Source: Candidatus Dormiibacterota bacterium (GTDB taxonomy: Bacteria; Vulcanimicrobiota; Vulcanimicrobiia; Vulcanimicrobiales; SCRA01). From it: a stretch of DNA of 64,000 bases. The stretch is taken from positions 123,198 to 187,197 of the forward strand of contig DATLUD010000008.1 in NCBI GenBank assembly GCA_035533275.1, read 5' to 3'. Positions within the stretch are counted from its first letter, which is position 1; every line of letters begins with the position of its first letter. A program made the translations under genes and the position numbers. Positions 1 to 64,000 of this stretch are shown here, piece by piece. The notes beneath the pieces are model-generated. The model had not been told where the DNA came from. It made no database searches and was given only the letters and a program-made list of their open reading frames with translations.

Positions 1-860
1 TATTGGGCCGCCACGGAGCTGTAGTCGTCGCGGCCATGGCCCTCGCTCGAGGCCGCCCCGTAGAGCTGCTCGCCCAGAGCCAGCATGAACATCGGGGCCC
101 CCAGCGCCCGTGCGGTGGCCAGCGCCGCGCGGATGTCCTTGCGCATCAAGTCGAGCGCAAAGCCCCCATCGAAGGTACCCGCGAACCAGGTCTTCGGCAG
201 CCACTGCTGCATGAGGTAGTTGGAGGCGACCGCCGTTCCCAGGATCTCCTTGGCCACGTCAAGGTCGACGCCGGCCTTGCGCGCCAGCACGAAACCCTCG
301 ACGTTGGCCAGCATGATGATCGACGCGAGCGTCTGATTCACCAGCTTGACCATCTCGCCGGCACCCAGCTCGCCGCAGCGGCGCGGCGTTCCCATCCCCT
401 TGAGCACGGGCTCCGCGCGGGCGAAATCCTGCTGCGAGCCGCCCGCCATGATGGTGAGCTCACCGGTCTTCGCGCGCATCGGCCCCCCGGAGACGGGGGC
501 GTCGACCAGCGCGACGCCGTGCTCCTTGAGCCGATCGCCGAAGGCTTGCGTGGCCGTGGGAGCGATGGTGGAGCAATCGATCACCAACAACCCCGGCTTG
601 GCACCAGTCAGCACGCCGTCGGCGCCGAAGAGCGCCTCTTCGACCTGCGGCGAGTCGGGCACGCAGACGACGACCACATCGCTGGCCGCCGCCACGCCCT
701 TGGGGCTCCCGCCGTCGGCCGCTCCGGCGGCCACCAACCGCTCGAGCGGCGCGCGATTGCGGTGGGCGCTCACGGTCAGCGAGAAGCCGGCCCGCATCAG
801 CGAGGCGCTCATGGGCTCCCCCATCGCGCCCAATCCGATGAATCCAACCTTGGTAGACAC
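1..860 (-). CDS. NAD-binding beta-hydroxyacid dehydrogenase (3-hydroxyisobutyrate dehydrogenase / tartronate-semialdehyde reductase family); C-terminal end runs off the window
   Basis: Absent from the ORF track because there is no stop inside the window. Reverse translation from GTG at 860-858 gives VSTKVGFIGLGAMGEPMSASLMRAGFSLTVSAHRNRAPLERLVAAGA, the GxGxMG Rossmann N-terminus of this family. A GGAG-rich SD lies just upstream. The + ORF 3..890 is its antisense shadow. Confidence 0.85.
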   Translation of the reverse strand, partial: MSTKVGFIGLGAMGEPMSASLMRAGFSLTVSAHRNRAPLERLVAAGAADGGSPKGVAAASDVVVVCVPDSPQVEEALFGADGVLTGAKPGLLVIDCSTIAPTATQAFGDRLKEHGVALVDAPVSGGPMRAKTGELTIMAGGSQQDFARAEPVLKGMGTPRRCGELGAGEMVKLVNQTLASIIMLANVEGFVLARKAGVDLDVAKEILGTAVASNYLMQQWLPKTWFAGTFDGGFALDLMRKDIRAALATARALGAPMFMLALGEQLYGAASSEGHGRDDYSSVAAQ

Positions 861-987
861 CTTGGCTCCCCTCTCCTATGGAACGTGTGAGGTGAGGCTT
901 GTTCGCTCCGCCGACGCCCCACGCTTCTCGGCGGACGAAAAGGAATGCGAGGCGAGCGGCGCGGAGTGCGGCGGCGGAGGACTCGCC

Positions 988-2262
988 ATGAAGATTCACC
1001 TCGCGTACGGACGCGCCGGCATCGACGCCGAGCTGCCCGACTCCGCCGTCGTCATCGAGCCGGTCGACGCGCCGCCTCTGCCGGACGAGCGCGCCGCCGT
1101 CGTCGCCGGTTTCCGCTCGCCGATCGGCTCGCGTCCGCTGCGCGAGATCGTCGGCGCCGGCGAGAGCGTCTGCATCGTCACCTCGGACATCACGCGCGCC
1201 ACGCCGAACGAGCGCCTCATCCCGTGGATCCTCGACGAGCTCGCGCACGTGCCGGCCCAGCAGATCGTCGTGCTGATCGGCACGGGATCCCACCGCGGGC
1301 AGACACCCGAGGAGATCGAGCAGATGTTCGGCGCGCAGACGGCGCGGCGCGTGCGCATCGTGAACCACGACGCCCTCCAGCTCGACGAGACGGCCGTCGT
1401 GGGCACCACCGCCGAGGGGCAGATTGCGCGGCTCAACCGGCACTGGGTCGAGGCCGACAAGCGTATCGTCGTCGGCTTCATCGAGCCGCACCTCTATGCC
1501 GGGTTCTCCGGAGGACCCAAGGGCATCATGCCCGCGATCGCCGACATCGACACCATCACCTGCTTCCACAACGCGCGCAAGATCTCCGATCCCGCCACCA
1601 CGTGGCTCAACCTCGACGGGAGCCCGGTGCAACAGATGGCGCGCGAGGTGGCGGCGATGTGCCCGCCGGACTTCTGCGTCAACGTCACGCTCAATCGCGA
1701 CAAGGCGATCACGGGCGTCTTCTGCGGTCACTATCTCGAGGCGCACCGCAAGGGCTGCGACTTCTGCCGCGAGACCGCTTCGCGCCCCATGCCCGAGCGC
1801 TTCGACGTGGTGGTCACCACCAACGGCGGGTACCCGCTCGACCAGAACCTCTACCAGTCGATCAAGGGGCTCACCGCGGCGATGGGCATCGTCAAGCAGG
1901 GGGGCACCATCGTGCTGGCGTGCGAGTGCAGCGACGGTCTCCCCGACCACGGCAACTTCAAGGAGCTCATCCGCAGCCGCGCGACCGCGCACGACCTGAT
2001 GCAGATGATCCTGACGCCGGGCTTCAAGGCGTTCGACCAGTGGAGCGCGCAGAGCATGGCTCAGGTGCTCCTGCACGCGAAGGTGCACATCAAGACCGCG
2101 CTGCACGACGACGTCGTTCGCTCGGCGCTGCTGCAGCCGATCCATGACGTGAGCGAGGCCGTGCGCGCCGCCATGCAGGCGGCCGGCCCGCGCGCCACGA
2201 TCGCGGTGCTCCCCGACGGGCCGTACACGGTGCCGTTCGTCGGCGCGGAGAGCGCGATCTGA
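988..2262 (+). CDS. larA: LarA-like nickel-pincer-dependent 2-hydroxyacid racemase/epimerase (DUF2088 family)
   Basis: Same frame as ORF 346..2262. ATG at 988 has GGAGGA 7 nt upstream. Starts MKIHLAYGRAGIDAELP. Carries GTGSHRG and EPHLYAGFSGGPKG motifs, the His and cofactor-binding Lys regions of lactate racemase. Confidence 0.85.
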   Translation: MKIHLAYGRAGIDAELPDSAVVIEPVDAPPLPDERAAVVAGFRSPIGSRPLREIVGAGESVCIVTSDITRATPNERLIPWILDELAHVPAQQIVVLIGTGSHRGQTPEEIEQMFGAQTARRVRIVNHDALQLDETAVVGTTAEGQIARLNRHWVEADKRIVVGFIEPHLYAGFSGGPKGIMPAIADIDTITCFHNARKISDPATTWLNLDGSPVQQMAREVAAMCPPDFCVNVTLNRDKAITGVFCGHYLEAHRKGCDFCRETASRPMPERFDVVVTTNGGYPLDQNLYQSIKGLTAAMGIVKQGGTIVLACECSDGLPDHGNFKELIRSRATAHDLMQMILTPGFKAFDQWSAQSMAQVLLHAKVHIKTALHDDVVRSALLQPIHDVSEAVRAAMQAAGPRATIAVLPDGPYTVPFVGAESAI

Positions 2263-2304
2263 TCGCCCCTTCGTAGGGAAGCGCTGACGACGTCCCAGCA
2301 TCGC

Positions 2305-2449
2305 CAAGCGGGCAGGGCACGTCTCTTGAGGGGCGCTCCGACATCGGCCCGGAGCCACGATGGCGAGAGGGCCGATGCGGCGCGAGCAGGAGCGGCACAT
2401 GGATGTGCCGCGACGAGCGTCCCCGAGGGAGGCGTGCCCTGCCCGCTTG
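2305..2449 (+). repeat. Structured intergenic repeat, copy 1 (candidate ncRNA / 3'-UTR element): 17-bp closing stem, inner stem and two hairpins
   Basis: Closing stem caagcgggcagggcacg (2305-2321) pairs perfectly with cgtgccctgcccgcttg (2433-2449). Hairpin catcggccc/gggccgatg lies at 2342-2377. Hairpin gcggcaca-UGGA-tgtgccgc lies at 2392-2411. The 100-nt core 2328-2427 is 87/100 identical to the reverse complement of 38506-38605. Confidence 0.8.
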
Positions 2450-2487
2450 ACTACGCCGACATGACGTAGACCAGCGATTCCGGTGGG

Positions 2488-3756
2488 CTATTGAGGGTAG
2501 CCCAAGTGGCAGACCTTGGCCTTCTCCGCCACGGATTGCTCGATCTTCTCCGCCGGCTGGCGATCGATCACGTTGAAGACGTCGTAGGGATCGCTCGCGG
2601 GAGCCTTCTTGCGCACCTCCGCGACCCACACCGGCCACATCAGCTGGTGATCGACGGGGCGGAAATAGGCCTCTCCGGGGAAGAAGCCGTCGAACTTGGC
2701 CCCCTCCAGGGAGCGTGCCATCTTGACGCTGTCCGTGCCGCCGGCGTGCTGGATCGACCAGAGCAGCCGATCGAGCATGATGTATCCGAACGTGTTGTAG
2801 TTGGTGGGGGGTTTGCCGAAGCGCTTGCGCGTCTCGTCGACGAACTTGACGGCCGCGGTGTCGCTCTGCGGGAAAACGAGGTTGCTGTGGTAGTACCACT
2901 CGCACGAGCCGTATCCCACGCGCGCCTCTTCCGGAAGCGACCACACGTACTCCAGCGAGAGCTGGGGCGTGCCGATCGGGTACTTGGCGATCAAGCCGAA
3001 CGCGCCCGCCTGCTTGAGCATGTTCACGTAGTCCGTGCCCTGGACCAGCGCCAGGATCATGTCGGGCTTCGCCGCGGCGATCTTGGTGAGGTAGGGGCTG
3101 AAGTCGGTGGTTCCCAGGGGCACGAGGTCGTCGCCGACCAGCGTGCCGCCGACCTTCGCGAGGACGTCCTTGTAGCCGTCCACCAGCGCGTGGCCGTACG
3201 CGTAGTCGGGCGTGATCGCGTACCAACGCTTTCCGAACTTCTTGGCGAAGCTGAAGCCGCTGGCGTGCGTGAGCATCCACGTGCTATGGCCGACGCGGAA
3301 GGTCGTCCAGTGGCAGTCCTTGCCCGTGATGTCGTCGGCGCTGCCGCAGGAGACGTAGAGCATCTTCTGGTCGGCGGCGACGTTGCTCACGGCGAGCACG
3401 ACGGAGCTGTTCACGCTGCCGGAGAGGGCGACGACCTTGTCCTCGTTGATCAGCTTGCGCGTTTTCTGCACCGCGACGCCCGGGTTGTTCTGGTCGTCCT
3501 CCACGACCAGCTCGACGCGCTTGCCCAGCACGCCGCCGCGCGCGTTCCAGGCCTCGACGGCCATCGTGGCGCCCTCACGCTGGTGCTCGGCCAGCCCGGC
3601 GTAGACGCCGGTGATCTCGGCGATCATGCCGACCTTGAGCGTCTCCGCGGCTTCGCCGCGCTCGCGGATGACGGCGGGAAAGCCCGCGGCGACCGCTGCG
3701 GCCGCGGCGCCCTTGATCACGGACCGGCGCGAGAGAGGCTGCTTGTGGACATCCAT
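2488..3756 (-). CDS. ABC transporter periplasmic substrate-binding protein, LivJ/Peripla_BP_6 type, with Tat signal
   Basis: C-terminal 422 aa of ORF 2488..4386. ATG at 3756 has GGAGGA about 10 nt upstream. N-terminus MDVHKQPLSRRSVIKGAAAAAVAAG is a twin-arginine signal. The body resembles branched-chain amino acid binding proteins. Confidence 0.85.
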   Translation of the reverse strand: MDVHKQPLSRRSVIKGAAAAAVAAGFPAVIRERGEAAETLKVGMIAEITGVYAGLAEHQREGATMAVEAWNARGGVLGKRVELVVEDDQNNPGVAVQKTRKLINEDKVVALSGSVNSSVVLAVSNVAADQKMLYVSCGSADDITGKDCHWTTFRVGHSTWMLTHASGFSFAKKFGKRWYAITPDYAYGHALVDGYKDVLAKVGGTLVGDDLVPLGTTDFSPYLTKIAAAKPDMILALVQGTDYVNMLKQAGAFGLIAKYPIGTPQLSLEYVWSLPEEARVGYGSCEWYYHSNLVFPQSDTAAVKFVDETRKRFGKPPTNYNTFGYIMLDRLLWSIQHAGGTDSVKMARSLEGAKFDGFFPGEAYFRPVDHQLMWPVWVAEVRKKAPASDPYDVFNVIDRQPAEKIEQSVAEKAKVCHLGYPQ

Positions 3757-3776
3757 GATGAGATCTTCCTCCAAAT

Positions 3777-3814
3777 CGAGAAAAATGAGGCAACGATGGG
3801 GAGAGCGTTCCTCG
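3777..3814 (-). terminator. Rho-independent terminator after the M14 gene
   Basis: On the minus strand: GAGGAACG-loop-CGTTGCCTC (8 bp with one bulge) followed by ATTTTTCTC. It sits 44 nt downstream of the stop at 3858. Confidence 0.6.
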
Positions 3815-3857
3815 ACGGAGGCGCGATTCATTCCCGACCATCGACGCAGCGGAGACG

Positions 3858-4643
3858 TCAGGGCCGCGACAACAGGCCCAGCGCCGTGCGGACCGCGGAA
3901 GCCAGCGACCTGACTCGCACCTCCCACGCGGCACGTCCCGGAGACTCGAACGTGAACGATAGCGGGACGCCGCGCTCGGACGACCACACCGTGAAGGGGC
4001 GTCCACCCAGCTCCCCCAGCGGCTCGTAGCGCAACGCCCGAATCCAGCCGCGCCCCGCGCGCCAGAGTCCGCGGCGTTCGGCCTCGTCGACCGGAATGCC
4101 GAGGTCGATGCCCTCGAAGCTGGCCTGCACGGGGATGCCGGAGGCCTCCACGCCGGCCACGATCCGCTCCGCCATCGTCTCCACGGTGTTCGAGCGCTCG
4201 TAACAGTAGAAGCCCGGCGCCTCGTAGTCCTCGTGCAGGTCGAGCGCCAAGAGGGGCTGCCGATGCGGCCACGTCGCCGCGACCGCCGCGCTCTCCGGCG
4301 TCACGCCGTCGCCGTAGCTCCGGTTGATATCGACTCCGCCGGCGCTGTGCCGCGTGCCGGCACGATACCCCGTCGGATTGGTGCACGGCCAGAAGACGTA
4401 GGAGAACTGCGAGGGTAGGCCTTGATGGACCAGCTCGAGCAGCGCGCTCGGTCCCGCCGGCTCGTCGCCGTGCACTCCCGCCGAGATGGCCACCAGCGGC
4501 GCGTCCGGGTGCCCCAGCGTGCCGCGCAGGAGCTCCGTCTCGCCGGCAGGCACGCTCTGGAGCCTGAGGCCGCCCCGCGCCGCGAGCTCACGCCACGCGG
4601 CGGCGAGTGCCTCGTAATCGGGTCGGAAGGGCGGTGGCGTCAT
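3858..4643 (-). CDS. M14-type zinc metallopeptidase / succinylglutamate desuccinylase-aspartoacylase (AstE/AspA) family protein
   Basis: ORF 3858..4643. SAGVHGDEPAG matches the HxxE zinc motif of the family. DLHEDYE lies further on. Confidence 0.75.
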   Translation of the reverse strand: MTPPPFRPDYEALAAAWRELAARGGLRLQSVPAGETELLRGTLGHPDAPLVAISAGVHGDEPAGPSALLELVHQGLPSQFSYVFWPCTNPTGYRAGTRHSAGGVDINRSYGDGVTPESAAVAATWPHRQPLLALDLHEDYEAPGFYCYERSNTVETMAERIVAGVEASGIPVQASFEGIDLGIPVDEAERRGLWRAGRGWIRALRYEPLGELGGRPFTVWSSERGVPLSFTFESPGRAAWEVRVRSLASAVRTALGLLSRP

Positions 4644-4658
4644 GCCGCTCCCGATTCG

Positions 4659-6335
4659 CTACCGCGGCGCAAACCCCGCCGGGGGCCTCGACTCCTCTCC
4701 GGGTACGGCCACGGGGGTGATGCCCAGCGAGCCGCACGACATCGGCGCGGGGAAGGTGTCAACCACCCGGCTCGGGATCTCAGCCGCCGCGGCGGGAATC
4801 GGCGGCTTGGTGCCCGCCAGGCGCGCGGGGTCGAAGCCGCCGAGCAGGTCGGTGATGCGCGGGTTGGCGTCTCGCGGGCCTTCGGGAAGGTAGGGCTTCT
4901 CGTCGGGAAGCGAGGCAAGCGCAGGCAAGTCGAAGAGCTTTCCGAGGAACCGCGCGAACGACGCGTGGTCGCCCGGCGCGGAGACGGTCGCTCCCGATCT
5001 CGCGTACGGCGAGATCAGGATCAGCGGGACGCGCGGGCCGTCTCCGCAGGGATGGCCGTCGGGGCAACGCTCGAACTGCGGCGGCGGGACGTGATCGTAG
5101 AATCCCTCGGAGTCGTCCCAGGTGATCACGATCGCGGAGCTGCTCCAGTACGTGCTGTGGGCGATGGCGTCCACCACTTTGGCCACGAGCGCCTCGGAGA
5201 GCTGTGAGTCCGAGTACCCGGGATGGTCGTCGTCGCCGAGGAAATGCGCCTGTACCTGGGGGCTCCGGTTGGCCGGCTTCCATCCGAACGGATTGTGCGA
5301 GCCCCCCTTCACGAAGGTGACGCTGCGCGCGGGCAGCTCGCCGCGCTCCAGCACGGGGAAGATGTCCGTGAGATCGTGCACTCCGCTCCACAGCGGCTGA
5401 TTCTCGCGGATGTAGCCGAAGTACTGAGGCGAGTCGTGGTGCGAGACGTACCCCGGGTACTTCCCGGCGGCATTGGGTTTGAAGCCTTCCTCGTACCATC
5501 CCCACGGAATCGCCGGATGCCCCATGGCGGCCAACGCCTCCACGTCGTCCTTGACGTCACCGTCGTCGCGCTTGGCGCGCGTGGCGTTGCGGCCTTCGAG
5601 CGTGAGCAGGACGTTGGCGTACGTCTGATCGAGCTGCTTCTGCCGCGGCGCCTTCTCGTACGGCCCGAACGCCGGATCGAGATCGTTGACCACCGGCTCG
5701 CCCGGCCCTTGGGCGTCTTTGGCCACGCCCTCGTCGGGATGGCGCGCCAGCTGCGTCTGCCCCGTCTGCGCCGCGATCAGGTCCAGGTTGCCCGGCGTCG
5801 AGGGGCCGTACATCCCCTGGAAGATGTGGTCGTAGAGCGCGAACGTATGCGCATACTTCCAGAGGAACGGAATGGTGTCGCAGTCCTCGTGCGCCATCGT
5901 CAGCAAGCCGCGCCGCTGCGCCTGCGCGAAGGTCGCCCCCTGCGCGAGCATGCGAAACTCCTCCGCCGCGACGAACTGATCCATGTGGCCGTCGTTGACC
6001 TTCGTGATGAGGCTGGGCCGGCTGTGGTCGGCGTCGGCTTGATCGGGATCGGTGATGCGGAACGGCGTCACCCACTGCTCGCCGATCGGATCGTACTGCC
6101 GAAAGCCGTGCGTGCGCGCCGAGGGGTCGGCGAGATTGTCGGCGCCGGGAAACGTGCCGAAGTATGAGTCGAACGAACGATTCTCCTGATAGATCACGAA
6201 GACGTGCTTGACGCGCGCGCGCAGCTCGGCCAAGAGCCGCGCGTCGACCTGGGGCCGCTCCGCCGCCGGCGCCGGCTTCATCAGCCAGGGAGCGCAGATG
6301 GCCATCGCCATCGCGAAGGCAACGAGTCTCCGCAC
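4659..6335 (-). CDS. Secreted phosphoesterase family protein (phospholipase C / acid phosphatase AcpA-like, PF04185-type)
   Basis: ORF 4659..6335. GTG start with GAGGAGG 8 nt upstream. Signal peptide MRRLVAFAMAMAICAPWLMKPAPAAE. Family-typical VFVIYQENRSFDSYFGTFPGA motif. Confidence 0.85.
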   Translation of the reverse strand: MRRLVAFAMAMAICAPWLMKPAPAAERPQVDARLLAELRARVKHVFVIYQENRSFDSYFGTFPGADNLADPSARTHGFRQYDPIGEQWVTPFRITDPDQADADHSRPSLITKVNDGHMDQFVAAEEFRMLAQGATFAQAQRRGLLTMAHEDCDTIPFLWKYAHTFALYDHIFQGMYGPSTPGNLDLIAAQTGQTQLARHPDEGVAKDAQGPGEPVVNDLDPAFGPYEKAPRQKQLDQTYANVLLTLEGRNATRAKRDDGDVKDDVEALAAMGHPAIPWGWYEEGFKPNAAGKYPGYVSHHDSPQYFGYIRENQPLWSGVHDLTDIFPVLERGELPARSVTFVKGGSHNPFGWKPANRSPQVQAHFLGDDDHPGYSDSQLSEALVAKVVDAIAHSTYWSSSAIVITWDDSEGFYDHVPPPQFERCPDGHPCGDGPRVPLILISPYARSGATVSAPGDHASFARFLGKLFDLPALASLPDEKPYLPEGPRDANPRITDLLGGFDPARLAGTKPPIPAAAAEIPSRVVDTFPAPMSCGSLGITPVAVPGEESRPPAGFAPR

Positions 6336-6421
6336 GGTGCAACCTCCTCGAACGTCAAACGCCGCTGCTTGCCATCGAAGCAGTCAAGAACGGATTCTAC
6401 GTCGGCAAGGTTAGCAACAGA

Positions 6422-7036
6422 TCAAGGACCGGAGGCCCGCGCCGCCCACCGCCGGGCGCGCGCCAAGTCGTCCTCCGTGTCCACGTCGAGCAGTGCCCCG
6501 GGATCCTCCACGTCCACGCGCTCGACGGTGGCACCCTCGGCGTCGCGCAACGCCTGCAGAGACTCCCCATCGGGAAACGACTCCAAGCGTGGGCGCAGCT
6601 CCGGAGCAAAGATCACCGGGTGGGCCGGCGCCCCACCCACGACGGGAAAGACGATCTGCGCATCGCCCCTCCGGTACCGCTCGACCACGCGATCGACGAT
6701 CGCGGCCTCGAGGAACGGGCGGTCGGCCAGCACGATGCCCACGCCCCTTCCCGGCGCCGCAGCCTGCGCCCCCATGCGCGCGCTCGATGCCAAGCCCCGC
6801 TCGGGGTGGTTCTGCCGAACGACGGCCACCACGTGCTCGCGCGGCGCCAGCGCGCGCAGCAACTGCTCGCTGGAAGCGTTCACGACCACGATCGTGGGAT
6901 GGTGGGAGCAGGCGTCGAGCGCGCGCTCCAACAGCATCCGTCCGTCCACGTCGAGCGCGAGCTTGGGGCGCCCCATGCGCACCGCTCGCCCCGCCGCCAG
7001 AAGCACGAGGGTCACCTCGCGCGCCGGCGACGCCAT
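6422..7036 (-). CDS. mocA: MobA/MocA-like nucleotidyltransferase (molybdenum cofactor cytidylyltransferase family)
   Basis: ORF 6422..7036. LLAAGRAVRMGRPKLAL is the NTP_transf_3 signature. Its start overlaps the iclR stop (TGATG). Confidence 0.75.
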   Translation of the reverse strand: MASPAREVTLVLLAAGRAVRMGRPKLALDVDGRMLLERALDACSHHPTIVVVNASSEQLLRALAPREHVVAVVRQNHPERGLASSARMGAQAAAPGRGVGIVLADRPFLEAAIVDRVVERYRRGDAQIVFPVVGGAPAHPVIFAPELRPRLESFPDGESLQALRDAEGATVERVDVEDPGALLDVDTEDDLARARRWAARASGP

Positions 7037-7701
7037 CAGAGCTGCTCGGCGAGCTCCGCGGCGGCGCCGTGCAGCCGCTCGCCGAGGACGCTCATCTCCT
7101 GCTTGCGCAGCACGCCCGCGGGCCCCGCCAACCAGAGCACCGCCGCGACCGAGTCGCCGCGGACCACCGGAGCGGCCACGGTGCGCACGCCTTGCAGATA
7201 CTCCTGGTCGTCGCAGGCATAGGGTGCGCGCCCGGCAGCGAGCAAGACCTTGCCGATCGCCCCGGCGCCCCGCGGAAGACGCGCGCCGACGGGCGCGGTC
7301 TGCGCGAAGCCCGCGCTATGCCCGGAGCGCGCGTGGACGACGATCCCCTCCGCATCCGGCACGCCGAAATAGAACGTCAGCTCCGGATGCTCCCGCGCGA
7401 GCCGGTCGAGGACGGGCTGCACGCTACGCAGCTCCGGGGCGCTCTTCCCCGCGGCCAGCTCGCGCAGCTTCTCTCCGATGCGCAGCGACCCGTCCGGGGC
7501 GGTGGTCAGCGCGCCGACGGCCAGCAGACTGCGCACCACGGCATGGACGGAGCCCTTGCTCACGCCCAACTCACGCGCGAGCGCCGAGATGCTGCGCGTC
7601 CCGCCGAAGACCCGCTCCAGCACGACGAACGCGCGGCCGACGGCGGGCGCAGGCAGATCGGCCTTCCACCCGGAGACAGTAGGCGGCTCGACTGCGCTCA
7701 T
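7036..7701 (-). CDS. IclR family transcriptional regulator
   Basis: ORF 7036..7701. N-terminal wHTH (ISALARELGVSKGSVHAVVRSL) followed by an IclR-type effector domain. Lies 13 nt downstream of glcF. Confidence 0.8.
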   Translation of the reverse strand: MSAVEPPTVSGWKADLPAPAVGRAFVVLERVFGGTRSISALARELGVSKGSVHAVVRSLLAVGALTTAPDGSLRIGEKLRELAAGKSAPELRSVQPVLDRLAREHPELTFYFGVPDAEGIVVHARSGHSAGFAQTAPVGARLPRGAGAIGKVLLAAGRAPYACDDQEYLQGVRTVAAPVVRGDSVAAVLWLAGPAGVLRKQEMSVLGERLHGAAAELAEQL

Positions 7702-7714
7702 CGGTTCCCTCCCG

Positions 7715-9031
7715 TCAGAGCGTTGCGTCCAACACCTCCGCGATGTGGCGCACGTCCACGTTCATGCCGCGTTCGGCGACGCCGCGGCGCAGGTGGAGCA
7801 GGCAGCCCGGGTTGCCGGTGACCACCACGCGCGCGCCGGTCGCCTCGACGCGCTCCAGCTTCTGCCGCAGGAGCTCGTTCGCGATCTCCGGATGCGTCAG
7901 GTTGTAGACTCCCGCGCTGCCGCAGCATTGGTCGTCGCCGAGCTCGCGATAGCCGGCGCCGGCGCATTCCTTCAGCAGACCGCGCGGCTCCTTGCGGATT
8001 CGCTGCGCATGGGCCAAATGGCACGCGTCCTGATAGGTCACCGTGGCATCGAGGGTCCGCCGCGAGGAGACCCCCCGGGCGGCGACGGCTTGGCTGATGT
8101 CGAGCACGCTCGCGCCGAAGCGCTCGGCCCGGTCGTGCCACGGGTCGTCGTGCTCGAAGAGATGCGCGTACTCCTTCAGCTGCGCCCCGCATCCCGCACT
8201 ATTCGAGATGTAATACTCCGCTCCGCTGCGCTCGAAGGCCACGATCAGCTCCTGGGCCATCCGCTTCGCCGCCTGCCGCTCCCCGGCGTGGACGTTGAGC
8301 GCGCCGCAGCAGCCATCATAGGGGGCGACCACCGTGTAACCGGCCTTGCGGAGGACCGACTCCGTCGCACGGTTGAGGTGCGGCATCATCGCTTCCATGA
8401 TGCACCCGGTCAACGCCATGACCTTGGGTCCCGCGTCGGGCGCGGCGCCGTGCGGAGCAGGCGGCGACGCCGCCTCGGCTTGAGGTCGAACGGGAATCGG
8501 AGCCGCCGGCCGCGGGAGCGAGGCCTCCCAGCCCCGCGCGCCGCGCGGAAGCAGGCGCGCGAGGAGGCGCAGCGGCGACCCCGCGTACCAGCGCGGAAAG
8601 GCGAAGACCGCTCGCGTGAGCCATGGCCGCGGCAGGATCGCGCGGTTGAGAAGCCAGCGCATCAGACGCCACCGCCCGGGCGTGAGCCCGGCGGCCTCCA
8701 CCTGCGCGCGACCGGCCTCGACGAGCGAGCCGTACGGAACGCCCGACGGGCACGCGGTCTCGCACGCACGGCAATCGAGGCACACGTACAAGTGGTGGGC
8801 GATCAGCTCCGAGAGGGGCATCTGCTCCTCGTTCACCTGGCGCATCATGAAGACGCGCCCACGCGGCGAGTCCATCTCCGCTCCGAGTACGCGGTAGGTC
8901 GGGCATGCATTGAGGCAAAGGCCGCAATGCGTGCAGGTGTTCAGGCCCTGCGTGCTCGGCGCCGCTATGCCCCGGAGGTAGCCTGTGCCCCCAGAGAGGG
9001 TACTCCCCTGATCCAACGTCTCGCCCGACAT
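7715..9031 (-). CDS. glcF: Glycolate oxidase iron-sulfur subunit
   Basis: ORF 7715..9031. Two 4Fe-4S motifs (CTHCGLCLNACP and CLDCRACETACP) plus C-terminal CCG repeats. Confidence 0.9.
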   Translation of the reverse strand: MSGETLDQGSTLSGGTGYLRGIAAPSTQGLNTCTHCGLCLNACPTYRVLGAEMDSPRGRVFMMRQVNEEQMPLSELIAHHLYVCLDCRACETACPSGVPYGSLVEAGRAQVEAAGLTPGRWRLMRWLLNRAILPRPWLTRAVFAFPRWYAGSPLRLLARLLPRGARGWEASLPRPAAPIPVRPQAEAASPPAPHGAAPDAGPKVMALTGCIMEAMMPHLNRATESVLRKAGYTVVAPYDGCCGALNVHAGERQAAKRMAQELIVAFERSGAEYYISNSAGCGAQLKEYAHLFEHDDPWHDRAERFGASVLDISQAVAARGVSSRRTLDATVTYQDACHLAHAQRIRKEPRGLLKECAGAGYRELGDDQCCGSAGVYNLTHPEIANELLRQKLERVEATGARVVVTGNPGCLLHLRRGVAERGMNVDVRHIAEVLDATL

Positions 9032-9034
9032 TCG

Positions 9035-10186
9035 CTATCCTTCTTCCGTATGCTGATCGTAGACGGTGCGCCCCGCGTTGCAGCGCAGATCTGGATCGAG
9101 CGCACGCTTGAGCATGCCGAAGATCCGCGATCCGCCCTCGTCGCGTGCCCGCCACCACCCGAAGCCGGCGCGCAGGTGCGCGCCGCCGAGGCGCAAGTGC
9201 ACGTGGCCGCCGCGCTCCGCGACGACGGCGGCGAAGCCGCCGAGCGCCTCGGAGTCCGCCTCCGGTCCGTAGACCTCGACGATTCCGATGCTGGGGCGCG
9301 CGATGACCTCGACGCCCGCCGGCAGCGCGTCGAGCAGCGCCAGGCTCGCCGCGCGCGGCACGCCGGCGCGCATCCATGCCCCGGCCCGCGAGGGGCGGGC
9401 CGCCTGCGCCTCGATCGCCCCGGCGTCGGTCTCATCGGCATGCAAACCGGCGGACGATGCCGCCGACGCGAGCTCGCGGCCGAGGCGGTCCACCACCTCG
9501 ATCTCGCCGTGGGCGAGGGCGCCGAGGTGCCACGCTTGGCCGCCGGTCGTGCCTGCCAGGTCGAGCGCCGCGAACGGAAGCTCCCGGCTGCGCAACGACG
9601 TCGCCGCCTCGCGCAGCGCCGCCGTGGGGCCCTCGATGCGCCATGCCCGCACGACGGGCGGAAGCGGTTGGACTTTGAACGTCGCTTCGACGAGCATCCC
9701 GAAGGCGCCCGCGCTGCCCACGTACGCCTTGGTGAGGTCGTAGCCGGCGACGTTCTTCACCACGTCGCCGCCGAAACGCGCGACGGAGCCGTTGGGCAGG
9801 GCCACGCGCACGCCGATGAGCGCGTCGCGCACGCCCCCGTAGCGCGCCCGCACGGGTCCGTTGTCGTTGGCGGCGATGACGCCGCCAACGCTGCCCGCCG
9901 GGTGCGGATCCAGCGGAAGCCACTGGCCGTGCTCGCCCAACGCGCGCTGGACTTCCTCCAGCGGCGTCCCGGCGCGCACGCAGACCGTGAGGTCGGCGGG
10001 CGTGTAACGGACGATGCCCGTAAGCGCCGACGACGAGATCGCCGTCCGCGCCTCGCGCGCGGGCGGGAACCACGTCTCGCGCGATCCGCCGCCGAGAATC
10101 GCCGCGTTGCCCGTGCTCGCGGCCTCGTGCAGGGCTTGCGCCGCCTCTTCGTATGTGACGGGACAGGAGGGTTCCATCACGCTCAT
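9035..10186 (-). CDS. glcE: Glycolate oxidase FAD-binding subunit
   Basis: Inner start MSVMEP of ORF 9035..10273. Its ATG overlaps the glcD stop (TGATG). FAD_binding_4-like VKNVAGYDL motif. Confidence 0.85.
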   Translation of the reverse strand: MSVMEPSCPVTYEEAAQALHEAASTGNAAILGGGSRETWFPPAREARTAISSSALTGIVRYTPADLTVCVRAGTPLEEVQRALGEHGQWLPLDPHPAGSVGGVIAANDNGPVRARYGGVRDALIGVRVALPNGSVARFGGDVVKNVAGYDLTKAYVGSAGAFGMLVEATFKVQPLPPVVRAWRIEGPTAALREAATSLRSRELPFAALDLAGTTGGQAWHLGALAHGEIEVVDRLGRELASAASSAGLHADETDAGAIEAQAARPSRAGAWMRAGVPRAASLALLDALPAGVEVIARPSIGIVEVYGPEADSEALGGFAAVVAERGGHVHLRLGGAHLRAGFGWWRARDEGGSRIFGMLKRALDPDLRCNAGRTVYDQHTEEG

Positions 10187-11661
10187 CAGTACGCGTCTCC
10201 CGCGGCCGCGGCTTGATGGGCCATCTCCTGCATCTGCGCGAGCGTCTTCTGGCGCTTCCCGCCTTCGGCGCACCCCAGCCCGCTGGGGAGCACCTTGTAG
10301 GGGTTGAGCGTACGCTCGGGATCGCAGGCCTCGCGCAGCGCGTGGAACGCCTCCATGGTGGCGGGGGGAAACTGCAGGGCCATGTAGTCGCGCTTCTCCA
10401 TGCCGACGCCGTGCTCGCCGGTGATGCTGCCGCCGAGCTCGATGCAGGCGCGCAGGATCTCCTCGCCCGCCGCGATCGCACGTTTGGTCTGATCGGGGTC
10501 CCGCTCGTCGAAGAGGATCAGCGGATGCAGGTTGCCGTCGCCGGCGTGAAAGACGTTGGCCACGCGCAATCCCACCTTACGCGCCGCCTCCTCGACGCGG
10601 TCGAGCATCTCCGGCAAGCGCGTGCGGGGAATGACGCCGTCTTGCACGTAGTACGAGGGCCCGATGCGCCCCATCGCGCCGAAGGCCTTCTTGCGCCCTT
10701 TCCACAAGGCTTCGCGCTCCTCGTCGTTCTTGGCCAGGCGCACCTCGGTGGCCCCGCTCTCGCGGCAGATGCCGAGGACGCGCTGCGCGGCGCGATCGAT
10801 GCCGTCCTCCAATCCCTCCAGCTCCAGGAGCAAGACGGCGCCGGCGTCCACCGGGTAGCCCGCATGTGAGAACGCCTCGATGGCGCCGAGCGCGGGGTGA
10901 TCCATCATCTCCATCGCCGTAGGGATGATGCCGGAAGAGATCACGGCGCTCACCGCTTCGCTCGCGGCGCGGCACGACTCGAAGGCCACCATCAGCGTGC
11001 GCACCGTCTCCCACGTGCGCACGATGCGGCAGAGTATCTCCGTGACGATGCCGATGGTTCCCTCGCTTCCGCACATCACGCCGACGAGGTCGGGCCCCGG
11101 CGGATCGGGGGCGGGCGATCCGATGCGCACCCGCTCGCCGTCGGCGAGGACCACCTCGAGCGCCAGCACGTGATTCGTGGTGACGCCGCCGGTGAGCGTG
11201 TGCGGGCCGCCGCTGTTCTCCGCCACGTTGCCGCCGATGGTGCAGGCCCCTTGGCTCGAGGGGTCCGGCACGTATTGAAAGCCGAACGGAGCGAGGTGCT
11301 TGGAGAGGTCGAGGTTCACGAGGCCGGGCTGGACCGTGGCCGTGGCGTTCTCCAGATCGACGGCGAGGATCGCCTTCATCCTGGCGCTGGAGAGCACGAT
11401 CCCTCCGCACAGGGGAATCGAGCCCCCCGAGAGCCCGGTTCCCGCTCCGCGCGGCGTGACGTGCACGCCTTCGTCGTGACAGAGGCGCACCACGCGCGAG
11501 ATTTGCGCCGCGTCACGCGGGAGCACCACGGCGATCGGCAGCGCGCGGTCGATCGAGCCGTCGTACATGTAGAGACGAAGCTGCTGCGGGTCGGCCAGCA
11601 CGTCGGCGTCTCCCGCCACGGCGCGGAGTCGCTCGATGAACGCTGCGGATGACTCGGTCAC
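10186..11661 (-). CDS. glcD: Glycolate oxidase subunit GlcD (FAD-linked oxidase)
   Basis: ORF 10186..11700. I prefer the GTG at 11661 (VTESSAAFIERL) because GGAGGGA sits 7 nt upstream; GTG/ATG at 11700/11697 are alternatives. RGAGTGLSGG, PDPSS and HAGDGNLHP motifs are present. Confidence 0.9.
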   Translation of the reverse strand: MTESSAAFIERLRAVAGDADVLADPQQLRLYMYDGSIDRALPIAVVLPRDAAQISRVVRLCHDEGVHVTPRGAGTGLSGGSIPLCGGIVLSSARMKAILAVDLENATATVQPGLVNLDLSKHLAPFGFQYVPDPSSQGACTIGGNVAENSGGPHTLTGGVTTNHVLALEVVLADGERVRIGSPAPDPPGPDLVGVMCGSEGTIGIVTEILCRIVRTWETVRTLMVAFESCRAASEAVSAVISSGIIPTAMEMMDHPALGAIEAFSHAGYPVDAGAVLLLELEGLEDGIDRAAQRVLGICRESGATEVRLAKNDEEREALWKGRKKAFGAMGRIGPSYYVQDGVIPRTRLPEMLDRVEEAARKVGLRVANVFHAGDGNLHPLILFDERDPDQTKRAIAAGEEILRACIELGGSITGEHGVGMEKRDYMALQFPPATMEAFHALREACDPERTLNPYKVLPSGLGCAEGGKRQKTLAQMQEMAHQAAAAGDAY

Positions 11662-11857
11662 GGGGGGTCCCTCCAGGGTGGTCGTTTCGACGCGCATCAC
11701 TCAACTCGTTTGCACGATACGCAGAAGATTCCCGCCTGAGGGAGTTTTCGTCCTCGCTCGCCTTGGCCGTCGGCGCGGTCACGCGCACGCCGAAGAGGGC
11801 TCGCGGATACCGCGCGCCCTTCAATCGTGACCTGGGCCGACGCCCGAGGTTATCCCG

Positions 11858-11889
11858 CAGGCGGGGGCTTCCCCCAAAGCCCCCGCCTG
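11858..11889 (-). terminator. Stem-loop terminator after the small gene 11900..12160
   Basis: Perfect 12-bp stem caggcgggggct / agcccccgcctg with an 8-nt loop, 11 nt after the stop. There is no U-tract, which may be usual in high-GC genomes. Confidence 0.5.
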
Positions 11890-11899
11890 GGAATGTGGG

Positions 11900-12160
11900 T
11901 TAGGAGCGCTGCGACGGCTCGCTGCGCCGCTGGTCGTCCTCGGCTTCGCTGACGGCCACCTCGAGCACGGAGGCCAAGGCCTCGGCGAACTCGAGATGAT
12001 GGTCGGCCATGGCCGCGCGCGCCTGCTGGATGACCTGCTCGAAGCCGATGCGCCGATCGCTCGGCAACGAGACCACGCGAGTTGAGATCCCCCGCAGGGA
12101 CTCCATGACGACCTTGCCGGCTACCCTCGGATCGAACGGCTCCCGATCCCTGAACAGCAT
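11900..12160 (-). CDS. Hypothetical small protein (86 aa)
   Basis: ORF 11900..12175. The second ATG (12160, MLFRDREPF) is preceded by GGGAGGG 6 nt upstream. I recognise no family. Confidence 0.5.
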   Translation of the reverse strand: MLFRDREPFDPRVAGKVVMESLRGISTRVVSLPSDRRIGFEQVIQQARAAMADHHLEFAEALASVLEVAVSEAEDDQRRSEPSQRS

Positions 12161-12321
12161 AGGCTGCCCTCCCATGTCCAGGATAGGCGAGCGAGCGCGG
12201 TGCCGGCATCGGGGAAACCACCTAACTTTTTCGCCGAGATGCGGCGGTAAGGTCTACTCCACGACCCAACCAGCCACCCTGCCGGCCGGTCTCGACCGCG
12301 GCGAAGTGTAGGCGGCGCCGC

Positions 12322-12687
12322 ATGTGGAATAAGCAGGGCGACGTGGACGTTCGTCTGGTGCAACTCCTCTCCAGCTACATCGAGACCGCCGGCGAGTACG
12401 CGCTGGCACGCCTCGAGCTGGCCATCGCCCAGCCGCGCGCGGCGCTGCCGCCGCATCTCCCGCGTCCCTCGGGGGCGTCGGAGGCTGCGTTGCGCGGCGA
12501 CTGGCCGGCCAGCGAGCGCGCACTCGAGGCGGCGGTGGAGTATCTGCGGCGTGTCGGTCGCGGGCGGCTCGACGTCGATCGCAAGCACGCGGCGTACGGA
12601 TGGGTGGAGCGGTGCATTCGCGAGCTCGACCAATACGGGCGGTGCATACGTTGGGTGTTGACGGTGAGCGAGCGCGAGCGCCCGTGA
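12322..12687 (+). CDS. Hypothetical protein (121 aa)
   Basis: ORF 12322..12687. Third-codon positions are almost all G/C, as in the confirmed genes. The SD is weak. I recognise no family. Confidence 0.5.
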   Translation: MWNKQGDVDVRLVQLLSSYIETAGEYALARLELAIAQPRAALPPHLPRPSGASEAALRGDWPASERALEAAVEYLRRVGRGRLDVDRKHAAYGWVERCIRELDQYGRCIRWVLTVSERERP

Positions 12688-12703
12688 GCCGAGGAGGAGT
12701 CCG

Positions 12704-13054
12704 ATGGACCTGTTGAATCAGATGATGGGGCGCGCCGATGAGCTGCAGCGCTCGCTGCAGAAGGCCATCGATCAGAAGCAGGGCGAGTGGAAGCCGCACG
12801 TGGAGGCCGCGCTCCAGGGCGCGCAGTCCATGCGGGACAAGCTCCAAGAGCAGATCGATCAGGGGGCGACTACGCTCGGCTCGGGCGCGAAGGAGGCGCT
12901 GGGGCATCTCGACGAGATGGTGCGGATCGGTCGCGAGACGCTGGACGCCTCGGCCGACCAGGCCCGCGCGCGGATGCCGCAGATGATGGAACACGCCAAG
13001 CGCACCGGCGAGTCCGTGAAGAACACGCTCGAGGGCCTCTTCAAGAAGGAGTAG
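12704..13054 (+). CDS. Hypothetical alpha-helical / coiled-coil protein (116 aa), apolipoprotein- or phasin-like composition
   Basis: ORF 12704..13054. Strong SD GAGGAGGAG 4 nt upstream. Q/K/E/A-rich amphipathic sequence MDLLNQMMGRADELQRSLQKAIDQKQ. Confidence 0.6.
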   Translation: MDLLNQMMGRADELQRSLQKAIDQKQGEWKPHVEAALQGAQSMRDKLQEQIDQGATTLGSGAKEALGHLDEMVRIGRETLDASADQARARMPQMMEHAKRTGESVKNTLEGLFKKE

Positions 13055-13064
13055 ACGCGCCCGC

Positions 13065-16000
13065 TCAGGCGACGATGCCCTCGAGCGGGCGCTCCGGAAT
13101 CTCCTCCGGATTCTCCACGGCCACCGGCTCGACCAGCCAGAAGGCACCCGCCGATGCGGGCCACGCGCGCAGCAGCGTCCGCGCCACCTCGCCGTCCGTC
13201 CGCTCGGCGTGCTCTTCGAGCAGGGTGCGCACGCGCTCGATGCGGCGCGGGTCGCCCAGGCGCGTCGCCCGCACCGCGGTCCCCGCGAAGCGCGCCGGGA
13301 AAGCACCCTCCGCATCGAGGACGTACGCGACGCCGCCGGTCATCCCGCTGGCGAAGTTGCGTCCCGTCGGCCCGAGGATCAGAACCTCGCCGCCCGTCAT
13401 GTACTCGCAGCCGTGGTCGCCCACGCCGCCGACCACCAGCGTCGCCCCCGAGTTGCGCACGGCAAAGCGCTCGCCGGCGGTGCCGCGCAGGAACGCGCGC
13501 CCGCCCGTCGCGCCGTAGAAGCAGGCGTTCCCCGCGACCGGCTGCCACGGCGCCTGCCACGGCGGAGCGATGACGATCTCGCCGCCTGACATTCCCTTGC
13601 CCACATAGTCGTTGGCATCGCCCTCCAAGCGCAGCAAGAGGCCCGCCGCGAGGAAGGCGCCGAAGCTCTGCCCCGCCGAGCCGCGGAACGTCGCGCGCAC
13701 CGGCATCGGGAGGCCGCGCTCGCCGAACCGCTCCGCCACGAAGCCGCTGACGCGCGCCCCGACGGCCCGGTCGCCCGGGGTGATCGCCAGGGTGACGTAT
13801 GCCGCGGCGCGTCCGTCGATCGCCTGTGCCGCCTCCGCGAGCACCGCATCGTCGAGGTGCGCCCCGTGCGGCGGGAGCTCGATGGCCGGCGCCCCCGGCG
13901 CCGGCAAGCCCATCAGCTCCGAGAGGTCCACGCGGAGTCCAGGCTTCGCGCGCAGCAGGTCCGTGCGCCCGAGCAGATCGTTGAGCGAGCGCGCGCCGAG
14001 CGCGGCCAAGCGCCGCCGCACGTCGCGCGCCAAGAAACGCAGGAAGTTGGCGGCGTGCTCGGGCTTGCCGGGGAACTTCGCCCGCAGCTCCGCCTTCTGC
14101 GTAGCCACCCCCACGGGGCAGGTGTTGAGGTGGCACTGGCGCGCCATGATGCAGCCCAGCGCCACGAGCACCGTCGAGGCGACGCCGAACTCCTGCGCGC
14201 CCAGCAGGGCGCCGACGACCACGTCGCGCCCCGTCTTGATGCCGCCGTCGACGCGCAGCCGCGTGCGGCCGCGCAAGCCGTTCTCCACCAGCGTCCGGTG
14301 GCTCTCGAGCAGGCCGAGCTCCCACGGATTGCCCGCGTGCTTGATCGAGGCGAGCGGCGAGGCTCCCGTGCCGCCGTCGTGACCGGCCACGTGGATCACG
14401 TCGGCCAACGCCTTGGCCACGCCAGCCGCGACCGCGCCGATGCCCGTCTGAGAGACGAGCTTCACCGAGATCCGCGCACGCGGGTTGACGCGGCGCAGAT
14501 CGTAGATGAGCTGCGCGAGGTCCTCGATCGAGTAGATGTCGTGGTGCGGCGGCGGCGAGATGAGCTGCTGCCCCGGCTGCGCGCGGCGCAGCGAGGCGAT
14601 CTCCACCGTGACCTTCTCGCCGGGGATCTGACCGCCCTCACCAGGCTTGGCGCCCTGGGCGATCTTGATCTCCAGCTCTTCGGCCGTGGCCAGATACTCC
14701 GCCGTCACGCCGAAGCGCGCGCTGGCTACCTGGCGCACCGCGGCGTAGGGAGCGCCGGGCGAGCGGTCCCGGAAGCGGCGCGGATCCTCGCCGCCCTCAC
14801 CTGCGTTGGAACGCGCTCCGGCCAGCGTCGCCCCCGCGGCCACCGCCGCGTGGGCCTCCGGCGAGAGCGAGCCGAGCGACATCGCCGACGTGGTGAAGCG
14901 CGCGATGATCGACTCCTCGCTCTCCACCGACTCCAGCGGCAACGCCGGCCCCATCGGCACGAGATCGAAGAGGTCGCGCACCGTGCGCGGCTCGCGCTGC
15001 TCCATGGAATCGGAGAGCTGCTCGTAGGCCGCGTAGTCGCCCGAAAGGGCGCTCGCGCGCACGTTCTTGATGACCGCGGGCTCGTAGGCGCGCTTGAGCC
15101 CCTCGCGGCGGAAGCGGAAGCTTCCGCGGTCCTCGAGCGCGGGAGCGTCGGCGCGCGCAGCCTCGCGGAATGCGCGCAGGTCCTGCTCGAGCTCGTCGAA
15201 GCCCACCGCGGGCAGGCGGCACGCCGCAGCTGGGAAGCACGACTCCACGACTTCGCGCGCCAGGCCGATGGTGTCGAAGGCCTGTCCACCCACGTACGAG
15301 CGCAGCGTGCAGATGCCCAGCTTGGCCAGCACCTTCTTCACGCCCATCACCATGGCGTCGGCGAGCCGGACCTCGTCGAGACCCTCGGAGCGGACCGTGC
15401 GCATGGCGAGCCACGGACAGACGACGTCGGCGCCCGCGGCCAGCAGCATCGCCACCGAGTGCGCGTCGAACGCCATGCCGTCGGTCGTCGCCAGCGAGCA
15501 GCGCAGGCGGAGCCCCTCCTGCACGAGCCGAGCGTTGGCGGCGCCCACGGCCAGCAGCGCGGGCACCTCGAACTCGCCCTCCGTGGTGTACCGATCGTCG
15601 AAGACCACCAGCGTGGCGCCAGCGCGCGCGAGCTTCATCGCGCGCTCCACCACGTCGGTCAACGCCTCGCGCAGGGTGCGCGCCTGGGAGCCCAGACGCA
15701 CGGTGCGCGCCTGGAGGCGGCCGTCCACCAGCAGCGCCGCCAGTTCCGACTCGTGGACCACGGCGCGGTCGAGCACGACGAGGTTCGCCTCGTGGGCGCT
15801 GCCGTCGAAGCCGGGGCGCACGCCCACGAACGTCCGCGTGTCGCAGACGATCGCCTCGCGCAGCGGGTCGATCGGCGGATTCGTCACCTGGGCGAAGCGC
15901 TGCCTCAGATAACCATGCGGCCGCTGCCGCCGCGAAAGGAAGGCCAGCGCGGCGTCGTCGCCCATGGAGAAGACGGCCTCGCTGCCCGAGCGCGCCGCCG

Positions 16001-17300
16001 GCAGCAGCACGTCCTTGTGATCTTCCTGCGACCAGCCGAAGCGGACCTGCGCGCGGCGCAGCGCCTCTTCCTCGCTCTTCTGCGAGCTGCGCTCGCCGCC
16101 GACGAACCGCCAGAGGTGCGCCACGTGACCGCCGGCCTGTGCGCGGCGGCGCGCGCGGAACGCGCCGGGCTCGACCAGCTCGCCCGCGGCGAGGTCGATC
16201 ACGATGCGGTCCCCCGGACCCAGGCGGCCCCGGCGGACGATGCGCTCGGGTGCCACGTCGAGCACGCCGGTCTCCGACGCGCAGATCACGTAGCCGTCGC
16301 TGGTGACGCACCAGCGGGCAGGGCGGAAGCCGCTGCGGTCCAGCGCGGCGCCGACTTTCTCCCCGTCGGTGAAGGCGATGCACGCGGGACCGTCCCACGG
16401 CTCCACCACCGCGAGACGAGCGTCGTAGTAGGCGCGCAGCGCCAGGTCGTCGCGGTCGGGTGCGGGGGCCAGCAGCGCGTCGATCGCGTCGTCGACCGCC
16501 CAGCCCGCGCGGAGCATCGCCTCCAGGGCCTCGTCCACGTTGTAGCTGTCGGAGGCGGTGACGTCGACGCTCAGACCGCGGGCGCGCATCCAGGCGCGGT
16601 TGCCGCGCAGGGTGTTGATCTCGCCGTTGTGCGCGATGAAGCGGAACGGCTGGACCAGGCGCCACGTCGGAGCGGTGTTCGTCGAGAAACGCTGATGGAA
16701 GACCGCGTAGCGCGAGGCGTACGCGGGGTCGCGCAGGTCGGCGTAGTAGGATGCGAGATCCTCGGAGGAGAGCAGCGCCTTGTAGGTCACCAAGAGCGTC
16801 GACGAGGAGATGACCTCCGCGCCCTCGATCGAGCCGTGAATCGCGCGCATCCCGCGCTCGCCGGGCATGCCGGCGTCGACGAGGAGTTGCGCCACCGCCG
16901 GCGCCGCCGTCAGCGCGTGGGCACCCAGCACCCGGGCGTCGCGGGGGACGTCGCGCCAGCGCAGCGGGGTGATGCCCAGCGAGCGCGCCTTGGCCTCGAT
17001 CGCGCCGCGGGCCCCCGCGGCGGCGAACGGGTCGGCGGGCAGGAAGACCGCCACGACCCCGAGGCGCTCGGGGCTCCGCAGGTTGGCGGCGGCGAGCTCG
17101 CGCCCGAAGAACGACGCGCAGAGCTCGAGCGTGATGCCCGCGCCGTCGCCGGTGCGGCCATCGGCGGCTCGGGCGCCGCGGTGGGCCATCGCCGCAGCGG
17201 CGCGCAAGGCGAGCTCGACCACTTCGTGGCTGGCGGCGCCGTCCAGACGGGAAAGAAAGCCGACGCCGCAGGCGTCGCGTTCCTGCGGATCTTGATGCAC
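13065..17300 (-). CDS. gltB: Glutamate synthase large subunit (GOGAT, 1411 aa)
   Basis: ORF 13065..17300. GTG start with GGAGG 6 nt upstream. Short propeptide then the Ntn catalytic Cys (ERDACGVGF). FMN, Fe-S and GXGXG domains are recognisable throughout. Confidence 0.95.
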   Translation of the reverse strand: MHQDPQERDACGVGFLSRLDGAASHEVVELALRAAAAMAHRGARAADGRTGDGAGITLELCASFFGRELAAANLRSPERLGVVAVFLPADPFAAAGARGAIEAKARSLGITPLRWRDVPRDARVLGAHALTAAPAVAQLLVDAGMPGERGMRAIHGSIEGAEVISSSTLLVTYKALLSSEDLASYYADLRDPAYASRYAVFHQRFSTNTAPTWRLVQPFRFIAHNGEINTLRGNRAWMRARGLSVDVTASDSYNVDEALEAMLRAGWAVDDAIDALLAPAPDRDDLALRAYYDARLAVVEPWDGPACIAFTDGEKVGAALDRSGFRPARWCVTSDGYVICASETGVLDVAPERIVRRGRLGPGDRIVIDLAAGELVEPGAFRARRRAQAGGHVAHLWRFVGGERSSQKSEEEALRRAQVRFGWSQEDHKDVLLPAARSGSEAVFSMGDDAALAFLSRRQRPHGYLRQRFAQVTNPPIDPLREAIVCDTRTFVGVRPGFDGSAHEANLVVLDRAVVHESELAALLVDGRLQARTVRLGSQARTLREALTDVVERAMKLARAGATLVVFDDRYTTEGEFEVPALLAVGAANARLVQEGLRLRCSLATTDGMAFDAHSVAMLLAAGADVVCPWLAMRTVRSEGLDEVRLADAMVMGVKKVLAKLGICTLRSYVGGQAFDTIGLAREVVESCFPAAACRLPAVGFDELEQDLRAFREAARADAPALEDRGSFRFRREGLKRAYEPAVIKNVRASALSGDYAAYEQLSDSMEQREPRTVRDLFDLVPMGPALPLESVESEESIIARFTTSAMSLGSLSPEAHAAVAAGATLAGARSNAGEGGEDPRRFRDRSPGAPYAAVRQVASARFGVTAEYLATAEELEIKIAQGAKPGEGGQIPGEKVTVEIASLRRAQPGQQLISPPPHHDIYSIEDLAQLIYDLRRVNPRARISVKLVSQTGIGAVAAGVAKALADVIHVAGHDGGTGASPLASIKHAGNPWELGLLESHRTLVENGLRGRTRLRVDGGIKTGRDVVVGALLGAQEFGVASTVLVALGCIMARQCHLNTCPVGVATQKAELRAKFPGKPEHAANFLRFLARDVRRRLAALGARSLNDLLGRTDLLRAKPGLRVDLSELMGLPAPGAPAIELPPHGAHLDDAVLAEAAQAIDGRAAAYVTLAITPGDRAVGARVSGFVAERFGERGLPMPVRATFRGSAGQSFGAFLAAGLLLRLEGDANDYVGKGMSGGEIVIAPPWQAPWQPVAGNACFYGATGGRAFLRGTAGERFAVRNSGATLVVGGVGDHGCEYMTGGEVLILGPTGRNFASGMTGGVAYVLDAEGAFPARFAGTAVRATRLGDPRRIERVRTLLEEHAERTDGEVARTLLRAWPASAGAFWLVEPVAVENPEEIPERPLEGIVA

Positions 17301-17438
17301 GAGGACCTCCGGTGGGCTTTCTTTTAGAGTTTAAAGAGTAAACCACCGTCCCGCATTCGACAGATGTAACAACGAAGGGGGCCGAATCGACGGTCCCCCC
17401 TTGCATTTGTCGTAATGACTCCCTCAAGAGGGGGAGCG

Positions 17439-18593
17439 TCAGCCGTGCAGACCCAAGGCCACCATCATCTCGATCCCAACCCGCAGGGCCCGCTCGTCGA
17501 GGTCGAAGCGCGCGTTGTGGTGGGGGACCGAGGTCTCCGGGCCGCCCCGCACGCCCAAGAGGAAGTATGAGCCTGGGCGCTGCTCCTGCATGAAGGACAT
17601 ATCCTCCGACCAGAGGACGATGTCGTGCTCTATCACGTTCTCCCCGCCGACGACGCCGGCGCCCACCTCGCGGACCAGGTCGGTCATGGCCGGGTCGTTC
17701 ACCGTCGCCGGATAGCTGAAGCGGTAGTCCAAGCGATAGCTCGCCCGCATGGCCTCGCAGACGCCTTTCGCGATGCGCTCGACCCGCTCGGGCATCGTCT
17801 CGCGCGTCTCGCGGTCGAAGTTGCGCACGGTAGCCTGGAGGAGCGCCCGGTCCGGGATCACGTTGAACGTCGTCCCCGCCTCGACGTGGCCGACGGTGAT
17901 CACCGTTGGGTCCTTCGGATGGACCTCGCGGCTGACGATCGTCTGCAGAGCGGTGATGAAGTGCGCCGCCACCACCACGGGATCGACGGAGATCTGCGGC
18001 ATGGCCCCATGGCCGCCCTTGCCCTCGATCGTGAGCGCAAACTCGTCGGCCGAGGCGAAGAACGCGCCGTCGCGCACGCCGATCTTGCCGACGTCGAGTC
18101 CGCTGTAGACGTGCAAGGCGAAGCAGCGGTCGACGTGCGGGTCCTCCAGCGCGCCGTCCTCGATCATGAGGCGGTTGCCGGCGGAACCCTCCTCACCCGG
18201 CTGAAAGCAGAAGACGATGCTCCCCGGGACTTCGTCGCGCCGCGCGGTGAGCTCGGCGGCGGCGGTCAGCAGGATCGTCATGTGCGCGTCGTGGCCGCAG
18301 GCGTGCATCACGCCCTCGTTGGCCGACGCGTAGACCGCCTCGTTGAGCTCGCGCACCGGCAACGCATCCATGTCGGCGCGCAGGAGCGTGACCGGTCCGG
18401 GCCTCCCGCCCTCCAGCACGCCGAGCACGCCGGTTTGGCCCACGCCTTCGCGCACGCGCAGACCGAGCGCGCGCAACCGTTCGGCCACGAAGGCGGCGGT
18501 GCGGTGCTCTTGCATCGAGAGCTCGGGATGGCGGTGCAGATAGCGCCGAACCGCGACGGGATCGGTGAAATCGGGAAGCGCCGTCGTCGTCAA
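17439..18593 (-). CDS. M20D family amidohydrolase (N-acyl-L-amino acid amidohydrolase / hippurate hydrolase type)
   Basis: Same frame as ORF 17439..19223. TTG start at 18593 overlaps the upstream stop (TTGA). Starts LTTTALPDFTDPVAVRRYLHRHPELSMQEH. MHACGHDAH metal-binding motif. Confidence 0.85.
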   Translation of the reverse strand: MTTTALPDFTDPVAVRRYLHRHPELSMQEHRTAAFVAERLRALGLRVREGVGQTGVLGVLEGGRPGPVTLLRADMDALPVRELNEAVYASANEGVMHACGHDAHMTILLTAAAELTARRDEVPGSIVFCFQPGEEGSAGNRLMIEDGALEDPHVDRCFALHVYSGLDVGKIGVRDGAFFASADEFALTIEGKGGHGAMPQISVDPVVVAAHFITALQTIVSREVHPKDPTVITVGHVEAGTTFNVIPDRALLQATVRNFDRETRETMPERVERIAKGVCEAMRASYRLDYRFSYPATVNDPAMTDLVREVGAGVVGGENVIEHDIVLWSEDMSFMQEQRPGSYFLLGVRGGPETSVPHHNARFDLDERALRVGIEMMVALGLHG

Positions 18594-20209
18594 TTGATCC
18601 TCTTCTCCTTGCCCTGCCACTCGCGTTCGCGCAACACGAACTTCTGGATCTTGCCCGTGGAGGTCTTCGGCAGCTCGCAGAACTCGACGCTCTTGGGGCA
18701 TTTGAAACCCGGAAGACGCTCGCGGCAGAAGGAGAGCAACTCGTCGGCCGAGAGCGTCGCCCCCGCCTTGAGCGTCACGAACGCCTTGGGGACCTCGCCC
18801 CATTTCTCGTCGGGCACGGCGATCACCGCCGCCTCGAGCACCAAGGGATGCTCGACGATCGCCTTCTCCACCTGCTGCGTCGAGACGTTCTCGCCGCCCG
18901 AGATGATGATGTCTTTGCCGCGATCGCGGATCTCCACGTAGCCGTCCGCGTGCCACACCGCGAGGTCCCCGGAATGAAACCACCCGCCGGCGAAGGCGCG
19001 CGCGGTGGCGTCGGTGTCGGCGTAGTAGCCCTTCATCACGTTGTTGCCGCGCATCACGATCTCGCCGAGCGTCTCGCCGTCCTTCGGCACGTCGCGCAAC
19101 GGCAGCTCGCCGGATCGCTCGATCACGCGCACCGAGTTGCCGGCCGTGACGTAGGCGACGCCCTGGCGGCTCTTCAACTGGGCGCGTTCGTCTTCCGAAA
19201 GACCGCGCCAATGCGGCTGCCACGCGCAGACCGTGATCGGCCCGTACGTCTCAGTCAGCCCGTAGACGTGGATGATGTTGGCGCCGAGGCCCTCCATCTG
19301 ACGGATGATCTTGGGCGAGGGAGGAGCACCCGCGGTGGTGATGGTCAGCGGCCGCGGCACCGGTGCCGCGCTCGCGTCGTTGGCCAGCGAGATCAGGACC
19401 GTGGGAGCGCCGCACAGGTGCGTGACGCCTTCATCGGCGATCAGCCGCCACACCACCGGCGGATCCACCTTGCGCAGCATCACGTGCGTCGCGCCCACCG
19501 CCGTCACCCCCCACGGAAAGCACCAGCCGTTGCAGTGGAACATCGGCAGCGTCCACAGATAGACGCTCTCGGCGCTCAGGCCCGTCTCGAGCGCCTCGCC
19601 AAGCGCGTTCAGGAAGGCCCCGCGATAGGTGTACATCACGCCCTTGGGGCGCCCCGTCGTGCCGCTGGTGTAGTTGATCGAGATCGTCGCGTCCTCGTCG
19701 ACGCCGTCGATGGGGAACTCGCGCTCCGCGCCGCCGCTCAGGAACGCCTCGTAGGCCGTGTCGCGGTGCGCGTTCCCCGCCTCGTCGTAGACCACGCAGC
19801 GCAGGTCGGGGAGCTCGGCTCGCACGCGCTCCACGACGCTCGCATACTCGGCGTCGTAGACGAGCAGTCTGCTGCCGGAGTGACCGAGGATGTAGGCGAT
19901 CTCGTCGGCCAGGAGGCGCACGTTGATCGTCACCAGCACGCCGCGCATCAGCGGCACCGCGAAATGAGCCTCCAGCATCGGCGGGACGTTGGGGAGCAGC
20001 ACCGCCACCCGATCGCCGGGGGCGACCCCCGCGCGGACCAAGGCATCGGCCAAGCGCCGCACGCGCGCGTAGAGCTCGGGGTAGGTGTGGGTCAAGGCGC
20101 CGTAGCGCACGGCGGGCTTCTCGCGGTAGACGAAGGCGCTGCGGTCCAAGAACTGCAGCGGCGTCAGGGCGGCGAGGTGTACCGCCCGTGTGGAGCCGAC
20201 GTCGGTCAT
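18590..20209 (-). CDS. AMP-forming acyl-CoA synthetase (medium-chain fatty-acid-CoA ligase type)
   Basis: ORF 18590..20209. AAGGAG lies 5 nt upstream. YTSGTTGRPKGV AMP-binding motif, GWFHSGD, and the terminal lysine region TSTGKIQK. Confidence 0.9.
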   Translation of the reverse strand: MTDVGSTRAVHLAALTPLQFLDRSAFVYREKPAVRYGALTHTYPELYARVRRLADALVRAGVAPGDRVAVLLPNVPPMLEAHFAVPLMRGVLVTINVRLLADEIAYILGHSGSRLLVYDAEYASVVERVRAELPDLRCVVYDEAGNAHRDTAYEAFLSGGAEREFPIDGVDEDATISINYTSGTTGRPKGVMYTYRGAFLNALGEALETGLSAESVYLWTLPMFHCNGWCFPWGVTAVGATHVMLRKVDPPVVWRLIADEGVTHLCGAPTVLISLANDASAAPVPRPLTITTAGAPPSPKIIRQMEGLGANIIHVYGLTETYGPITVCAWQPHWRGLSEDERAQLKSRQGVAYVTAGNSVRVIERSGELPLRDVPKDGETLGEIVMRGNNVMKGYYADTDATARAFAGGWFHSGDLAVWHADGYVEIRDRGKDIIISGGENVSTQQVEKAIVEHPLVLEAAVIAVPDEKWGEVPKAFVTLKAGATLSADELLSFCRERLPGFKCPKSVEFCELPKTSTGKIQKFVLREREWQGKEKRIN

Positions 20210-20210
20210 C

Positions 20211-21218
20211 TCACTCCTTCACGGGGATCCGCACGAAGAATGCGGACCCTTTGCCTACCTCGCTTTCGACGTAGACCCCGCCGCCCCGCTGCAGGACCAG
20301 CTCCCGCACGGCGGCCAGGCCCAGTCCGGTTCCTTGGACGCCTCGCACCCCGAGGCGCTGGTAGCGCCGGAAGATCAGCGACTGCTTCGGAGGCTCGATG
20401 CCGGGACCGTTGTCCCGCACGCAGATCACGACCATGTGGCCGTCGAGGGTGGCCTCGAGGTCGATCGGCGCCGGGGCCTCCGAGTACTTGACGGCATTCC
20501 CGATGAAGTTGAGGAGGATCATGCGGACCTCCGCGGGGGTCATCGCCACTGCGGGGACGTCGTCCGGGACGCTCACGCGGATGACCCGCCCGCTCGGCTC
20601 GAACGCCGAGACGGCCTGGCGCGCCACCATGCCCACGTCGCCGCAGCGGATATCCTGATCCTCGTGTCCCGAAGCGGCCAGGGTTGCCAGCGAGAGGATG
20701 TCGTCCACGATCTGCTGTACCCGCAGCGCCGCGTCCAGCGCGGCCTTGGCGTATTCCCCGGCTTCGGCGGGCTCCTCGACGGCGAGCTCCAGAAAGCCTC
20801 GCAGCGCCGTCAACGGCCCCCGCAAGGTGTGGACCAGGTCGCTGGCCGCCGTCGACTGGCTGCGGATGACGTCGTCCTCGAGGGTGAGGTCGGCGATCCG
20901 AACGGCGTGGTAGCGCTGCCCGCCGAGCATCAAGGGCTCGCCTGCGACTTCGTAGAGGGCGCCGCCCCGCCCCTGAAGGTGCTCGGTGCGCGGCCCAGCC
21001 TCGCGCGTCCGGTCGATCGCCTCGATCATCCGCGGCTCGGCGGGCGCTCCGGCCAGCCCCAGCAGCGCCAGCGCGCGACGGTTGGCGAAGACGCAGGTCC
21101 CGCCCTCGTCGTAGGCCATCATCCCGAACGGCAACGCGTCGAGCAGCGCCGCGAAGAGCGCGCCGCTTTCCATCGTGGGAAGAGTTTCCACCTCGGGAAG
21201 ATCGGAGACGTTTCGCAT
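20211..21218 (-). CDS. Cytoplasmic sensor histidine kinase (PAS + HisKA + HATPase_c)
   Basis: ORF 20211..21218. PAS-like FGMMAYDEGGTCVFANRRAL. H-box ASDLVHTLRGPL. N/G boxes NFIGNAVKY, DNGPGI and GTGLGL. No transmembrane segments. Confidence 0.85.
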   Translation of the reverse strand: MRNVSDLPEVETLPTMESGALFAALLDALPFGMMAYDEGGTCVFANRRALALLGLAGAPAEPRMIEAIDRTREAGPRTEHLQGRGGALYEVAGEPLMLGGQRYHAVRIADLTLEDDVIRSQSTAASDLVHTLRGPLTALRGFLELAVEEPAEAGEYAKAALDAALRVQQIVDDILSLATLAASGHEDQDIRCGDVGMVARQAVSAFEPSGRVIRVSVPDDVPAVAMTPAEVRMILLNFIGNAVKYSEAPAPIDLEATLDGHMVVICVRDNGPGIEPPKQSLIFRRYQRLGVRGVQGTGLGLAAVRELVLQRGGGVYVESEVGKGSAFFVRIPVKE

Positions 21219-21349
21219 AGGCTTCTCTACCTATCGGTTTCGGCAGAACCGGGACGCCGGCCACAGCGCGCCCGGAGGATTCCGGGCGCCGGGCGCCTTA
21301 TGCTTTGAGGCTCTTCGCGGAGCAGCACTCACTTCGGAGGAACGTCGGC

Positions 21350-22396
21350 ATGGCTAAAGCCCCTTCGGCGCCCGCGCCCGCGCCCGCGCCCACGGCGGCC
21401 GCCCCGCACCACGGCCTCGCGCCCGAACAGCTGCGAGCCATGCTGCGCAGCATGCTCTTGCAGCGGACGGTCGACAATCGCGGCTTTCAGCTCAATCGCC
21501 AAGGCAAGATTCCATTCGCCGCCGGCTCGGAGGGGCACGAGGCCGCCCAATCGGGCATCGGCATGGCCTTCGAGCGAGGCACGGACCTGCTCTTTCCCTA
21601 TTACCGCGACGCAGGGCTGGTCATGGCCTGCGGCATGCCCGCCATCGAGGTCTTCTACTCGCTCTTCGCGCGAGCCAAGGACATCGGAGGCGGCCGCCAG
21701 TTTCCCAACCACCTGACCAAGCACTCCGCGGGGATCTACAGCTTCAGCTCGATCATCGCCGGGCACATGACCCACGCGGTGGGGGCGGCCTATGCCGTGC
21801 GTTACCGCAAGGAGCAGGGCCGCGTGGTCTTCTGCACCTTCGGCGAGGGATCGACCAGCGAAGGCGAGTGGCATGAGGCGATGAACTTCGCCGGCCTTCA
21901 CCAGCTGCCGATCGTCATGGTCTGCGAGAACAACGAGTGGGCCATCTCGACGCCGCAGAACAAGCAGATGGCGATCAAGGACGTGGCGATCAAGGCGGCC
22001 GGCTACGGCATGGAGGGCGTGATCGTAGACGGCTTCGACCCCGTCGCCGTCTACGGCGCCGTCAAGCAAGCCCGCGAGAAGGCGGCCGCGGGCGGCGGCC
22101 CCACGCTCGTGGAGGCGAAGTGCTATCGCTTCCTCTCGCATACGACCGACGACGACGACCGGACCTACCGCTCGCGGGAGGAAGTCGAGGCGCACCGCAA
22201 GGACGACCCGGTGCCCCGGTACGAGCACCGGCTGATCGAGAACGGCGTGATGACGGCCGCCGACGTCGAGGCCATGAAGAAGGACGTTCTGCGCGAGGTC
22301 AACGAGTGCACGGACGCCGCGGAGACCGAGCCGTATCCGGCGGCCTCCGATCTCTACACGCACGTGATGGAAGGAGCCTGGGAGCCGTGGCAGTGA
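21350..22396 (+). CDS. 2-oxoacid dehydrogenase E1 component alpha subunit (TPP-dependent; BCKDH/PDH heterotetrameric type)
   Basis: Inner ATG of ORF 21305..22396 with GGAGGA 8 nt upstream. TPP-binding region FGEGSTSEGEWHEAMNFA...VCENNEWAIS. Confidence 0.9.
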   Translation: MAKAPSAPAPAPAPTAAAPHHGLAPEQLRAMLRSMLLQRTVDNRGFQLNRQGKIPFAAGSEGHEAAQSGIGMAFERGTDLLFPYYRDAGLVMACGMPAIEVFYSLFARAKDIGGGRQFPNHLTKHSAGIYSFSSIIAGHMTHAVGAAYAVRYRKEQGRVVFCTFGEGSTSEGEWHEAMNFAGLHQLPIVMVCENNEWAISTPQNKQMAIKDVAIKAAGYGMEGVIVDGFDPVAVYGAVKQAREKAAAGGGPTLVEAKCYRFLSHTTDDDDRTYRSREEVEAHRKDDPVPRYEHRLIENGVMTAADVEAMKKDVLREVNECTDAAETEPYPAASDLYTHVMEGAWEPWQ

Positions 22397-23400
22397 GCGT
22401 CTCCGAGACCACCTCGACGGTGATGAACAACGTCGAGGCCGTGCGCGCAACGCTCCACGATGCGCTCAAGAGCGACCCGCGCGTGCTGATCATGGGCGAA
22501 GACGTCGGCCCCCGCGGCAACGTCTTCCTCATCACCAAGGGCTTCCTGGATGAGTTCGGTCCCCAACGCATTCTGGACACGCCGCTGGCCGAGGCCTCGA
22601 TCATCGGCATCGCCGTCGGCATGGCGATGGAGGGCCTGCGCCCGATCGCGGAGATCCAATTCGCCGACTTCATCTATCCGGCGTTCAATCAGATCGTCGG
22701 CGAGGCCGCCAAGACGCGCTACCGCAGCCACGGCGACTTCACGTGCCCGCTGGTCATCCGCACCCCGTACGGCGGCGGCGTGCGCGGCTCGCTCTCGCAC
22801 TCCGTCTCCATCGAGGCGCTCTTCTACCACGTCCCCGGGCTGAAGATCGTCGCGCCCTCCACGCCGGCCGACATGAAGGGCCTGCTCAACGCGGCCATCG
22901 ACGATCCCGATCCCGTGATCTACCTCGAGCACAAGAAGACCTATCGCCTCATCAAGGGCGAGGTTCCCGGCGGCCACTACGTGGTGCCGATCGGAAAGGC
23001 CGCGGTGCGCAAGGAGGGCCACCAATTGACGGTGGTCAGCTACGGCCTGAACGTGCATCAGGCGCTCGAGGCCGCCAGCCAGCTCGATGCCGAGGAGAGC
23101 CTCAAGATCGAGGTCATCGACCTGCGCTCCATCCGTCCGATGGACAAGCAGACCATCCTCGAGAGCGTGCGCAAGACGCGCAAGCTTCTGATCGTCCACG
23201 AGGACAACAAGTTCGGCGGCGTGGGCGCCGAGATCTCGGCCATGGTGGCCGAGGAGGCGCTCTTCGATCTCGACGCCCCCATCGCCCGCCTTTGCGGTCC
23301 GGACGTGCCCGCCATGGGCTATGCCCTGCCGCTGGAGGAAGCGTTCATGATCTCCACGGAGCGCATGAAGCAGCGCATGCGCGAGATGGTGAAATTCTGA
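22393..23400 (+). CDS. 2-oxoacid dehydrogenase E1 component beta subunit
   Basis: Same frame as ORF 21937..23400. GTG at 22393 overlaps the E1alpha stop (GTGA); ATG at 22423 (MNNVEAVRATL) is an alternative start. Typical GEDVG...RILDTPLAEA transketolase-pyrimidine domain. Confidence 0.9.
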   Translation: MSVSETTSTVMNNVEAVRATLHDALKSDPRVLIMGEDVGPRGNVFLITKGFLDEFGPQRILDTPLAEASIIGIAVGMAMEGLRPIAEIQFADFIYPAFNQIVGEAAKTRYRSHGDFTCPLVIRTPYGGGVRGSLSHSVSIEALFYHVPGLKIVAPSTPADMKGLLNAAIDDPDPVIYLEHKKTYRLIKGEVPGGHYVVPIGKAAVRKEGHQLTVVSYGLNVHQALEAASQLDAEESLKIEVIDLRSIRPMDKQTILESVRKTRKLLIVHEDNKFGGVGAEISAMVAEEALFDLDAPIARLCGPDVPAMGYALPLEEAFMISTERMKQRMREMVKF

Positions 23401-24773
23401 TGTCAACCACCATTACGATGCCGCAGCTGGGCGAGAGCGTCACCGAGGGCACGGTGGCCCAGTGGCTCAAGAGCGTGGGCGACAGCGTCGAGAAGTACGA
23501 GGCCTTCGTCGAGGTCTCGACCGACAAGGTCAATGCCGAGGTCCCCTCGCCGGCAACCGGCGTGCTCAGGCAGATCCTCGTCAAGGAAGGCGAGACGGTG
23601 CCCACGGGAACGCCGATCGCCATCATCGAGGACGTGGCAGCGGCCGGGGCCCCCGCGCCGAGCGCCCCCGAGCCGGCACGGACGACGCCCCCGGCGCGGC
23701 CTGCGCCGCCCGCCGCTCCGGTACTCACGACCAACGGGGCGGCGCGCTCGGCCGGGGCGCAGACCACCACGCCATCCGGGGCCGTGATCTCCTCGGCCAG
23801 CGTCCATGCGTCGCCGGCCGTGCGCAAGCTGGCGCGCGAGCACAGCGTGGTCATCGCGGCGATCCGCGGGACGGGACAGAACGGCCGGGTCACCGCCGAG
23901 GATATCTTGGCGCACGTGAGGCAACGCGGCTTCACCCCCGTTCCCGAGGGGCTAGGCGCCATGCCCTACGTCTCCGAGGCCTTCCACGCCCCCACGCAGG
24001 TGGCGGGGGCCGGCGCGCCCGCGGCGCCGGCCGCTCCCGCGGCGCACGGCGCGGCGGCGATGTACGCCAACCCGCAGTTCGGGCAGACGATTCCCCTGAC
24101 GTCGGTGCGCAAGATCATCGCCGAGCGCATGGTGGAGTCGAAGCGCACGGCGCCTCACGCCTGGTCGATGGTGGAAGTCGACGTCACCAACGTGTGGAAG
24201 TGGCGCGCGCGCGAGAAGGATGCCTTTCTGCAGCAGACCGGATATCCGCTCACGCTGCTGCCGTTCATGCTGAGCGCCGTGGTCGAGGCGATCCGGCAGA
24301 ACCCGCTGCTCAACGCCAAGTGGACGGCCGAGGGCATCCACGTCAACGCGGAGATCAGCCTCGGCGTCGCCATCGGTCTCGAGACGAACCTGGTTGTGCC
24401 GGTGATCCGCAACGCCGACCGGCTTTCGATCAAGGGCCTCGCCATCGCCGCGGGCGAGCTGATCGAGAAGGCGCGCCGCAACCGCCTCTCGGTCGACGAT
24501 CTGCAAGGAGGGACGTTCACCGTGAACAACGTGGGCGCCAACGGCTCGGTGGCCTCCGCGCCGATCATCAACGGCGGCCAGGCCGGCATCGTCACGATGG
24601 AGACGGTCGTCAAGAGACCTGTCGTGACCAAGGACGACGCCATCGCGATCCGCTCGATGATGAACGTCTGCCTGAGCCTCGACCATCGCGTGATCGACGG
24701 CTTGATCGCCAGCCGCTTCCTCAACGCCGTCAAGGCGCAGCTCGAGGCGATGGGGCCAGCCGGCACGCTCTGA
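23400..24773 (+). CDS. Dihydrolipoamide acyltransferase E2 component (lipoyl, E3/E1-binding and catalytic domains)
   Basis: Same frame as ORF 22743..24773. ATG at 23400 overlaps the E1beta stop. Lipoyl-lysine motif EVSTDKVNAEV. PSBD ASPAVRKLAREH. Catalytic DHRVIDG. Confidence 0.9.
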   Translation: MSTTITMPQLGESVTEGTVAQWLKSVGDSVEKYEAFVEVSTDKVNAEVPSPATGVLRQILVKEGETVPTGTPIAIIEDVAAAGAPAPSAPEPARTTPPARPAPPAAPVLTTNGAARSAGAQTTTPSGAVISSASVHASPAVRKLAREHSVVIAAIRGTGQNGRVTAEDILAHVRQRGFTPVPEGLGAMPYVSEAFHAPTQVAGAGAPAAPAAPAAHGAAAMYANPQFGQTIPLTSVRKIIAERMVESKRTAPHAWSMVEVDVTNVWKWRAREKDAFLQQTGYPLTLLPFMLSAVVEAIRQNPLLNAKWTAEGIHVNAEISLGVAIGLETNLVVPVIRNADRLSIKGLAIAAGELIEKARRNRLSVDDLQGGTFTVNNVGANGSVASAPIINGGQAGIVTMETVVKRPVVTKDDAIAIRSMMNVCLSLDHRVIDGLIASRFLNAVKAQLEAMGPAGTL

Positions 24774-24810
24774 GGAAATCCGGCGCGCAACGGCGAAGGG
24801 CTGCCGTTCG

Positions 24811-25056
24811 ATGAAGTCGCTCTCACTGCCGCTCTCAGTGCTCTTTGCGCTTCCGGCTCTCGCCGCGCCAGCGCGCCTGGTCGCGTACTCGGGATCGATG
24901 ATGGGGCGCGATCTCTCGTTCGTCTCGCTGATGACCGTCTTCGGCGACGACGCCTTCAACGTGACCTACGCGCGCTCGTCCACGGTCCCGGCGTCTCCGC
25001 GCGTCGTCACCGCGACGGAGACCCTCTGCCCGACGCCCTCGCAGCAGCGGCGGTGA
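24811..25056 (+). CDS. Hypothetical 81-aa ORF with a signal-peptide-like N-terminus; may be the 5' part of a frame-shifted gene
   Basis: ORF 24811..25056. Very high GC3, so coding-like. N-terminus MKSLSLPLSVLFALPALAAPA. It ends where coding signal switches to the next frame. Confidence 0.35.
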   Translation: MKSLSLPLSVLFALPALAAPARLVAYSGSMMGRDLSFVSLMTVFGDDAFNVTYARSSTVPASPRVVTATETLCPTPSQQRR

Positions 25057-25174
25057 TCCGGCCGCCGACCTGATCGCGTGCTACGAACGGCGAGGCTTCC
25101 GGCTCGTCGACCGCGTCGCTTGGCAGCACGCGAGGTATCCGAGCATCGTCCTCTCGAAGCCGCTCGACGGATGA
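24965..25174 (+). pseudogene. Startless GNAT-acetyltransferase-like C-terminal coding fragment, translationally coupled to the downstream hydrolase
   Basis: This frame is open from 24965 but has no ATG, GTG or TTG. From about 25055 it reads GDPAADLIACYERRGFRLVDRVAWQHARYPSIVLSKPLDG* with high GC3, matching the GNAT C-terminal 'xYERxGF' motif. Its TGA overlaps the hydrolase ATG (ATGA at 25171-25174). Confidence 0.45.
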
Positions 25175-26070
25175 CGGTGCTGACAACGACGAACTCCTAC
25201 GACACCGCGCTGCGGCGGCTGGAGCTGCTGAGCGCCGAAGATGGTCCCGAGATTGGAGGCGGCTCGGGTACGCGCGCGCTGCTTCACGGCCGGCGGACGC
25301 GAGGCGCGCTCCTGCTCCTCCACGGCTTGGCTTCCGCGCCGCCGCAGTTCGCGCTGCTCGGCGAGCGCCTCCATGCGCGCGGCTGGAACGTGCTGATTCC
25401 GCGTCTTCCGCACCATGGCCACGCCGACCCGATGACGACGTCGCTGGCAGATCTCACGGCGGACGACCTGCGCGCGGCGGCCGCGGAGGCGCTCGCCATC
25501 ACCGCGGGCTTGGGCGAGCGGGTGACGGTAGCCGGCTTCTCGATGGGCGGCACGCTGAGCGCGTGGCTGGCGCACCATCGCCATGAGGTCGAGCATGCGG
25601 TCGCCATCTCGCCTTTCCTCGGCGTCTCCCTCCTTCCCGCGGGAACCGGCGGCCTGCTCGCGCACGCGCTCCGCCGCTTGCCCAACCGCTTTCTCTGGTG
25701 GGATCCCCTGCTGCGCGAGCGTCAGCGCCTCACCCCGCACGGCTATCCGCGCTTCGCGACGCGTGCGGCCGCGGCCGTGCTGACGCTGGCCGAGGCGACA
25801 CTGCGCGGCGCCCGCGCCGGGGCGCCGGCCGCGCGCCGCATCACGGTGGTCGCCCATCGGCGTGAGCCCGCCTGCAACACGCGCGACGCGCTCGCCCTCG
25901 TCGAGGCCTGGCGGCGTAACCCGAACGCCGACGTGCGTGTTGAGATGCTGACCGGCCTGCCGTCGCTCCACGACATCATCGAGCCGGGGCGCCCCCAGAC
26001 GCCGGTCTCGCTCGTCTACCCGCGGCTCATCGAGATCATCGACGCGCCGCACGGCAAGGAAGCACGATGA
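25171..26070 (+). CDS. Alpha/beta hydrolase (esterase/lipase-type)
   Basis: Inner ATG (MTVLTTTNSYD) of ORF 25078..26070; the annotated N-terminal extension has low GC3. Nucleophile elbow GFSMGG. HGLASAP oxyanion region. Confidence 0.8.
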   Translation: MTVLTTTNSYDTALRRLELLSAEDGPEIGGGSGTRALLHGRRTRGALLLLHGLASAPPQFALLGERLHARGWNVLIPRLPHHGHADPMTTSLADLTADDLRAAAAEALAITAGLGERVTVAGFSMGGTLSAWLAHHRHEVEHAVAISPFLGVSLLPAGTGGLLAHALRRLPNRFLWWDPLLRERQRLTPHGYPRFATRAAAAVLTLAEATLRGARAGAPAARRITVVAHRREPACNTRDALALVEAWRRNPNADVRVEMLTGLPSLHDIIEPGRPQTPVSLVYPRLIEIIDAPHGKEAR

Positions 26071-26642
26071 TTCGCTACGCGCACACGCTAGACTCGCCGA
26101 TCGGGCCGCTGGTCGTTGTGGTCGGCCCCGACGGCGCGCTCACGGAGATCGAGTTCGGGCGCACGCACCACAACCGGCTCTTCGAGCGGATGGAGCGCGC
26201 GCAGATCGGGCTGGAGCAGGATCCGCGCCGCACCGATCCGGTAGCGCGCCAGCTCGACGAGTACTTCGCCGGGGTGCGCCGCGCGTTCGATCTCGCGCTC
26301 GCTCCGGAGGGCACGCCCTTTCAACTGCGCGTCTGGGAGGAGCTGCGCCGCATCCCATACGGCGTCACCACCACCTACGGCAAGATCGCCGAGCGCATCG
26401 GCAAGCCCACCGCCTCGCGCGCCGTTGGCCTGGCCAACGGCTCGAATCCGATCCCCATCGTCGTGCCCTGCCACCGCGTGATCGGCAGCAGCGGGGCGCT
26501 GACGGGCTTCGGCGGCGGCATCGACGTCAAGGCGGCGCTGCTGGCGCTCGAGAGCGGCCAGCTGGCCTGGCTCGACCTGGTCGCTCCCGCCGCGAAGAGT
26601 GAAGGAATCGCCGATCTACGTTCAGATCAAGGGATGACGTAG
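26067..26642 (+). CDS. ogt: Methylated-DNA--protein-cysteine methyltransferase
   Basis: ORF 26067..26642. ATGA overlap with the hydrolase. Active-site PCHRV. TTYGKIAERIG DNA-binding region. Confidence 0.9.
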   Translation: MIRYAHTLDSPIGPLVVVVGPDGALTEIEFGRTHHNRLFERMERAQIGLEQDPRRTDPVARQLDEYFAGVRRAFDLALAPEGTPFQLRVWEELRRIPYGVTTTYGKIAERIGKPTASRAVGLANGSNPIPIVVPCHRVIGSSGALTGFGGGIDVKAALLALESGQLAWLDLVAPAAKSEGIADLRSDQGMT

Positions 26643-26653
26643 AGCAGAGATTC

Positions 26654-27520
26654 CTAGCGCAAGCTGAGGATGTCGGCGAGATTGGCCTTGGGATCGAGCA
26701 CGGGCTCGATCTTCCCCTCGCCCGAGGTCATGAGCGACGAGACGCCTGGGCCGTGGCCGGCGACCGCGGAGGCGCCGTGGACCACGACGCCCACGGAGAT
26801 CGCGCCCGTCTTGTAGATGCGCCCATAGGAATGCTCGGCGTTCTGGATCGCCACGATGTCGCCCAGCCGGATGTCGGCGAGGCCGTACTCCTCGACGATG
26901 TCGCGGGAGAACATCTGAATGTCGTAATCGCCGCGGTAGACGTTGTCGCGGCCGATGCCGCTGCCCATGACCGCCGCCGGCACGATCTTGGCCACGCGCA
27001 CCCGCAGGCGATCGCCGGCCATCTCGCAGCCAAGCGCGTCGAAGAGGTCGGGGTCCAGGTTGAAGAGACGCACCGCGGGAGCGTCCGGCAGCGCGAGGCC
27101 CTGACCCACGCTGCGCACCGCGATCTTGTCCCCGACGGCGAGCTTCTCGAGCACGTCCTGGGGAAAGTCAATCATCACGTGCTCGATGCCGCCGTGCTTT
27201 CCGGTCACCACGCCGGTCGCGCCCTTGGCCTCACCGCTCATCACCGTGGCCCGGTTGCCCACGCACGAGAGCAGGCAGAAGCCGATGTTCTCCTTCTCGT
27301 CCTTCGCGCGCGCGCTCACCGCCGGCTCCACATGATCGGCTACCCAGCCGAGCGCCGGGTCGCCGACGCGGACGTTGAGGTTGATGCTTCCCATGCCGGG
27401 CACGATCACCGCACGGCCGTCGGCGGTAATGTCGTATGGGTTGGGGCCGAAGGCGGCAGGGGCGACCTCCCCGCTCACGGCGACGGTCAGCAGACGGTCT
27501 CGGTTCGTGCGCAAACCCAT
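26654..27520 (-). CDS. DUF4438 family protein (288 aa)
   Basis: Inner ATG (MGLRTNRDRLL) of ORF 26654..27790. The upstream extension is antisense to queD. The pattern TN..LL..V.G...P...PY.I..DG...PG.G.I..NVRVGD...W..DHVEP matches my recollection of DUF4438. Confidence 0.7.
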   Translation of the reverse strand: MGLRTNRDRLLTVAVSGEVAPAAFGPNPYDITADGRAVIVPGMGSINLNVRVGDPALGWVADHVEPAVSARAKDEKENIGFCLLSCVGNRATVMSGEAKGATGVVTGKHGGIEHVMIDFPQDVLEKLAVGDKIAVRSVGQGLALPDAPAVRLFNLDPDLFDALGCEMAGDRLRVRVAKIVPAAVMGSGIGRDNVYRGDYDIQMFSRDIVEEYGLADIRLGDIVAIQNAEHSYGRIYKTGAISVGVVVHGASAVAGHGPGVSSLMTSGEGKIEPVLDPKANLADILSLR

Positions 27521-27580
27521 GCAACGGCCCTTTCCAGGCAAGGAAGCCCCACATCGGGGCGGAACGCTCCGAGCGGTACG

Positions 27581-27934
27581 ATGAAGATTGGAACTCTCTT
27601 TGGCTTCGAGGCGGCCCACATTCTCCCCCACCACGGCGGAAAGTGTAGTCGGCCGCACGGTCACTCCTACCGCCTGGAAGTCGTGGTAGAAGGGCCGCTC
27701 CAGCACGATGGCCCCGCCACGGGCATGGTGATGGACTTCGGCGACGTCAAGGCCGTGGTGCGGCGACTGGTGATCGAGACGCTGGACCACAACGACCTCA
27801 ACGCGGTCATCCCCAATCCCACGGCCGAGGAGATCGTCACGTGGATCTGGGGGCGCCTCGAACCGGAGTTGCCCAACCTGCGTCGCCTCGTCCTCTGGGA
27901 AACGGCCTCGGCGTACGCCGCGCTGGAGCGATGA
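27581..27934 (+). CDS. queD: 6-carboxy-5,6,7,8-tetrahydropterin synthase (PTPS/QueD family)
   Basis: C-terminal 117 aa of ORF 26753..27934, starting MKIGTLFGFEAAHILP. Contains CSRPHGHSYRLEV (Cys plus zinc-binding His). Confidence 0.9.
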   Translation: MKIGTLFGFEAAHILPHHGGKCSRPHGHSYRLEVVVEGPLQHDGPATGMVMDFGDVKAVVRRLVIETLDHNDLNAVIPNPTAEEIVTWIWGRLEPELPNLRRLVLWETASAYAALER

Positions 27935-28506
27935 GGCTCAACGAGATCTTCTACACCCTCCAGGGCGAGGGGCTCTGGACGGGAACCCCGGCCGTCTTCG
28001 TGCGCACGGCGGGCTGCAATCTCTCGTGCCGCTTCTGCGACACGGATTACAGCTACCGCTTCGACGCCGCCGTCGACGAGGTGATCGCGCAGATCGAGGA
28101 GGTTGGGCGCGGGTGCCGCTTCGTGGTGCTCACCGGCGGCGAGCCGCTGCTGCAGCGCGAGAGCGAGACGCTCATCGCGCGCTTGGTCGAGCGAGGCTAC
28201 GAGGTGCACGTGGAGTCGAACGGCACCACCTTCGTACGCCTGCCCGACCCCGTCTGGCTCACGGTCTCGCCCAAGGAGCGCCTCGATCCTCGCATGGCGG
28301 CGCGCGCGAACGAGGCGAAGCTGATCGTCGACGGGCGCGTTCCCGAGGAGTGGCTCGCGGCGCCGTGGGCGAGCGACGCCGTGATCTGGCTGCAGCCGGA
28401 GGGCAACAAGCCCGCCAACGTGACGCTGGCCGTGGAGGCGGCGCTAGCGCACCCCGGCCGCTACCGGCTCTCGATGCAGACGCACAAGGTCATCGGCATC
28501 CGGTGA
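27931..28506 (+). CDS. queE: 7-carboxy-7-deazaguanine synthase (radical SAM), short form
   Basis: Inner ATG (MRLNEIFYTLQGEG) of ORF 27841..28506. ATGA overlap with queD. Radical SAM CNLSCRFCDT and LTGGEPL motifs. Confidence 0.9.
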   Translation: MRLNEIFYTLQGEGLWTGTPAVFVRTAGCNLSCRFCDTDYSYRFDAAVDEVIAQIEEVGRGCRFVVLTGGEPLLQRESETLIARLVERGYEVHVESNGTTFVRLPDPVWLTVSPKERLDPRMAARANEAKLIVDGRVPEEWLAAPWASDAVIWLQPEGNKPANVTLAVEAALAHPGRYRLSMQTHKVIGIR

Positions 28507-29735
28507 GACGCCGCCGCTTCCTCTCGGCGCTGGCCGCCGGCGCGGTCGCGGGGGCGCTGGGCTCCGCCGGTGCCGCGCACGGCGCGCTTCCGCCGGCGAA
28601 GGTGAGGCTGGGCGACGAGGTCTTTCTCGCGCGCGAGATCCCCGCGCTGCGCGGGCGCTGCGTCGGCATCGTCACCAATCCCACGGGCGTCACCTCGCGT
28701 CTCGTCTCCATCGTCGACGCCGTCCACGCCGACCCGAAGATCTGCCTGCGCGCGCTCTACGCCCCCGAGCACGGTCTGCGCGGCGCCCAGGCGGCGGGGG
28801 CAACCGTGGCATCGACCACCGACCCCGTCACGGGCCTGCCGGTGTACTCGCTCTACGGCGTGCAGAAGCGCCCGACCGCGCAGATGCTCGCCGACGTCGA
28901 GGTTCTGCTCGTGGACCTTCAGGATGTGGGCGACCGCGACTACACCTACGTTTCCACGCTCGCCTCTGTGATGGAGTCGGCGAAGGAGCATGGGCGCGAG
29001 GTGTGGGTGCTCGACCGGCCCAATCCCATCGGCGGCACGATGGTGGAGGGGCCGGTCCTCGACCCGCGCTACCGCTCGTTCATCAGCCTCTACCCCGTAC
29101 CGTTGCGCCACGGCATGACGATCGGCGAGCTGGCCCGGATGATGAACGATCACTTCGGCATCGGCTGCTCGTTGCGCGTGATCGCGATGGACGGCTGGCG
29201 CCGCGCCATGATCTGGCCCGACACGGGGCTCCAGTGGGTGCAGACCTCGCCGCAGATTCCCACCTGGGAGACCTGCTTTCCGTTCCTGGCCACCGGCCTG
29301 CTCGACTCGCTGGGCGTCTTCAACGGCGTGGGCACCAGCAAGCCGTTCTTCCTGGCGGGACTGCCGGGCGTGGCGCCGGAGCACCTCGCCGCCGCGCTCA
29401 ACGCGCGCGGCCTCCCGGGCGTCTGGTTCCGGCCAGGCTCGTGGCGGCCGTTCTACGGCGGCTTCGCGCACCGCACCGTCCCCGGCGTCGAGCTCCAGAT
29501 CTATGACTACCGCGCGTTCCGCGGCGTTCCCACGGCGGTGGAGATCGCGGCAGCGCTGCGCGGCCTGGCTCCGCGCGATCTGCGCTACGGACGGGGCCTC
29601 GACCGCGACTGGGGGACCGACACCTTTCGTCTGGCCCTAGCCGCCGGCACATCCGCCGCCGAGATCCTCGGTCAGTGGACGGCGCAAACCGCATCCTTCC
29701 GCGTCGCCGCGGCGCCCTATCTGCTCTACCGCTAG
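28503..29735 (+). CDS. DUF1343 family protein (NamZ-like exo-beta-N-acetylmuramidase family) with Tat signal
   Basis: Same frame as ORF 28026..29735. GTG at 28503 overlaps the queE stop (GTGA). N-terminus VRRRRFLSALAAGAVAGALGSAGAAHG. GIVTNPTGV and DLQDVG motifs typical of DUF1343. Confidence 0.8.
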   Translation: MRRRRFLSALAAGAVAGALGSAGAAHGALPPAKVRLGDEVFLAREIPALRGRCVGIVTNPTGVTSRLVSIVDAVHADPKICLRALYAPEHGLRGAQAAGATVASTTDPVTGLPVYSLYGVQKRPTAQMLADVEVLLVDLQDVGDRDYTYVSTLASVMESAKEHGREVWVLDRPNPIGGTMVEGPVLDPRYRSFISLYPVPLRHGMTIGELARMMNDHFGIGCSLRVIAMDGWRRAMIWPDTGLQWVQTSPQIPTWETCFPFLATGLLDSLGVFNGVGTSKPFFLAGLPGVAPEHLAAALNARGLPGVWFRPGSWRPFYGGFAHRTVPGVELQIYDYRAFRGVPTAVEIAAALRGLAPRDLRYGRGLDRDWGTDTFRLALAAGTSAAEILGQWTAQTASFRVAAAPYLLYR

Positions 29736-30700
29736 GCCGGCGCCTGCGCGGGGCTCGCGTCCGTCGAGGGCCCCAGCAGCGTCGAGAGGTGGTCGGCGGC
29801 GCCGAGCCACTCGACAAACGCCCCGGTCGCGGCGCTCGTCTCGCCGAGGGACGTTGCCACGATCACCTCACGCCGCAAGTCGACGCCGGAGACGGGGCGC
29901 GCGACCACGCGGGCCCAGCGCGCGGCGCGCTCGGCCACGAGCCGCGGCAGGAACGAGCAGCCCAGACCCGCCTCCACGCACGCCGCCACCGCCTCGCTGC
30001 TGCCGAGCTGGTGGACGACGTCGAGATCGTCGAAGCGGTCGCCCAAGCGCTCGCGGAGGAGCCCCTGGATGCTCGACCCCGCGCCGTGCAGCACCAGGGG
30101 CGTGACCGCCATCTGATCGAGGGTGACGCTCTCCCCGGCGGCCAGGGGATGGTCGGCGGCCACCAGCGCCACCAGCTCGTCCCCGGCGATGCGCCGCGTC
30201 ACGCTCTGCTCCACCTCGAACGGCCGCGCCGTCAGCGCCGCGTCCACCTCCTTGCGGGCGATCTGCTCCTGGACTTCTTGGCAGCCGCTCAAGGAGACGT
30301 CGAGCCGGATGTCTGGGCGCACCTGCGCGAAGCCGGCGACCACCGGCGCCAGCACGAGCTCGGCCACGATGCGCGTGCAGCTCAGCGTCATGCGGGCGGT
30401 CTGCCGGTCGGCGAGATCGGAGACGCGGCGCTCCAGCCGCTCCACGATCCCCAGGACCTCGCTCGCCGACTCGTAGAGCTCGCGCCCCGCCGCGGTGGGC
30501 TCCCAGCGGCCGCGGACCCGCTCCAGCAGCGGCAAGCCGACGGTCGTCCCCAGTGCGGTCAACTGCATGGAGACGGCCGACTGACTGAGGAAGAGGGAGC
30601 GCGCCGCGGCCGTGATGTTCCCGACGTCCACCACGCGCACGAACGTGCGCAGAAGCGTGAGGTTGAGGTTCGCGGAGAGACCGCGGAGCGCGCTTCGCAT
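29732..30700 (-). CDS. LysR family transcriptional regulator
   Basis: Inner ATG (MRSALRGLSANLNLTLLRTFVRVVDVGNITAAARSL) of ORF 29732..30853. HTH_1 plus LysR substrate-binding domain. Divergent from the glcD-like gene. Confidence 0.85.
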   Translation of the reverse strand: MRSALRGLSANLNLTLLRTFVRVVDVGNITAAARSLFLSQSAVSMQLTALGTTVGLPLLERVRGRWEPTAAGRELYESASEVLGIVERLERRVSDLADRQTARMTLSCTRIVAELVLAPVVAGFAQVRPDIRLDVSLSGCQEVQEQIARKEVDAALTARPFEVEQSVTRRIAGDELVALVAADHPLAAGESVTLDQMAVTPLVLHGAGSSIQGLLRERLGDRFDDLDVVHQLGSSEAVAACVEAGLGCSFLPRLVAERAARWARVVARPVSGVDLRREVIVATSLGETSAATGAFVEWLGAADHLSTLLGPSTDASPAQAPA

Positions 30701-30797
30701 GGCGCAGACTATTCGCGCGGAGGGGGAGGCGCTCCGCCTGCGAAATGCGCTTACGAGCGATTGCGTCTCGCGCAATCGCGCTCCCGGAGGGATTTCA

Positions 30798-32258
30798 ATG
30801 GAAAAGGGCTCCCGCGAGCGGAGTGAAACGGAGCGAGTGGGAAAGGATCTCATCAGGGACCTGGTCGAGGCTCTCGGTCCGGAGTCGGTGCGCCATGCGC
30901 CCGAGGACCTGCGAGTCTACGCATACGACGGCTACCGCTTGGGGGACGTGCTTCCCTCGGCCGCCGTCCTGCCCACCGACGCGAAGGAGGCGGCGCGTGC
31001 CGTGCGCATCTGCCGCGACCACGGCGTTCCGATCGTGGCGCGCGGCTCGGGCACCGGTCTCTGCGGTGCCGCCGTGCCCGAAGACGGCGGGGTCGTCTTC
31101 TCCTTCGCGCGCATGAACCGGGTGCTGGAGATCGACCAGCGCCGCCGCCGGGCGCGCGTGCAGCCCGGCCTCATCAACGCGCGGCTCTCCGAGGCGACCA
31201 AACCGAACGGGCTCTTCTACGCGCCCGATCCCTCCAGCCAGAAGATCTCGTCGATCGGCGGAAACGTGGGAACCAACGCCGGCGGACCGCATTGCCTCTC
31301 CTACGGAGTGACCACCAACAACGTGCTGGGACTGGAGTTCGTGACCAACGACGGCGAGGTGCTGCGCTGCCGGCAGGACGACGCCGGGTACGATCTCACG
31401 GGCATCCTGGTCGGCAGCGAGGGAACGCTGGCCATGGTCACCGAGATCGAGGTTCGCCTGCGCCACCTGCCCGAGGAGACGCGCGTATTCCTGGCCGTCT
31501 ACGACTCGATCGAGGCCGCCTGCGAGGCGGTGAGCGAGATCATCGGTCACGGCTTGGTGCCCACCGCGCTCGAGATGATGGACCGCGTGATGATCCGCGC
31601 CGTGGAGGAGGCCTTCCACGCCGGCTATCCGCAAGACGCGGCGGCCGTGCTGCTGGTGGAGGTGGCCGGGTCGCGCGAGGGCGCCGACGAGGCGGAGCAC
31701 GCCATCGCGCGCATCGCCAAGGGCGGCGGCGCGCTGACGTGGCGCACCGCGCGCACGCAGGCCGAGCGCGATGCGCTCTGGGCGGCGCGCAAGGGCGCCG
31801 CGGGCGCGATGGGGCGCCTCGCGCCGAACTACTACATCCAAGACGCCACGGTGCCGCGCACGCGCCTCCCCGATGCGCTGCGCGCCGTGGAGGAGGTAGC
31901 CGCCCACTACGGCATAACCGTCGCCAACGTCTTTCACGCGGGCGACGGCAACCTCCATCCGCTCCTGCCCTTCGACCGCCGCGACCCGCGGCAGGTCGAG
32001 GCGGTCGTGCGCGCGGGCACGGAGATCCTCAAGCGCTGCATCGACCTGGGCGGCACCATCTCCGGCGAGCACGGCATCGGCTACGAGAAGCGCGAAGCCC
32101 TGCCGCTGGTGTTCTCCACCGAGGACCTGGCGGCGATGGTGCGCCTGCGCGAGACCTTCGACCCGCGCACGCTCTTCAATCCCGGCAAGATCTTCCCGAG
32201 CGGGGCGTCCTGCGCCGAGGTCCGTCCCTCGCTGGCGCGCACGGGAGGGACGCCGTGA
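30798..32258 (+). CDS. FAD-linked oxidase, GlcD-like (second paralogue)
   Basis: Inner ATG (MEKGSRERS) of ORF 30612..32258 with GGAGGG 6 nt upstream. RGSGTGLCGAA, PDPSSQ and HAGDGNLHP motifs. Paralogous to 10186..11661. Confidence 0.85.
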   Translation: MEKGSRERSETERVGKDLIRDLVEALGPESVRHAPEDLRVYAYDGYRLGDVLPSAAVLPTDAKEAARAVRICRDHGVPIVARGSGTGLCGAAVPEDGGVVFSFARMNRVLEIDQRRRRARVQPGLINARLSEATKPNGLFYAPDPSSQKISSIGGNVGTNAGGPHCLSYGVTTNNVLGLEFVTNDGEVLRCRQDDAGYDLTGILVGSEGTLAMVTEIEVRLRHLPEETRVFLAVYDSIEAACEAVSEIIGHGLVPTALEMMDRVMIRAVEEAFHAGYPQDAAAVLLVEVAGSREGADEAEHAIARIAKGGGALTWRTARTQAERDALWAARKGAAGAMGRLAPNYYIQDATVPRTRLPDALRAVEEVAAHYGITVANVFHAGDGNLHPLLPFDRRDPRQVEAVVRAGTEILKRCIDLGGTISGEHGIGYEKREALPLVFSTEDLAAMVRLRETFDPRTLFNPGKIFPSGASCAEVRPSLARTGGTP

Positions 32259-33571
32259 TCGCCGGCGCGCTGGAAGCGCTGCGCGTCATCCCGGATCTCG
32301 ACTTCGTCGAGGGATCGCAGGCCGGCGTCTACCGCATCGGCGAGCAGCGCGCGCGCGTCGCCGTGCGTCCGCGGACGCACGAAGCGGCCGCAGCCGCGCT
32401 CCACGCCTGCGCTCAGAGCAACCTCAGCGTGGTTCCGTTCGGCGGCGGCACGGGACAGTCGCTCGGACACCCCCCGCACCGCATCGACGTCGTGCTCTCG
32501 CTGGAGCACCTGCGGGGCATCCACGCCTACGACCCACGCGATCTGACCATCTCCGTCGAAGCGGGAACGCCCGTCTGCGAGCTCGACGCCGCGCTCGCGC
32601 GCTCCGGCCAGCACCTTCCGCTGGACGCGCCGCTGACTCCGCGCGCCACGATCGGCGGCATACTCGCCTCCGGGCACTTCGGTTGGCGCGCTTCCGCCTA
32701 CGGCCGCCCGCGCGATCTGCTCATCGGCATGCGCGTCGCCCTCGCCGACGGCACCCTCGCCTCCTCGGGCGGCATGGTCGTCAAGAACGTGACCGGCTAC
32801 GATCTCGGCAAGCTCCACGCCGGAGCGCTGGGCACGCTCGGCGTGGTGCTGCGGGCGAACTTCAAGGTCTTCCCGTTCGCCCCGGTGCGCCGGTACGTCG
32901 CCGCGCCGCTGCCCGAGGGCACGCTCGCGGCCATCGTCGCGCGTCTGGACACCCTCGTCCTCCGCCCAACCGCCGCTGTCGTCGTGCGCGGCTGGGACGA
33001 CGATCTGCCGCGCGGAGAGACCGGTGACGCCGGACGCGTCGCCATCGTCTTGGAAGGCGCGGAAGGCGAGATCGACCGCGCCACGCGCGAGCTGCGCAGC
33101 GCGCTGGGTGCCGCCGGCATCCCCAGCGCCACCCTTCGCGACGGGACTCAGGCCGACGAAGCGCTCGCGCAGTTGAACGATCTCTGGCGCGCCGAGATCG
33201 GAGGGCGCTCCGCGGCCTACCGCATCCGCGGCGACGCGGAGCGCATCGAAGCCTGGGCAACCATGTGCACTGTGATCTCGGAGCGGGAGCAGGTCTCCGT
33301 GGACTTCGCGGCCGACGCCCTGGACGGCACCGTGCTGGTGCGCATCGCCGCCCCCTCGGGACACGCGCTGCGCGCCGCTCTCCCCGCGTGCGAGGAGGCC
33401 ATCCGCGCCGAGGACGCCGGTGCGCGCATCCTCCACGCGCCGGAGTGGGCGCGGCGCGAGTTCGCCGTGTGGGGTGTGGAGCCCGGCGCGCTCGGGCGCA
33501 TGCGCGAAATCAAGCGCGCCTACGATCCCGCAGGCGCGCTCAATCCCGGTCGATACGTCGGAAAGATCTAG
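32255..33571 (+). CDS. FAD-binding oxidoreductase, GlcE-like (second paralogue)
   Basis: Same frame as ORF 31292..33571. GTG at 32255 overlaps the upstream stop (GTGA). VKNVTGYDLGKL motif. Confidence 0.8.
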   Translation: MIAGALEALRVIPDLDFVEGSQAGVYRIGEQRARVAVRPRTHEAAAAALHACAQSNLSVVPFGGGTGQSLGHPPHRIDVVLSLEHLRGIHAYDPRDLTISVEAGTPVCELDAALARSGQHLPLDAPLTPRATIGGILASGHFGWRASAYGRPRDLLIGMRVALADGTLASSGGMVVKNVTGYDLGKLHAGALGTLGVVLRANFKVFPFAPVRRYVAAPLPEGTLAAIVARLDTLVLRPTAAVVVRGWDDDLPRGETGDAGRVAIVLEGAEGEIDRATRELRSALGAAGIPSATLRDGTQADEALAQLNDLWRAEIGGRSAAYRIRGDAERIEAWATMCTVISEREQVSVDFAADALDGTVLVRIAAPSGHALRAALPACEEAIRAEDAGARILHAPEWARREFAVWGVEPGALGRMREIKRAYDPAGALNPGRYVGKI

Positions 33572-33580
33572 GCGGAACGG

Positions 33581-33715
33581 CTAGCTGGGCAGCCACGCGA
33601 TGATGACCGCGAGCGCCGTCATCACGCAGATGATGCCGATGTAGATCTTGATCGTGTGGTTTGCGAACGTCTCGGGTTGCTGGGCCGCGTGAGCGGCGTG
33701 TTCCTGGTGCTCCAT
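33581..33715 (-). CDS. Unannotated 44-aa single-pass membrane micro-protein
   Basis: Below the ORF-track size cut-off. Reads MEHQEHAAHAAQQPETFANHTIKIYIGIICVMTALAVIIAWLPS*. 39 of 43 codons end in G/C. Lies 20 nt downstream of the MFS gene. Confidence 0.5.
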   Translation of the reverse strand: MEHQEHAAHAAQQPETFANHTIKIYIGIICVMTALAVIIAWLPS

Positions 33716-33735
33716 CGAAGCTCGCGCTTCGCGCC

Positions 33736-34965
33736 TCAGGGGAGCGCCCCCTGCCCCGGGGCCGGGGCGTTAGGGCGCCACCGGCCGACCATGCCGAAGC
33801 AAGCCGCAGCGGCAAACGGTATCAGGGCGACGCCGCGCAGCGTCCCCTCGGCGCCGATGCGCGCGACTTGCATGCCTAGCAGCGCCACCATCGCCGAGCC
33901 CACGCCGAAGGCGACGCCGTTCATCAACCCCAAGGCCATGCCGAGATTGCGCGGCATCAGCGCCTGCGTCAACGCGACGCCCGGAGCGTTCTGCACCGCC
34001 AACAGCACGGAGCCCACGAGCAGGCTCGCCAGCGCCGGCGCCGCCGGCAGCAGAAAGAATCCGGCCAGCGCCGGCACGGCGAGCGCGAGGCTCGCGAACG
34101 AGACGGCGCGGTGACCGAAGCGGTCGCCCAGAAAGCCCCCCGCGAAGAGGCCGAGGCTGCTCACCAGCAAGAACGCGGTCACCACTTCCCCGGCCCCCTC
34201 GAGCGACGCTCCGCGTCCCACCAGCACGTTGGGCAGATACGTCATGAACGCCGCCGTGGTCAGGTAGCGCAATCCCGTGCTGCCCACCAGCAGCGTGACG
34301 TCGAGCGCGTTGCCGTGCGAGGCGCTCGCGCGGCCGCGCTCCGTGCGCGTGGGCGTGTGATCGTGCGAGCGCTCGTGCACGCGCGGCATGGCCCAGAACA
34401 GCGCCGCGACCGCCGCGAAGCCGGGGATCGCGGCCAGCGCCGTCGCCGGGCCGCCGAAGCGCGTCAGCAACGCGGCCGCCACGGCGGGGCCGATGCCGTA
34501 TCCGACCTGACCACCGATCTGAAAGATCGAGATCGCGCTCCCGTGGCGGCGCGAGCCGACCTTCGCGGCGTACTTGCCGGCCTCCGGATGCATGATCGCC
34601 GAGCCGAGTCCGCCCACGGCGATCAAGGCCAGCAGCGAGGCATAGTCGTGCGTGAAGCCGATCGCTCCGACGGACGCCACCGTGAGCAGCACGCCCACGG
34701 GGAGGAACCACCAGCGGCCATGCGCATCGGAGTACCACCCGAAGAGCGGCTGGACGATCGACGACGTGAGGTACCAGGCAAATCCCGCGATGCCTTGGAG
34801 AAACGGCGAGAGATGCTGCTGACGGATCACGAGAAAGAAGATCAGCAGCGGGACCATCCCGCTGTAGAAATCGCTGGCCCCGTGGCCGAACGCGATGACG
34901 CCGATCGAGCGCAGGCTCCACGTCCCCTCGATCGCACCGGGTCTCGTCGTTGCTGCGCGCGCCAT
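33736..34965 (-). CDS. MFS transporter (Fsr/fosmidomycin-resistance-like, 12 TM)
   Basis: C-terminal 409 aa of ORF 33736..36645, starting MARAATTRPG; ATG at 34983 is an alternative. Hydrophobic throughout. The rest of the 969-aa ORF is antisense to the M28 gene. Confidence 0.85.
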   Translation of the reverse strand: MARAATTRPGAIEGTWSLRSIGVIAFGHGASDFYSGMVPLLIFFLVIRQQHLSPFLQGIAGFAWYLTSSIVQPLFGWYSDAHGRWWFLPVGVLLTVASVGAIGFTHDYASLLALIAVGGLGSAIMHPEAGKYAAKVGSRRHGSAISIFQIGGQVGYGIGPAVAAALLTRFGGPATALAAIPGFAAVAALFWAMPRVHERSHDHTPTRTERGRASASHGNALDVTLLVGSTGLRYLTTAAFMTYLPNVLVGRGASLEGAGEVVTAFLLVSSLGLFAGGFLGDRFGHRAVSFASLALAVPALAGFFLLPAAPALASLLVGSVLLAVQNAPGVALTQALMPRNLGMALGLMNGVAFGVGSAMVALLGMQVARIGAEGTLRGVALIPFAAAACFGMVGRWRPNAPAPGQGALP

Positions 34966-35181
34966 GGCATCTCTCTGTCGCATCGACCCCGCGAGTCCCT
35001 TCGCGCCGGCTCGCCTCATGGCAAACGCGTGGCGGTCACCAGCGCAAAGGGGACGTCCAACGTGATGCCGGCGATGAGCGGCGCGCCGAAATGAGCCGAC
35101 CACGTGCCGACCAAGACCTCCAAGTCGGCGAGCCGTTGGTCGAAAACCCAAGGAAGAGGCTCGTCCACGGAACGGAGGATC

Positions 35182-37143
35182 ATGCGCCTTCTCTTCGGCC
35201 TCGCTGCCGCTCTGCTTTGCCTGGCCACGCCCGTCGGCGCCGCCGACGCTCCGCCGTACGGCTTCGGCCCGCGAGGCACCGCACGCGAGCTGGCCGTCGA
35301 GCAGACGTTCCTGACCGTTCCGAGCGAGGCGGGAGCGGCGGCCTCCACGGCGGCGCTGGACTCGTACGCGCGCTTCGACGGCACGTGGGGCGACGGCGAG
35401 AGCGCCCGCTGGATGGCCGCCCAGCTCGCCTCCTTCGGCTGGCAGACGCGCCTGGCGCCCTTCCAAGCACCGCTCGAGTCGCCAAAACGCCTGGAGATCG
35501 AGCTCCTCTCCCCGCACCGCGAACGCTTCGACCTGCGCGAGGGCACGGGGTCGGGGGATCCGGCGGACATCCGCCCCGCCGCCGGCATCCCGTTCAACTA
35601 TGGGAGCCCTGACGGCGACGTGCGCGGACCGCTCGTCTACGCCAACCGGGGCGCCGGCCCGGACTACGCCGCCCTGGCGCGCGCCGGCGTGAGCGTGAAG
35701 GGCGCGATCGTGGTGGTGCGCGACGGGGGCGGCTACCAAGGGGACCTCGCCCAGCGCGCCCAGCGCGCCGGGGCCGCCGCGGTGATCTTCTATCCGGACC
35801 CGGCCGACGACGGATCGGGTCGCGGCCCCACGTTCCCCGCCGGGCCGTGGCGCCCGCTCGACTCCACCGAGCGCGGTGCGGTGACCACGCGGCACCCGCT
35901 CACGATCCCCACGCTCCCCGTGACCCCGCGCGTGGCGGCGGCGCTCCTCGCCGCCGTGCCGGGCCGCGACGCGCCCCGCGCGTGGCGCGGCGCCCTGCCC
36001 GTGCGTTACCGGATGGGGCGCGGAGGCAGGGCGCGCCTGGTGGTCCAGCTGAAGCGCCACGAAGGGCGGCTCGTCAATGTGATTGCGACGCTCCCCGGCC
36101 GGCGCGCCGATGTCGCCATCGTCCTGGGGGCTCACCGCGACGCGTGGGGCTACGGCGCCGCCGAGGACGGCAGCGGCATCGTGACGCTGCTGGAGACGGC
36201 GCGGGGCCTGGGCTACCTCTACGGCGCGGGGTGGCGGCCGGAGCGCACCATCGTCATCGTGGGCTTCGACGGCGCGGAGATCGGCGAGACCGGCTCGTAC
36301 GCCTTCGCCTTCGCCCACCAGCTCCAGGCGCGCGTCGCCGCTTACCTGGACTGCGACACCTGCGTCACCGGCTCGCGCTTCGAGGCCGACGGGGCGGGGC
36401 CACTGGCGGGCCTGCTGACCTCCGTCTCGCGCGGGGTGCCCGACGCAGCGGGCAACGCGCTCGCCCAGCATTGGAGCGGGCAGGTGGGGCTCCCGAGCGG
36501 CGGCGGAGACGCCGGGGTCTTTCAAGATCTCGCCGGCGTCGCCACGCTCGACCCGCGCTTCGCCGGAGCGTTCGGTGTCGCGCGCTCCGTCTACGACGAC
36601 GCCGCCTGGATGAGCGCCTTCGGCGATCCCGGCTACGCGCGCCACCGCGAGCTGGCGCAGACGCTCGGCCTGCTGGCCCTGCGGCTGGCCGACGCGCGCT
36701 CGCTCCCGTTACGCTGGGCCGCCTACGACGCCGCCCTGAACGAGGGGTTGCGCAGCCTCTCGCTCATGGTCAAGCGCGGCGACCTCCCCATTGACCTCCA
36801 CCCGTTGCGAGAGGCGGTGCGCGCCTTCGAGCGGAGCGCCGCTCGCGCCGACGCGCAGATCGCCGCAGGGGCCATGCCCGACCAGCGCCAGCTCGACGCC
36901 GCCGAGGCCCTGGTGATCCGCGGCGGGAGCGAGGGTCCCCGACAAGCGATCTACGGCGACCACGGAGAGCGCAGCCTCTTCCCCGCGATCGCCAAGCCGC
37001 TGGCCGCCGGCGACGACGCCGCCGTGGAATGGGGGATCGAGCGGACGACCGCGTCGCTGCGGCGAGCCGCGGCCACGCTGGCGCCTCCCCCGCGCCGCGT
37101 TCGAGGATTGCCGGCGCCCGGCGCGCAAACAGCCCGCCCATGA
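35182..37143 (+). CDS. Secreted M28 family metallopeptidase with PA domain (glutamate carboxypeptidase II / transferrin-receptor-like architecture)
   Basis: Inner ATG (MRLLFGLAAALLCLATPVGAADA, a signal peptide) of ORF 35104..37143 with GGAGGA directly upstream. LGAHRDAWGYGAAEDGSG metal-binding motif. Confidence 0.8.
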   Translation: MRLLFGLAAALLCLATPVGAADAPPYGFGPRGTARELAVEQTFLTVPSEAGAAASTAALDSYARFDGTWGDGESARWMAAQLASFGWQTRLAPFQAPLESPKRLEIELLSPHRERFDLREGTGSGDPADIRPAAGIPFNYGSPDGDVRGPLVYANRGAGPDYAALARAGVSVKGAIVVVRDGGGYQGDLAQRAQRAGAAAVIFYPDPADDGSGRGPTFPAGPWRPLDSTERGAVTTRHPLTIPTLPVTPRVAAALLAAVPGRDAPRAWRGALPVRYRMGRGGRARLVVQLKRHEGRLVNVIATLPGRRADVAIVLGAHRDAWGYGAAEDGSGIVTLLETARGLGYLYGAGWRPERTIVIVGFDGAEIGETGSYAFAFAHQLQARVAAYLDCDTCVTGSRFEADGAGPLAGLLTSVSRGVPDAAGNALAQHWSGQVGLPSGGGDAGVFQDLAGVATLDPRFAGAFGVARSVYDDAAWMSAFGDPGYARHRELAQTLGLLALRLADARSLPLRWAAYDAALNEGLRSLSLMVKRGDLPIDLHPLREAVRAFERSAARADAQIAAGAMPDQRQLDAAEALVIRGGSEGPRQAIYGDHGERSLFPAIAKPLAAGDDAAVEWGIERTTASLRRAAATLAPPPRRVRGLPAPGAQTARP

Positions 37144-38450
37144 GCACATTCGCCGAGCGCCGCGCCGAGTTCCGCAAGCGGCTGGGCGGCGGGGTCGTCG
37201 TGATCCCGGCCGCGCCGCATCAGACGCGCAGCAACGACACGCAGTACGAGTACCGCCAGTCGAGCGACCTTCACTACCTGACGGCCTGGCCCGAGCCCGA
37301 TGCGGTGCTCGTGATGACGACGCTCCCCGAGCCGCGCACGGTGCTCTTCGTGCTCCCGCTCGACCGCACGATGGAGATCTGGAACGGCCGGCGGGTCGGC
37401 GTCGATGGCGCCAAGGAGCGCTACGGGGCCGACGAGGCCTACCCCATCGGCGAGCTCGCCCCACGCCTTCCCGACCTGCTGGCCGGACACGAGCGACTCT
37501 GGTACACGCTCGGCGAGAGCGAGCCCATGGACCGCACCGTGCTCGACGCCGTGCGCGCGGTACGCCGCCAGGCCCGCAAGGGCGTGGTCGCGCCCATCGA
37601 GTTCCATGACCCGCGCGTTGTCCTGGCCGAGATGCGCCTCATCAAGACGCCCGACGAGATCGAGATCATGCGCCGCGCGGCGGCGATCACGCGCGACGGC
37701 TTTCTGGCGGGCATGCGCAACACGCGTCCCGGCTTCGGTGAGTACGCCGTCGAGGCACGCATGGAGTACGAGTACTTGGCGCGCGGAGCACAGGCCGTGG
37801 CCTATCCCTCCATCTGCGGCGCGGGGCACAACGCGACGATCCTCCACTACAATACCAACCGCGAGGAGTTGCGCGACGGCACGCTCCTGCTGGTCGACTC
37901 CGCCTGCGAGCTGGACGTCTACGCCACCGACGTCACGCGCACGTGGCCGGTGAACGGCAAGTACACCGCCGAGCAGCGCGCCATCTACGAGATCGTGCTC
38001 CGTGCCCAGAAGGCCGGCATCGAGGCCGTGGCGCCGGGCGCCTCGTTCCGCGCGTATCACAACGCCGCGGTGCGGGTGATCACCGAGGGCTTGGTGGATC
38101 TGGGCCTGCTCAAGGGCGACGTCGACGCGCTGATCGAGCGGGAGAAGTTCACCGACTTCTTCATGCACAACACGGGCCATTGGCTGGGCCTCGACGTCCA
38201 CGACGTTGGCGCCTACAAGATCGCGGGGGAGTGGCGCAAGCTCGAGCCCGGCATGGCGCTGACGGTGGAGCCGGGGATCTACATCCACGGCGACCTCGAC
38301 GTCCCCGAGCGGTGGAAGGGCATCGGCGTGCGCATCGAGGACGACGTGCTGGTCACGCAGACCGGGCGGGAGAACCTGACCGAGTCGATCCCGCGCGAGA
38401 TCGCCGAGATCGAGGCGATGGTCGGCGCCGACGTCTCCGCGCGCGCGTAG
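37140..38450 (+). CDS. pepP: Xaa-Pro aminopeptidase (M24B)
   Basis: Inner ATG (MSTFAERRAEF) of ORF 37029..38450. ATGA overlap with the M28 gene. HYxxN, DVTRTWP, HNTGHWLGLDVHD and EPG metal ligand motifs. Confidence 0.9.
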   Translation: MSTFAERRAEFRKRLGGGVVVIPAAPHQTRSNDTQYEYRQSSDLHYLTAWPEPDAVLVMTTLPEPRTVLFVLPLDRTMEIWNGRRVGVDGAKERYGADEAYPIGELAPRLPDLLAGHERLWYTLGESEPMDRTVLDAVRAVRRQARKGVVAPIEFHDPRVVLAEMRLIKTPDEIEIMRRAAAITRDGFLAGMRNTRPGFGEYAVEARMEYEYLARGAQAVAYPSICGAGHNATILHYNTNREELRDGTLLLVDSACELDVYATDVTRTWPVNGKYTAEQRAIYEIVLRAQKAGIEAVAPGASFRAYHNAAVRVITEGLVDLGLLKGDVDALIEREKFTDFFMHNTGHWLGLDVHDVGAYKIAGEWRKLEPGMALTVEPGIYIHGDLDVPERWKGIGVRIEDDVLVTQTGRENLTESIPREIAEIEAMVGADVSARA

Positions 38451-38487
38451 GCGACTCTCCGATCTTTGTCATCCCGGCTCTGCTACG

Positions 38488-38624
38488 CGGACGGGACGAG
38501 CCTCTCTCGGGGCCACTCGTCGGCGCACATCCCGGTGCGCCTCCTGTTCGCGCCGCATCGGCCCTCTCGACATCATATCTCCGGGCCGATGTCGGAGCGC
38601 CCCTCGTGAGGCTCGTCCCGTCCG
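38488..38624 (-). repeat. Structured intergenic repeat, copy 2 (inverted relative to copy 1)
   Basis: Closing stem cggacgggacgagcctc (38488-38504) pairs perfectly with gaggctcgtcccgtccg (38608-38624). The core 38506-38605, reverse-complemented, is 87/100 identical to 2328-2427 with compensatory changes in the stems. Confidence 0.8.
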
Positions 38625-38673
38625 TGCAGCGCCTTGGTCTCGTGTAGATCGGCGAGGCCCGAGCGCGCTCGAT

Positions 38674-39582
38674 TCAAGGGCGGGGGAGGCTGCGGCGCAG
38701 CGCCTCGTCCGTGGGCGTGAGCGCAAAGCCGGGGAAGATCTCGAAGAGCGCGGCGTTGTCGACGTCGACGTCGAGCGTCAGGAAGCGCACGGCGTCGCGC
38801 GAGAGCGGCGGATTGGGGAGGAGCTCGGCGAGCCACGCCACCAGCATCAGCGGCGGCAGCGGCCCCGGCAGCGCCGGCTTGCGCACGCCCATCAGCGCGG
38901 CCAGCCGCAGCATCAGCTCCTTCATCGTCAGCACCTCGGGGCCGCCGATCTCGATGGCGCGGTTGGCGGCCGCCGGCGATTCCAAGACATCGGCGATCAG
39001 GCGCGCGACATCGCCCACGTAGACCGGCTGGACCTTGCTCGAGCCGCTGCCCATCAGGGGAATGAACGGCGCCATCTTGATCGTGGACGCGAGCACCTCC
39101 ACGGGGCGGCTACCCTCTCCCGCGACGAGCGAGGGCTTGACGAACGTGTATCCGATGCCGCTCTCGCGGATCGCCCGCTCCGCAAGCGCCTTCGCCCGAT
39201 GGCTGGGCAACGGGGAGTCCTCGGAGAGATTGGTGCCGCTGAGGTAGACGAAGCGCTCCACGCCAGCCGGACGCGCGTGGGCGAGCAGATTGCGCACGCC
39301 GCCGAGGTCGATGCGCTCGAAAGTCCAACCCTTGCGGGGCTGCTCGATGGGCGATCCGGGAAACTGCACCGTATCGACCACGGCGGTGCAGCCCTCGACC
39401 GCCGCCTCGAGGGTGGCGGCGTCGGTGACGTCGCCGCGCACCGTCTCGACGCCCTCGCCGAACGAGGGCTCGCGCGAATGGTAGAGCGCGCGCACGCCGT
39501 GGCCGCGCGCCGTGAGCTCGCGCACGACGGCCCTCCCGATGAAGCCCGTGGCCCCGGCCACGAGCACGCGCTCAGCCCTCAT
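38674..39582 (-). CDS. NAD(P)H-binding atypical SDR (NDUFA9/NmrA-like epimerase/dehydratase family)
   Basis: ORF 38674..39582. N-terminus VLVAGATGFIGRAVVREL is a Rossmann motif. Confidence 0.8.
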   Translation of the reverse strand: MRAERVLVAGATGFIGRAVVRELTARGHGVRALYHSREPSFGEGVETVRGDVTDAATLEAAVEGCTAVVDTVQFPGSPIEQPRKGWTFERIDLGGVRNLLAHARPAGVERFVYLSGTNLSEDSPLPSHRAKALAERAIRESGIGYTFVKPSLVAGEGSRPVEVLASTIKMAPFIPLMGSGSSKVQPVYVGDVARLIADVLESPAAANRAIEIGGPEVLTMKELMLRLAALMGVRKPALPGPLPPLMLVAWLAELLPNPPLSRDAVRFLTLDVDVDNAALFEIFPGFALTPTDEALRRSLPRP

Positions 39583-39600
39583 GCGGACCTCCTCGCGCGG

Positions 39601-40527
39601 CTACGAGGGGACGGCCGCGAAATGCTCCAGGTACTTCTCGGCCTCGAGGGCCGCGCGGCAGCCGCTTCCTGCGGCGGTGATCGCCTGCTTGTAGCGGACG
39701 TCGAACACGTCGCCGGCGACGAAGACGCCGCGCACGCTGGTGCTGACGCCGTCGGACGAGCGAACGTAGCCCGCGTCGTCGAGCTCGAGCTGGCCGCGGA
39801 AGATCGCCGTGTTCGGATCATGGCCGATCGCGATGAAGAGCGCGTCGGCCGCGAGCTTCGTGGTCTCGCCCGTCACGACGTTCTGCACCGCGGCTCCCTC
39901 CATCACGGGGTCGCCATAGACGTCCTGGACGATGCTGTTCCAGACGAACTCGATCTTGGGGTGGGCCATCGCGCGATCGGCCATGATCTTGCTGGCGCGC
40001 AGGGCGTCGCGGCGGTGGACGAGGCGCACGCGCCTGCCGAAGCGCGTGAGGAAGATCGCCTCCTCGATCGCCGAGTCGCCGCCGCCCACGACCAGGATCT
40101 CCTTGTCGCGGAAGAAGGCGCCGTCGCACGTGGCGCAGGTGGAGACGCCCCGGCCGCGCAGCCGCGCCTCGTTGGGGAGGCCGAGCCAGCGCGCCGAGGC
40201 GCCGGTGGCCACGATCACCGACTCCGCCTCGAGCTCCTCGTCGCCGACGTAGCAGCGCAGATGCCCGCCCGTGAAGTCGACGCGCGTGCAGTCCTCGTTG
40301 CGGATGCGCGCGCCGAAGCGCTCGGCCTGCGACCGGAAGCGCTCCATCAGCTCGGGGCCCATGATCCCCTCGGGGAAGCCCGGATAGTTCTCGACCTCGG
40401 TGGTGAGCATCAGCTGCCCGCCGTAGAGTCCGCCGGCCAAGACCAGCGGCGACAGATTGGCGCGCCCCGTATAGAGCGCCGCGGTGAGTCCGGCCGGGCC
40501 GGAACCGACGATGATGACCTTCTCCAT
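39601..40527 (-). CDS. trxB: Thioredoxin-disulfide reductase
   Basis: Inner ATG (MEKVIIVGSGPAGLTAALY) of ORF 39601..41415 with AAGGAG upstream. Redox-active CATCDG. GGGDSA NADPH-binding motif. Confidence 0.92.
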   Translation of the reverse strand: MEKVIIVGSGPAGLTAALYTGRANLSPLVLAGGLYGGQLMLTTEVENYPGFPEGIMGPELMERFRSQAERFGARIRNEDCTRVDFTGGHLRCYVGDEELEAESVIVATGASARWLGLPNEARLRGRGVSTCATCDGAFFRDKEILVVGGGDSAIEEAIFLTRFGRRVRLVHRRDALRASKIMADRAMAHPKIEFVWNSIVQDVYGDPVMEGAAVQNVVTGETTKLAADALFIAIGHDPNTAIFRGQLELDDAGYVRSSDGVSTSVRGVFVAGDVFDVRYKQAITAAGSGCRAALEAEKYLEHFAAVPS

Positions 40528-40641
40528 AGCGACTCCTTCAACCCGGGCGGCACCGCCTCCGGTTGCTCCCGGCGAGGCCGCCGCGCGTGCTCCGGCGAAC
40601 AGGGCGCCGTGGCCCCCCTCGAAGACGATTATACCGACATC

Positions 40642-41430
40642 ATGCGCAAGGCCCAGCGCGGTACCGGCAAGGATACCGGGAGCCTCGCGGCCGAGACGGG
40701 CCTCGACGCGGCGTTCCTGCGCGGCGTGGCCCGCGGGGAGATGCGCCCGAGCGAGGACCAGGCGCGGGAGATCGCCCGGGCGCTGGCCCTCGATCCCGGC
40801 AAGTTCGCCGACGCCGTCTATCAGCGGTGGCATCCCTCGGTCGCCATCCCCGACGACGTGCGCCACCACATCAACGCCCCCCACCCCAGCAACGGCTATC
40901 TGCTCTACCTGGAGCAGACGCGGATCGCGGCGCTGGTCGACCCCGCCGGTATGCCCACGCGCCTCATCCGCGCCGTGGCCGACGGGCCGTTCCACCTGCG
41001 CTACGTGCTGATCACGCACAAGCATGCCGACCACTGCGACGCCACCGCCGACGTGGCGCGCGCCTTCCCCGACGCGCAGATCCTCATCCACCGTGAGGAC
41101 GCGCACGCCATCGGCGACCTCGCCCATCGCGCGCTGCAGCTGCGCGACGAGGAGCACGTGCCGTTCGGCGAGGCGGAGATCCGCGTGCTCCACACGCCGG
41201 GGCACACGGACGGCAGCGTCTGCTACCTCTTCCGAAACCTCGTCTTCACCGGCGATACGCTGTTCGCGGGGAGCGTCGGCGGGGTCTTCTCCGACGTCTT
41301 CACCTACGACGACCTCCTGCGCAACATCCGCCTGCGCCTCTTCACCCTCGACGAGGCGAGCGTGGTCCTGCCCGGGCACGGGCCGCCCTCGACCGTCGCC
41401 GAGGAGCGGGCGCACAATCCCTTCTTCTAG
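40642..41430 (+). CDS. MBL-fold metallo-hydrolase with N-terminal HTH-like extension
   Basis: C-terminal part of ORF 39199..41430; ATG at 40642 or GTG at 40609. ITHKHADH metal motif, HTPGHTDGS, GD. The N-terminal ~60 aa are XRE-HTH-like (GSLAAETGLDAAFLRGVARGEMRPSEDQAREIARAL). Confidence 0.75.
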   Translation: MRKAQRGTGKDTGSLAAETGLDAAFLRGVARGEMRPSEDQAREIARALALDPGKFADAVYQRWHPSVAIPDDVRHHINAPHPSNGYLLYLEQTRIAALVDPAGMPTRLIRAVADGPFHLRYVLITHKHADHCDATADVARAFPDAQILIHREDAHAIGDLAHRALQLRDEEHVPFGEAEIRVLHTPGHTDGSVCYLFRNLVFTGDTLFAGSVGGVFSDVFTYDDLLRNIRLRLFTLDEASVVLPGHGPPSTVAEERAHNPFF

Positions 41431-41457
41431 CCCATCGGAGCCGCGCGAGTGCGCGCG

Positions 41458-42219
41458 CTACGTGCGCAGCTTGTGCCCGGCGCGCACCATGGCGTAGGCG
41501 ACGGCGTAGGCGATCACCATCAGCACGGCCACCACCGTGAGCGAGATCCACAAGCCCACGTCTGACTGCCCGGTGTAGCTGTACCGGAACGCGTCGATGG
41601 TGTAGAAGATCGGGTTGAGCAGCGAGAGGCGCGCCACCAAGGGCGGCAGCAGGTGGATCGAGGTGAAGACGCCGCCCACGAAGACCAGCGGCGTGATGGC
41701 GAACGTCGTCAGCACCGCTATGTTGTCGTACTTCTCGGCCATCAGGCCGAAGATGATGCCCAGTGCCGAGAAGAGCACGGCCACGGCCACCAGCACGAGC
41801 GCGTAGAGCAGCCAATGCGCGGGTGCCGTATGCAGGAGCAGCACGCCCAGCACCATGATGACGTTGGCGATCAGGAACGCCCGCAGCACGCTCCCGAAGA
41901 CGTAGCCGAAGACGATCTCCCCAGGGCTCATCGGAGCCACGAGCATCTCCTGGATCGCCAGCGTGAAGCGGGCCTGGAAGACGGAGCTCGACGACTCACC
42001 GTAGGCGCCGTCGATCACTTGCATCATCACGAGGCCCGGCAGCAGGAACTGCGCGTAGCTCACGCCCTGGATGCCTTTGATCCGGCTCCCAAGCGCGAGG
42101 CCGAAGACGAAGACGTAGAGCAGCGTGGAGATGATCGGCGGCCAGATCACCTGGTTGATGATCTGGAAGCTGCGCTTCATCTCGCGCTTGACCAGCGTCC
42201 ATAGGCCGACGGCGTTCAT
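41458..42219 (-). CDS. ABC-2 type transporter permease
   Basis: ORF 41458..42219. Six predicted TM helices. ATGA overlap with the ATPase gene. Confidence 0.85.
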   Translation of the reverse strand: MNAVGLWTLVKREMKRSFQIINQVIWPPIISTLLYVFVFGLALGSRIKGIQGVSYAQFLLPGLVMMQVIDGAYGESSSSVFQARFTLAIQEMLVAPMSPGEIVFGYVFGSVLRAFLIANVIMVLGVLLLHTAPAHWLLYALVLVAVAVLFSALGIIFGLMAEKYDNIAVLTTFAITPLVFVGGVFTSIHLLPPLVARLSLLNPIFYTIDAFRYSYTGQSDVGLWISLTVVAVLMVIAYAVAYAMVRAGHKLRT

Positions 42220-43160
42220 CGCGTGCCTCGCTTGGTCAGCTCGAGGAAGACGTCCTGGAGCGTCGCGTGCTCGGTGTTGATCGCCTCGACCACCATGCCG
42301 CTACGGGTCAGGAGCGCCAGGACCTCGCCCACGCGCGCCGGTGAGAGCCCCTCGAAGCGCAGACGGCAAGCGTCTTCCGCGTCCGGACGCGCGCCCAAGG
42401 CCGCCAGCTCCGGAGGCACAACGGTCAGCGGACGGGAGAGGGAGATCGTCAGCCCCTCACGGGCATGACTGCGCAGCAGCTGCTCCGTGGTTTCGAGCGC
42501 CACCATGCGGCCGCCCTCGATGATGCCGATCCGCTCGCAGAGCGCCTCGGCCTCCTCCAAGTAATGCGTCGTCAGGACGATGGTCTTGCCCTCGCGCCGC
42601 AGGGCGCGCAGCGTCTCCCAGAGCTCGAGCCGCAGCTCCACGTCGACGCCGGCGGTGGGCTCGTCGAGGATCACGATCTGCGGATCGTGCACCAGCGCCC
42701 GTGCCAGCGTCAAACGGCGCTTCATGCCCCCCGAGAGCTGCGGCGGAAAGGCGCCCGCCTTGTCCGCGAGGCCGAAGCGCTCGAGCAGCGCGTCGACCCG
42801 CGTGGCGACCTGCTTGGGACGGAGCCCGTAGTACCCGGCTTGGTAGAACAGGATCTCGCGCACGCGCAGGTAGCGGTCGAAGTTGTACTCCTGAGGCGCC
42901 AGGCCGATCAATGCGCGCGCGGCGCGCCAGTCGCGCTCGACGTCGTGGCCGAAGACGGCGATGCGTCCCGCGTCGATGCGCGCGAGCCCCACGATCGCGT
43001 TGATCGTCGTGGTCTTGCCGGCGCCGTTGGGTCCCAGAAAGCCGAAGAAGTCGCCGCGCCCGATCGTGAACGAGATGCCGTCGACCGCGATCTCGTGACC
43101 GTAGCGCTTGACCAGTCGGTGGACTTCGATCGCCGGCGCCCCAGCAGGCGCGGCGTCCAT
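42216..43160 (-). CDS. ABC transporter ATP-binding protein
   Basis: Inner ATG (MDAAPAGAPAIEVHRLVKRYG) of ORF 42216..43970. Walker A GPNGAGKTT, signature LSGGMKRR, Walker B ILDEP. Its start overlaps the upstream stop (TGATG). Confidence 0.9.
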   Translation of the reverse strand: MDAAPAGAPAIEVHRLVKRYGHEIAVDGISFTIGRGDFFGFLGPNGAGKTTTINAIVGLARIDAGRIAVFGHDVERDWRAARALIGLAPQEYNFDRYLRVREILFYQAGYYGLRPKQVATRVDALLERFGLADKAGAFPPQLSGGMKRRLTLARALVHDPQIVILDEPTAGVDVELRLELWETLRALRREGKTIVLTTHYLEEAEALCERIGIIEGGRMVALETTEQLLRSHAREGLTISLSRPLTVVPPELAALGARPDAEDACRLRFEGLSPARVGEVLALLTRSGMVVEAINTEHATLQDVFLELTKRGTR

Positions 43161-43990
43161 CAGCGCAACGCGGCCCGATGGAGCGGAAGCGCCAGCGCCC
43201 ACGGCCCGGCACCGGCTCGGCCGAAGTCGTACAAGTCGATGGCGTCGACGAAGATCTTTGCGCGCTTGAGGACCGCGCACGCGGTGGGCATGCGCACGTC
43301 CATCACCACGTGGCGCGGCGCCAACGCCAGACACCCCGCGGCGAGCCACATCTCGCGCGCCAGCGCGACCACCTCCACGCCTTGCATCGCGGCGCCGCTC
43401 ACCAGATCCGGCGCCGCCACCACGGCCTCGGCGTCGACGGGCGAGAAGACGTCTCCCAGGTGCGAGACGCCGGGCGCGAGCCGCGCCTCGCGGATCTCGA
43501 GGCCGAATGGCTGCGCGAAGGCGGCGAGCTGCTCGATGGCGGCGGCGTTGGTCGCGCCCGTGCGCGCCGCCACCAAGCGGTTCCCCATGACGACGGCGTC
43601 GCGCGCGTCGAAGATCCCCGGGCCCTCCACCGCGCCGAGCACGCGCACTCCGCGCCGCTCGAGAAGGGCCTTCACGGCCTCTTCCTCGCCGCGGCGCTCG
43701 CCCTCGACCAGACGCGCCATCACCACACCTCCCGGCAGGGCGATCGCCGTCGAACGCACGAGCGTGGAGAGGGCGAAGCGCTCGTCCGGCTCGAGCTCCA
43801 CCACGTCGACGCGATTGCGCTTGAGCGTGCGCACGAAGACCTCGTGCTCCATCCGCGCGCGCGCCGCGAACGGGGGGCCCTCGCCGAAGATCGGCTTGGC
43901 GCGCTCGAACCCCGCGTCGGGAGCCGCCACCACGGCGGTGAGCAGACGCCCGGCCTCGTGGCTCACGCATGCCGTCGTCGCTACATCCAT
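43160..43990 (-). CDS. Pentein-fold protein, dimethylarginine dimethylaminohydrolase / amidinotransferase family-like
   Basis: Inner ATG (MDVATTACVSHEAG) of ORF 43160..44551. Overall DDAH-like pattern (MEHEVFVRTLKRNRVDVVEL, GVSHLGDVFSPV). The C-terminus reads DFGRAGAGPWALALPL where I expect the GG-x-x-C catalytic motif. Confidence 0.55.
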   Translation of the reverse strand: MDVATTACVSHEAGRLLTAVVAAPDAGFERAKPIFGEGPPFAARARMEHEVFVRTLKRNRVDVVELEPDERFALSTLVRSTAIALPGGVVMARLVEGERRGEEEAVKALLERRGVRVLGAVEGPGIFDARDAVVMGNRLVAARTGATNAAAIEQLAAFAQPFGLEIREARLAPGVSHLGDVFSPVDAEAVVAAPDLVSGAAMQGVEVVALAREMWLAAGCLALAPRHVVMDVRMPTACAVLKRAKIFVDAIDLYDFGRAGAGPWALALPLHRAALR

Positions 43991-44016
43991 CACTGCCTCA
44001 GACACAAGGGCTGTTC

Positions 44017-46308
44017 TTACGGCGGCGTGGTCGGCGAGCCCTGGCCGCCGGCCCCGGGAGGCCCGAAAGGAGGCCCCACGGCGACGTAGGGCGCCGCGTG
44101 GACCGTCGTGGAGAAGAAATCGGCCAAGTCGCTGGAGAGCAGATCTCCGAGGGAGAGCGCGGGCAGGCCCAGGATCTCCTCCTCCGTCTTGAGGATCGAG
44201 GCGTACGAGAGGTGGAGGCGCCCCACGTAGTGCGGCTTGACCATGGGACCGATCACCAGGGCATACGCGCGCAGCGCGTTCACGTGATCGTTCCCCGCCA
44301 CGCCTCGCGGCGCCACGATCACCACCGTGCGGTTCCAGGTCGGCTCGCGCGAGAGGGCTGCGACCATCGTGCCCACCGCGCGGTCCTCGGCCGCGATGTC
44401 CTCGCCGCCCAGGTGGACGTCGGCAAAGGCCGGGGCGCGTCCCGACGCGGCCAGCGCGCCGTAGTCGCTCACGAACTCCTTGGCGCGCGCCTCGTCGTCG
44501 CCGGCGGCGAGGAACGCGCGGTCGACGTTGCCCGCCAGGATCGAAAGCCATGAGGGATCGCCGTAGAGGCGGAACGAGATGTGGTGGCGCGCGAGGTTGT
44601 TGTACAGAAAGCCGAAGCGCGGAAAGTCGCCGGGGGCGAGCGCGTCCACCCCCCCGCCGGCGATGGCGCGCCGCGCCGTCACGACCGTCACCACGCCGCC
44701 GAGCGCCGCCTCGCGCGCGAGCGCTGGGGCGCGCGAGAGCGCATAGAGGTTGGCCGCGATGCCATAGCGCGCGGCTAGCGCGTGGAGATTGGGGGTCTTG
44801 CTCTGACCGTGCTCCGTGAGCGCGGGATCGCCCACGCTCCCGCCCGGCTCGCCGGCGCCATCCGGGCGCCCCGCGGCATCCGTCAAGTCACCGAAGGTCG
44901 CATCGTACGTGGAAGGCGAGAGGCTGATATAGACGACATGGGCGAGATACCGGCTGCGGCCCAGCGCGGGCGCCGCGGGGACCACCGGGTCCCGCGTTCC
45001 GATCGGGCGCTCGACGCGCGCGGCGCCGAGCGCCGTCATCGTCGAGGCATCCAACCGCACGTTGTCGAGCGGGATCAGCTGCAGCGTTCCGGCGGTTCCG
45101 TCGCCGAAGGCGTTCGTGACCACCAGGCTGCCTTGCAGGCGCGAGAAGCTCACCGCCGTGGGGAACCAGCCGGTGGGGATCAGGCCCAGGCGCCGAGGAT
45201 GGCGCGGATCGGCCACGTCGATGACGGCCACGGCGTTCATGCCGGCCAGCGCCGCGTAGAGACGTTTTCCGCCGGGCGCCAGCGCGAGGGCGTCGGGTGC
45301 CGTGCCGAACGGCGCGTCGTGGTAGAGGCTGAGGTCGATCGCGGCGACGCGGCCGTAGCGCGGCGACGAACCCTTGGTCTCGAAGACGTCGACGCGGTCG
45401 GCATTGGCCAGCGAGACGAAGAGCGCGCCTTTGGCCGTGGCGGTCACCGCGCTGGGCTGCACCCCGCCCACCTTCACGAGCGGGTCGAGCGCGCCGTCCA
45501 ACGGGATCTGGCCGACGCTCGCCGGTGCCGCTCCCGCCGTCTGCACGAGCGAGACCGACGAGGCGTTGAGGTCGTACCCGCTTCCGCTCTCCGGCACGCC
45601 GGCGTTGACGACGGCGAGCAGTGAGCCGGCTCGGGTCGCGCCCGTGGGGCCCACGCCGACGGGGGCTGGAGCCCCGACGGGGGCGCGCGCCGCCACGTCG
45701 ATGGCCTGGACGCCGCCCGAGCCGATGGCGTAGAGGCTGGTCTCGTCCGCCGACACCGCCAGCGCGGTGGCCCCGTCCGGCGCGTTCTGGAGCGCGATCT
45801 TGGGCGTGACGTCGGCGCTCAGCGTGCCGTCGGGGGCCAAGTCGTAGAGATCGAGCTCGCCCGTGCCGTGCGGCGCGACGACCACCAGCTCGCGATCGGC
45901 GGGGGGGCGAGACCCGGATGTCGGAGGCACGTCGCGGAGAACGGCGACTGCGTCGGCTGAGCGCGGAAGGGTGACCCGGCTCTGCGTCACCTCCGTCATC
46001 GTCGCGAGGTCGACGACGCTCACCCCGGGCGCGCCGTTGCGCCCCGCGCCGGCCACCACCGCATAGGCCCCTCCTCGCGCGAGGGCCAATCCCAGCGGCC
46101 GTTGATCCAGCGCCACGCTCTTGCCGGCGGGACGGACCACCCGGCCGTTGGGGAGGATGGCGGTGAACGGTCCCTCGGGGAGCTTTCCGGTCGGCTTGTA
46201 CGCCGCGGGAGCGGAGAAGGCCACGCGCGGCTTTGCGGGCGGAGCCGCGCCGAGGAGCATGAAGACGGCGCCGGCGATCAAACCGGCTCGCTGAATCGTT
46301 GGTCGCAC
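44017..46308 (-). CDS. Secreted bifunctional-architecture protein: N-terminal YncE-like beta-propeller plus C-terminal phosphoesterase (PF04185-like) domain
   Basis: Same frame as ORF 44017..46707. GTG at 46308 gives the signal-like N-terminus VRPTIQRAGLIAGAVFMLLGAAPPAKP. Repeated beta-propeller-like blades are followed by a phosphoesterase-like C-terminal half. Confidence 0.7.
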   Translation of the reverse strand: MRPTIQRAGLIAGAVFMLLGAAPPAKPRVAFSAPAAYKPTGKLPEGPFTAILPNGRVVRPAGKSVALDQRPLGLALARGGAYAVVAGAGRNGAPGVSVVDLATMTEVTQSRVTLPRSADAVAVLRDVPPTSGSRPPADRELVVVAPHGTGELDLYDLAPDGTLSADVTPKIALQNAPDGATALAVSADETSLYAIGSGGVQAIDVAARAPVGAPAPVGVGPTGATRAGSLLAVVNAGVPESGSGYDLNASSVSLVQTAGAAPASVGQIPLDGALDPLVKVGGVQPSAVTATAKGALFVSLANADRVDVFETKGSSPRYGRVAAIDLSLYHDAPFGTAPDALALAPGGKRLYAALAGMNAVAVIDVADPRHPRRLGLIPTGWFPTAVSFSRLQGSLVVTNAFGDGTAGTLQLIPLDNVRLDASTMTALGAARVERPIGTRDPVVPAAPALGRSRYLAHVVYISLSPSTYDATFGDLTDAAGRPDGAGEPGGSVGDPALTEHGQSKTPNLHALAARYGIAANLYALSRAPALAREAALGGVVTVVTARRAIAGGGVDALAPGDFPRFGFLYNNLARHHISFRLYGDPSWLSILAGNVDRAFLAAGDDEARAKEFVSDYGALAASGRAPAFADVHLGGEDIAAEDRAVGTMVAALSREPTWNRTVVIVAPRGVAGNDHVNALRAYALVIGPMVKPHYVGRLHLSYASILKTEEEILGLPALSLGDLLSSDLADFFSTTVHAAPYVAVGPPFGPPGAGGQGSPTTPP

Positions 46309-46320
46309 GGGGCGCTCTTC

Positions 46321-46343
46321 GGAGGGGTTGGCGGTGCCCCTCC
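46321..46343 (-). terminator. Stem-loop between the MocR gene and the beta-propeller gene
   Basis: ggagggg (46321-46327) pairs with cccctcc (46337-46343), a 7-bp stem with a 9-nt loop. It is 13 nt after the MocR stop and 13 nt before the downstream GTG. It could be a terminator/attenuator or an SD/anti-SD pairing. Confidence 0.3.
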
Positions 46344-46355
46344 ATGACACGCCCG

Positions 46356-47771
46356 TCAGAGTAAGCGTGCGAGAGCTCGCCCAAGACGCCGCGCCCCCTC
46401 GCGGAGCTGCTCGTCGGGAACGTCGCCGAACGAGAGGCGCAGCGCGGCGGGACCCGTGCGGGTCGGGTAATACGGCTCGGCCGGCATCACCAGCACCCCC
46501 TCGCGCGCGGCCGCGTCGAACGCGGCCCGCGTGGAGATCCGCGGCGGCAGCGGGAGCCAGAGTGTGATCCCCGCCGCAGGCGCCTGGACGTCGGCCCACG
46601 GCAGCTCGCGCGCGAGCGACTCCACGAACGCGTCTCGGCGCGAGCGGTAGAGCGCGCGGGCGTGCCGCAGGTGGCGCGGCCACGCAGGGCTGCCCATGAA
46701 CCTCCACAGCGCGCGCTGCGTCAGCGTGGAGGTGAACGAGTCGGCACGCATCTTCGCGCGCACCAGCGCTTCGAGCAACGGTCCCTTCGCCGCCAGGTAG
46801 CCGATGCGCAACGCCGGGAAGACCGTCTTCGAGAGGGACTCCATGAGGATCACGCGGCCGTCGGTGTCGTGGGCCAGGAGCGGCGCGGGGGCCCGCCCTT
46901 CGTACGTGAAGGCGTGCCCGGTCTGGTCTTCGAGGATGACGGTGTCGTAGCGCCGCGCCAGCTCGACGATCTGACGCGCGCGGCGCTCGAGGAGGATCGC
47001 TCCCGTGGGATTCTGTGCCACGGGATGCACGTAGAGCAGACGGGGACGGTACCCGGCGAGCACGCGGGACAGATCGTCGACGCGGATGCCATCGCGGTCC
47101 GACTGCACCGTCACGTAGGTGACGCCGCGCGCGTCGAAGACGCCCAGCGTCCCCGCGTAGGCCGGCGACTCGCTGGCGACCACCTCGCGTCCTTGCTCCA
47201 GCAGCACCGTGGCGACCAGATCGGCCGCCTGTTGCGCGCCGCTGCAGACGGCGATCTCATCGGCCTCGACGCGACAGCCGCGCGCGCGCAAGCCGGCCGC
47301 CAAGGTCGCGCAGAGATCGGCATCGCCGCGCGCCGCATGATACTGCATCGCGTCGGGAGGGTCTTCCAGCAGCGTGCGGTTGAGCGCGCGGCCGAACTCC
47401 GGGAGCGGAAAGGTCTCCGGCGCCGGGTGCCCCGTGGCCAGGGAGATCGCCCCCGGCTCGCCGACGCGGGAGAGCTCCTCGAGCACCCCTTCCAACCGCT
47501 CCGTCCGCGCCGCTAGGCGGCCGAGATCGGGCTCCCAGCGGGCGAGGAAACGGGAATCGCCGCTGCCTTGGCCGGGCGGCTCCGCCACGAAGGTTCCGCG
47601 GCCGACGCGCGCGGTGACGCGCCCTTGGGCCGCGAGCAGCTCGTACGCCTGCGAGACGGTGACGAGGCCGCATCCGAGCTCGTGCGCGAACGCCCGCATG
47701 GCGGGCAGGCGGTCGCCGGTCGACAGGGCTCCGGACTCGATCGCCTCGGCGATGCCGTCGGCGATCTGCAC
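46356..47771 (-). CDS. MocR/GntR-type transcriptional regulator with PLP-dependent aminotransferase-like domain
   Basis: ORF 46356..47771 with a GTG start. GntR wHTH (LPAMRAFAHELGCGLVTVSQAYELL) plus a fold-type I aminotransferase domain (SLSKTVFPALRIGY, PLP lysine). The family-like N-terminus continues upstream to 47816 with no canonical start codon (see findings). Confidence 0.85.
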   Translation of the reverse strand: MQIADGIAEAIESGALSTGDRLPAMRAFAHELGCGLVTVSQAYELLAAQGRVTARVGRGTFVAEPPGQGSGDSRFLARWEPDLGRLAARTERLEGVLEELSRVGEPGAISLATGHPAPETFPLPEFGRALNRTLLEDPPDAMQYHAARGDADLCATLAAGLRARGCRVEADEIAVCSGAQQAADLVATVLLEQGREVVASESPAYAGTLGVFDARGVTYVTVQSDRDGIRVDDLSRVLAGYRPRLLYVHPVAQNPTGAILLERRARQIVELARRYDTVILEDQTGHAFTYEGRAPAPLLAHDTDGRVILMESLSKTVFPALRIGYLAAKGPLLEALVRAKMRADSFTSTLTQRALWRFMGSPAWPRHLRHARALYRSRRDAFVESLARELPWADVQAPAAGITLWLPLPPRISTRAAFDAAAREGVLVMPAEPYYPTRTGPAALRLSFGDVPDEQLREGARRLGRALARLL

Positions 47772-47839
47772 GTAGAGCGGACGCCGGTCGCGGGCGTCGA
47801 GCGCGAGGCGAAGCGTGGCCTACTCCCGGACGGGTGGTG

Positions 47840-48541
47840 CTAGGACTCGGCGACGACCGCCACGTCGAGGCGGTAGCCGATGCCGCGCACGCTGTTGATC
47901 TGCAGGGAGGCGCCGACCTCGGCGATCTTCTTGCGCAGGGCCGCAACGTGGACGTCGACCACGCGGGTGGGAACCCCTGAGACGTCGTTCCATACGTGCT
48001 CGAGGATTTGCGCGCGCGTGAGCAGCCGACCTTCGCTCTCCACCAGGAACCAGAGGAGCTTGAACTCCAGTGCCGTCAGCACCGCGGAGACGTCGTCCTT
48101 GATCAGGAGCTGGCGGTTGCGGTCCAGCACCGCGTCCCCGGAGAGCTGCGTGGCGCTGGTCGAATTGGTGCGGTACCGGTCCCGCCGCCGCAAGAAGGCG
48201 CCCACGCGGGCCAAGAACTCGTTGGTCGAGAAGGGCTTGGTGATGTAGTCGTCAGCACCAAGGCCCAAGCCCTTGAGCTTGTCTTCCTCGCGGGTGTGGC
48301 CACTGACCATCAGGATGAACGCGTCCAGCGTCTCGGCGAGCCTGCCGCAGATCTCCAAGCCGCTCCGGTCGGGGAGTCCCACGTCCAGAACCACCACATC
48401 CGGATGGAACGCGGCAGCGGCCTCCAGACCGGCGTCTCCGGTCAAGACCCAACGCGTCTCGTAATCGGCTTGGCGGAGCACCGCTTCTTCGAGCGCGCCG
48501 ACGTCCGGATCGTCTTCGATGATCAACACACGGGCTGTCAT
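47840..48541 (-). CDS. OmpR/PhoB family response regulator
   Basis: ORF 47840..48541. Receiver domain (VLIIEDDPD, VVVLDVGLPDRSG, KP) plus a winged-helix trans_reg_C domain (LTALEFKLLWFL, VRGIGYRL). GGAG SD. Confidence 0.9.
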   Translation of the reverse strand: MTARVLIIEDDPDVGALEEAVLRQADYETRWVLTGDAGLEAAAAFHPDVVVLDVGLPDRSGLEICGRLAETLDAFILMVSGHTREEDKLKGLGLGADDYITKPFSTNEFLARVGAFLRRRDRYRTNSTSATQLSGDAVLDRNRQLLIKDDVSAVLTALEFKLLWFLVESEGRLLTRAQILEHVWNDVSGVPTRVVDVHVAALRKKIAEVGASLQINSVRGIGYRLDVAVVAES

Positions 48542-48637
48542 GATGCTCCGGTTATCGGCCGGAACCGGCGAAAATTCTCAAGATTCCGTAAAGCCGGCAT
48601 CCCGCCCTACGAGAAAGGTGATCGCCGTCGCTGCGGG

Positions 48638-48670
48638 AGGCGGGTCCGCCGGCCCCGGTCGGACCCGCCT
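48638..48670 (-). terminator. Stem-loop terminator after the malic enzyme gene
   Basis: Perfect 11-bp stem aggcgggtccg / cggacccgcct with an 11-nt loop, 15 nt downstream of the stop at 48685. Confidence 0.5.
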
Positions 48671-48684
48671 GGCAAGGGCCCCGG

Positions 48685-50127
48685 CTAGACCAGCGCCCCT
48701 TGCTCCTCCTGCTCCGCGACGGCCAGCGCACGCCGGGCCACGCCGCTCTCGACGGCGGCGGTGACCACGGCTTTGCTGACCGCGTCGACCACCCGCGTGT
48801 CGAAGACGCTGGGGATGATGTACTCCGCCGAGCGCTCCTCGCCGACGACGTCGGCGATGGCGTGGGCCGCCGCGAGCTTCATCTGCTCGTTGATGCGGGC
48901 CGCGCGGCAGTCGAGCGCGCCGCGGAAGATGCCCGGGAACGCCAACAGGTTGTTGATCTGGTTGGGAAAGTCCGAGCGCCCCGTGCCGATCACCGCGACG
49001 TACGGACCCGCGACGTCGGGCATGATCTCGGGGGTCGGATTGGCCATCGCGAAGACGATCGGGTCCTTGGCCATCCCTTGGATGTCCTCGACCTTGAGGA
49101 TGCCGGGCGCCGAGACCCCGATGAAGACGTCGGCGCCGCGCAAGGCGTCGTGGAGCGTCCCGCGGACGTTCTGCTTGTTGGTGTTCTCCGCGAGCCAGGT
49201 CCAGTGCGGGTTCTGGTACGCCTCGCCGCGATGGATGGCGCCGGGCTTGTCCACCGCGATGACGTCGGCCACACCCGCGGCCAGGAGCATCTTGATGGAG
49301 GCCGTGCCGGCGGCTCCGCTGCCGACCACCACCACCTTCAGCGACTCCAACGGCTTGCCCACCACCTTCGCGGCGGAGATCAGCGCCGCCAGGATGGTGA
49401 CGGCGGTGCCATGCTGGTCGTCGTGCATCACGGGAATGTCGAGCGCCTCGATCAGACGGCGCTCCACCTCGAAGCAGCGCGGCGCGCTGATGTCCTCGAG
49501 GTTGATGCCGCCAAAGACGGGCGCGATGCGCACGACCGTCTCCACGATCTCGTCGACGTTCTTGGTGTCGAGGCAGATCGGGAAGGCATCGATGTCGGCG
49601 AACTGCTTGAAGAGCATCGCCTTGCCCTCCATCACCGGAAGCGCGCCGAGCGGACCGATGTCGCCCAGGCCCAGCACCGCTGTGCCGTCGGTGACGATGG
49701 CCACCGTGTTGCGCTTGATGGTGAGCTGGAAGGCCTTCTGCGGATCCTCCGCCACGGCGAGCGAGACGCGCGCGACGCCCGGCGTGTAGACCGTCGAGAG
49801 ATCCTGGCGGGTCTTCACCGGGATCTTGGGCTCCACGCGGATCTTCCCGCCCAGGTGAGCGAGGAACGTGGAGTCGGAGATGCTGACCACGCTGACGCCG
49901 GGCTGCCCCGACACGGCGGCCTTGACCGCATCGGCCACCTGTTGGGAGGCCACCTGCACCGTGAAGTCCCGCACGGTGCTCTGGCGCGTCACCGAGCGGA
50001 CGTCGACCGCGCCCACGGCACCCCCCGCTTCGCCGATGCTCGACGCCACGTGGCCGAAGGCCCCGGGCTCGTTCGGCATCTCGACGCGCATGATGATGTT
50101 GAATCCGATGGCTGGCTGTTGTCCCAT
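48685..50127 (-). CDS. NAD(P)-dependent malic enzyme with N-terminal ACT-like domain
   Basis: ORF 48685..50127. VYTPGVA, DGTAVLGLGDIG, FGGINLEDI and VVVGSGAAG motifs of the short prokaryotic malic enzymes. Confidence 0.9.
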   Translation of the reverse strand: MGQQPAIGFNIIMRVEMPNEPGAFGHVASSIGEAGGAVGAVDVRSVTRQSTVRDFTVQVASQQVADAVKAAVSGQPGVSVVSISDSTFLAHLGGKIRVEPKIPVKTRQDLSTVYTPGVARVSLAVAEDPQKAFQLTIKRNTVAIVTDGTAVLGLGDIGPLGALPVMEGKAMLFKQFADIDAFPICLDTKNVDEIVETVVRIAPVFGGINLEDISAPRCFEVERRLIEALDIPVMHDDQHGTAVTILAALISAAKVVGKPLESLKVVVVGSGAAGTASIKMLLAAGVADVIAVDKPGAIHRGEAYQNPHWTWLAENTNKQNVRGTLHDALRGADVFIGVSAPGILKVEDIQGMAKDPIVFAMANPTPEIMPDVAGPYVAVIGTGRSDFPNQINNLLAFPGIFRGALDCRAARINEQMKLAAAHAIADVVGEERSAEYIIPSVFDTRVVDAVSKAVVTAAVESGVARRALAVAEQEEQGALV

Positions 50128-50242
50128 AGTGGAGGCGAATTTCGCAGCCCGGATTCGGGCTCCTGGAACGGACAGTGAAAATCAGCCGGGGGGCTTCGGC
50201 GTGCAGGAAACTTGTCGCCGCGGCCGAGCATGCGGGCGCCCG

Positions 50243-51574
50243 TCAGGTGCCGCTGACGGTCATCCCCGCGACCCGGAAGCTCGGGCTGACGATGGGCGAC
50301 TCGAAGATCACATCGCCCGCCACGGCGTCGACCGCGGCCAGCATCTCCCGCAGGTTGCCGGCGATGGTGAAACCGTCGATCGGGTAGGCGATCTCGCCGC
50401 CTTCGATCATGAACCCAGAGGCACCGCGCGACCAAGTGCCCGTCACGTGCTCGGTCGCGAAGCCGATGATGTCGTAGACCACGATGCCGCGCGGCGTTCG
50501 CGCGATCAGGTCCTCGAGCGTCCCCGTTCCCGGCTCCAGGTAGAAGTTGTTCGGCCCCACGGTCCCGCCGGCGGCGTTGCCGGTGCTCTTGGTGCCCAGC
50601 TTGCGCGCGTGATAGGTGTCGAAGAGAAAGCTGCGCAGAACGCCGCGCTCGAAGACCGCGGTCTTGCGCGTCGGCACGCCCTCGGCGTCGAACGGAGAGG
50701 TTCCCATGCCGCCCGGCAGCAGGCCGTCGTCGACGATGGTCACCAGGTCGCTGCCGATCTTCTCTCCCAGGCGTCCCGCCAGGAACGAGTTCTCGATCGC
50801 GACGTTGGCGCCGCTGCAGGCACCGAAGAGATCGCCCAGCACGATCGAAGCCACGTCGCGCTCGAAGATCACGGGCAGCACGCCGGTCTGCGGCTTGCGC
50901 GCCCCGCACATGTCCACGGCGCGCTTGGCGGCGACGCGGGCGATCTCCGCGGGAGAGGGCATCTGAGCGTATCCCCGGCGGCTGGCTCCGAAGTGCGCCG
51001 TGCGCTTCTCCTCGCCGTCGCGCACCACCGGGCTCGCCGAGAGACTGGCCGAGCTCGCGGTGTAGGATCCGCGAAAGCCCAGCGAGTTCACCAGCGCCAC
51101 CGTGGTCAGCGCATCGGCGACGCGCGATCCGTTGGAGTTGTCGACGCGCGGGTCGTAGGCGCGCATCTCGCGCTCCATCTCCAGCGCCGAGGCGAGCTTC
51201 TCGTCCTCGCCGCGCCCTCTGACGTCGTCCTCGATCAGCCGCAAGTCGCCGCTGGCCCCGATGGGCTCGGGGTCGGGGAGAGCGCCGAGGGGATCGTGCT
51301 CGACGCTTCGCGCGGCCTCGACGCAGCGCGCCACGAGCGCCTCGAGTCCCTCCGGCGTGAGATCGGTGGTGCCCAGCGTGGCCTTCCGTCCACCGACGAA
51401 GGCGCGCAGCGAGAGAGAGCGGCCGACGCTCTGCTGGAGCTTGGTGATCTTCTCTCCGCGCGCTTCGGAGCTGAAGGCGTCGGAAACGATCATCGTCGCC
51501 TCCGACTGGTCGGCACCGCATGCCGCCGCCAGCGCGACGGCGCGTTGCGCCAGCTCCAACGGATCAGCCGACAC
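50243..51574 (-). CDS. pmbA: PmbA/TldE metalloprotease subunit
   Basis: ORF 50243..51574. PmbA_TldD family pattern. Overlaps the tldD 3' end by 11 nt. Confidence 0.85.
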   Translation of the reverse strand: MSADPLELAQRAVALAAACGADQSEATMIVSDAFSSEARGEKITKLQQSVGRSLSLRAFVGGRKATLGTTDLTPEGLEALVARCVEAARSVEHDPLGALPDPEPIGASGDLRLIEDDVRGRGEDEKLASALEMEREMRAYDPRVDNSNGSRVADALTTVALVNSLGFRGSYTASSASLSASPVVRDGEEKRTAHFGASRRGYAQMPSPAEIARVAAKRAVDMCGARKPQTGVLPVIFERDVASIVLGDLFGACSGANVAIENSFLAGRLGEKIGSDLVTIVDDGLLPGGMGTSPFDAEGVPTRKTAVFERGVLRSFLFDTYHARKLGTKSTGNAAGGTVGPNNFYLEPGTGTLEDLIARTPRGIVVYDIIGFATEHVTGTWSRGASGFMIEGGEIAYPIDGFTIAGNLREMLAAVDAVAGDVIFESPIVSPSFRVAGMTVSGT

Positions 51575-52976
51575 GCGAGCCTCCTACGGTCATCGAAGAG
51601 ATGAGCAGCGTCGGCAGCCCAACGCCCACGGGCACGAGCTGGCCGCCCTTGCCGCACGTGTACGAGCCGTTCGCCAGACGCATGTCGGAGCCGACCGCCG
51701 TTACCCGCGTCATGATCTCCGGGCCGTTGCCGATCAGCGTGGCTCCCTTGACGGGCGCGGTCAGACGCCCGTCCTCGATGAGGTAACCCTCGCCGACCAT
51801 GAAGACGAAATCGCCTTTGGAGATGTCCACCTGGCCGCCCGCGAACGACTTGGCGTAGAAGCCGCGCTTCACGCGGCGCAGCACCTCGTCGGCCGTGAGA
51901 TCTCCCGCCGGCATGTACGTGTTGGTCATGCGCGGCTGCGGAAGCACGCGGAACGACTGGCGCCGCCCGCTCCCGGTGGAGTGCGTGTGCATCAGCGCCG
52001 CGTTGAGCGTGTCCTGCATGTAGCCGCGGAGGATGCCCTTCTCGACCAGCATCTTGTGCTGCCCCGGCGTACCCTCGTCGTCGATCGAGACGCTGCCGCG
52101 CTCGCCGGGCAAGTTGCCGTCGTCGTAGATGGTGACCAGCTCGCTGGCCACGCGCTCTCCCACGCGCCCGCTGTAGAGCGAGACCCCTTGGCGGTTGAAG
52201 TCCGATTCCAAGCCGTGTCCCACCGCCTCGTGCAGGAGCACGCCGCCGCCGCCAGGGCCAACCACCACCGGCAGCTCTCCGGCGGGCGCCTCCACCGCGT
52301 CGAGGTTCACGACGGCGATGCGCGCCGCCTCGCCCGCGATCTGCTCCGGGGTGACGCCGTCGTAGAACTCGAATCCGCGCCGGCCGCCGTCGCCATAGTA
52401 GCCGTGGGTGCGCTCACCGTTGCGCTCCGCTACCACCTGCACCGCGAACGAGACCAACGGGCGCCGGTCGCGCACCAGGCGGCCCTCGCTGGTGGCGACG
52501 AGCACCTCCTGCACCTCGTCGTGCAGGTTGGCGTTGACCGCGCGAACGCTGGCGTCGAAGCGGCGCGCCGCGGCGTCGGCGCGTTGGAGCATCTCGACGC
52601 GCCGCCCCATCGCCACGCGGTCGCTCCACAGCCCCGGCAGGTACATGCTCTCGACAGAGCGCTCGCTGACGGAGACGGAGCGCGTGGTACCGCCGTGCGC
52701 GATCTTCGCGGCCACGCGCGCCGCGCGCTCGAGCGCCTCCTGCGAGAGATCGTCGCTGTATCCGTAGCCCTGCTGGTCGCCGACGCGCACGCGGATGCCG
52801 ACGCCCCGCATGACGTGGACGCCGGCCTCGTGGATGCGCCCCTCTTGGAGCCGCAGCACGTGCGAGAGGCGGTGTTCGAAGAAGAGCTCGGCGTACTCGC
52901 CGCCGCGCTCGAGCGCGACGCCGAGCAAATGCTCGATGGCCGCGGTCGAAAGGGGTTCCGTTTGCGTGTCGCTCAC
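51564..52976 (-). CDS. tldD: TldD metalloprotease
   Basis: ORF 51564..52976. GTGA overlap with manA. HEAVGHGLE zinc motif. Confidence 0.9.
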   Translation of the reverse strand: MSDTQTEPLSTAAIEHLLGVALERGGEYAELFFEHRLSHVLRLQEGRIHEAGVHVMRGVGIRVRVGDQQGYGYSDDLSQEALERAARVAAKIAHGGTTRSVSVSERSVESMYLPGLWSDRVAMGRRVEMLQRADAAARRFDASVRAVNANLHDEVQEVLVATSEGRLVRDRRPLVSFAVQVVAERNGERTHGYYGDGGRRGFEFYDGVTPEQIAGEAARIAVVNLDAVEAPAGELPVVVGPGGGGVLLHEAVGHGLESDFNRQGVSLYSGRVGERVASELVTIYDDGNLPGERGSVSIDDEGTPGQHKMLVEKGILRGYMQDTLNAALMHTHSTGSGRRQSFRVLPQPRMTNTYMPAGDLTADEVLRRVKRGFYAKSFAGGQVDISKGDFVFMVGEGYLIEDGRLTAPVKGATLIGNGPEIMTRVTAVGSDMRLANGSYTCGKGGQLVPVGVGLPTLLISSMTVGGSRVG

Positions 52977-54085
52977 CGGCCGAGGGGCTTAACCGTCGCC
53001 CCCCGGGCTCCTCTCGCGGCCGCGAACTGCGCCAGGAAGGCCTCGCTGCGCTCGGCGGAGACGCCGGCCGAAGCCAAGCGCCGGTGGAGCGCCTGATCGT
53101 CGGCGGGGGGAGCCGCCAGCAAGAGACCCGCGGGCGCTGCGCCGGAGGCGCGCACGCGCAGCGTTCTCAAGGCCCCGGGCACGAGCGCCGTGGTGAAGGG
53201 CGCCAGCTCGAGTCTCTCGCCGATGCCCCATGCCAGCACCACCGGCTCGCCCAGCGCCATCGCCGCGAGGGGCATCCCCTCCAGCGAGATCTCGCCTCCG
53301 CTCGCGCCCACCTCCGCGCGCTCGACCCAGAATCGCGGATCGGAGATCAGCGCCGCGCGCGCGACTCCGTCGAGCTCGTACGACAGCGGTGCCATCTGCG
53401 CGAAGCGCGCCGCGCGGAAATCCAGGACGTCGCCGGCCTTCTCCACGTGCAGCTCGCGCGGCTTGCCGTCCGCCCCCACGCGGTTCCAGTCGAAGATGCG
53501 GTACGTGAGATCGCTGGCCTGCTGCGTCTCGAAGAGCACGATGCCCCGGCCGATCGCGTGCAGCGTCCCCGCGGGCAGGTAGAACGCCTGACCGGCCTCC
53601 ACCGGCACTCGCCGCAGCAGCTCCCCCAACGAGCCGTCGGCCACGCGGCGCTCGTACTCGCTCCGGTCGGTGTCGCGCGTCCATCCCAGGAAGAGCGCCG
53701 CCCCCGGCTCGGCCTCCAGAACGTACCAGCACTCCGCCTTGCCGTTGGGCTGCCCCTCCACGCGCCGGGCGTAGTCGTCGTCGGGGTGCACCTGCACGGA
53801 GAGACTCTCCTGGGCGTCGATGATCTTGGTGAGGATCGGGAAGAGGCGCGAGGCGTCGAGCGCTCCCATCAGCGCGTTGCCGAGCAGCGCGCGCAGGTCG
53901 GCCACGCGCAGCCCCGCCATCGCGCCGTCGGCGACGCGGTTCTCGTCCCAACACTCCCATGACTCGCCGAGGCGCTCCGCAGCGGAGCCGGGCTTGCCAT
54001 AGCGCGTGACGAGCGCGCTCCCGCCCCAGATGGCCGCGGCGGTCCTGGGAACGAGCACATAGGGATACAGTCGCGGATCGTCCAT
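52973..54085 (-). CDS. manA: Class I mannose-6-phosphate isomerase (cupin)
   Basis: ORF 52973..54085. SVQVHPDD, KAECWYVL and LHAIG motifs of type I PMI. Confidence 0.8.
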   Translation of the reverse strand: MDDPRLYPYVLVPRTAAAIWGGSALVTRYGKPGSAAERLGESWECWDENRVADGAMAGLRVADLRALLGNALMGALDASRLFPILTKIIDAQESLSVQVHPDDDYARRVEGQPNGKAECWYVLEAEPGAALFLGWTRDTDRSEYERRVADGSLGELLRRVPVEAGQAFYLPAGTLHAIGRGIVLFETQQASDLTYRIFDWNRVGADGKPRELHVEKAGDVLDFRAARFAQMAPLSYELDGVARAALISDPRFWVERAEVGASGGEISLEGMPLAAMALGEPVVLAWGIGERLELAPFTTALVPGALRTLRVRASGAAPAGLLLAAPPADDQALHRRLASAGVSAERSEAFLAQFAAARGARGATVKPLGR

Positions 54086-54108
54086 CTGCCTCTCTGTACC
54101 CCGCGCGC

Positions 54109-55629
54109 TCAGAGCGTGCTCACGCGGTCGAGGATCTCGTCCTCCAGGTCCCAGACGCGGTCGAGAGAGTCCCAGTCGTCGGCGATGAAGGCAAAGCAGA
54201 CGACCCCGTGGTGGCGGGTCTGCACGTAGCCGGCCAGACTACTGGCGCCGTCCTCGTAGCCGTCCTTCGCGTGAACCAGGCCGGCGGCTTGGTCGAGGCT
54301 GCGGTAGCGCACCGTGCCGTCGAGGCCCACGCGCGGCAGCTCGCGGATAAAGGCCGCCCCGCCGCGGGCGGAGAGATCGAGCGCCAAGAGATGCGCCAGC
54401 GTCGCCGCGTCGACGCGATCCTTCGGCGAGAGTCCGCTGCCGTCGAGGATGCGCGCGCCTCGGAGCCCCAGCCCCGCCGCGCCGAAGAGGTGCTGCTCGG
54501 CCGCACGCCCCGTGTCCACCGTGCCCGGCTCCCCGGAGTCGCGTCCGATCACGCGCAGCAGCTGCTCCGCCGTGTGGTTGTTCGACTCGAAGAACATGCT
54601 GCGCACGAGCCTGCCGACGCGCTCGGAGGGGTGATCCCAGAGCACGGTGCCTCCCGTGGTCGGCTTCGCGGCCACGCGCACGGCACGCACCTCGATGCCG
54701 TCGGCGCGGAGCATCCGGGCGAAGGCGTTGCCCACGAATGCGGGCTCGTCCACGACGGTGCGCCAGAAGCTCTGCATCGGCCCGGCGGGGATTCCGCCCG
54801 AAACGGTCAGCTCGCGGCCATCGCCGGTGCGCTCGATCGAGAGCGACATCGTCGCGTTCGTGGTCGCGGCGCCGCCCACGATGCGCACCGCGTCGTTCTC
54901 CGGCTCCATCGCGATCTTCGCCGGGGCGCCCGGGGTCGTCGGCGTGACGTCGATCTGTACCACGCCCTGGTCGAGGGCAACCGCGCTCGCCCCCGCGGCG
55001 TAATCGTACTCGAGGTCGCTGGGAAGCCACGTGGGGTTCTGCTCGGGACCTCCGAAGGCCGTGGCGTCGACGACCAGGTCGCCGTCGATGCGGCGGATGC
55101 CGCGGCGCGCCAGCGCTCGGGCGGCGGCCGCGAGATCGTCGGTCGCCAGCAACGGGTCGCCGGCGCCGACCAGGCGCAGGTCGCCGTGGATCACGCCGTC
55201 CGCGCCGGGCGGCTCCGTGGCCACCAGGCGCGTGTGAAGCCGCGCGTCACGGCCCAATCCGAAGTACGCGGCGCTTCCGATCAGCAGCTTCATCGTGGAG
55301 GCCGGCACGAGCAGCGCGGAGGCGTTGCGCTGATAGAGCACCTGGCCGTCGGCGGCCATCACGACGATGCCGCTCTTGGAGGGCATGCCCTCCGCGTTCG
55401 CCAGCGGCGCGATCATGCGGCGCGCGCGCGCCGCCGCCTGCGCCGACCAGGGCGGCTGATGGGATCCCTCGACGACGTAAGGTGCGAGCTGCACGACCGC
55501 CGCGGGACGAGCCGCCGTGGGCGCCGACGCCTGCCGATGGTGGATCAGGGTGCCGACGAGATGCGCGATCCCCGCCACGACGAGGGCCGCCGCCGCGACG
55601 ACGGCAACGCAGAAGACGACGAAGGGCAC
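54109..55629 (-). CDS. dacB: D-alanyl-D-alanine carboxypeptidase/endopeptidase (PBP4, S13 family)
   Basis: ORF 54109..55629. GTG start. N-terminal membrane anchor or signal. Active-site ASTMKL. SNN-like FESNNHTAE. Confidence 0.85.
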   Translation of the reverse strand: MPFVVFCVAVVAAAALVVAGIAHLVGTLIHHRQASAPTAARPAAVVQLAPYVVEGSHQPPWSAQAAARARRMIAPLANAEGMPSKSGIVVMAADGQVLYQRNASALLVPASTMKLLIGSAAYFGLGRDARLHTRLVATEPPGADGVIHGDLRLVGAGDPLLATDDLAAAARALARRGIRRIDGDLVVDATAFGGPEQNPTWLPSDLEYDYAAGASAVALDQGVVQIDVTPTTPGAPAKIAMEPENDAVRIVGGAATTNATMSLSIERTGDGRELTVSGGIPAGPMQSFWRTVVDEPAFVGNAFARMLRADGIEVRAVRVAAKPTTGGTVLWDHPSERVGRLVRSMFFESNNHTAEQLLRVIGRDSGEPGTVDTGRAAEQHLFGAAGLGLRGARILDGSGLSPKDRVDAATLAHLLALDLSARGGAAFIRELPRVGLDGTVRYRSLDQAAGLVHAKDGYEDGASSLAGYVQTRHHGVVCFAFIADDWDSLDRVWDLEDEILDRVSTL

Positions 55630-55641
55630 GTAGCGCAGCAG

Positions 55642-55663
55642 ACGCCTCCGGCGACGGAGGCGT
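55642..55663 (-). terminator. Stem-loop between pepN and dacB
   Basis: acgcctccg / cggaggcgt, a perfect 9-bp stem with a 4-nt loop, 7 nt after the pepN stop. Confidence 0.45.
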
Positions 55664-55669
55664 GCGGCG

Positions 55670-58225
55670 TCAGCGGCGCGCCAGCTCTTCGATTCGCTCG
55701 CGAAGTCTACGGTTCTCCTCCTTCACCTGATCGAGGTCCTCGCGCAGGCGCACGAGCTCCGCCGGCGTCTGCGACGCCTCACGAATCTTGATCGCCGCCT
55801 CCGCGGCGGGACGCTTGACGCGTGGGTCGTCGCCGGCCTGCAAGCGCGCGAGCACGGGTAGGGCGCGCGCGTCGCCCACGCTCTCCAACGCAGCGATGCA
55901 CGCGAGCTGGACCAGAAACTGCCGGTCGTCGTCGGCCAAGGGCATCAGCGCGTCGAGGATTCTCGTGCGCTGCCGCTCCAGCAGCGCGGCCGCGCGCGCC
56001 GCCGCGCGCATGGCGGCGCGCCGCAGGGGCTCGGGCTTGCCGTAGGCCGTGCACTCGAGGATCTGCGTGACGGCACGCTCGTCGGCCGTCTCCGCCAAGC
56101 CCCGCACGGCCCCGCAGGCGACCGTCTCTGCCCAGGAGGCGTAGGCGGTCTGCCGCACCAGCAGCTCGAAGCCGCGGCCATCGCGGGTCTTGCCGAGCGC
56201 CTCCAGCGCCGCCGCCATCACGAAGTACGAGGGATCCTCGGTTGCCAGCGGCGCAAGCGCATCGGCGGCGCGCGCCTCGCGCCAGCTGCCCAGGGCCGCG
56301 GCGACCGCGCGTCGCGCCTTGGGGTGCGCGAGCGAGACGGCCGCGATGAGCGACTCCAGCGCCGACGGGCTGCGCGACTCGCCAAGGGCGGCGGCGATCT
56401 CCGCCTGAACGCCCCAAAACGGATCCCCCAGGAGAGCGGAGCGCAGCGCCTCGCGCGCATCGCGCGTCGACTCCTTGGCAAGACGCTTGGCGGCGCGGAT
56501 GCGCGAGGCCGGATCCGGGTCGCCGAGCAGGATCGCGATCAGCATCTCCGGCGGCGCCTCCAGCTCCACCGTCTTGAGCACGAAGTTGCCCGGGTCCAAG
56601 CGCAGCAGCGCCGGCTCGGCGGTCACCGGGATCACGAAGAGGTGCTCCGCCTCGTCGACGTGCAAACGCAGGCGCTGCTCGCCCGGGAGCGGCGCGGTCC
56701 CGTGGTCGCGCGCGGGGGCGGACGGCCGCTCGGCGATCACCCCGACCTCGAGTGTGAAGCGGTACGGAGGCTGGTCGTCGGAGATCTTCTGCTTCTGCTT
56801 CACGCGCAGCTTCGCGAGCTTTTGGGCGTCGTCGTACGCGTAGGAGAGCGTCAGCTCGGGGTGGCCGCCGCGCTCGATCCACTGGTCGGTGAACCAGCGG
56901 ATGTTGCGCCCGGTCGCGCGCTCGACGGCCCGCACCAGATCGATCGTCTCGACGCTCTGCCAGCCGTTGTCGGCGACGTAGCGGTTGATCGAGCGCCAGA
57001 AGAGCTCCTCGCCCAGCTCGCCCCGCAGCATGTGCAGGACCGTCCCGCCCTTCTCGTAGAGGTGCCGGTCGAAGAGGTCGATCGGCTCACGGTAGAGGTT
57101 GCAGACGATGGGGCGGCGATAGCGCTCGTCATCCTCGTGGAGATACGTCGAGACCATGCCGTAGACGTCGTGGACGTATTCGTCCCAGCCCAGGTCCGCT
57201 TCGCGGAAGACGGCCTCGAAGAACGTGGCGAAGCTCTCGTTGAGCCACGCCTGCGACCAATCCCGGCAGGTCAGCAAATCGCCGAACCATTGATGGGCAA
57301 GCTCGTGCGCGACCAGCGGGTCGCTCGAGAAATCGAGATGCGCGCGCTCGTCGTGCAGCGTGCGATCCGTCTGCGTCGTGGCCGAGCTGTTCTCCATCCC
57401 CCCGAACGTGAAGTCGTGGACGGCGATCTGACCGTAGCGCGCGAACGGATACGGCACGCCGATGCGCCGCTCGAAGACTTCCATCATCTTCGGCGTCTTG
57501 CCGAAGGAACGCTCGCCGTCAGCCTCGCGCCGCGGCTCGACGTACCACGAGACGGGCACCTCACCGTGGCGGTCGTGATGCTCCACGAACTCGCCCGCCA
57601 CCATCGAGGTGAGGTAGGCGCTCAGCGGCTGGTCGAGCTCGTAGCGGAAGAGGGTGTGGTCTCCCTCGTCGGTGCGCGAGATCAGGCGGCCGTTGGAGTA
57701 TGCGAAGAGGCCCTTGGGCACCACGATCGAGGTCGAGAACGTGAAGCGCTCCGAGGGATGGTCCACGCATGGGAACCAGTGGCGCGCATCCTGGTCCTGC
57801 GACTGCGTCCACGCCTGCAGCGGCTTCTCGGGATAGGCCGTCTCGGGCTGGATGAAGTAGAGGCCGCGGCGCGGACGCAGGGCCGCGTAGACGATCGAGA
57901 ACTCGTAGCGCTCGCCGGCCCGCAGCGCGCGCGCGAAACGCACGCGCAAGCGGTGCTCGCGCATGGAGAAGGTCAGCGTCGTTCCATCGGCGTCGCGGAT
58001 CTCCGCGACCTCGAGATCCACGGCGTCGAGCACCAGCGCATCGGCCCCGTCGACGATGGCCTCGACCCGCGTCGTGCAGACGCCGTCGAGCCGCCGGGCC
58101 GCGAGGTCCGGCCGCAGGTGCAGGTCGACGTGCAGCACGTCGGCGTGCCGGTCGGGGCCATACTGCGGGCGGGTTCCGGGAAGCGCGAAGGGACGGTGAT
58201 CCAACCGTTGCTCGTCACGATGCAT
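55670..58225 (-). CDS. pepN: M1 family aminopeptidase N with C-terminal HEAT-repeat region
   Basis: Inner ATG (MHRDEQRLDH) of ORF 55670..58525. GGMENSS exopeptidase motif. HELAHQWFGDL...WLNESFA zinc motif. Confidence 0.88.
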   Translation of the reverse strand: MHRDEQRLDHRPFALPGTRPQYGPDRHADVLHVDLHLRPDLAARRLDGVCTTRVEAIVDGADALVLDAVDLEVAEIRDADGTTLTFSMREHRLRVRFARALRAGERYEFSIVYAALRPRRGLYFIQPETAYPEKPLQAWTQSQDQDARHWFPCVDHPSERFTFSTSIVVPKGLFAYSNGRLISRTDEGDHTLFRYELDQPLSAYLTSMVAGEFVEHHDRHGEVPVSWYVEPRREADGERSFGKTPKMMEVFERRIGVPYPFARYGQIAVHDFTFGGMENSSATTQTDRTLHDERAHLDFSSDPLVAHELAHQWFGDLLTCRDWSQAWLNESFATFFEAVFREADLGWDEYVHDVYGMVSTYLHEDDERYRRPIVCNLYREPIDLFDRHLYEKGGTVLHMLRGELGEELFWRSINRYVADNGWQSVETIDLVRAVERATGRNIRWFTDQWIERGGHPELTLSYAYDDAQKLAKLRVKQKQKISDDQPPYRFTLEVGVIAERPSAPARDHGTAPLPGEQRLRLHVDEAEHLFVIPVTAEPALLRLDPGNFVLKTVELEAPPEMLIAILLGDPDPASRIRAAKRLAKESTRDAREALRSALLGDPFWGVQAEIAAALGESRSPSALESLIAAVSLAHPKARRAVAAALGSWREARAADALAPLATEDPSYFVMAAALEALGKTRDGRGFELLVRQTAYASWAETVACGAVRGLAETADERAVTQILECTAYGKPEPLRRAAMRAAARAAALLERQRTRILDALMPLADDDRQFLVQLACIAALESVGDARALPVLARLQAGDDPRVKRPAAEAAIKIREASQTPAELVRLREDLDQVKEENRRLRERIEELARR

Positions 58226-58284
58226 ACCCGCCCGTCGTTCGCGGGGCTGAGCGCCCCTCCTTTCGCGACGCACGGGTGGCGCCG

Positions 58285-58668
58285 CTACCGAGGCTCGAGC
58301 AGCTCGACGGGAATGCCGTTGGGATCTTCGACGAACGCGATCCAGCGCGTGCCGCCCGGCGATTTCTTCGGGCCGCTCAGGATCTTCACGCCTTCGGCCC
58401 GCAGCCGCTCGCACAATGCGGGGAGGTCGCCGTCGACTTCGAGCGCCAGATGCTCGTAACGATTGCCGAGCTGGTATGGCGGATGCTCCTCCAGATCGTA
58501 GACGAGCTCGATGTACGCGCTCCAATCGCTTCCCACGAACGCCATGTCGGCGTTCCCCGGGTAGTGGATCGGCCCGTCGAGGAGCTTCAGGCCCAGCTTC
58601 TTGGTGTAGAACTCGATCGTCTGCGCCATGTCGTTGACGAAGATCGAGGTGTGCAGGTAACGCGGCAT
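58285..58668 (-). CDS. VOC family protein / glyoxalase I (lactoylglutathione lyase-like)
   Basis: ORF 58285..58668. HTSIFVNDMAQTIEFYTKKLGLK, YEHLALEV and VEDPNGIPVEL are typical glyoxalase-fold motifs. Confidence 0.85.
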   Translation of the reverse strand: MPRYLHTSIFVNDMAQTIEFYTKKLGLKLLDGPIHYPGNADMAFVGSDWSAYIELVYDLEEHPPYQLGNRYEHLALEVDGDLPALCERLRAEGVKILSGPKKSPGGTRWIAFVEDPNGIPVELLEPR

Positions 58669-58693
58669 GAGGATGCGTTCGCCGTCGGCGCCG

Positions 58694-60187
58694 CTACTCT
58701 TCCCAGAGCAGGATGCGCAAGCCGTTGGGCCGCATCCCGCGGCAGAGCGTCAGGTAGTACGTGCGGGCCGGTATCCCCTCGTAGCGATAGGTCCGCGTTC
58801 CGTCCGGCACCACCTCGTCGCACGCGCGGCCGAGCTGGCGCACGAAATCGGGGCGGGTCGCCAGAGGCTCCTTGTCGACGAAGATCGCCGTCGCCGGGTC
58901 GGCGTCGTGATTGAACCACGTCCGCGCCTGACGCCCCTGCCGATCGTAGCCGATGACCACGGGGGGCACGCCGCCGTAGAAGTCCAGCAGGCTCGAGAGT
59001 CCATAGCCGTCGGTCATCACCATGGCGTGGCGGCGGCGCGCCTCGGCCGCCACGTCGCGCCCGAGTTTGGGATACGTGAAGATCTCGAAGGGCCCGTTGT
59101 TGGTCAGGTCATGGCCGAAGGCGCGGATGGCCGGCGCCACCGTGTGCGACGGGGCGGCGGCCACGGCCAGCAACGGCGCGGAGAGCACGACCGAGGGCAC
59201 CACCACCCACGCCCACGTCGCGCGCCGCCATGGCAGCTTCACCGCCAGCGCCGCCCCCACGCCCACCAGCGTGACGAAGGGGCCGTAGAGCCAGTAGATC
59301 TCGACGCGCTCGACGACGCCGAGGGCCACGATCACCGCCGTCATCGGCAGCGCGCTCCAGAGCGCCAGACGTCCCCACGACGTGCGGGCCCGCGCCGCTT
59401 GAATCGCCCCCCAGACCGAGGCTGCCGCGGAGCCCGGTCCCAGCACCAGCGCTGAGAGCGCCAAGAAGGTCGCCACGCGCGCGAGGCTTATCCCCTCGTC
59501 CACGTGACGCCCCACGAGCGCAAAGGCGAAGGTCTCCCAACGATGCTGAGCGTTCCACCAGAGCAAGGGGAGCACCCCGATTGCGAAGACCAACGGGGCG
59601 AGCGGCCACCCCCGCGCCAGTCGCCCCTCGACGCGCCGCGTGCGCCACGCCGCCACCGTCGCCGCGAAGGGCAACGCAAAGGCGAGGAGGCGACTCTCGA
59701 CGCCCCCGGCGGCTGCCAGGCCCAGCGCCGCCCACCACCAGCCGCCGCGGTCCAGGGCGCGCTTGCCCGCCGCCAGGGTCGCGCACCAGAAGAGCAGGTA
59801 CGGCGCATCCGGCGAGGCCACGCTGACGCCGACGGTGAGGAGCGGCGCCAGATTGAGCAGGAGCGCCGCCGCGGCGCCGGCGCGGCGGTCGTGGGCGATC
59901 TGGGCCGCGAAGTCCGCCAGAAAGAGGGTGGCACCGAGGCCGCAGACCAGAAAGCCCAAACGCACGAGCGCGGCGCTCCGCACGCCGTGATCGAACAGGG
60001 CGATGACCAAGGCCACGCCCGCCGGATGATCGTAGTACGCGGCCGCGGGGCGCAGGCTCCACTCCCAGTAGTACGCCTCATCCCCCGTCAGCGGCGTCGA
60101 GAACGACGCCACGGCGCGCGCTGCGAAGACGACCGCCACGGCGGCCCAAGCCGCCAGCTCCCACCGCGCGGGCCGGCGCACGCTCAC
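58694..60187 (-). CDS. Family 39 glycosyltransferase (ArnT/PMT-like, polytopic membrane protein)
   Basis: Same frame as ORF 58694..60436. GTG at 60187 overlaps the SDR stop (GTGA). GDEAYYWEW motif typical of GT39/GT83, followed by multiple TM helices. Confidence 0.75.
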   Translation of the reverse strand: MSVRRPARWELAAWAAVAVVFAARAVASFSTPLTGDEAYYWEWSLRPAAAYYDHPAGVALVIALFDHGVRSAALVRLGFLVCGLGATLFLADFAAQIAHDRRAGAAAALLLNLAPLLTVGVSVASPDAPYLLFWCATLAAGKRALDRGGWWWAALGLAAAGGVESRLLAFALPFAATVAAWRTRRVEGRLARGWPLAPLVFAIGVLPLLWWNAQHRWETFAFALVGRHVDEGISLARVATFLALSALVLGPGSAAASVWGAIQAARARTSWGRLALWSALPMTAVIVALGVVERVEIYWLYGPFVTLVGVGAALAVKLPWRRATWAWVVVPSVVLSAPLLAVAAAPSHTVAPAIRAFGHDLTNNGPFEIFTYPKLGRDVAAEARRRHAMVMTDGYGLSSLLDFYGGVPPVVIGYDRQGRQARTWFNHDADPATAIFVDKEPLATRPDFVRQLGRACDEVVPDGTRTYRYEGIPARTYYLTLCRGMRPNGLRILLWEE

Positions 60188-60942
60188 CCTTCGTAGGCTT
60201 CCTGGAGGCCGCCGCTCACCGCCACCGACTGCGCGGTGATGTAGCCCGCCTCGTCCGCAACCAGGGTGCGCACGGCGTACGCCACGTCTTCCCACGATCC
60301 GGCGTGCCGGGTGGGATTCTTGGGCTTGGGAACGCGGCGCGCGGCCTCGCGATCCAGGTCCTTGCCCTCGCGAATGTCGCCGGGCTCGACCACGTTGCAG
60401 GTGACGCCGTACTGGGCCGCCTCGATCGCCACGCACTTGGCCAGCTCCACGACGGCCGCCTTCGCCGCCGCGTAGACGGACATGTCACGCGCCGCCAGCG
60501 TGTGGCTGCTGCCGTTCATGCCGAAGCAGACGATGCGTCCGAAGCGCCGCTCGATCATTCCGGGGAGCGCCGCGTGCGTGCACGCGAACGTGGAGGTCAG
60601 ATTGCCGTCGACCATCGCGCGCAGATCGTCGAGCGTGGTCCGCGCGAAGGGCTTGACCACGATGTCGCCGGCCGCGTTGACCAAGACGTCGATGCGGCCG
60701 TAGCGCGACTCCACGGCGCGAACCAGCCGCGTGGCTTGCTCGGGATCGGAGACGTCGGCTTGGAAGAGGCCGTGATCGGCGTGTCCGGCGGCAAGGACTC
60801 GCGCCAGCGTCTCCTGCGCCGCTGCCTCGCTCGCACGGTAGTTGACCGCGACCACATAGCCGTGGGCCGCGAGATCGACGCAGATGCCGCGCGCCAAGCC
60901 CGAGGCCGCACCGGTGACGAGGGCGATGCGCGGCTGAGTCAT
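60184..60942 (-). CDS. Short-chain dehydrogenase/reductase (classical SDR)
   Basis: Inner ATG (MTQPRIALVTGAASGLARG) of ORF 60184..61062. TGxxxGxG, NAAG and YAAAK catalytic motifs. GAGGGG SD. Confidence 0.88.
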   Translation of the reverse strand: MTQPRIALVTGAASGLARGICVDLAAHGYVVAVNYRASEAAAQETLARVLAAGHADHGLFQADVSDPEQATRLVRAVESRYGRIDVLVNAAGDIVVKPFARTTLDDLRAMVDGNLTSTFACTHAALPGMIERRFGRIVCFGMNGSSHTLAARDMSVYAAAKAAVVELAKCVAIEAAQYGVTCNVVEPGDIREGKDLDREAARRVPKPKNPTRHAGSWEDVAYAVRTLVADEAGYITAQSVAVSGGLQEAYEG

Positions 60943-60968
60943 CGCGCCCCTCGTTCGCAGGGGGCGCG
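60943..60968 (-). promoter_or_regulatory. RBS-sequestering hairpin immediately 5' of the SDR start codon
   Basis: cgcgcccc (60943-60950) pairs perfectly with ggggcgcg (60961-60968). In the mRNA the 3' arm GGGGCGCG contains the SD and abuts the AUG. Confidence 0.45.
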
Positions 60969-60997
60969 CCTCCATCCCTTCGTGCCTAGGAGGCAGG

Positions 60998-61039
60998 TTC
61001 AGACCTCCTCCATGCGGCTTCAGACCTCCGCCATGCGGT
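60998..61039 (-). repeat. Tandem 21-nt direct repeat (2 copies) in the SDR-GT39 leader
   Basis: ttcagacctccTccatgcggC followed by ttcagacctccGccatgcggT, 19/21 identical. On the mRNA strand each unit reads CCGCATGG(C/A)GGAGGTCTGAA, i.e. SD-like GGAGG plus a 4-codon mini-ORF. Confidence 0.8.
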
Positions 61040-61288
61040 AATAACGCGCCGGGCGGCGCCACAGCCCGCCAACGTGACCGACGTTTGTCGCATGAAACGC
61101 CCCGCGTTTTAACCGAATGGCGAGGCGACGGCCCGCGGCTCTGTCACGTTGGTCCATTTTCTCAACCAAGCCGCCGCCGTATCATGGGGGTAGAACAGAA
61201 CAGGGTGGGGGTGAACACCGATGGAAGGACGACCCGAGGAGATGCGGCCGTTGCATGAGGCGCCGCTGGACGAAGACTATGGTGAGTA

Positions 61289-61312
61289 AGAGGGGGCCGC
61301 GCGGCCCCCTCT
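61289..61312 (-). terminator. Perfect GC-rich palindrome downstream of pstA (possibly a bidirectional terminator)
   Basis: agagggggcc-gcgc-ggccccctct, a 10-bp stem with a 4-nt loop, 35 nt after the pstA stop at 61347. Confidence 0.55.
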
Positions 61313-61346
61313 CCCTTATCCCGGCCCGTTCCGAAGCCCCGTCCCC

Positions 61347-62234
61347 TCAGCCGCGCAGCCGCTGGGCGGCCACGTCCACGACGGTTCGGGCGACGACGTT
61401 CGTCAGGAAGATGACCGCCATGAGGATGACGGCGGCCGCGTACGCCAGCGCGTGCGACTGTGCGAAGGGCTGGTTGATGAACGTCCAGACCACGTAGGTC
61501 AGATAGCCGACCGGCGAGTGGAACGGCGCCGCCGACGGCATGTAGTTCGACCACCCCGCCGTGTAGATCAGGGGAGCCGTCTCGCCGAGCGCTATGCTGA
61601 CCGCCAGCAGAACCGACGTGAGGATTCCCGGCATCGCGCTGGGGAGGCAGACCATGAACATCGAGCGGCTCGTGCTCGAGCCCAGCGCGAGAGCCCCCTC
61701 GCGGAGTTCCTGCGGGACCGCGCTCAAGGCCAGGTCGGTGCCGCGCACCACATAGGGGAGCATGATGATCGCCAGCGCGATCGCTCCGGCCGCCAGCGAG
61801 AAGCCCCAGCCGAGGTACCCCAGGAGCACCACGTAACCGAAATAGCCCACCACGATCGAGGGCACGCCGGAGAGCACGTCGGTGAGGAACCGCGTGACCT
61901 CCACCATGCGGGGACCGGCGAAGGCCGTGAGCCAGATGCCGGAGCCGACGCCCACGATCATCACGAGGACGAGGCCGCCCAACACCAGCATGAACGTGCC
62001 CACGATGGCGTTGGCGAGTCCCCCGGAGATCCCGTTGGTGACGGTCACGAAGATCTCGGGGCGCAGCGCCGGCACGCCGCGCACCAGGACGAACCAGAAG
62101 AGCGCGAAGAGCATGGCGATCGACGCCGCCAGCGCCAGGGCCGAGCCCAGCCACCACGCCGATCCGATCGCGGAGCGCGCGGCGACGTTGCTGCGCATGG
62201 CCCGAAAGCGGCGCTCGTCGATGAGCGTCTTCAT
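61347..62234 (-). CDS. pstA: Phosphate ABC transporter permease PstA
   Basis: Inner ATG (MKTLIDERRF) of ORF 61347..62780 with GGAGAGG upstream. ATGA overlap with pstC. EAA-loop region REGALALGSS. Confidence 0.9.
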   Translation of the reverse strand: MKTLIDERRFRAMRSNVAARSAIGSAWWLGSALALAASIAMLFALFWFVLVRGVPALRPEIFVTVTNGISGGLANAIVGTFMLVLGGLVLVMIVGVGSGIWLTAFAGPRMVEVTRFLTDVLSGVPSIVVGYFGYVVLLGYLGWGFSLAAGAIALAIIMLPYVVRGTDLALSAVPQELREGALALGSSTSRSMFMVCLPSAMPGILTSVLLAVSIALGETAPLIYTAGWSNYMPSAAPFHSPVGYLTYVVWTFINQPFAQSHALAYAAAVILMAVIFLTNVVARTVVDVAAQRLRG

Positions 62235-63271
62235 GCCGACCTCTCCAGGTTGCCCGCCAAGCGCAGGATCAGCCGCGCCCCCACGTTGACCACCAGCGTG
62301 ATCGCGAAGAGCACGAGCGCGATCTCCGCGAGCGACCGCACGGCCAGCAGGGTGGAGTCGGTCAGCGCGCTGTCCAGCTGGGAGACGATGACCGCGGCCA
62401 TCGTGTTGATGGGCTGGTAGATGTTCTGCGGCAACTGGTTCATCGCGGCGCCGCTCACCATCAGCACCGCCATCGTCTCGCCCAGCGCCCGCCCGAGCGC
62501 GAGCATCGCCGCGCCGAATATTCCCGCCCGCGCCGCCGGCAGCACCGCCTGCGTGACGGCCTGCCAAGAGGTCCCGCCCAGCGCGATGCTCGCCTCGTAG
62601 ATCGAGCTCGGCACCGCGCTCATCACGTCGCGCATGGTCGCCGCCATGATCGGCAGGATCATGATCGCCAGGACGACGCCCGAGGCGAGCAGACCGTTCC
62701 CCGTCCCGATGCTGCCGCCCAAAAAGGGAACCCAGCCCAGGTGCGCGCTCAACCATGGCCCCAGCGCGTTGCCGATCCACGGCACCAGCACCACGATGCC
62801 CCAGAGCCCGAAGACCACCGACGGCACGCCGGCCATCAGCTCGACCAGCGTGTTCACCGGCGTCTTGAGCGAGGCCGGCACGCGGAAGACCATGGCGACC
62901 GCCGCCAGCAGCGCCACCGGCGTGGCCACCAGCATCGCGACGAACGAGCTCATCAGCGTGCCGTACAAGAAGACGACGACGCCGAAGGACGCACCCGGCA
63001 TCCCGGCGATGCCGTTACGCGCGACGGGCCCCCCGCCGTACTGATTGCCCATGTTCCACGTGAGCGTCGTCAGAAAGTCCAGCCCGTTGAAGCGGATTGC
63101 CGGAAATGCGTAGACCGCGAGGAAGATCGCGATCAGAAATACCAATGCGGCCGTCACGGCCGCCATCGCTCCGGTGCCCCATTGCAGGGCGACGTCACCC
63201 GGCCGGTGCCGCGAGGCGGCACCGGCCGTCGGTGGAGACGTCGCGCGATCGACCTGCGTCTGCGTCGTCAC
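62231..63271 (-). CDS. pstC: Phosphate ABC transporter permease PstC
   Basis: ORF 62231..63271. GTG start with GGAGAG 8 nt upstream. EAA-loop YEASIALGGTSWQ. Confidence 0.9.
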   Translation of the reverse strand: MTTQTQVDRATSPPTAGAASRHRPGDVALQWGTGAMAAVTAALVFLIAIFLAVYAFPAIRFNGLDFLTTLTWNMGNQYGGGPVARNGIAGMPGASFGVVVFLYGTLMSSFVAMLVATPVALLAAVAMVFRVPASLKTPVNTLVELMAGVPSVVFGLWGIVVLVPWIGNALGPWLSAHLGWVPFLGGSIGTGNGLLASGVVLAIMILPIMAATMRDVMSAVPSSIYEASIALGGTSWQAVTQAVLPAARAGIFGAAMLALGRALGETMAVLMVSGAAMNQLPQNIYQPINTMAAVIVSQLDSALTDSTLLAVRSLAEIALVLFAITLVVNVGARLILRLAGNLERSA

Positions 63272-63292
63272 TCGTATGCTCTCCGATGATGA

Positions 63293-63327
63293 GCGGCGGA
63301 GCCGAAGACCCTCTTCGGCTCCGCCGC
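63293..63327 (-). promoter_or_regulatory. Strong intercistronic stem-loop between pstS and pstC
   Basis: gcggcggagccgaag / cttcggctccgccgc, a perfect 15-bp stem with a 5-nt loop, 14 nt after the pstS stop. Confidence 0.6.
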
Positions 63328-63340
63328 GCGGACTCGCTGA

Positions 63341-64000
63341 CTAGTGAATCTTGTCGATCTGCTTGATGCTGAGCTTCACGACGCTCTCGGGCAACGGCTT
63401 GAAGTGGACCTTGTCCAGGTACTTCATGGCATTGCCGCCATCCGAGCTGATCCCCCACGAGAGGAACTTCTTCAGCGCCGCGGCCGTTTCGGCGTTCGGC
63501 TGCTGCTCTCGAACAATCGCATATTCGTAGTTGATGATCGGGTAGGACTTCGCACCGGGGGCGAAGATCAGCGAGATCCGCTCGTCCGCCGGCGTCTTGC
63601 TCACCAGCGCCGCCGCGGCCGCGCTGACGTTCTCCGCCGTGGGGAGCACGAAGTTGCCGGCGCGGTTCTCGAGCATCGCGTACCCGAGCCCGGCCTTGTC
63701 GGTCTCGTTGAGGAAGCTCACGCCGATGTACGCGATCGAATATGGCGCGGCCTTGCAGGCCTGCACCATGCCTGGGTTGCCGTTCGCGCCGACAGCGGTG
63801 GGAACGGCCGGCCAGCTGATCGAGGTTCCGTAGGCGGGCCCGTTCTTCCACGAGGGCGTCGAGAACGTCAGGTACTGCGTGAAGATGAACGTGTCGCCCG
63901 AGCCGTCCGAGCGGTGGATCGGGATGATCCCCTTGTGCGGCAGCTTCGAGGCGTACGCTTTGTTCAGGGCCACGATGCTCTTGTCGTCCCAATAGCGGAT
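63341..64000 (-). CDS. pstS: Phosphate-binding protein PstS (N-terminus beyond the right edge)
   Basis: ORF 63341..63973; the frame stays open to the window end (...IRYWDDKSIVALNKAY...). HRSDGSGDTFIFTQYL phosphate-binding motif. Confidence 0.9.
   Translation of the reverse strand: MRYWDDKSIVALNKAYASKLPHKGIIPIHRSDGSGDTFIFTQYLTFSTPSWKNGPAYGTSISWPAVPTAVGANGNPGMVQACKAAPYSIAYIGVSFLNETDKAGLGYAMLENRAGNFVLPTAENVSAAAAALVSKTPADERISLIFAPGAKSYPIINYEYAIVREQQPNAETAAALKKFLSWGISSDGGNAMKYLDKVHFKPLPESVVKLSIKQIDKIH

Follow-up and report, generated by a model that had tools for sequence, protein, structure and literature searches.

A family of non-coding, palindromic intergenic repeats was found that, as judged from sequence, is restricted to a single lineage, an Eremiobacterota-like MAG and its close relatives. 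The family is undescribed, while its kind, the lineage-specific structured intergenic repeat, is already known. What sets it apart is a conserved apical three-way junction, carried on a stalk of free sequence inside a GTAG-tagged palindrome. Our preferred explanation, to which we give about an even chance, is a REP/REPIN-like non-autonomous single-strand hairpin repeat with a conserved apical domain, which would be mobilised by an enzyme of the HUH/Y1 type and might in addition function as RNA.

Two copies are present in the window, i.e. the whole stretch of 64,000 nucleotides that was analysed, whose proteins have their closest matches in uncultured Eremiobacterota-like MAGs and which contains no tRNA or tmRNA genes. 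Copy A (2305-2449 from stalk foot to stalk foot, forward strand) lies between a gene for a LarA-type racemase and one for a periplasmic binding protein, and copy B (38488-38624, reverse strand) between pepP and an NAD-epimerase-like gene. Their conserved cores, 2328-2427 on the forward and 38506-38605 on the reverse strand, scored 160 and 156.7 bits, respectively, with the covariance model. On recounting, the cores were identical at 87 of 100 positions, precisely as an initial, sequence-only reading of this DNA had stated. The 13 differences were also located where that reading had placed them, including a double swap in hairpin P4 (CG/CG to GC/GC at 2393-94 and 2409-10), changes in the extension of hairpin P3 (2355, 2356 and 2363) and a G-C to G-U change in the inner stem (2418). 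A 27-mer and a 22-mer common to both copies each occur twice in the 64-kb window (chance expectation 0.00-0.03). The closing stem comprises 17 perfectly complementary base pairs both in copy A (2305-2321 with 2433-2449) and in copy B (38608-38624, CGGACGGGACGAGCCTC, with 38488-38504, GAGGCTCGTCCCGTCCG, on the reverse strand). The complete stalk arms of copy A, in which a G.U-containing extension follows the 17 pairs, span 2305-2327 and 2428-2449 on the forward strand. As RNA, copy A folds with a minimum free energy of -114.9 kcal/mol (z = -11.7 against shuffled sequences) and copy B with -106.3 kcal/mol (z = -8.5), both into the same architecture; the whole gap that holds copy A folds at -137 kcal/mol (z = -8.2). 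A 34-codon reading frame common to both copies was rejected as a small protein, because it is broken in other copies by 1-nt indels in the P3 and P4 loops.

One unit of the repeat measures 145-205 nt and consists of an optional outer inverted repeat, a stalk of 17-24 bp and an apical three-way junction of about 100 nt. The long stalk, P1, leads to a 4x4 internal loop with tandem G.A beside helix P2 (GGGGCGCUC/GAGCGUCCCC in copy A) and from there to the three-way junction with hairpins P3 and P4. P3 is interrupted by an internal loop and carries a short extension at its apex; P4 of copy A reads GCGGCACA-UGGA-UGUGCCGC, the junction strand being CAGGAG. A three-way junction had already been part of the initial model, and the folds of all 15 copies described below, the two of the window included, show it, with two hairpins set on a long stalk. 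The apical junction loops are conserved and purine-rich. Unpaired motifs kept across genomes are the tandem G.A beside P2, the GGA triplets of both hairpin loops (P3 and P4) and, in P4, the loop sequence ACAnGGAUGU. Each copy contains three to six GGA motifs, two to five of them mostly unpaired, and the P4 loop ACA(N)GGAUGU occurs in nearly all copies. In the stalk, sequence is free and pairing is constant, except for the innermost ~5 bp (CCUC/GAGG), which are conserved. Counting did not bear out a supposed rule that G prevails in every 5' stalk arm, and the rule was dropped.

The palindrome of copy A reaches about 30 nt past the stalk on both sides, with 39-nt arms (2287-2325 and 2429-2467) that are 77% complementary. 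The element thus fills nearly the whole gap from stop to stop (2273-2481 on the forward strand for copy A, 38451-38659 on the reverse strand for copy B), and the ~140 nt first ascribed to it, although correctly placed for stalk and core, fell short by ~30 nt at each side. The outer arms of copy A (GGAAGCGCTG... / ...CAGCGATTCC) have homologues in the arms of L017, L021 and L007. The outer inverted repeat can be written as GGAATCGCCGATCTACGTCA...TGACGTAGATCGGCGATTCC, with GTAG or CTAG on one side. Its arm GGAATC[G/T]C[C/G]GATCTACGTCA... (longer form GGAATC[G/T]C[C/G]GATC...) is common to six of 11 copies (A, B, L007, L017, L021 and L035) and to a solo hairpin, while outer arms are degenerate or absent in L014, L042 and L053. 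The tag, always at one end only, is GTAG in copies A (2273-2276), B, L007 and L014, the last of which has it at the stalk foot without outer arms; in L017, L021, L035 and the solo hairpin it is CTAG, a variant of the canonical tag. In six cases (B, L007, L017, L021, L035 and the solo hairpin), the TAG stop of a neighbouring gene lies within the tag or directly next to it; the sense-3' end of copy B, for example, is situated directly at the TAG stop of pepP (38448-38450). The solo hairpin (26601-26656, assigned to neither strand) belongs to the same family and has outer arms without stalk or core. It lies between convergent MGMT-like and DUF4438 genes: the MGMT-like gene enters it by 13 codons and has its TAG stop inside, and the stop of the DUF4438 gene (CTA, 26654-26656) abuts its end.

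When JGI metagenomes were scanned with a 19-mer from the core, 52 loci were obtained, 11 of them with the whole element. All 11 come from three sister samples, in which the window organism is found as well, and the remaining loci are chance matches in coding sequence. After removal of duplicates, the distinct loci were L007, L014, L017, L020/L042, L035 and L053, plus L021 (P4 deleted) and L022 (truncated). Searches with nhmmer and covariance model R1 revealed two diverged copies, inverted beside known ones (L042:2378-2521 and L053:1208-1353). In these, P3 and P4 are wholly rewritten yet paired (for example CAUCGGCCC/GGGCCGAUG to GUCCGCGC/GCGCGGAC), and the loop motifs GGAG, CGAGAG, CAGGAG and CGACGAG survive. 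Further copies of the kind that the sequence-only reading had suggested looking for therefore exist: there are at least 11 distinct copies, two in the window and nine on other contigs of samples Ga0307372-4, and four diverged copies in three relatives. Among the copy-bearing contigs of Ga0307372-4, only L053 carries the NCBI MAG label of the window; the window organism occurs in JGI samples 3300031670/71 as well as two ENA assemblies (ERZ27256799/801). The four copies of the relatives (~84% MnmG identity) are located in the mnmE-mnmG gap, two in L071 and one each in L072 and L073. Their sequence is much more diverged, and independent folds gave the same architecture. Inverted pairs of copies occur at L042 and L053/L071.

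Across the ~190 kb of relatives' loci to which either model was applied, the core was found in the mnmE-mnmG copies only, and no further copy was detected in the ~9 kb to the left of the window (L069). Outside the three samples, the core 19-mer had no true match in JGI metagenomes. A phage origin was rejected, as the three IMG/VR matches to this 19-mer were chance matches without the fold and a second 19-mer had no true match in IMG/VR; the same applies to a plasmid origin, blastn against PLSDB giving no match. Among GTDB species representatives, a 25-base two-block pattern gave only a chance match within Castellaniella coding sequence. Rfam 15 (4227 models) yielded no match at gathering thresholds in the whole window, and a permissive scan of the locus returned long-hairpin noise only (MIR820 at 21.7 bits versus a threshold of 196, RsmV at 12 versus 100), in agreement with the initial statement that the element could not be matched to a familiar RNA family. 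Hammerhead, twister and HDV-like ribozymes and the K-turn were rejected on inspection of the junction strands, which are unfit, and for want of an Rfam match. In the literature on Eremiobacterota repeats or RNA motifs, nothing matching was found.

Most copies lie between convergent genes or just past a stop codon, and both orientations relative to the flanking genes occur. L007 and the mnmE-mnmG b copies are antisense to both neighbours, and the L042 pair is located between divergent genes, in a divergent promoter region. The mnmE-mnmG copies are situated between tandem genes, after the mnmE stop and before a conserved TGnTACAAT box upstream of mnmG. In crude scans, neither a sigma-70-like promoter nor a U-tract terminator was detected within the copies or next to them; no terminator-like site was found at copy A, copy B or L071, and T runs are absent after the 3' arms. 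The neighbouring genes are ordinary (~20 scanned), and no RAYT, IS200-like or other transposase was found among ~20 element-flanking ORFs (Pfam). An IS200-like tnpA was likewise not found by tblastn over ~720 kb, partly of this clade, a weak negative obtained with a single consensus query.

We then compared orthologous sites. The gap between pepP and the epimerase gene, 223 nt long in the window, measures 40 nt in L002 and 9 nt in L005, with synteny intact on both sides, and comparison of the filled site with the empty ones shows a simple insertion beside TAG, without duplication. L002 and L005 have no hairpin at all in this gap, which indicates that stalk, outer arms and core were gained or lost together. 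The gap between the LarA and binding-protein genes is 225 nt long in the window, 114 and 76 nt in two relatives (L061 and L065) and 0 nt in L064. In L061 and L065, it is occupied by a coreless short form, consisting of outer arms and outer stalk (CGCCAAGAGGC...GCCTCTTGGCAACGATGG) and a loop with ACTCTTGA; the 3' tails of the short form align with the tails of L021, L017 and copy A. ACTCTTGA matches the 5' boundary motif (CCUCNCGA) of core-bearing copies. Its retention points to deletion of the core, rather than to an unoccupied site, and the compared sequences thus suggest that the short form may be a deletion derivative. Presence/absence polymorphism at orthologous sites, a criterion for MITEs, is therefore seen at both the pepP and the LarA gaps. 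No insertion or excision event was directly observed, and no copy has a direct repeat (target-site duplication) at its ends. A TA target-site duplication of the IS630 type was considered and rejected, TA/TAG being present at one end only. The mnmE-mnmG copies are retained in four genomes at ~84% MnmG identity, which suggests host-level or long-term constraint, rather than a recent selfish burst.

These results do not support the initial claim that the element is not REP/MITE-like. It is a dispersed repeat of at least 11 copies, with presence/absence and long/short forms at orthologous sites; most copies lie in an outer inverted repeat with a [G/C]TAG tag, in both orientations and with neither promoter nor terminator detected. 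As marks of an ordinary REP or MITE, the sequence-only reading had named many copies with conserved termini, target-site duplications and a RAYT or transposase gene nearby. The many copies with conserved termini were indeed found, whereas target-site duplications were absent and no RAYT or transposase was detected among the sequences searched.

Selection on secondary structure, as initially proposed from the two window copies, is borne out by the larger alignment. Standard pairs make up 97.2% of cells in the alignment of the 11 window-lineage copies, and both partners have changed in 28 of 53 pairs, versus 7-11 when partners were slid. The covariation score is 0.477 versus at most 0.09 in controls, and none of 500 shuffles reached the observed values. 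Adding the four copies from three other genomes gives 36 covarying pairs out of 53, with 95.4% of cells paired, in an alignment that was fitted to the model and hence leans toward structure. Because pairing and covariation are far above the slid and shuffled controls, the aligned sequences indicate that the fold is under selection. When DNA parameters were used, both strands still took the architecture. Compensatory changes are also known in the hairpins of REPINs, which are presumed to work as single-stranded DNA (PMC3116915), and in the transcribed MITE-like element bcr1 (PMC3184786). Covariation alone is therefore no proof of an RNA gene, and the original step from a selected structure to an RNA gene, as opposed to a REP/MITE, is not justified.

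A serious, if somewhat doubtful, alternative is nonetheless a structured non-coding RNA. The core would be the mature molecule, the stalk a processing stalk (e.g. one of 20 bp or more, cut by RNase III) and the copies a multi-copy sRNA family; the core would be released from read-through or own-promoter transcripts, and its GGA loops are predicted to bind a protein, e.g. a regulator of the CsrA/Rsm type. The strong covariation in all helices and the recurrence of one architecture in independent folds of 15 copies from four genomes agree with this. So do the frame-breaking 1-nt indels in both hairpin loops (P3 and P4), which mark the element as non-coding, and the long retention of the mnmE-mnmG copies. 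The sense strand folds better than the antisense strand in 14 of 15 copies (by ~10 kcal/mol on average), and 26 G.U versus 8 A.C cells favour it as well; together with the conserved unpaired motifs, among them the GGA triplets, mostly in loops, the better sense fold and the G.U excess are features expected of a functional RNA. The P4 loop, CACA(U)GGAUGUG, appears close to RUACARGGAUGU, the SELEX consensus of CsrA, and to a high-affinity CsrA site, and the sub-threshold RsmV match (12 bits) falls exactly on P4. Several GGA motifs in hairpin loops and linkers are also typical of the sponges CsrB and RsmX/Y/Z/V; unlike these, the present copies have no detected promoter or terminator of their own, are dispersed in both orientations and vary in presence among relatives. 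That no sigma-70-like promoter or intrinsic terminator was detected counts against an RNA gene in general, and read-through cannot express L007 and the mnmE-mnmG b copies, antisense as they are to both neighbours. Moreover, the core is missing in close relatives at two of three orthologous sites, the element lies inside a GTAG-tagged REP-like palindrome, and no csrA was seen in the ~720 kb searched, which is a small sample.

We consider it unlikely that the core is a trans-acting RNA, freed by RNase III-type cleavage of the stalk and showing CsrA-type GGA hairpins, that is, a protein sponge or RNP RNA that, carried inside REP-like palindromes, has spread across an uncultured phylum as a self-contained mobile 'sRNA cassette'. 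In such a molecule, GGA would be displayed by the loops of P3 and that of P4 (ACAnGGAUGU) and by the junction strand CAGGAG.

As for the relationship of core and stalk, the two parts differ markedly in conservation. Among window-lineage copies, core identity is 0.83-0.97, versus 0.29-0.79 for the stalk, which is near the baseline for GC-rich stems sharing only the inner CCUC/GAGG. Copy A and L021 share stalk sequence (0.79 identity). The closing stems had been described as perfectly complementary within each copy and unrelated between copies; the former is correct, but given the conserved inner CCUC/GAGG and the likeness of copy A to L021, they are not wholly unrelated. In the pairs A/L014 and L017/L014, cores are 95-96% identical and stalks only ~40%, and L073 has a stalk like that of L071b, which is at the same position, and a core of the L071a type. 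From the identity contrast and the mixed L073, it can be concluded that cores move or convert independently of the stalk; the sequence comparisons indicate homogenisation of cores, or their exchange, among the copies of a genome, the stalk staying with the locus. A simple recent MITE burst of the whole unit was rejected, stalks being near baseline identity while cores are 95% identical.

The same contrast could be explained, improbably in our view, by a ~110-nt core that is a separate small mobile unit or gene-conversion tract, entering the apical loops of existing GC-rich intergenic hairpins. In that case the stalk would come from the host, without having co-evolved as a part of the element, and the host hairpins would be REP-like outer palindromes or terminator-like stems. 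Besides the nearly identical cores on dissimilar stalks and the joining of one copy's stalk to another's core type in L073, this is favoured by empty perfect hairpins of 13-17 bp, which exist in this genome's intergenic gaps along with the solo outer hairpin, and by the coreless hairpin of relatives at the LarA site. However, the ACTCTTGA retained in that hairpin (L061 and L065) points to core deletion, the pepP site of relatives lacks any hairpin, all parts having come or gone together, and no known mechanism or enzyme for loop-targeted insertion was identified.

Least probable of all is a purely host-beneficial, immobile cis element, acting as a bidirectional transcription barrier or mRNA 3'-end stabiliser between packed genes: the location of most copies between convergent genes or right after a stop, the extreme stability of the stems on both strands and the placement of the mnmE-mnmG copies between the mnmE stop and the TGnTACAAT box conform to it, but a plain hairpin would suffice for such a role, there is no U-tract, the L042 pair lies in a divergent promoter region, and the junction, loop motifs, GTAG arms, core homogenisation and gain/loss would be left unexplained.

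The tag, the adjacency to stops, the inverted pairs, the free orientation, the gain and loss and the homogenised cores all point to the REP/REPIN-like reading. GTAG-type REPs and REPINs are also extragenic palindromes, found in either orientation and sometimes as inverted pairs; at one end they have [G/C]TAG, from which the flanking ORF often takes its TAG stop codon (PMC3733652), and their hairpins are kept through compensatory changes (PMC3116915). Long vertical persistence and within-genome homogeneity are further common traits. On the other hand, REPs are 20-40 nt and REPINs ~70-100 nt long, shorter than the present unit, and they reach high copy numbers, whereas a modest ~11 copies were recovered here. 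REPINs have conserved ends and a free spacer, whereas in the present element the apex is conserved and the stem free. Finally, REPs and REPINs are mobilised by RAYT/TnpA-REP (Y1 HUH), and no RAYT was found among the sequences searched here. It is this conserved apex on a free stem, together with the conserved loop motifs and junction, the favoured sense strand and the long mnmE-mnmG retention, that speaks against a plain REP.

Comparable repeats are known elsewhere. Like bcr1 (a MITE-like element of ~155 bp in the Bacillus cereus group) and ERIC/RU-1, the element is a dispersed intergenic repeat (~130-170 nt) with a distribution that is not conserved among relatives, with long and short forms that differ by internal indels, and with a predicted branched or long-hairpin fold showing compensatory base-pair changes (PMC3184786). 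Unlike the present element, which has no target duplication and is known from its sequence, bcr1 ends in 5-bp direct repeats and is known to be transcribed. Neither bcr1 nor ERIC/RU-1 has sequence similarity to it, and the host phylum differs. The motifs of Weinberg et al. 2010 (of the Solibacter-1, Methylobacterium-1 and Rhizobiales-1 type) are reportedly GC-rich, multicopy, lineage-restricted and intergenic; they are said to be supported by covariation, of unknown function and possibly repeat elements. The present element is likewise GC-rich, multicopy, lineage-restricted and covarying, but it is larger than these Rfam motifs, has a long stalk and a three-way junction, and lies inside a REP-like outer palindrome.

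According to the REP/REPIN-like reading, the element would act as a folded single strand and, lacking autonomy, would be multiplied and maintained as DNA, probably by a trans-encoded, single-strand-specific HUH/Y1 (RAYT-like) enzyme that recognises the tag and the fold. With copies just past stop codons, transcripts would carry a very stable 3' hairpin, which could block read-through and 3' exonucleases; such protection may explain why some sites have been kept for long.

The family is a clean case in which strong covariation alone cannot separate an RNA gene from a single-stranded-DNA mobile element, and it may serve as a warning for covariation-based discovery of non-coding RNAs. Models R1 and R2 provide a probe for mapping the family and for seeking its mobilising enzyme under either reading. 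If the RNA reading is true, the element would represent a multicopy structured RNA of a new type, equipped with its own processing stalk and with loops that are candidate protein-binding sites. If the REP/REPIN-like reading is true, the uncultured phylum Eremiobacterota (WPS-2) would harbour a new small-repeat architecture, that of a conserved apical three-way junction in a GTAG-tagged palindrome.

The NCBI label carried by the proteins of the source metagenome-assembled genome is 'Candidatus Dormibacteraeota bacterium', and this is possibly a taxonomic mislabel. Among the matches listed, nearly all homologues of PepP, LarA and MnmG that bear a taxon name are assigned by that name to Eremiobacteraeota, Baltobacteraceae or Vulcanimicrobiaceae. 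The LarA-like gene at window positions 346-2262 is annotated with 483 aa in the source assemblies versus 424 aa in all close relatives; its start codon was probably set too far out, resulting in an over-extended call.

Several other inverted repeats and hairpins are present in the window. A perfect 17-nt inverted repeat, GATCATGGCCGATCGCG, lies within a long ORF (arms at 39816-39832 and 39972-39988, spacing 139 nt) and appears to have no relation to the palindromic element. Long, perfect, GC-rich hairpins occupy short intergenic gaps, one of them pstS/pstC, at 63199-63231, 63293-63327, 11858-11890 and 61289-61312. With stems of 10-16 bp, loops of 3-6 nt and no U-tracts, such hairpins may be the 3'-end structures usual in the source genome. 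The hairpin at 26601-26656 belongs to the repeat family of the element, being a solo outer-arm hairpin devoid of both stalk and core. The last 13 codons of an MGMT-like gene (26067-26642) lie inside it, the stop codon being the hairpin's internal TAG, and its other end is adjoined by the stop of a DUF4438 gene (CTA, 26654-26656).

Gene ends also coincide with element copies on contigs from metagenome samples that hold the window organism. On L007, the tagged end of the copy coincides with the end of a small HNH endonuclease gene (5898-6599), the only nuclease-like neighbour among approximately 20 genes flanking element copies. On L022, a truncated copy (4807-4869, equivalent to L038), which has a GAF/PAS adenylate cyclase gene on one side and rpsI on the other, breaks off past hairpin P3, exactly at the adenylate cyclase stop codon.

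The mnmE-mnmG gap, located in the origin-proximal region dnaA-dnaN...parAB, contains one or two element copies per genome in four related genomes (L071:9596-9954, L072:9758-9892, L073:9747-9872 and L053:1208-1533). A conserved, promoter-like TGnTACAAT box is situated immediately upstream of mnmG. Two copies are present in L071 (9596-9732 and 9820-9954), and the single L073 copy resembles the same-position L071 copy in its stalk, while its core is of the type found in the other L071 copy. This pairing of one copy's stalk with the other's core type is evidence that cores are swapped or converted between copies independently of their stalks.

Follow-up and report, generated by a model that had tools for sequence, protein, structure and literature searches.

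The hairpin at positions 38488-38624 of the window (the whole 64,000-nt stretch of DNA that was analysed) is the core of an interspersed palindromic repeat of about 207 nt, a small non-coding element that is probably mobile. We consider it quite likely that this copy, called copy 2, belongs to a hitherto undescribed MITE/REP-like family of non-coding interspersed palindromic repeats, which spread as DNA and was tolerated at the 3' ends of genes. The host is a soil bacterium of an uncultured, high-G+C lineage labelled Dormibacteraeota/Eremiobacteraeota. The element was filed as a repeat family because of its terminal inverted repeats, its size classes, its dispersal, its presence or absence among relatives, and its restriction to 3' spacers with an excess of convergent ones. 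Mobility was inferred only from presence/absence and dispersal, because no transposase or RAYT-like gene was found in the approximately 0.45 Mb sampled; the same DNA held no IS200-like TnpA, and no transposase recurred beside the copies.

An earlier note on this DNA had described a 17-bp GC closing stem and a second occurrence of the element, copy 1, and both were borne out: the stem is perfect, and copy 1 lies in inverted orientation at 2309-2446. According to the repeat finder, copies 1 and 2 form an inverted repeat of 172 nt, and no longer one exists in the window. The interval that it delimited is real, but the full element reaches 38452-38659 (Table 1) and occupies nearly all of the 223 nt that separate the pepP stop (38450) from the SDR stop (38674). 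Copy 2 is made up of terminal inverted repeats, a long stem and an apical three-way junction, into which helix P2 (GGGGC/GCCCC) opens. When the flanks were included in the folds, the stem ran further outward, and its conserved lower P1 was GCCAAGCGG / CCGCTTGGC. Most copies end in a terminal inverted repeat of approximately 17 nt, GGAATCNCCGATCTACG ... CGTAGATCGGNGATTCC, and the full elements were 205-212 nt long. Pairwise alignment of copies 1 and 2 showed a near-identical interior with common blocks of 27 and 22 nt; most positions of their closing stems differ, yet each stem is self-complementary. The RNA minimum free energy of copy 2 was -95.4 kcal/mol against a shuffle mean of -58.1 (z = -9.1), and none of 200 dinucleotide shuffles was as good, while copy 1 (2309-2446, + strand) reached -105.3 kcal/mol (z = -11.1).

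Table 1 Positions of the element, its parts and other family members. Coordinates of the first nine rows are those of the window; the L handles denote loci outside it
Feature	Coordinates	Strand	Basis or remarks
Interval of the earlier note	38488-38624	-	Perfect 17-bp G+C-rich closing stem (upper P1) and core; 137 nt
Copy 2, full element (about 208 nt)	38452-38659	-	Terminal-inverted-repeat pair search, arm HMM matches, full-length fold, covariance-model match 38481-38630 (160.3 bits)
Copy 2, apical module	38509-38603	-	Consensus structure, pair counts, coordinate map
Copy 2, P3 arm	38550-38598	-	GGA/GAGA internal loop; tip hairpin 38569-38579
Copy 2, P5 arm	38515-38547	-	Invariant CAGGAG / CGACGAG internal loops
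Copy 2, 5' terminal inverted repeat	38643-38659	-	Sense GGCCTCGCCGATCTAC; family consensus GGAATCNCCGATCTACG
Copy 2, 3' terminal inverted repeat	38452-38468	-	Sense ...AGATCGGAGAGTCG; 1 nt from the pepP stop codon
Copy 1, full element	2275-2481	+	Covariance-model match 2303-2452 (159.4 bits), arm matches; core module 2330-2424
Third family member, arms-only 51-nt hairpin	26604-26654		GGAATCGCCGATCTACG...CGTAGAGCAGAGATTCC; arm HMMs
Hairpin-only form, larA site orthologous to copy 1	L060 7285-7392
Hairpin-only form, larA site orthologous to copy 1	L064 4276-4351
Hairpin-only form, larA site orthologous to copy 1	L066 1329-1422
Other apical content in family arms	L062 216-360		Two small hairpins; arm HMMs
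Other apical content in family arms	L038 1514-1620		GGGGCATGCCCC palindrome, equal to the joined upper P1 of full copies minus their core; arm HMMs
Convergent, uninformative on orientation	Both window copies, L057, L041/L037, L025, L030, L031		7 loci
Tandem, in the genes' sense	L034		Solute-binding gene then permease
Tandem, in the genes' sense	L055a		mnmE then mnmG
Tandem, antisense to both neighbours	L051		CCG-domain gene then FAD oxidoreductase
Tandem, antisense to both neighbours	L026		HNH gene then decarboxylase
Tandem, antisense to both neighbours	L055b

A spaced core pattern run over the JGI metagenomes returned 35 loci, 15 of which carried the element. All 15 outside loci came from three related metagenomes (Ga0307372, Ga0307373 and Ga0307374), which also contain the window's own contig; the outside copies represent one habitat only. 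The pattern was exact and missed the window's own JGI contig, so the copy number and diversity given here are lower bounds. Removal of duplicates left 13 distinct full copies and one partial variant, at no fewer than 14 distinct loci. The outside loci had approximately 69-70% G+C, their overlap with the window was confined to the element, and their neighbouring genes were unrelated, with none recurring among the sampled loci. The window gave no match to Rfam 15 at the gathering threshold over its whole length, and at E < 10 both copies gave only sub-threshold chance matches. The core 20-mer had 15 matches among 185,579 species-representative genomes, all of them by chance and with the rest of the element missing, and searches of viral contigs (two patterns), plasmids and phages (blastn) gave no match to the element. 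The taxonomic labels of the host conflict: the SDR protein is labelled Candidatus Dormibacteraeota, and the nearest named relatives of LarA are Eremiobacteraeota/Vulcanimicrobiaceae.

The terminal repeats GGAATCNCCGATCTACG / CGTAGATCGGNGATTCC were found at the ends of copy 1, copy 2, L026, L031, L038, L051, L060 and the third member of the window, and were degenerate or missing in L025, L030, L055a/b and L057. The genes on either side of the third member, ogt/MGMT and DUF4438, are convergent. A TAG (26640-26642) in the right arm of this member ends the reading frame of ogt (26067-26642), so that the last 13 or so ogt codons are encoded by the element, and the DUF4438 stop overlaps the last base of the element. 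Three size classes could be distinguished, namely arms only (51 nt), arms with a long stem (about 75-115 nt), and arms with the stem and the 95-nt three-way junction (about 207 nt). The mnmE-mnmG spacer of L055 carries two full elements head-to-head, 1207-1355 (-) and 1385-1534 (+), one of which is the most divergent copy found. Several copies in the alignment (L031, L034, L038 and L051) were mosaics, in which the helix variants of P3, P5 and P1 assort independently: the P3 variant GGGCC/GGCCC was present in all three P5 subfamilies, and in L031 a P5 and a P1 from different subfamilies were combined. This pattern of sequence variants suggests recombination or gene conversion between elements. 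The allele pair L041/L037 had 2 differences in the element vs 24 in 9.6 kb, which is uninformative on constraint after insertion. The partial copy L032 was considered as a longer, autonomous form in which a gene would replace P5, and proved to be a short divergent variant without an ORF. An internal peptide (AGGAG-N6-ATG in copy 1) was also rejected, as neither the ATG nor the reading frame was conserved; loop lengths vary by indels, and there is therefore no conserved ORF in the element. Elsewhere in the window, 10348-11097 and 31386-32135 share three collinear inverted-repeat segments of 62-123 nt, 71-84% complementary and approximately 21 kb apart, which are probably paralogous genes in opposite orientation and unrelated to the element.

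The consensus structure calculated by RNAalifold from 13 cores consisted of a long P1, a symmetric loop with tandem G-A, P2, and a three-way junction with the arms P3 and P5. The P3 arm has 14 bp and the GGA/GAGA internal loop, and the hairpin at its tip has an NGA loop; the P5 arm combines its two invariant internal loops with a 7-bp stem. Standard pairs occupied 93.7% of the cells in the 13 copies, both sides had changed in 31 of the 57 pairs, and not one of 500 shuffles reached any of the pairing or covariation measures; when the 3' partners were slid by 1-3 columns, pairing was only 33-43%. Covariation was seen in every helix. GGCCC/GGGCC of P3 was replaced by GGGCC/GGCCC, and by GCTCC/GGAGC in the partial copy, one position of the P3 tip had three pair types, P5 occurred as GCGGCAC, GGCGCAC and GGCCCAC, and the junction-proximal, long-range pair of columns 85-118 was A-U in 7 copies and G-C in 6. 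Few repeat elements would be expected to show such clean support by covariation. The alternative junction topology that RNAfold chose for copy 1 was equally well paired but had no covariation, and its GCGA hairpin was broken in 7 of 13 copies. The earlier note had counted a "G35-U" wobble in copy 2, which belongs to this alternative topology; in the supported topology this U is assigned to columns 85-118 and more probably pairs with A.

The most conserved part of the element was the apex, not the termini, and the unpaired positions there were invariant and purine-rich. The GGAG and AGGAG motifs, described before as exposed, were located in small purine-rich internal loops with tandem G-A and not in free single strands. 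Ribosome binding through AGGAG is unlikely, because its bases lie in these structured internal loops. Readings of the junction and loops as a hammerhead or a K-turn were checked by eye against the consensus motifs of these classes, and they misfitted the covariation-supported register. The core stretch 38550-38566 / 2369-2385 (GCCGATGCGGCGCGAAC) has an apparent likeness to GCCGGATGCGGCGTGAAC, the E. coli REP consensus. Its pairing partners differ, and the likeness is probably a coincidence.

Analysis of the two strands agreed with the strand bias that the earlier note had read from the wobble pairs: the sense strand folds better than the antisense strand. The complements of copies 1 and 2 reached only -90.7 and -88.6 kcal/mol as RNA, and in 12 of 13 copies the sense strand was the more stable of the two as RNA, with a mean difference of approximately 11 kcal/mol. 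Among paired cells there were 24 G-U vs 10 A-C, and a covariance model built from the family alignment gave 116-161 bits to the sense strands vs 18-42 bits to the antisense strands. When DNA energy parameters were used, the asymmetry was nearly gone (-55.7 vs -52.7 and -50.2 vs -49.6), and in folded single-stranded DNA G-T is likewise the most tolerated mismatch. The strand bias means that one strand matters; the RNA nature of that strand is not thereby established. The earlier proposal of an RNA with a defined sense strand, and not a cruciform, was upheld in its strand-biased, covarying fold, but the almost absent asymmetry under DNA parameters speaks against taking that bias as proof of RNA. 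A conserved, strand-biased fold with many compensatory changes is in any case more than a symmetric DNA palindrome.

By Pfam, the neighbours of copy 1 are larA (+, stop 2262) and, convergent with it, a Peripla_BP_6 solute-binding gene (-, stop 2488); copy 2 is likewise flanked by two convergent genes, the M24 aminopeptidase P gene pepP (+) and the SDR gene (-). The distances to the larA and SDR stops had been given correctly, but copy 2 is equally near the pepP and SDR stops, and copy 1 equally near those of the periplasmic-binding-protein gene and larA. Each copy is downstream of a gene on either strand, and therefore position cannot assign a sense strand. Over the family, the Pfam-confirmed contexts were 7 convergent, 5 tandem (2 sense and 3 antisense) and 0 divergent; every copy was downstream of at least one gene, and several directly abutted the TAG or TAA of a neighbour. 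The earlier note had proposed to check whether homologous elements always follow a gene in the same sense, with random orientation speaking against its reading, and the tandem copies were indeed of mixed orientation, in a small sample (n = 5). No T-tract terminator signature was found on either strand around either window copy, which does not fit the intrinsic terminator that had been suggested, and no sigma-70-like promoter was seen in or beside these copies. A read-through transcript would still carry a very stable 3' hairpin, so this part of the proposed 3'-end role stands, but it is not specific to larA or SDR. At L026, a conserved 194-aa HNH-domain gene (5895-6479, -) ends exactly at the right terminal repeat of the element and shows no sign of mobility. 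As a candidate partner of that element it was rejected, being a conserved single gene downstream of pdxS/pdxT, on the same strand and without a second flanking repeat.

To follow presence and absence of the element, we compared both sites with those of relatives. In three relatives with an SDR 74-77% identical, the order of the whole neighbourhood was kept (malic enzyme, response regulator, ABC transporter, beta-lactamase-fold protein, trxB-like, SDR and convergent pepP), and their SDR/pepP spacers were 40, 16 and 7 nt without the element, vs 223 nt in the window. The element is thus an insertion and not part of the trxB-epimerase operon. At the larA site, two relatives (LarA 84% identical) had empty spacers of 0 and 4 nt, and three others (LarA 88, 83 and 82%) had spacers of 114, 76 and 94 nt with a hairpin. 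These hairpins have the outer arms of copy 1, with a simple TCTTGAC loop in place of the three-way junction; that of L064 is without the left arm, and the larA stop directly abuts its stem. A point against the repeat reading is that no target-site duplication was found at the element ends, as there was no consistent direct repeat at the ends of 11 copies. A TA target duplication of the IS630/mariner-like kind was rejected, since TA abuts only one end in most copies and usually belongs to the stop codon of a neighbour.

Several other explanations were weighed against the repeat family. The earlier note had read the structure as an RNA that acts in cis and in one sense only, with which larA and the trxB-SDR operon would end, and which would be a terminator or exonuclease block together with a protein- or ribosome-binding module. 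Such an RNA would account for the better sense fold in 12 of 13 copies, the excess of G-U over A-C and the strong covariation, and it fits the position of every copy behind at least one gene, above all that of L034, which lies in sense between binding-protein and permease genes, a classic site of differential mRNA stabilisers. But both window copies lie in convergent gaps, the family is dispersed beside unrelated genes, three of five tandem copies (L051, L026 and L055b) are antisense, and the same operon is without the element in three relatives; the lack of a T-tract and the structured position of AGGAG also count against it, and we consider this explanation unlikely. An independently transcribed sRNA family is very unlikely in our view. 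Here RNase III would cut the stalk and the released junction would bind a protein, for example as a CsrA/Rsm-type sponge. The CsrA SELEX consensus is RUACARGGAUGU, and both arm tips are often ACA-GGA-UGU, which is near to it but only a lead; the invariant purine-rich unpaired positions and a fold that is strand-specific whatever the neighbouring transcription also agree with an sRNA. When CsrB/RsmZ-type RNAs, with their several invariant GGA motifs in hairpin loops, were taken for comparison, NGA loops were seen at both tips and GGA was not invariant: it occurs in 8 of 13 P3 tips, with CGA or UGA in the other 5, and in 11 of 13 P5 loops, with CGA in 2. The copies abut or overlap stop codons, which leaves no room for a promoter, and none of sigma-70-like type was seen; csrA was absent from the approximately 0.45 Mb sampled, a sample too small to inform. 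It is even less probable, to a degree that we would call highly improbable, that the element is purely a DNA palindrome, a cruciform or a recombination or replication site whose arms are kept by hairpin-templated repair (quasipalindrome correction) without selection on a single-strand fold. Inverted repeats can acquire seemingly compensatory changes through template switching, the two strands are nearly equal in folding under DNA parameters, and the mosaic copies suggest frequent conversion. Against this, the apex is not palindromic and has three different helices, each with its own covariation, as well as the long-range pair 85-118; the G-U excess, the conserved strand-specific unpaired bases and covariance-model scores of 160 vs 40 bits point the same way.

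The origin of the apex has to be weighed separately. The 95-nt junction module could be a separate, younger unit that entered the apical loops of older hairpins by insertion or gene conversion, and the "compensatory" outer stem would then be largely a pre-existing host hairpin. We regard this nested arrangement as possible, though doubtful. Arms-only members are present in the window and in relatives, family arms carry other apical contents (L062 and L038), the core is near-identical among copies with mostly differing stems, and it was found only in one metagenome set, with its 20-mer in none of the 185,579 species-representative genomes beyond chance. In the LarA tree one hairpin-only lineage was basal and two others were sisters of the window, and parsimony needed 3 events for gain of the core vs 4 for its repeated loss, but the tree is weak (56% at the key node). 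The TCTTGA loop of the hairpin-only forms is, moreover, the conserved 5' flank of the core at unrelated loci, where it pairs with GAGGGA on the core side, and this pairing fits deletion of the core at least about as well; the core was never seen in a hairpin outside the family, and we know of no insertion mechanism for a 95-nt non-coding module. With the same reserve, the junction module might be a self-spreading passenger in the loops of older hairpins, or a protein-binding RNA recruited by the host on a mobile hairpin. If true, either would mean a new route for the proliferation of a small structured RNA or ssDNA in a bacterial genome.

The repeat family that we prefer resembles several known classes. 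In the Bacillus cereus group, the non-coding repeat bcr1 is dispersed, some 150-200 nt long and present in some but not all of the related genomes; it is transcribed and has a predicted cruciform-like RNA fold of two stem-loops with compensatory changes (PMC3184786, citing Okstad 2004 and Klevan 2007). The new family is like bcr1 in being an interspersed non-coding repeat with presence/absence and a branched predicted RNA fold kept by compensatory changes. bcr1 has 5-bp terminal direct repeats, and none were found in the new family, whose branched apex stands on a stem of 40-50 bp; the terminal inverted repeats of this family are conserved, and it has arms-only forms. Sequence similarity to bcr1 is not expected, since phylum and G+C content differ. 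REPs, too, are found mainly 3' of coding regions, in convergent and tandem gaps (PMC3733652), and are considered to work as 3' hairpins in RNA (PMC3733652, PMC3116915). The new family shares with REPs and REPINs the G+C-rich extragenic palindromes 3' of convergent or tandem genes, the long hairpins and the lack of target-site duplications (PMC3733652, PMC3116915), and its 7 convergent, 5 tandem and 0 divergent loci agree with REP locations. A REP unit has 20-40 bp and, at one end, a GTAG or CGTC tag that is unpaired (PMC3733652), whereas the smallest unit of the new family is 51 nt and its GTAG/CTAC takes part in the pairing of the terminal repeats. In REPINs conservation is highest in the REPs that form the stem and not in the loop, in the new family it is highest in the apex with its three-way junction, and no RAYT was seen in the approximately 0.45 Mb. 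This modular architecture with a conserved apex is the reverse of the usual conservation pattern of MITEs and REPINs. As in MITEs, the element has conserved terminal inverted repeats and is small, non-coding and multi-copy, with presence/absence (SDR/pepP empty in 3 relatives, larA empty in 2), but it differs from them in the target-site duplication.

Among Correia elements, too, there are complete and internally shortened versions, and RNase III cuts them (PMC2649163). Both Correia (CREE/NEMIS) and ERIC elements are similar to the new family in their size of 100-160 bp, their terminal inverted repeats and their full and internally deleted or expanded sizes; they are co-transcribed with neighbours, form long RNase III-cleavable hairpins and affect mRNA stability (PMC2649163, PMC2229807). 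They differ in that Correia has TA duplications, IHF sites and promoter-forming ends and ERIC has no conserved branched apex, and neither has a sequence relationship to the new family or a reported covariation-supported junction. Like an intrinsic terminator, the element is a G+C-rich stem-loop directly after stops that could serve both convergent genes; in contrast, the family is without a T/U tract on either strand, and at approximately 140-208 nt with a branched apex it is far beyond a terminator hairpin. A retron ncRNA (msr-msd) was rejected, as the neighbours are larA, the solute-binding protein, pepP and SDR, with no downstream reverse-transcriptase gene. The anatomy is shared with bcr1, REP and Correia elements, and the element was therefore filed among the small palindromic repeats that lie dispersed in many bacterial genomes. 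It represents a new family of this established kind and not a gene-specific 3'-UTR regulator.

From the arrangement of the copies, the following mechanism can be proposed. The elements would spread as DNA, through a transposase-like activity and/or gene conversion between copies, and would persist only where promoters are undisturbed. Read-through from either side would add a stable stem-loop of some 40-50 bp to the transcript, and this stem-loop would most likely be a 3'-end barrier or processing site, acting as an exonuclease block, as an RNase III-type substrate or in non-canonical termination. We infer that such a barrier or processing site in either orientation is the most economical functional consequence of the element. 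The constrained part would be the strand-biased, covarying apical junction with its invariant purine-rich loops, most likely a recognition module for a protein that acts on a folded single strand (RNA, or ssDNA during mobilisation). Given the mixed orientation to transcription, the strand-specific constraint is not explained by passive read-through. Three accounts of the conservation of the apex, which do not exclude one another, remain: a recognition module for copying, a younger module in the loops of older hairpins, and homogenisation by gene conversion.

For annotation, the family is a warning that two copies are insufficient for calling a gene-specific 3'-UTR regulator or a riboswitch-like RNA. 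Its elements abut or even supply the stop codons of their neighbours, as ogt ends in one. It also offers a tractable case for asking how a repeat keeps a strand-specific fold when transcription would cross it in both senses, and it adds a well-defined structured repeat family to a barely studied, uncultured phylum-level lineage.
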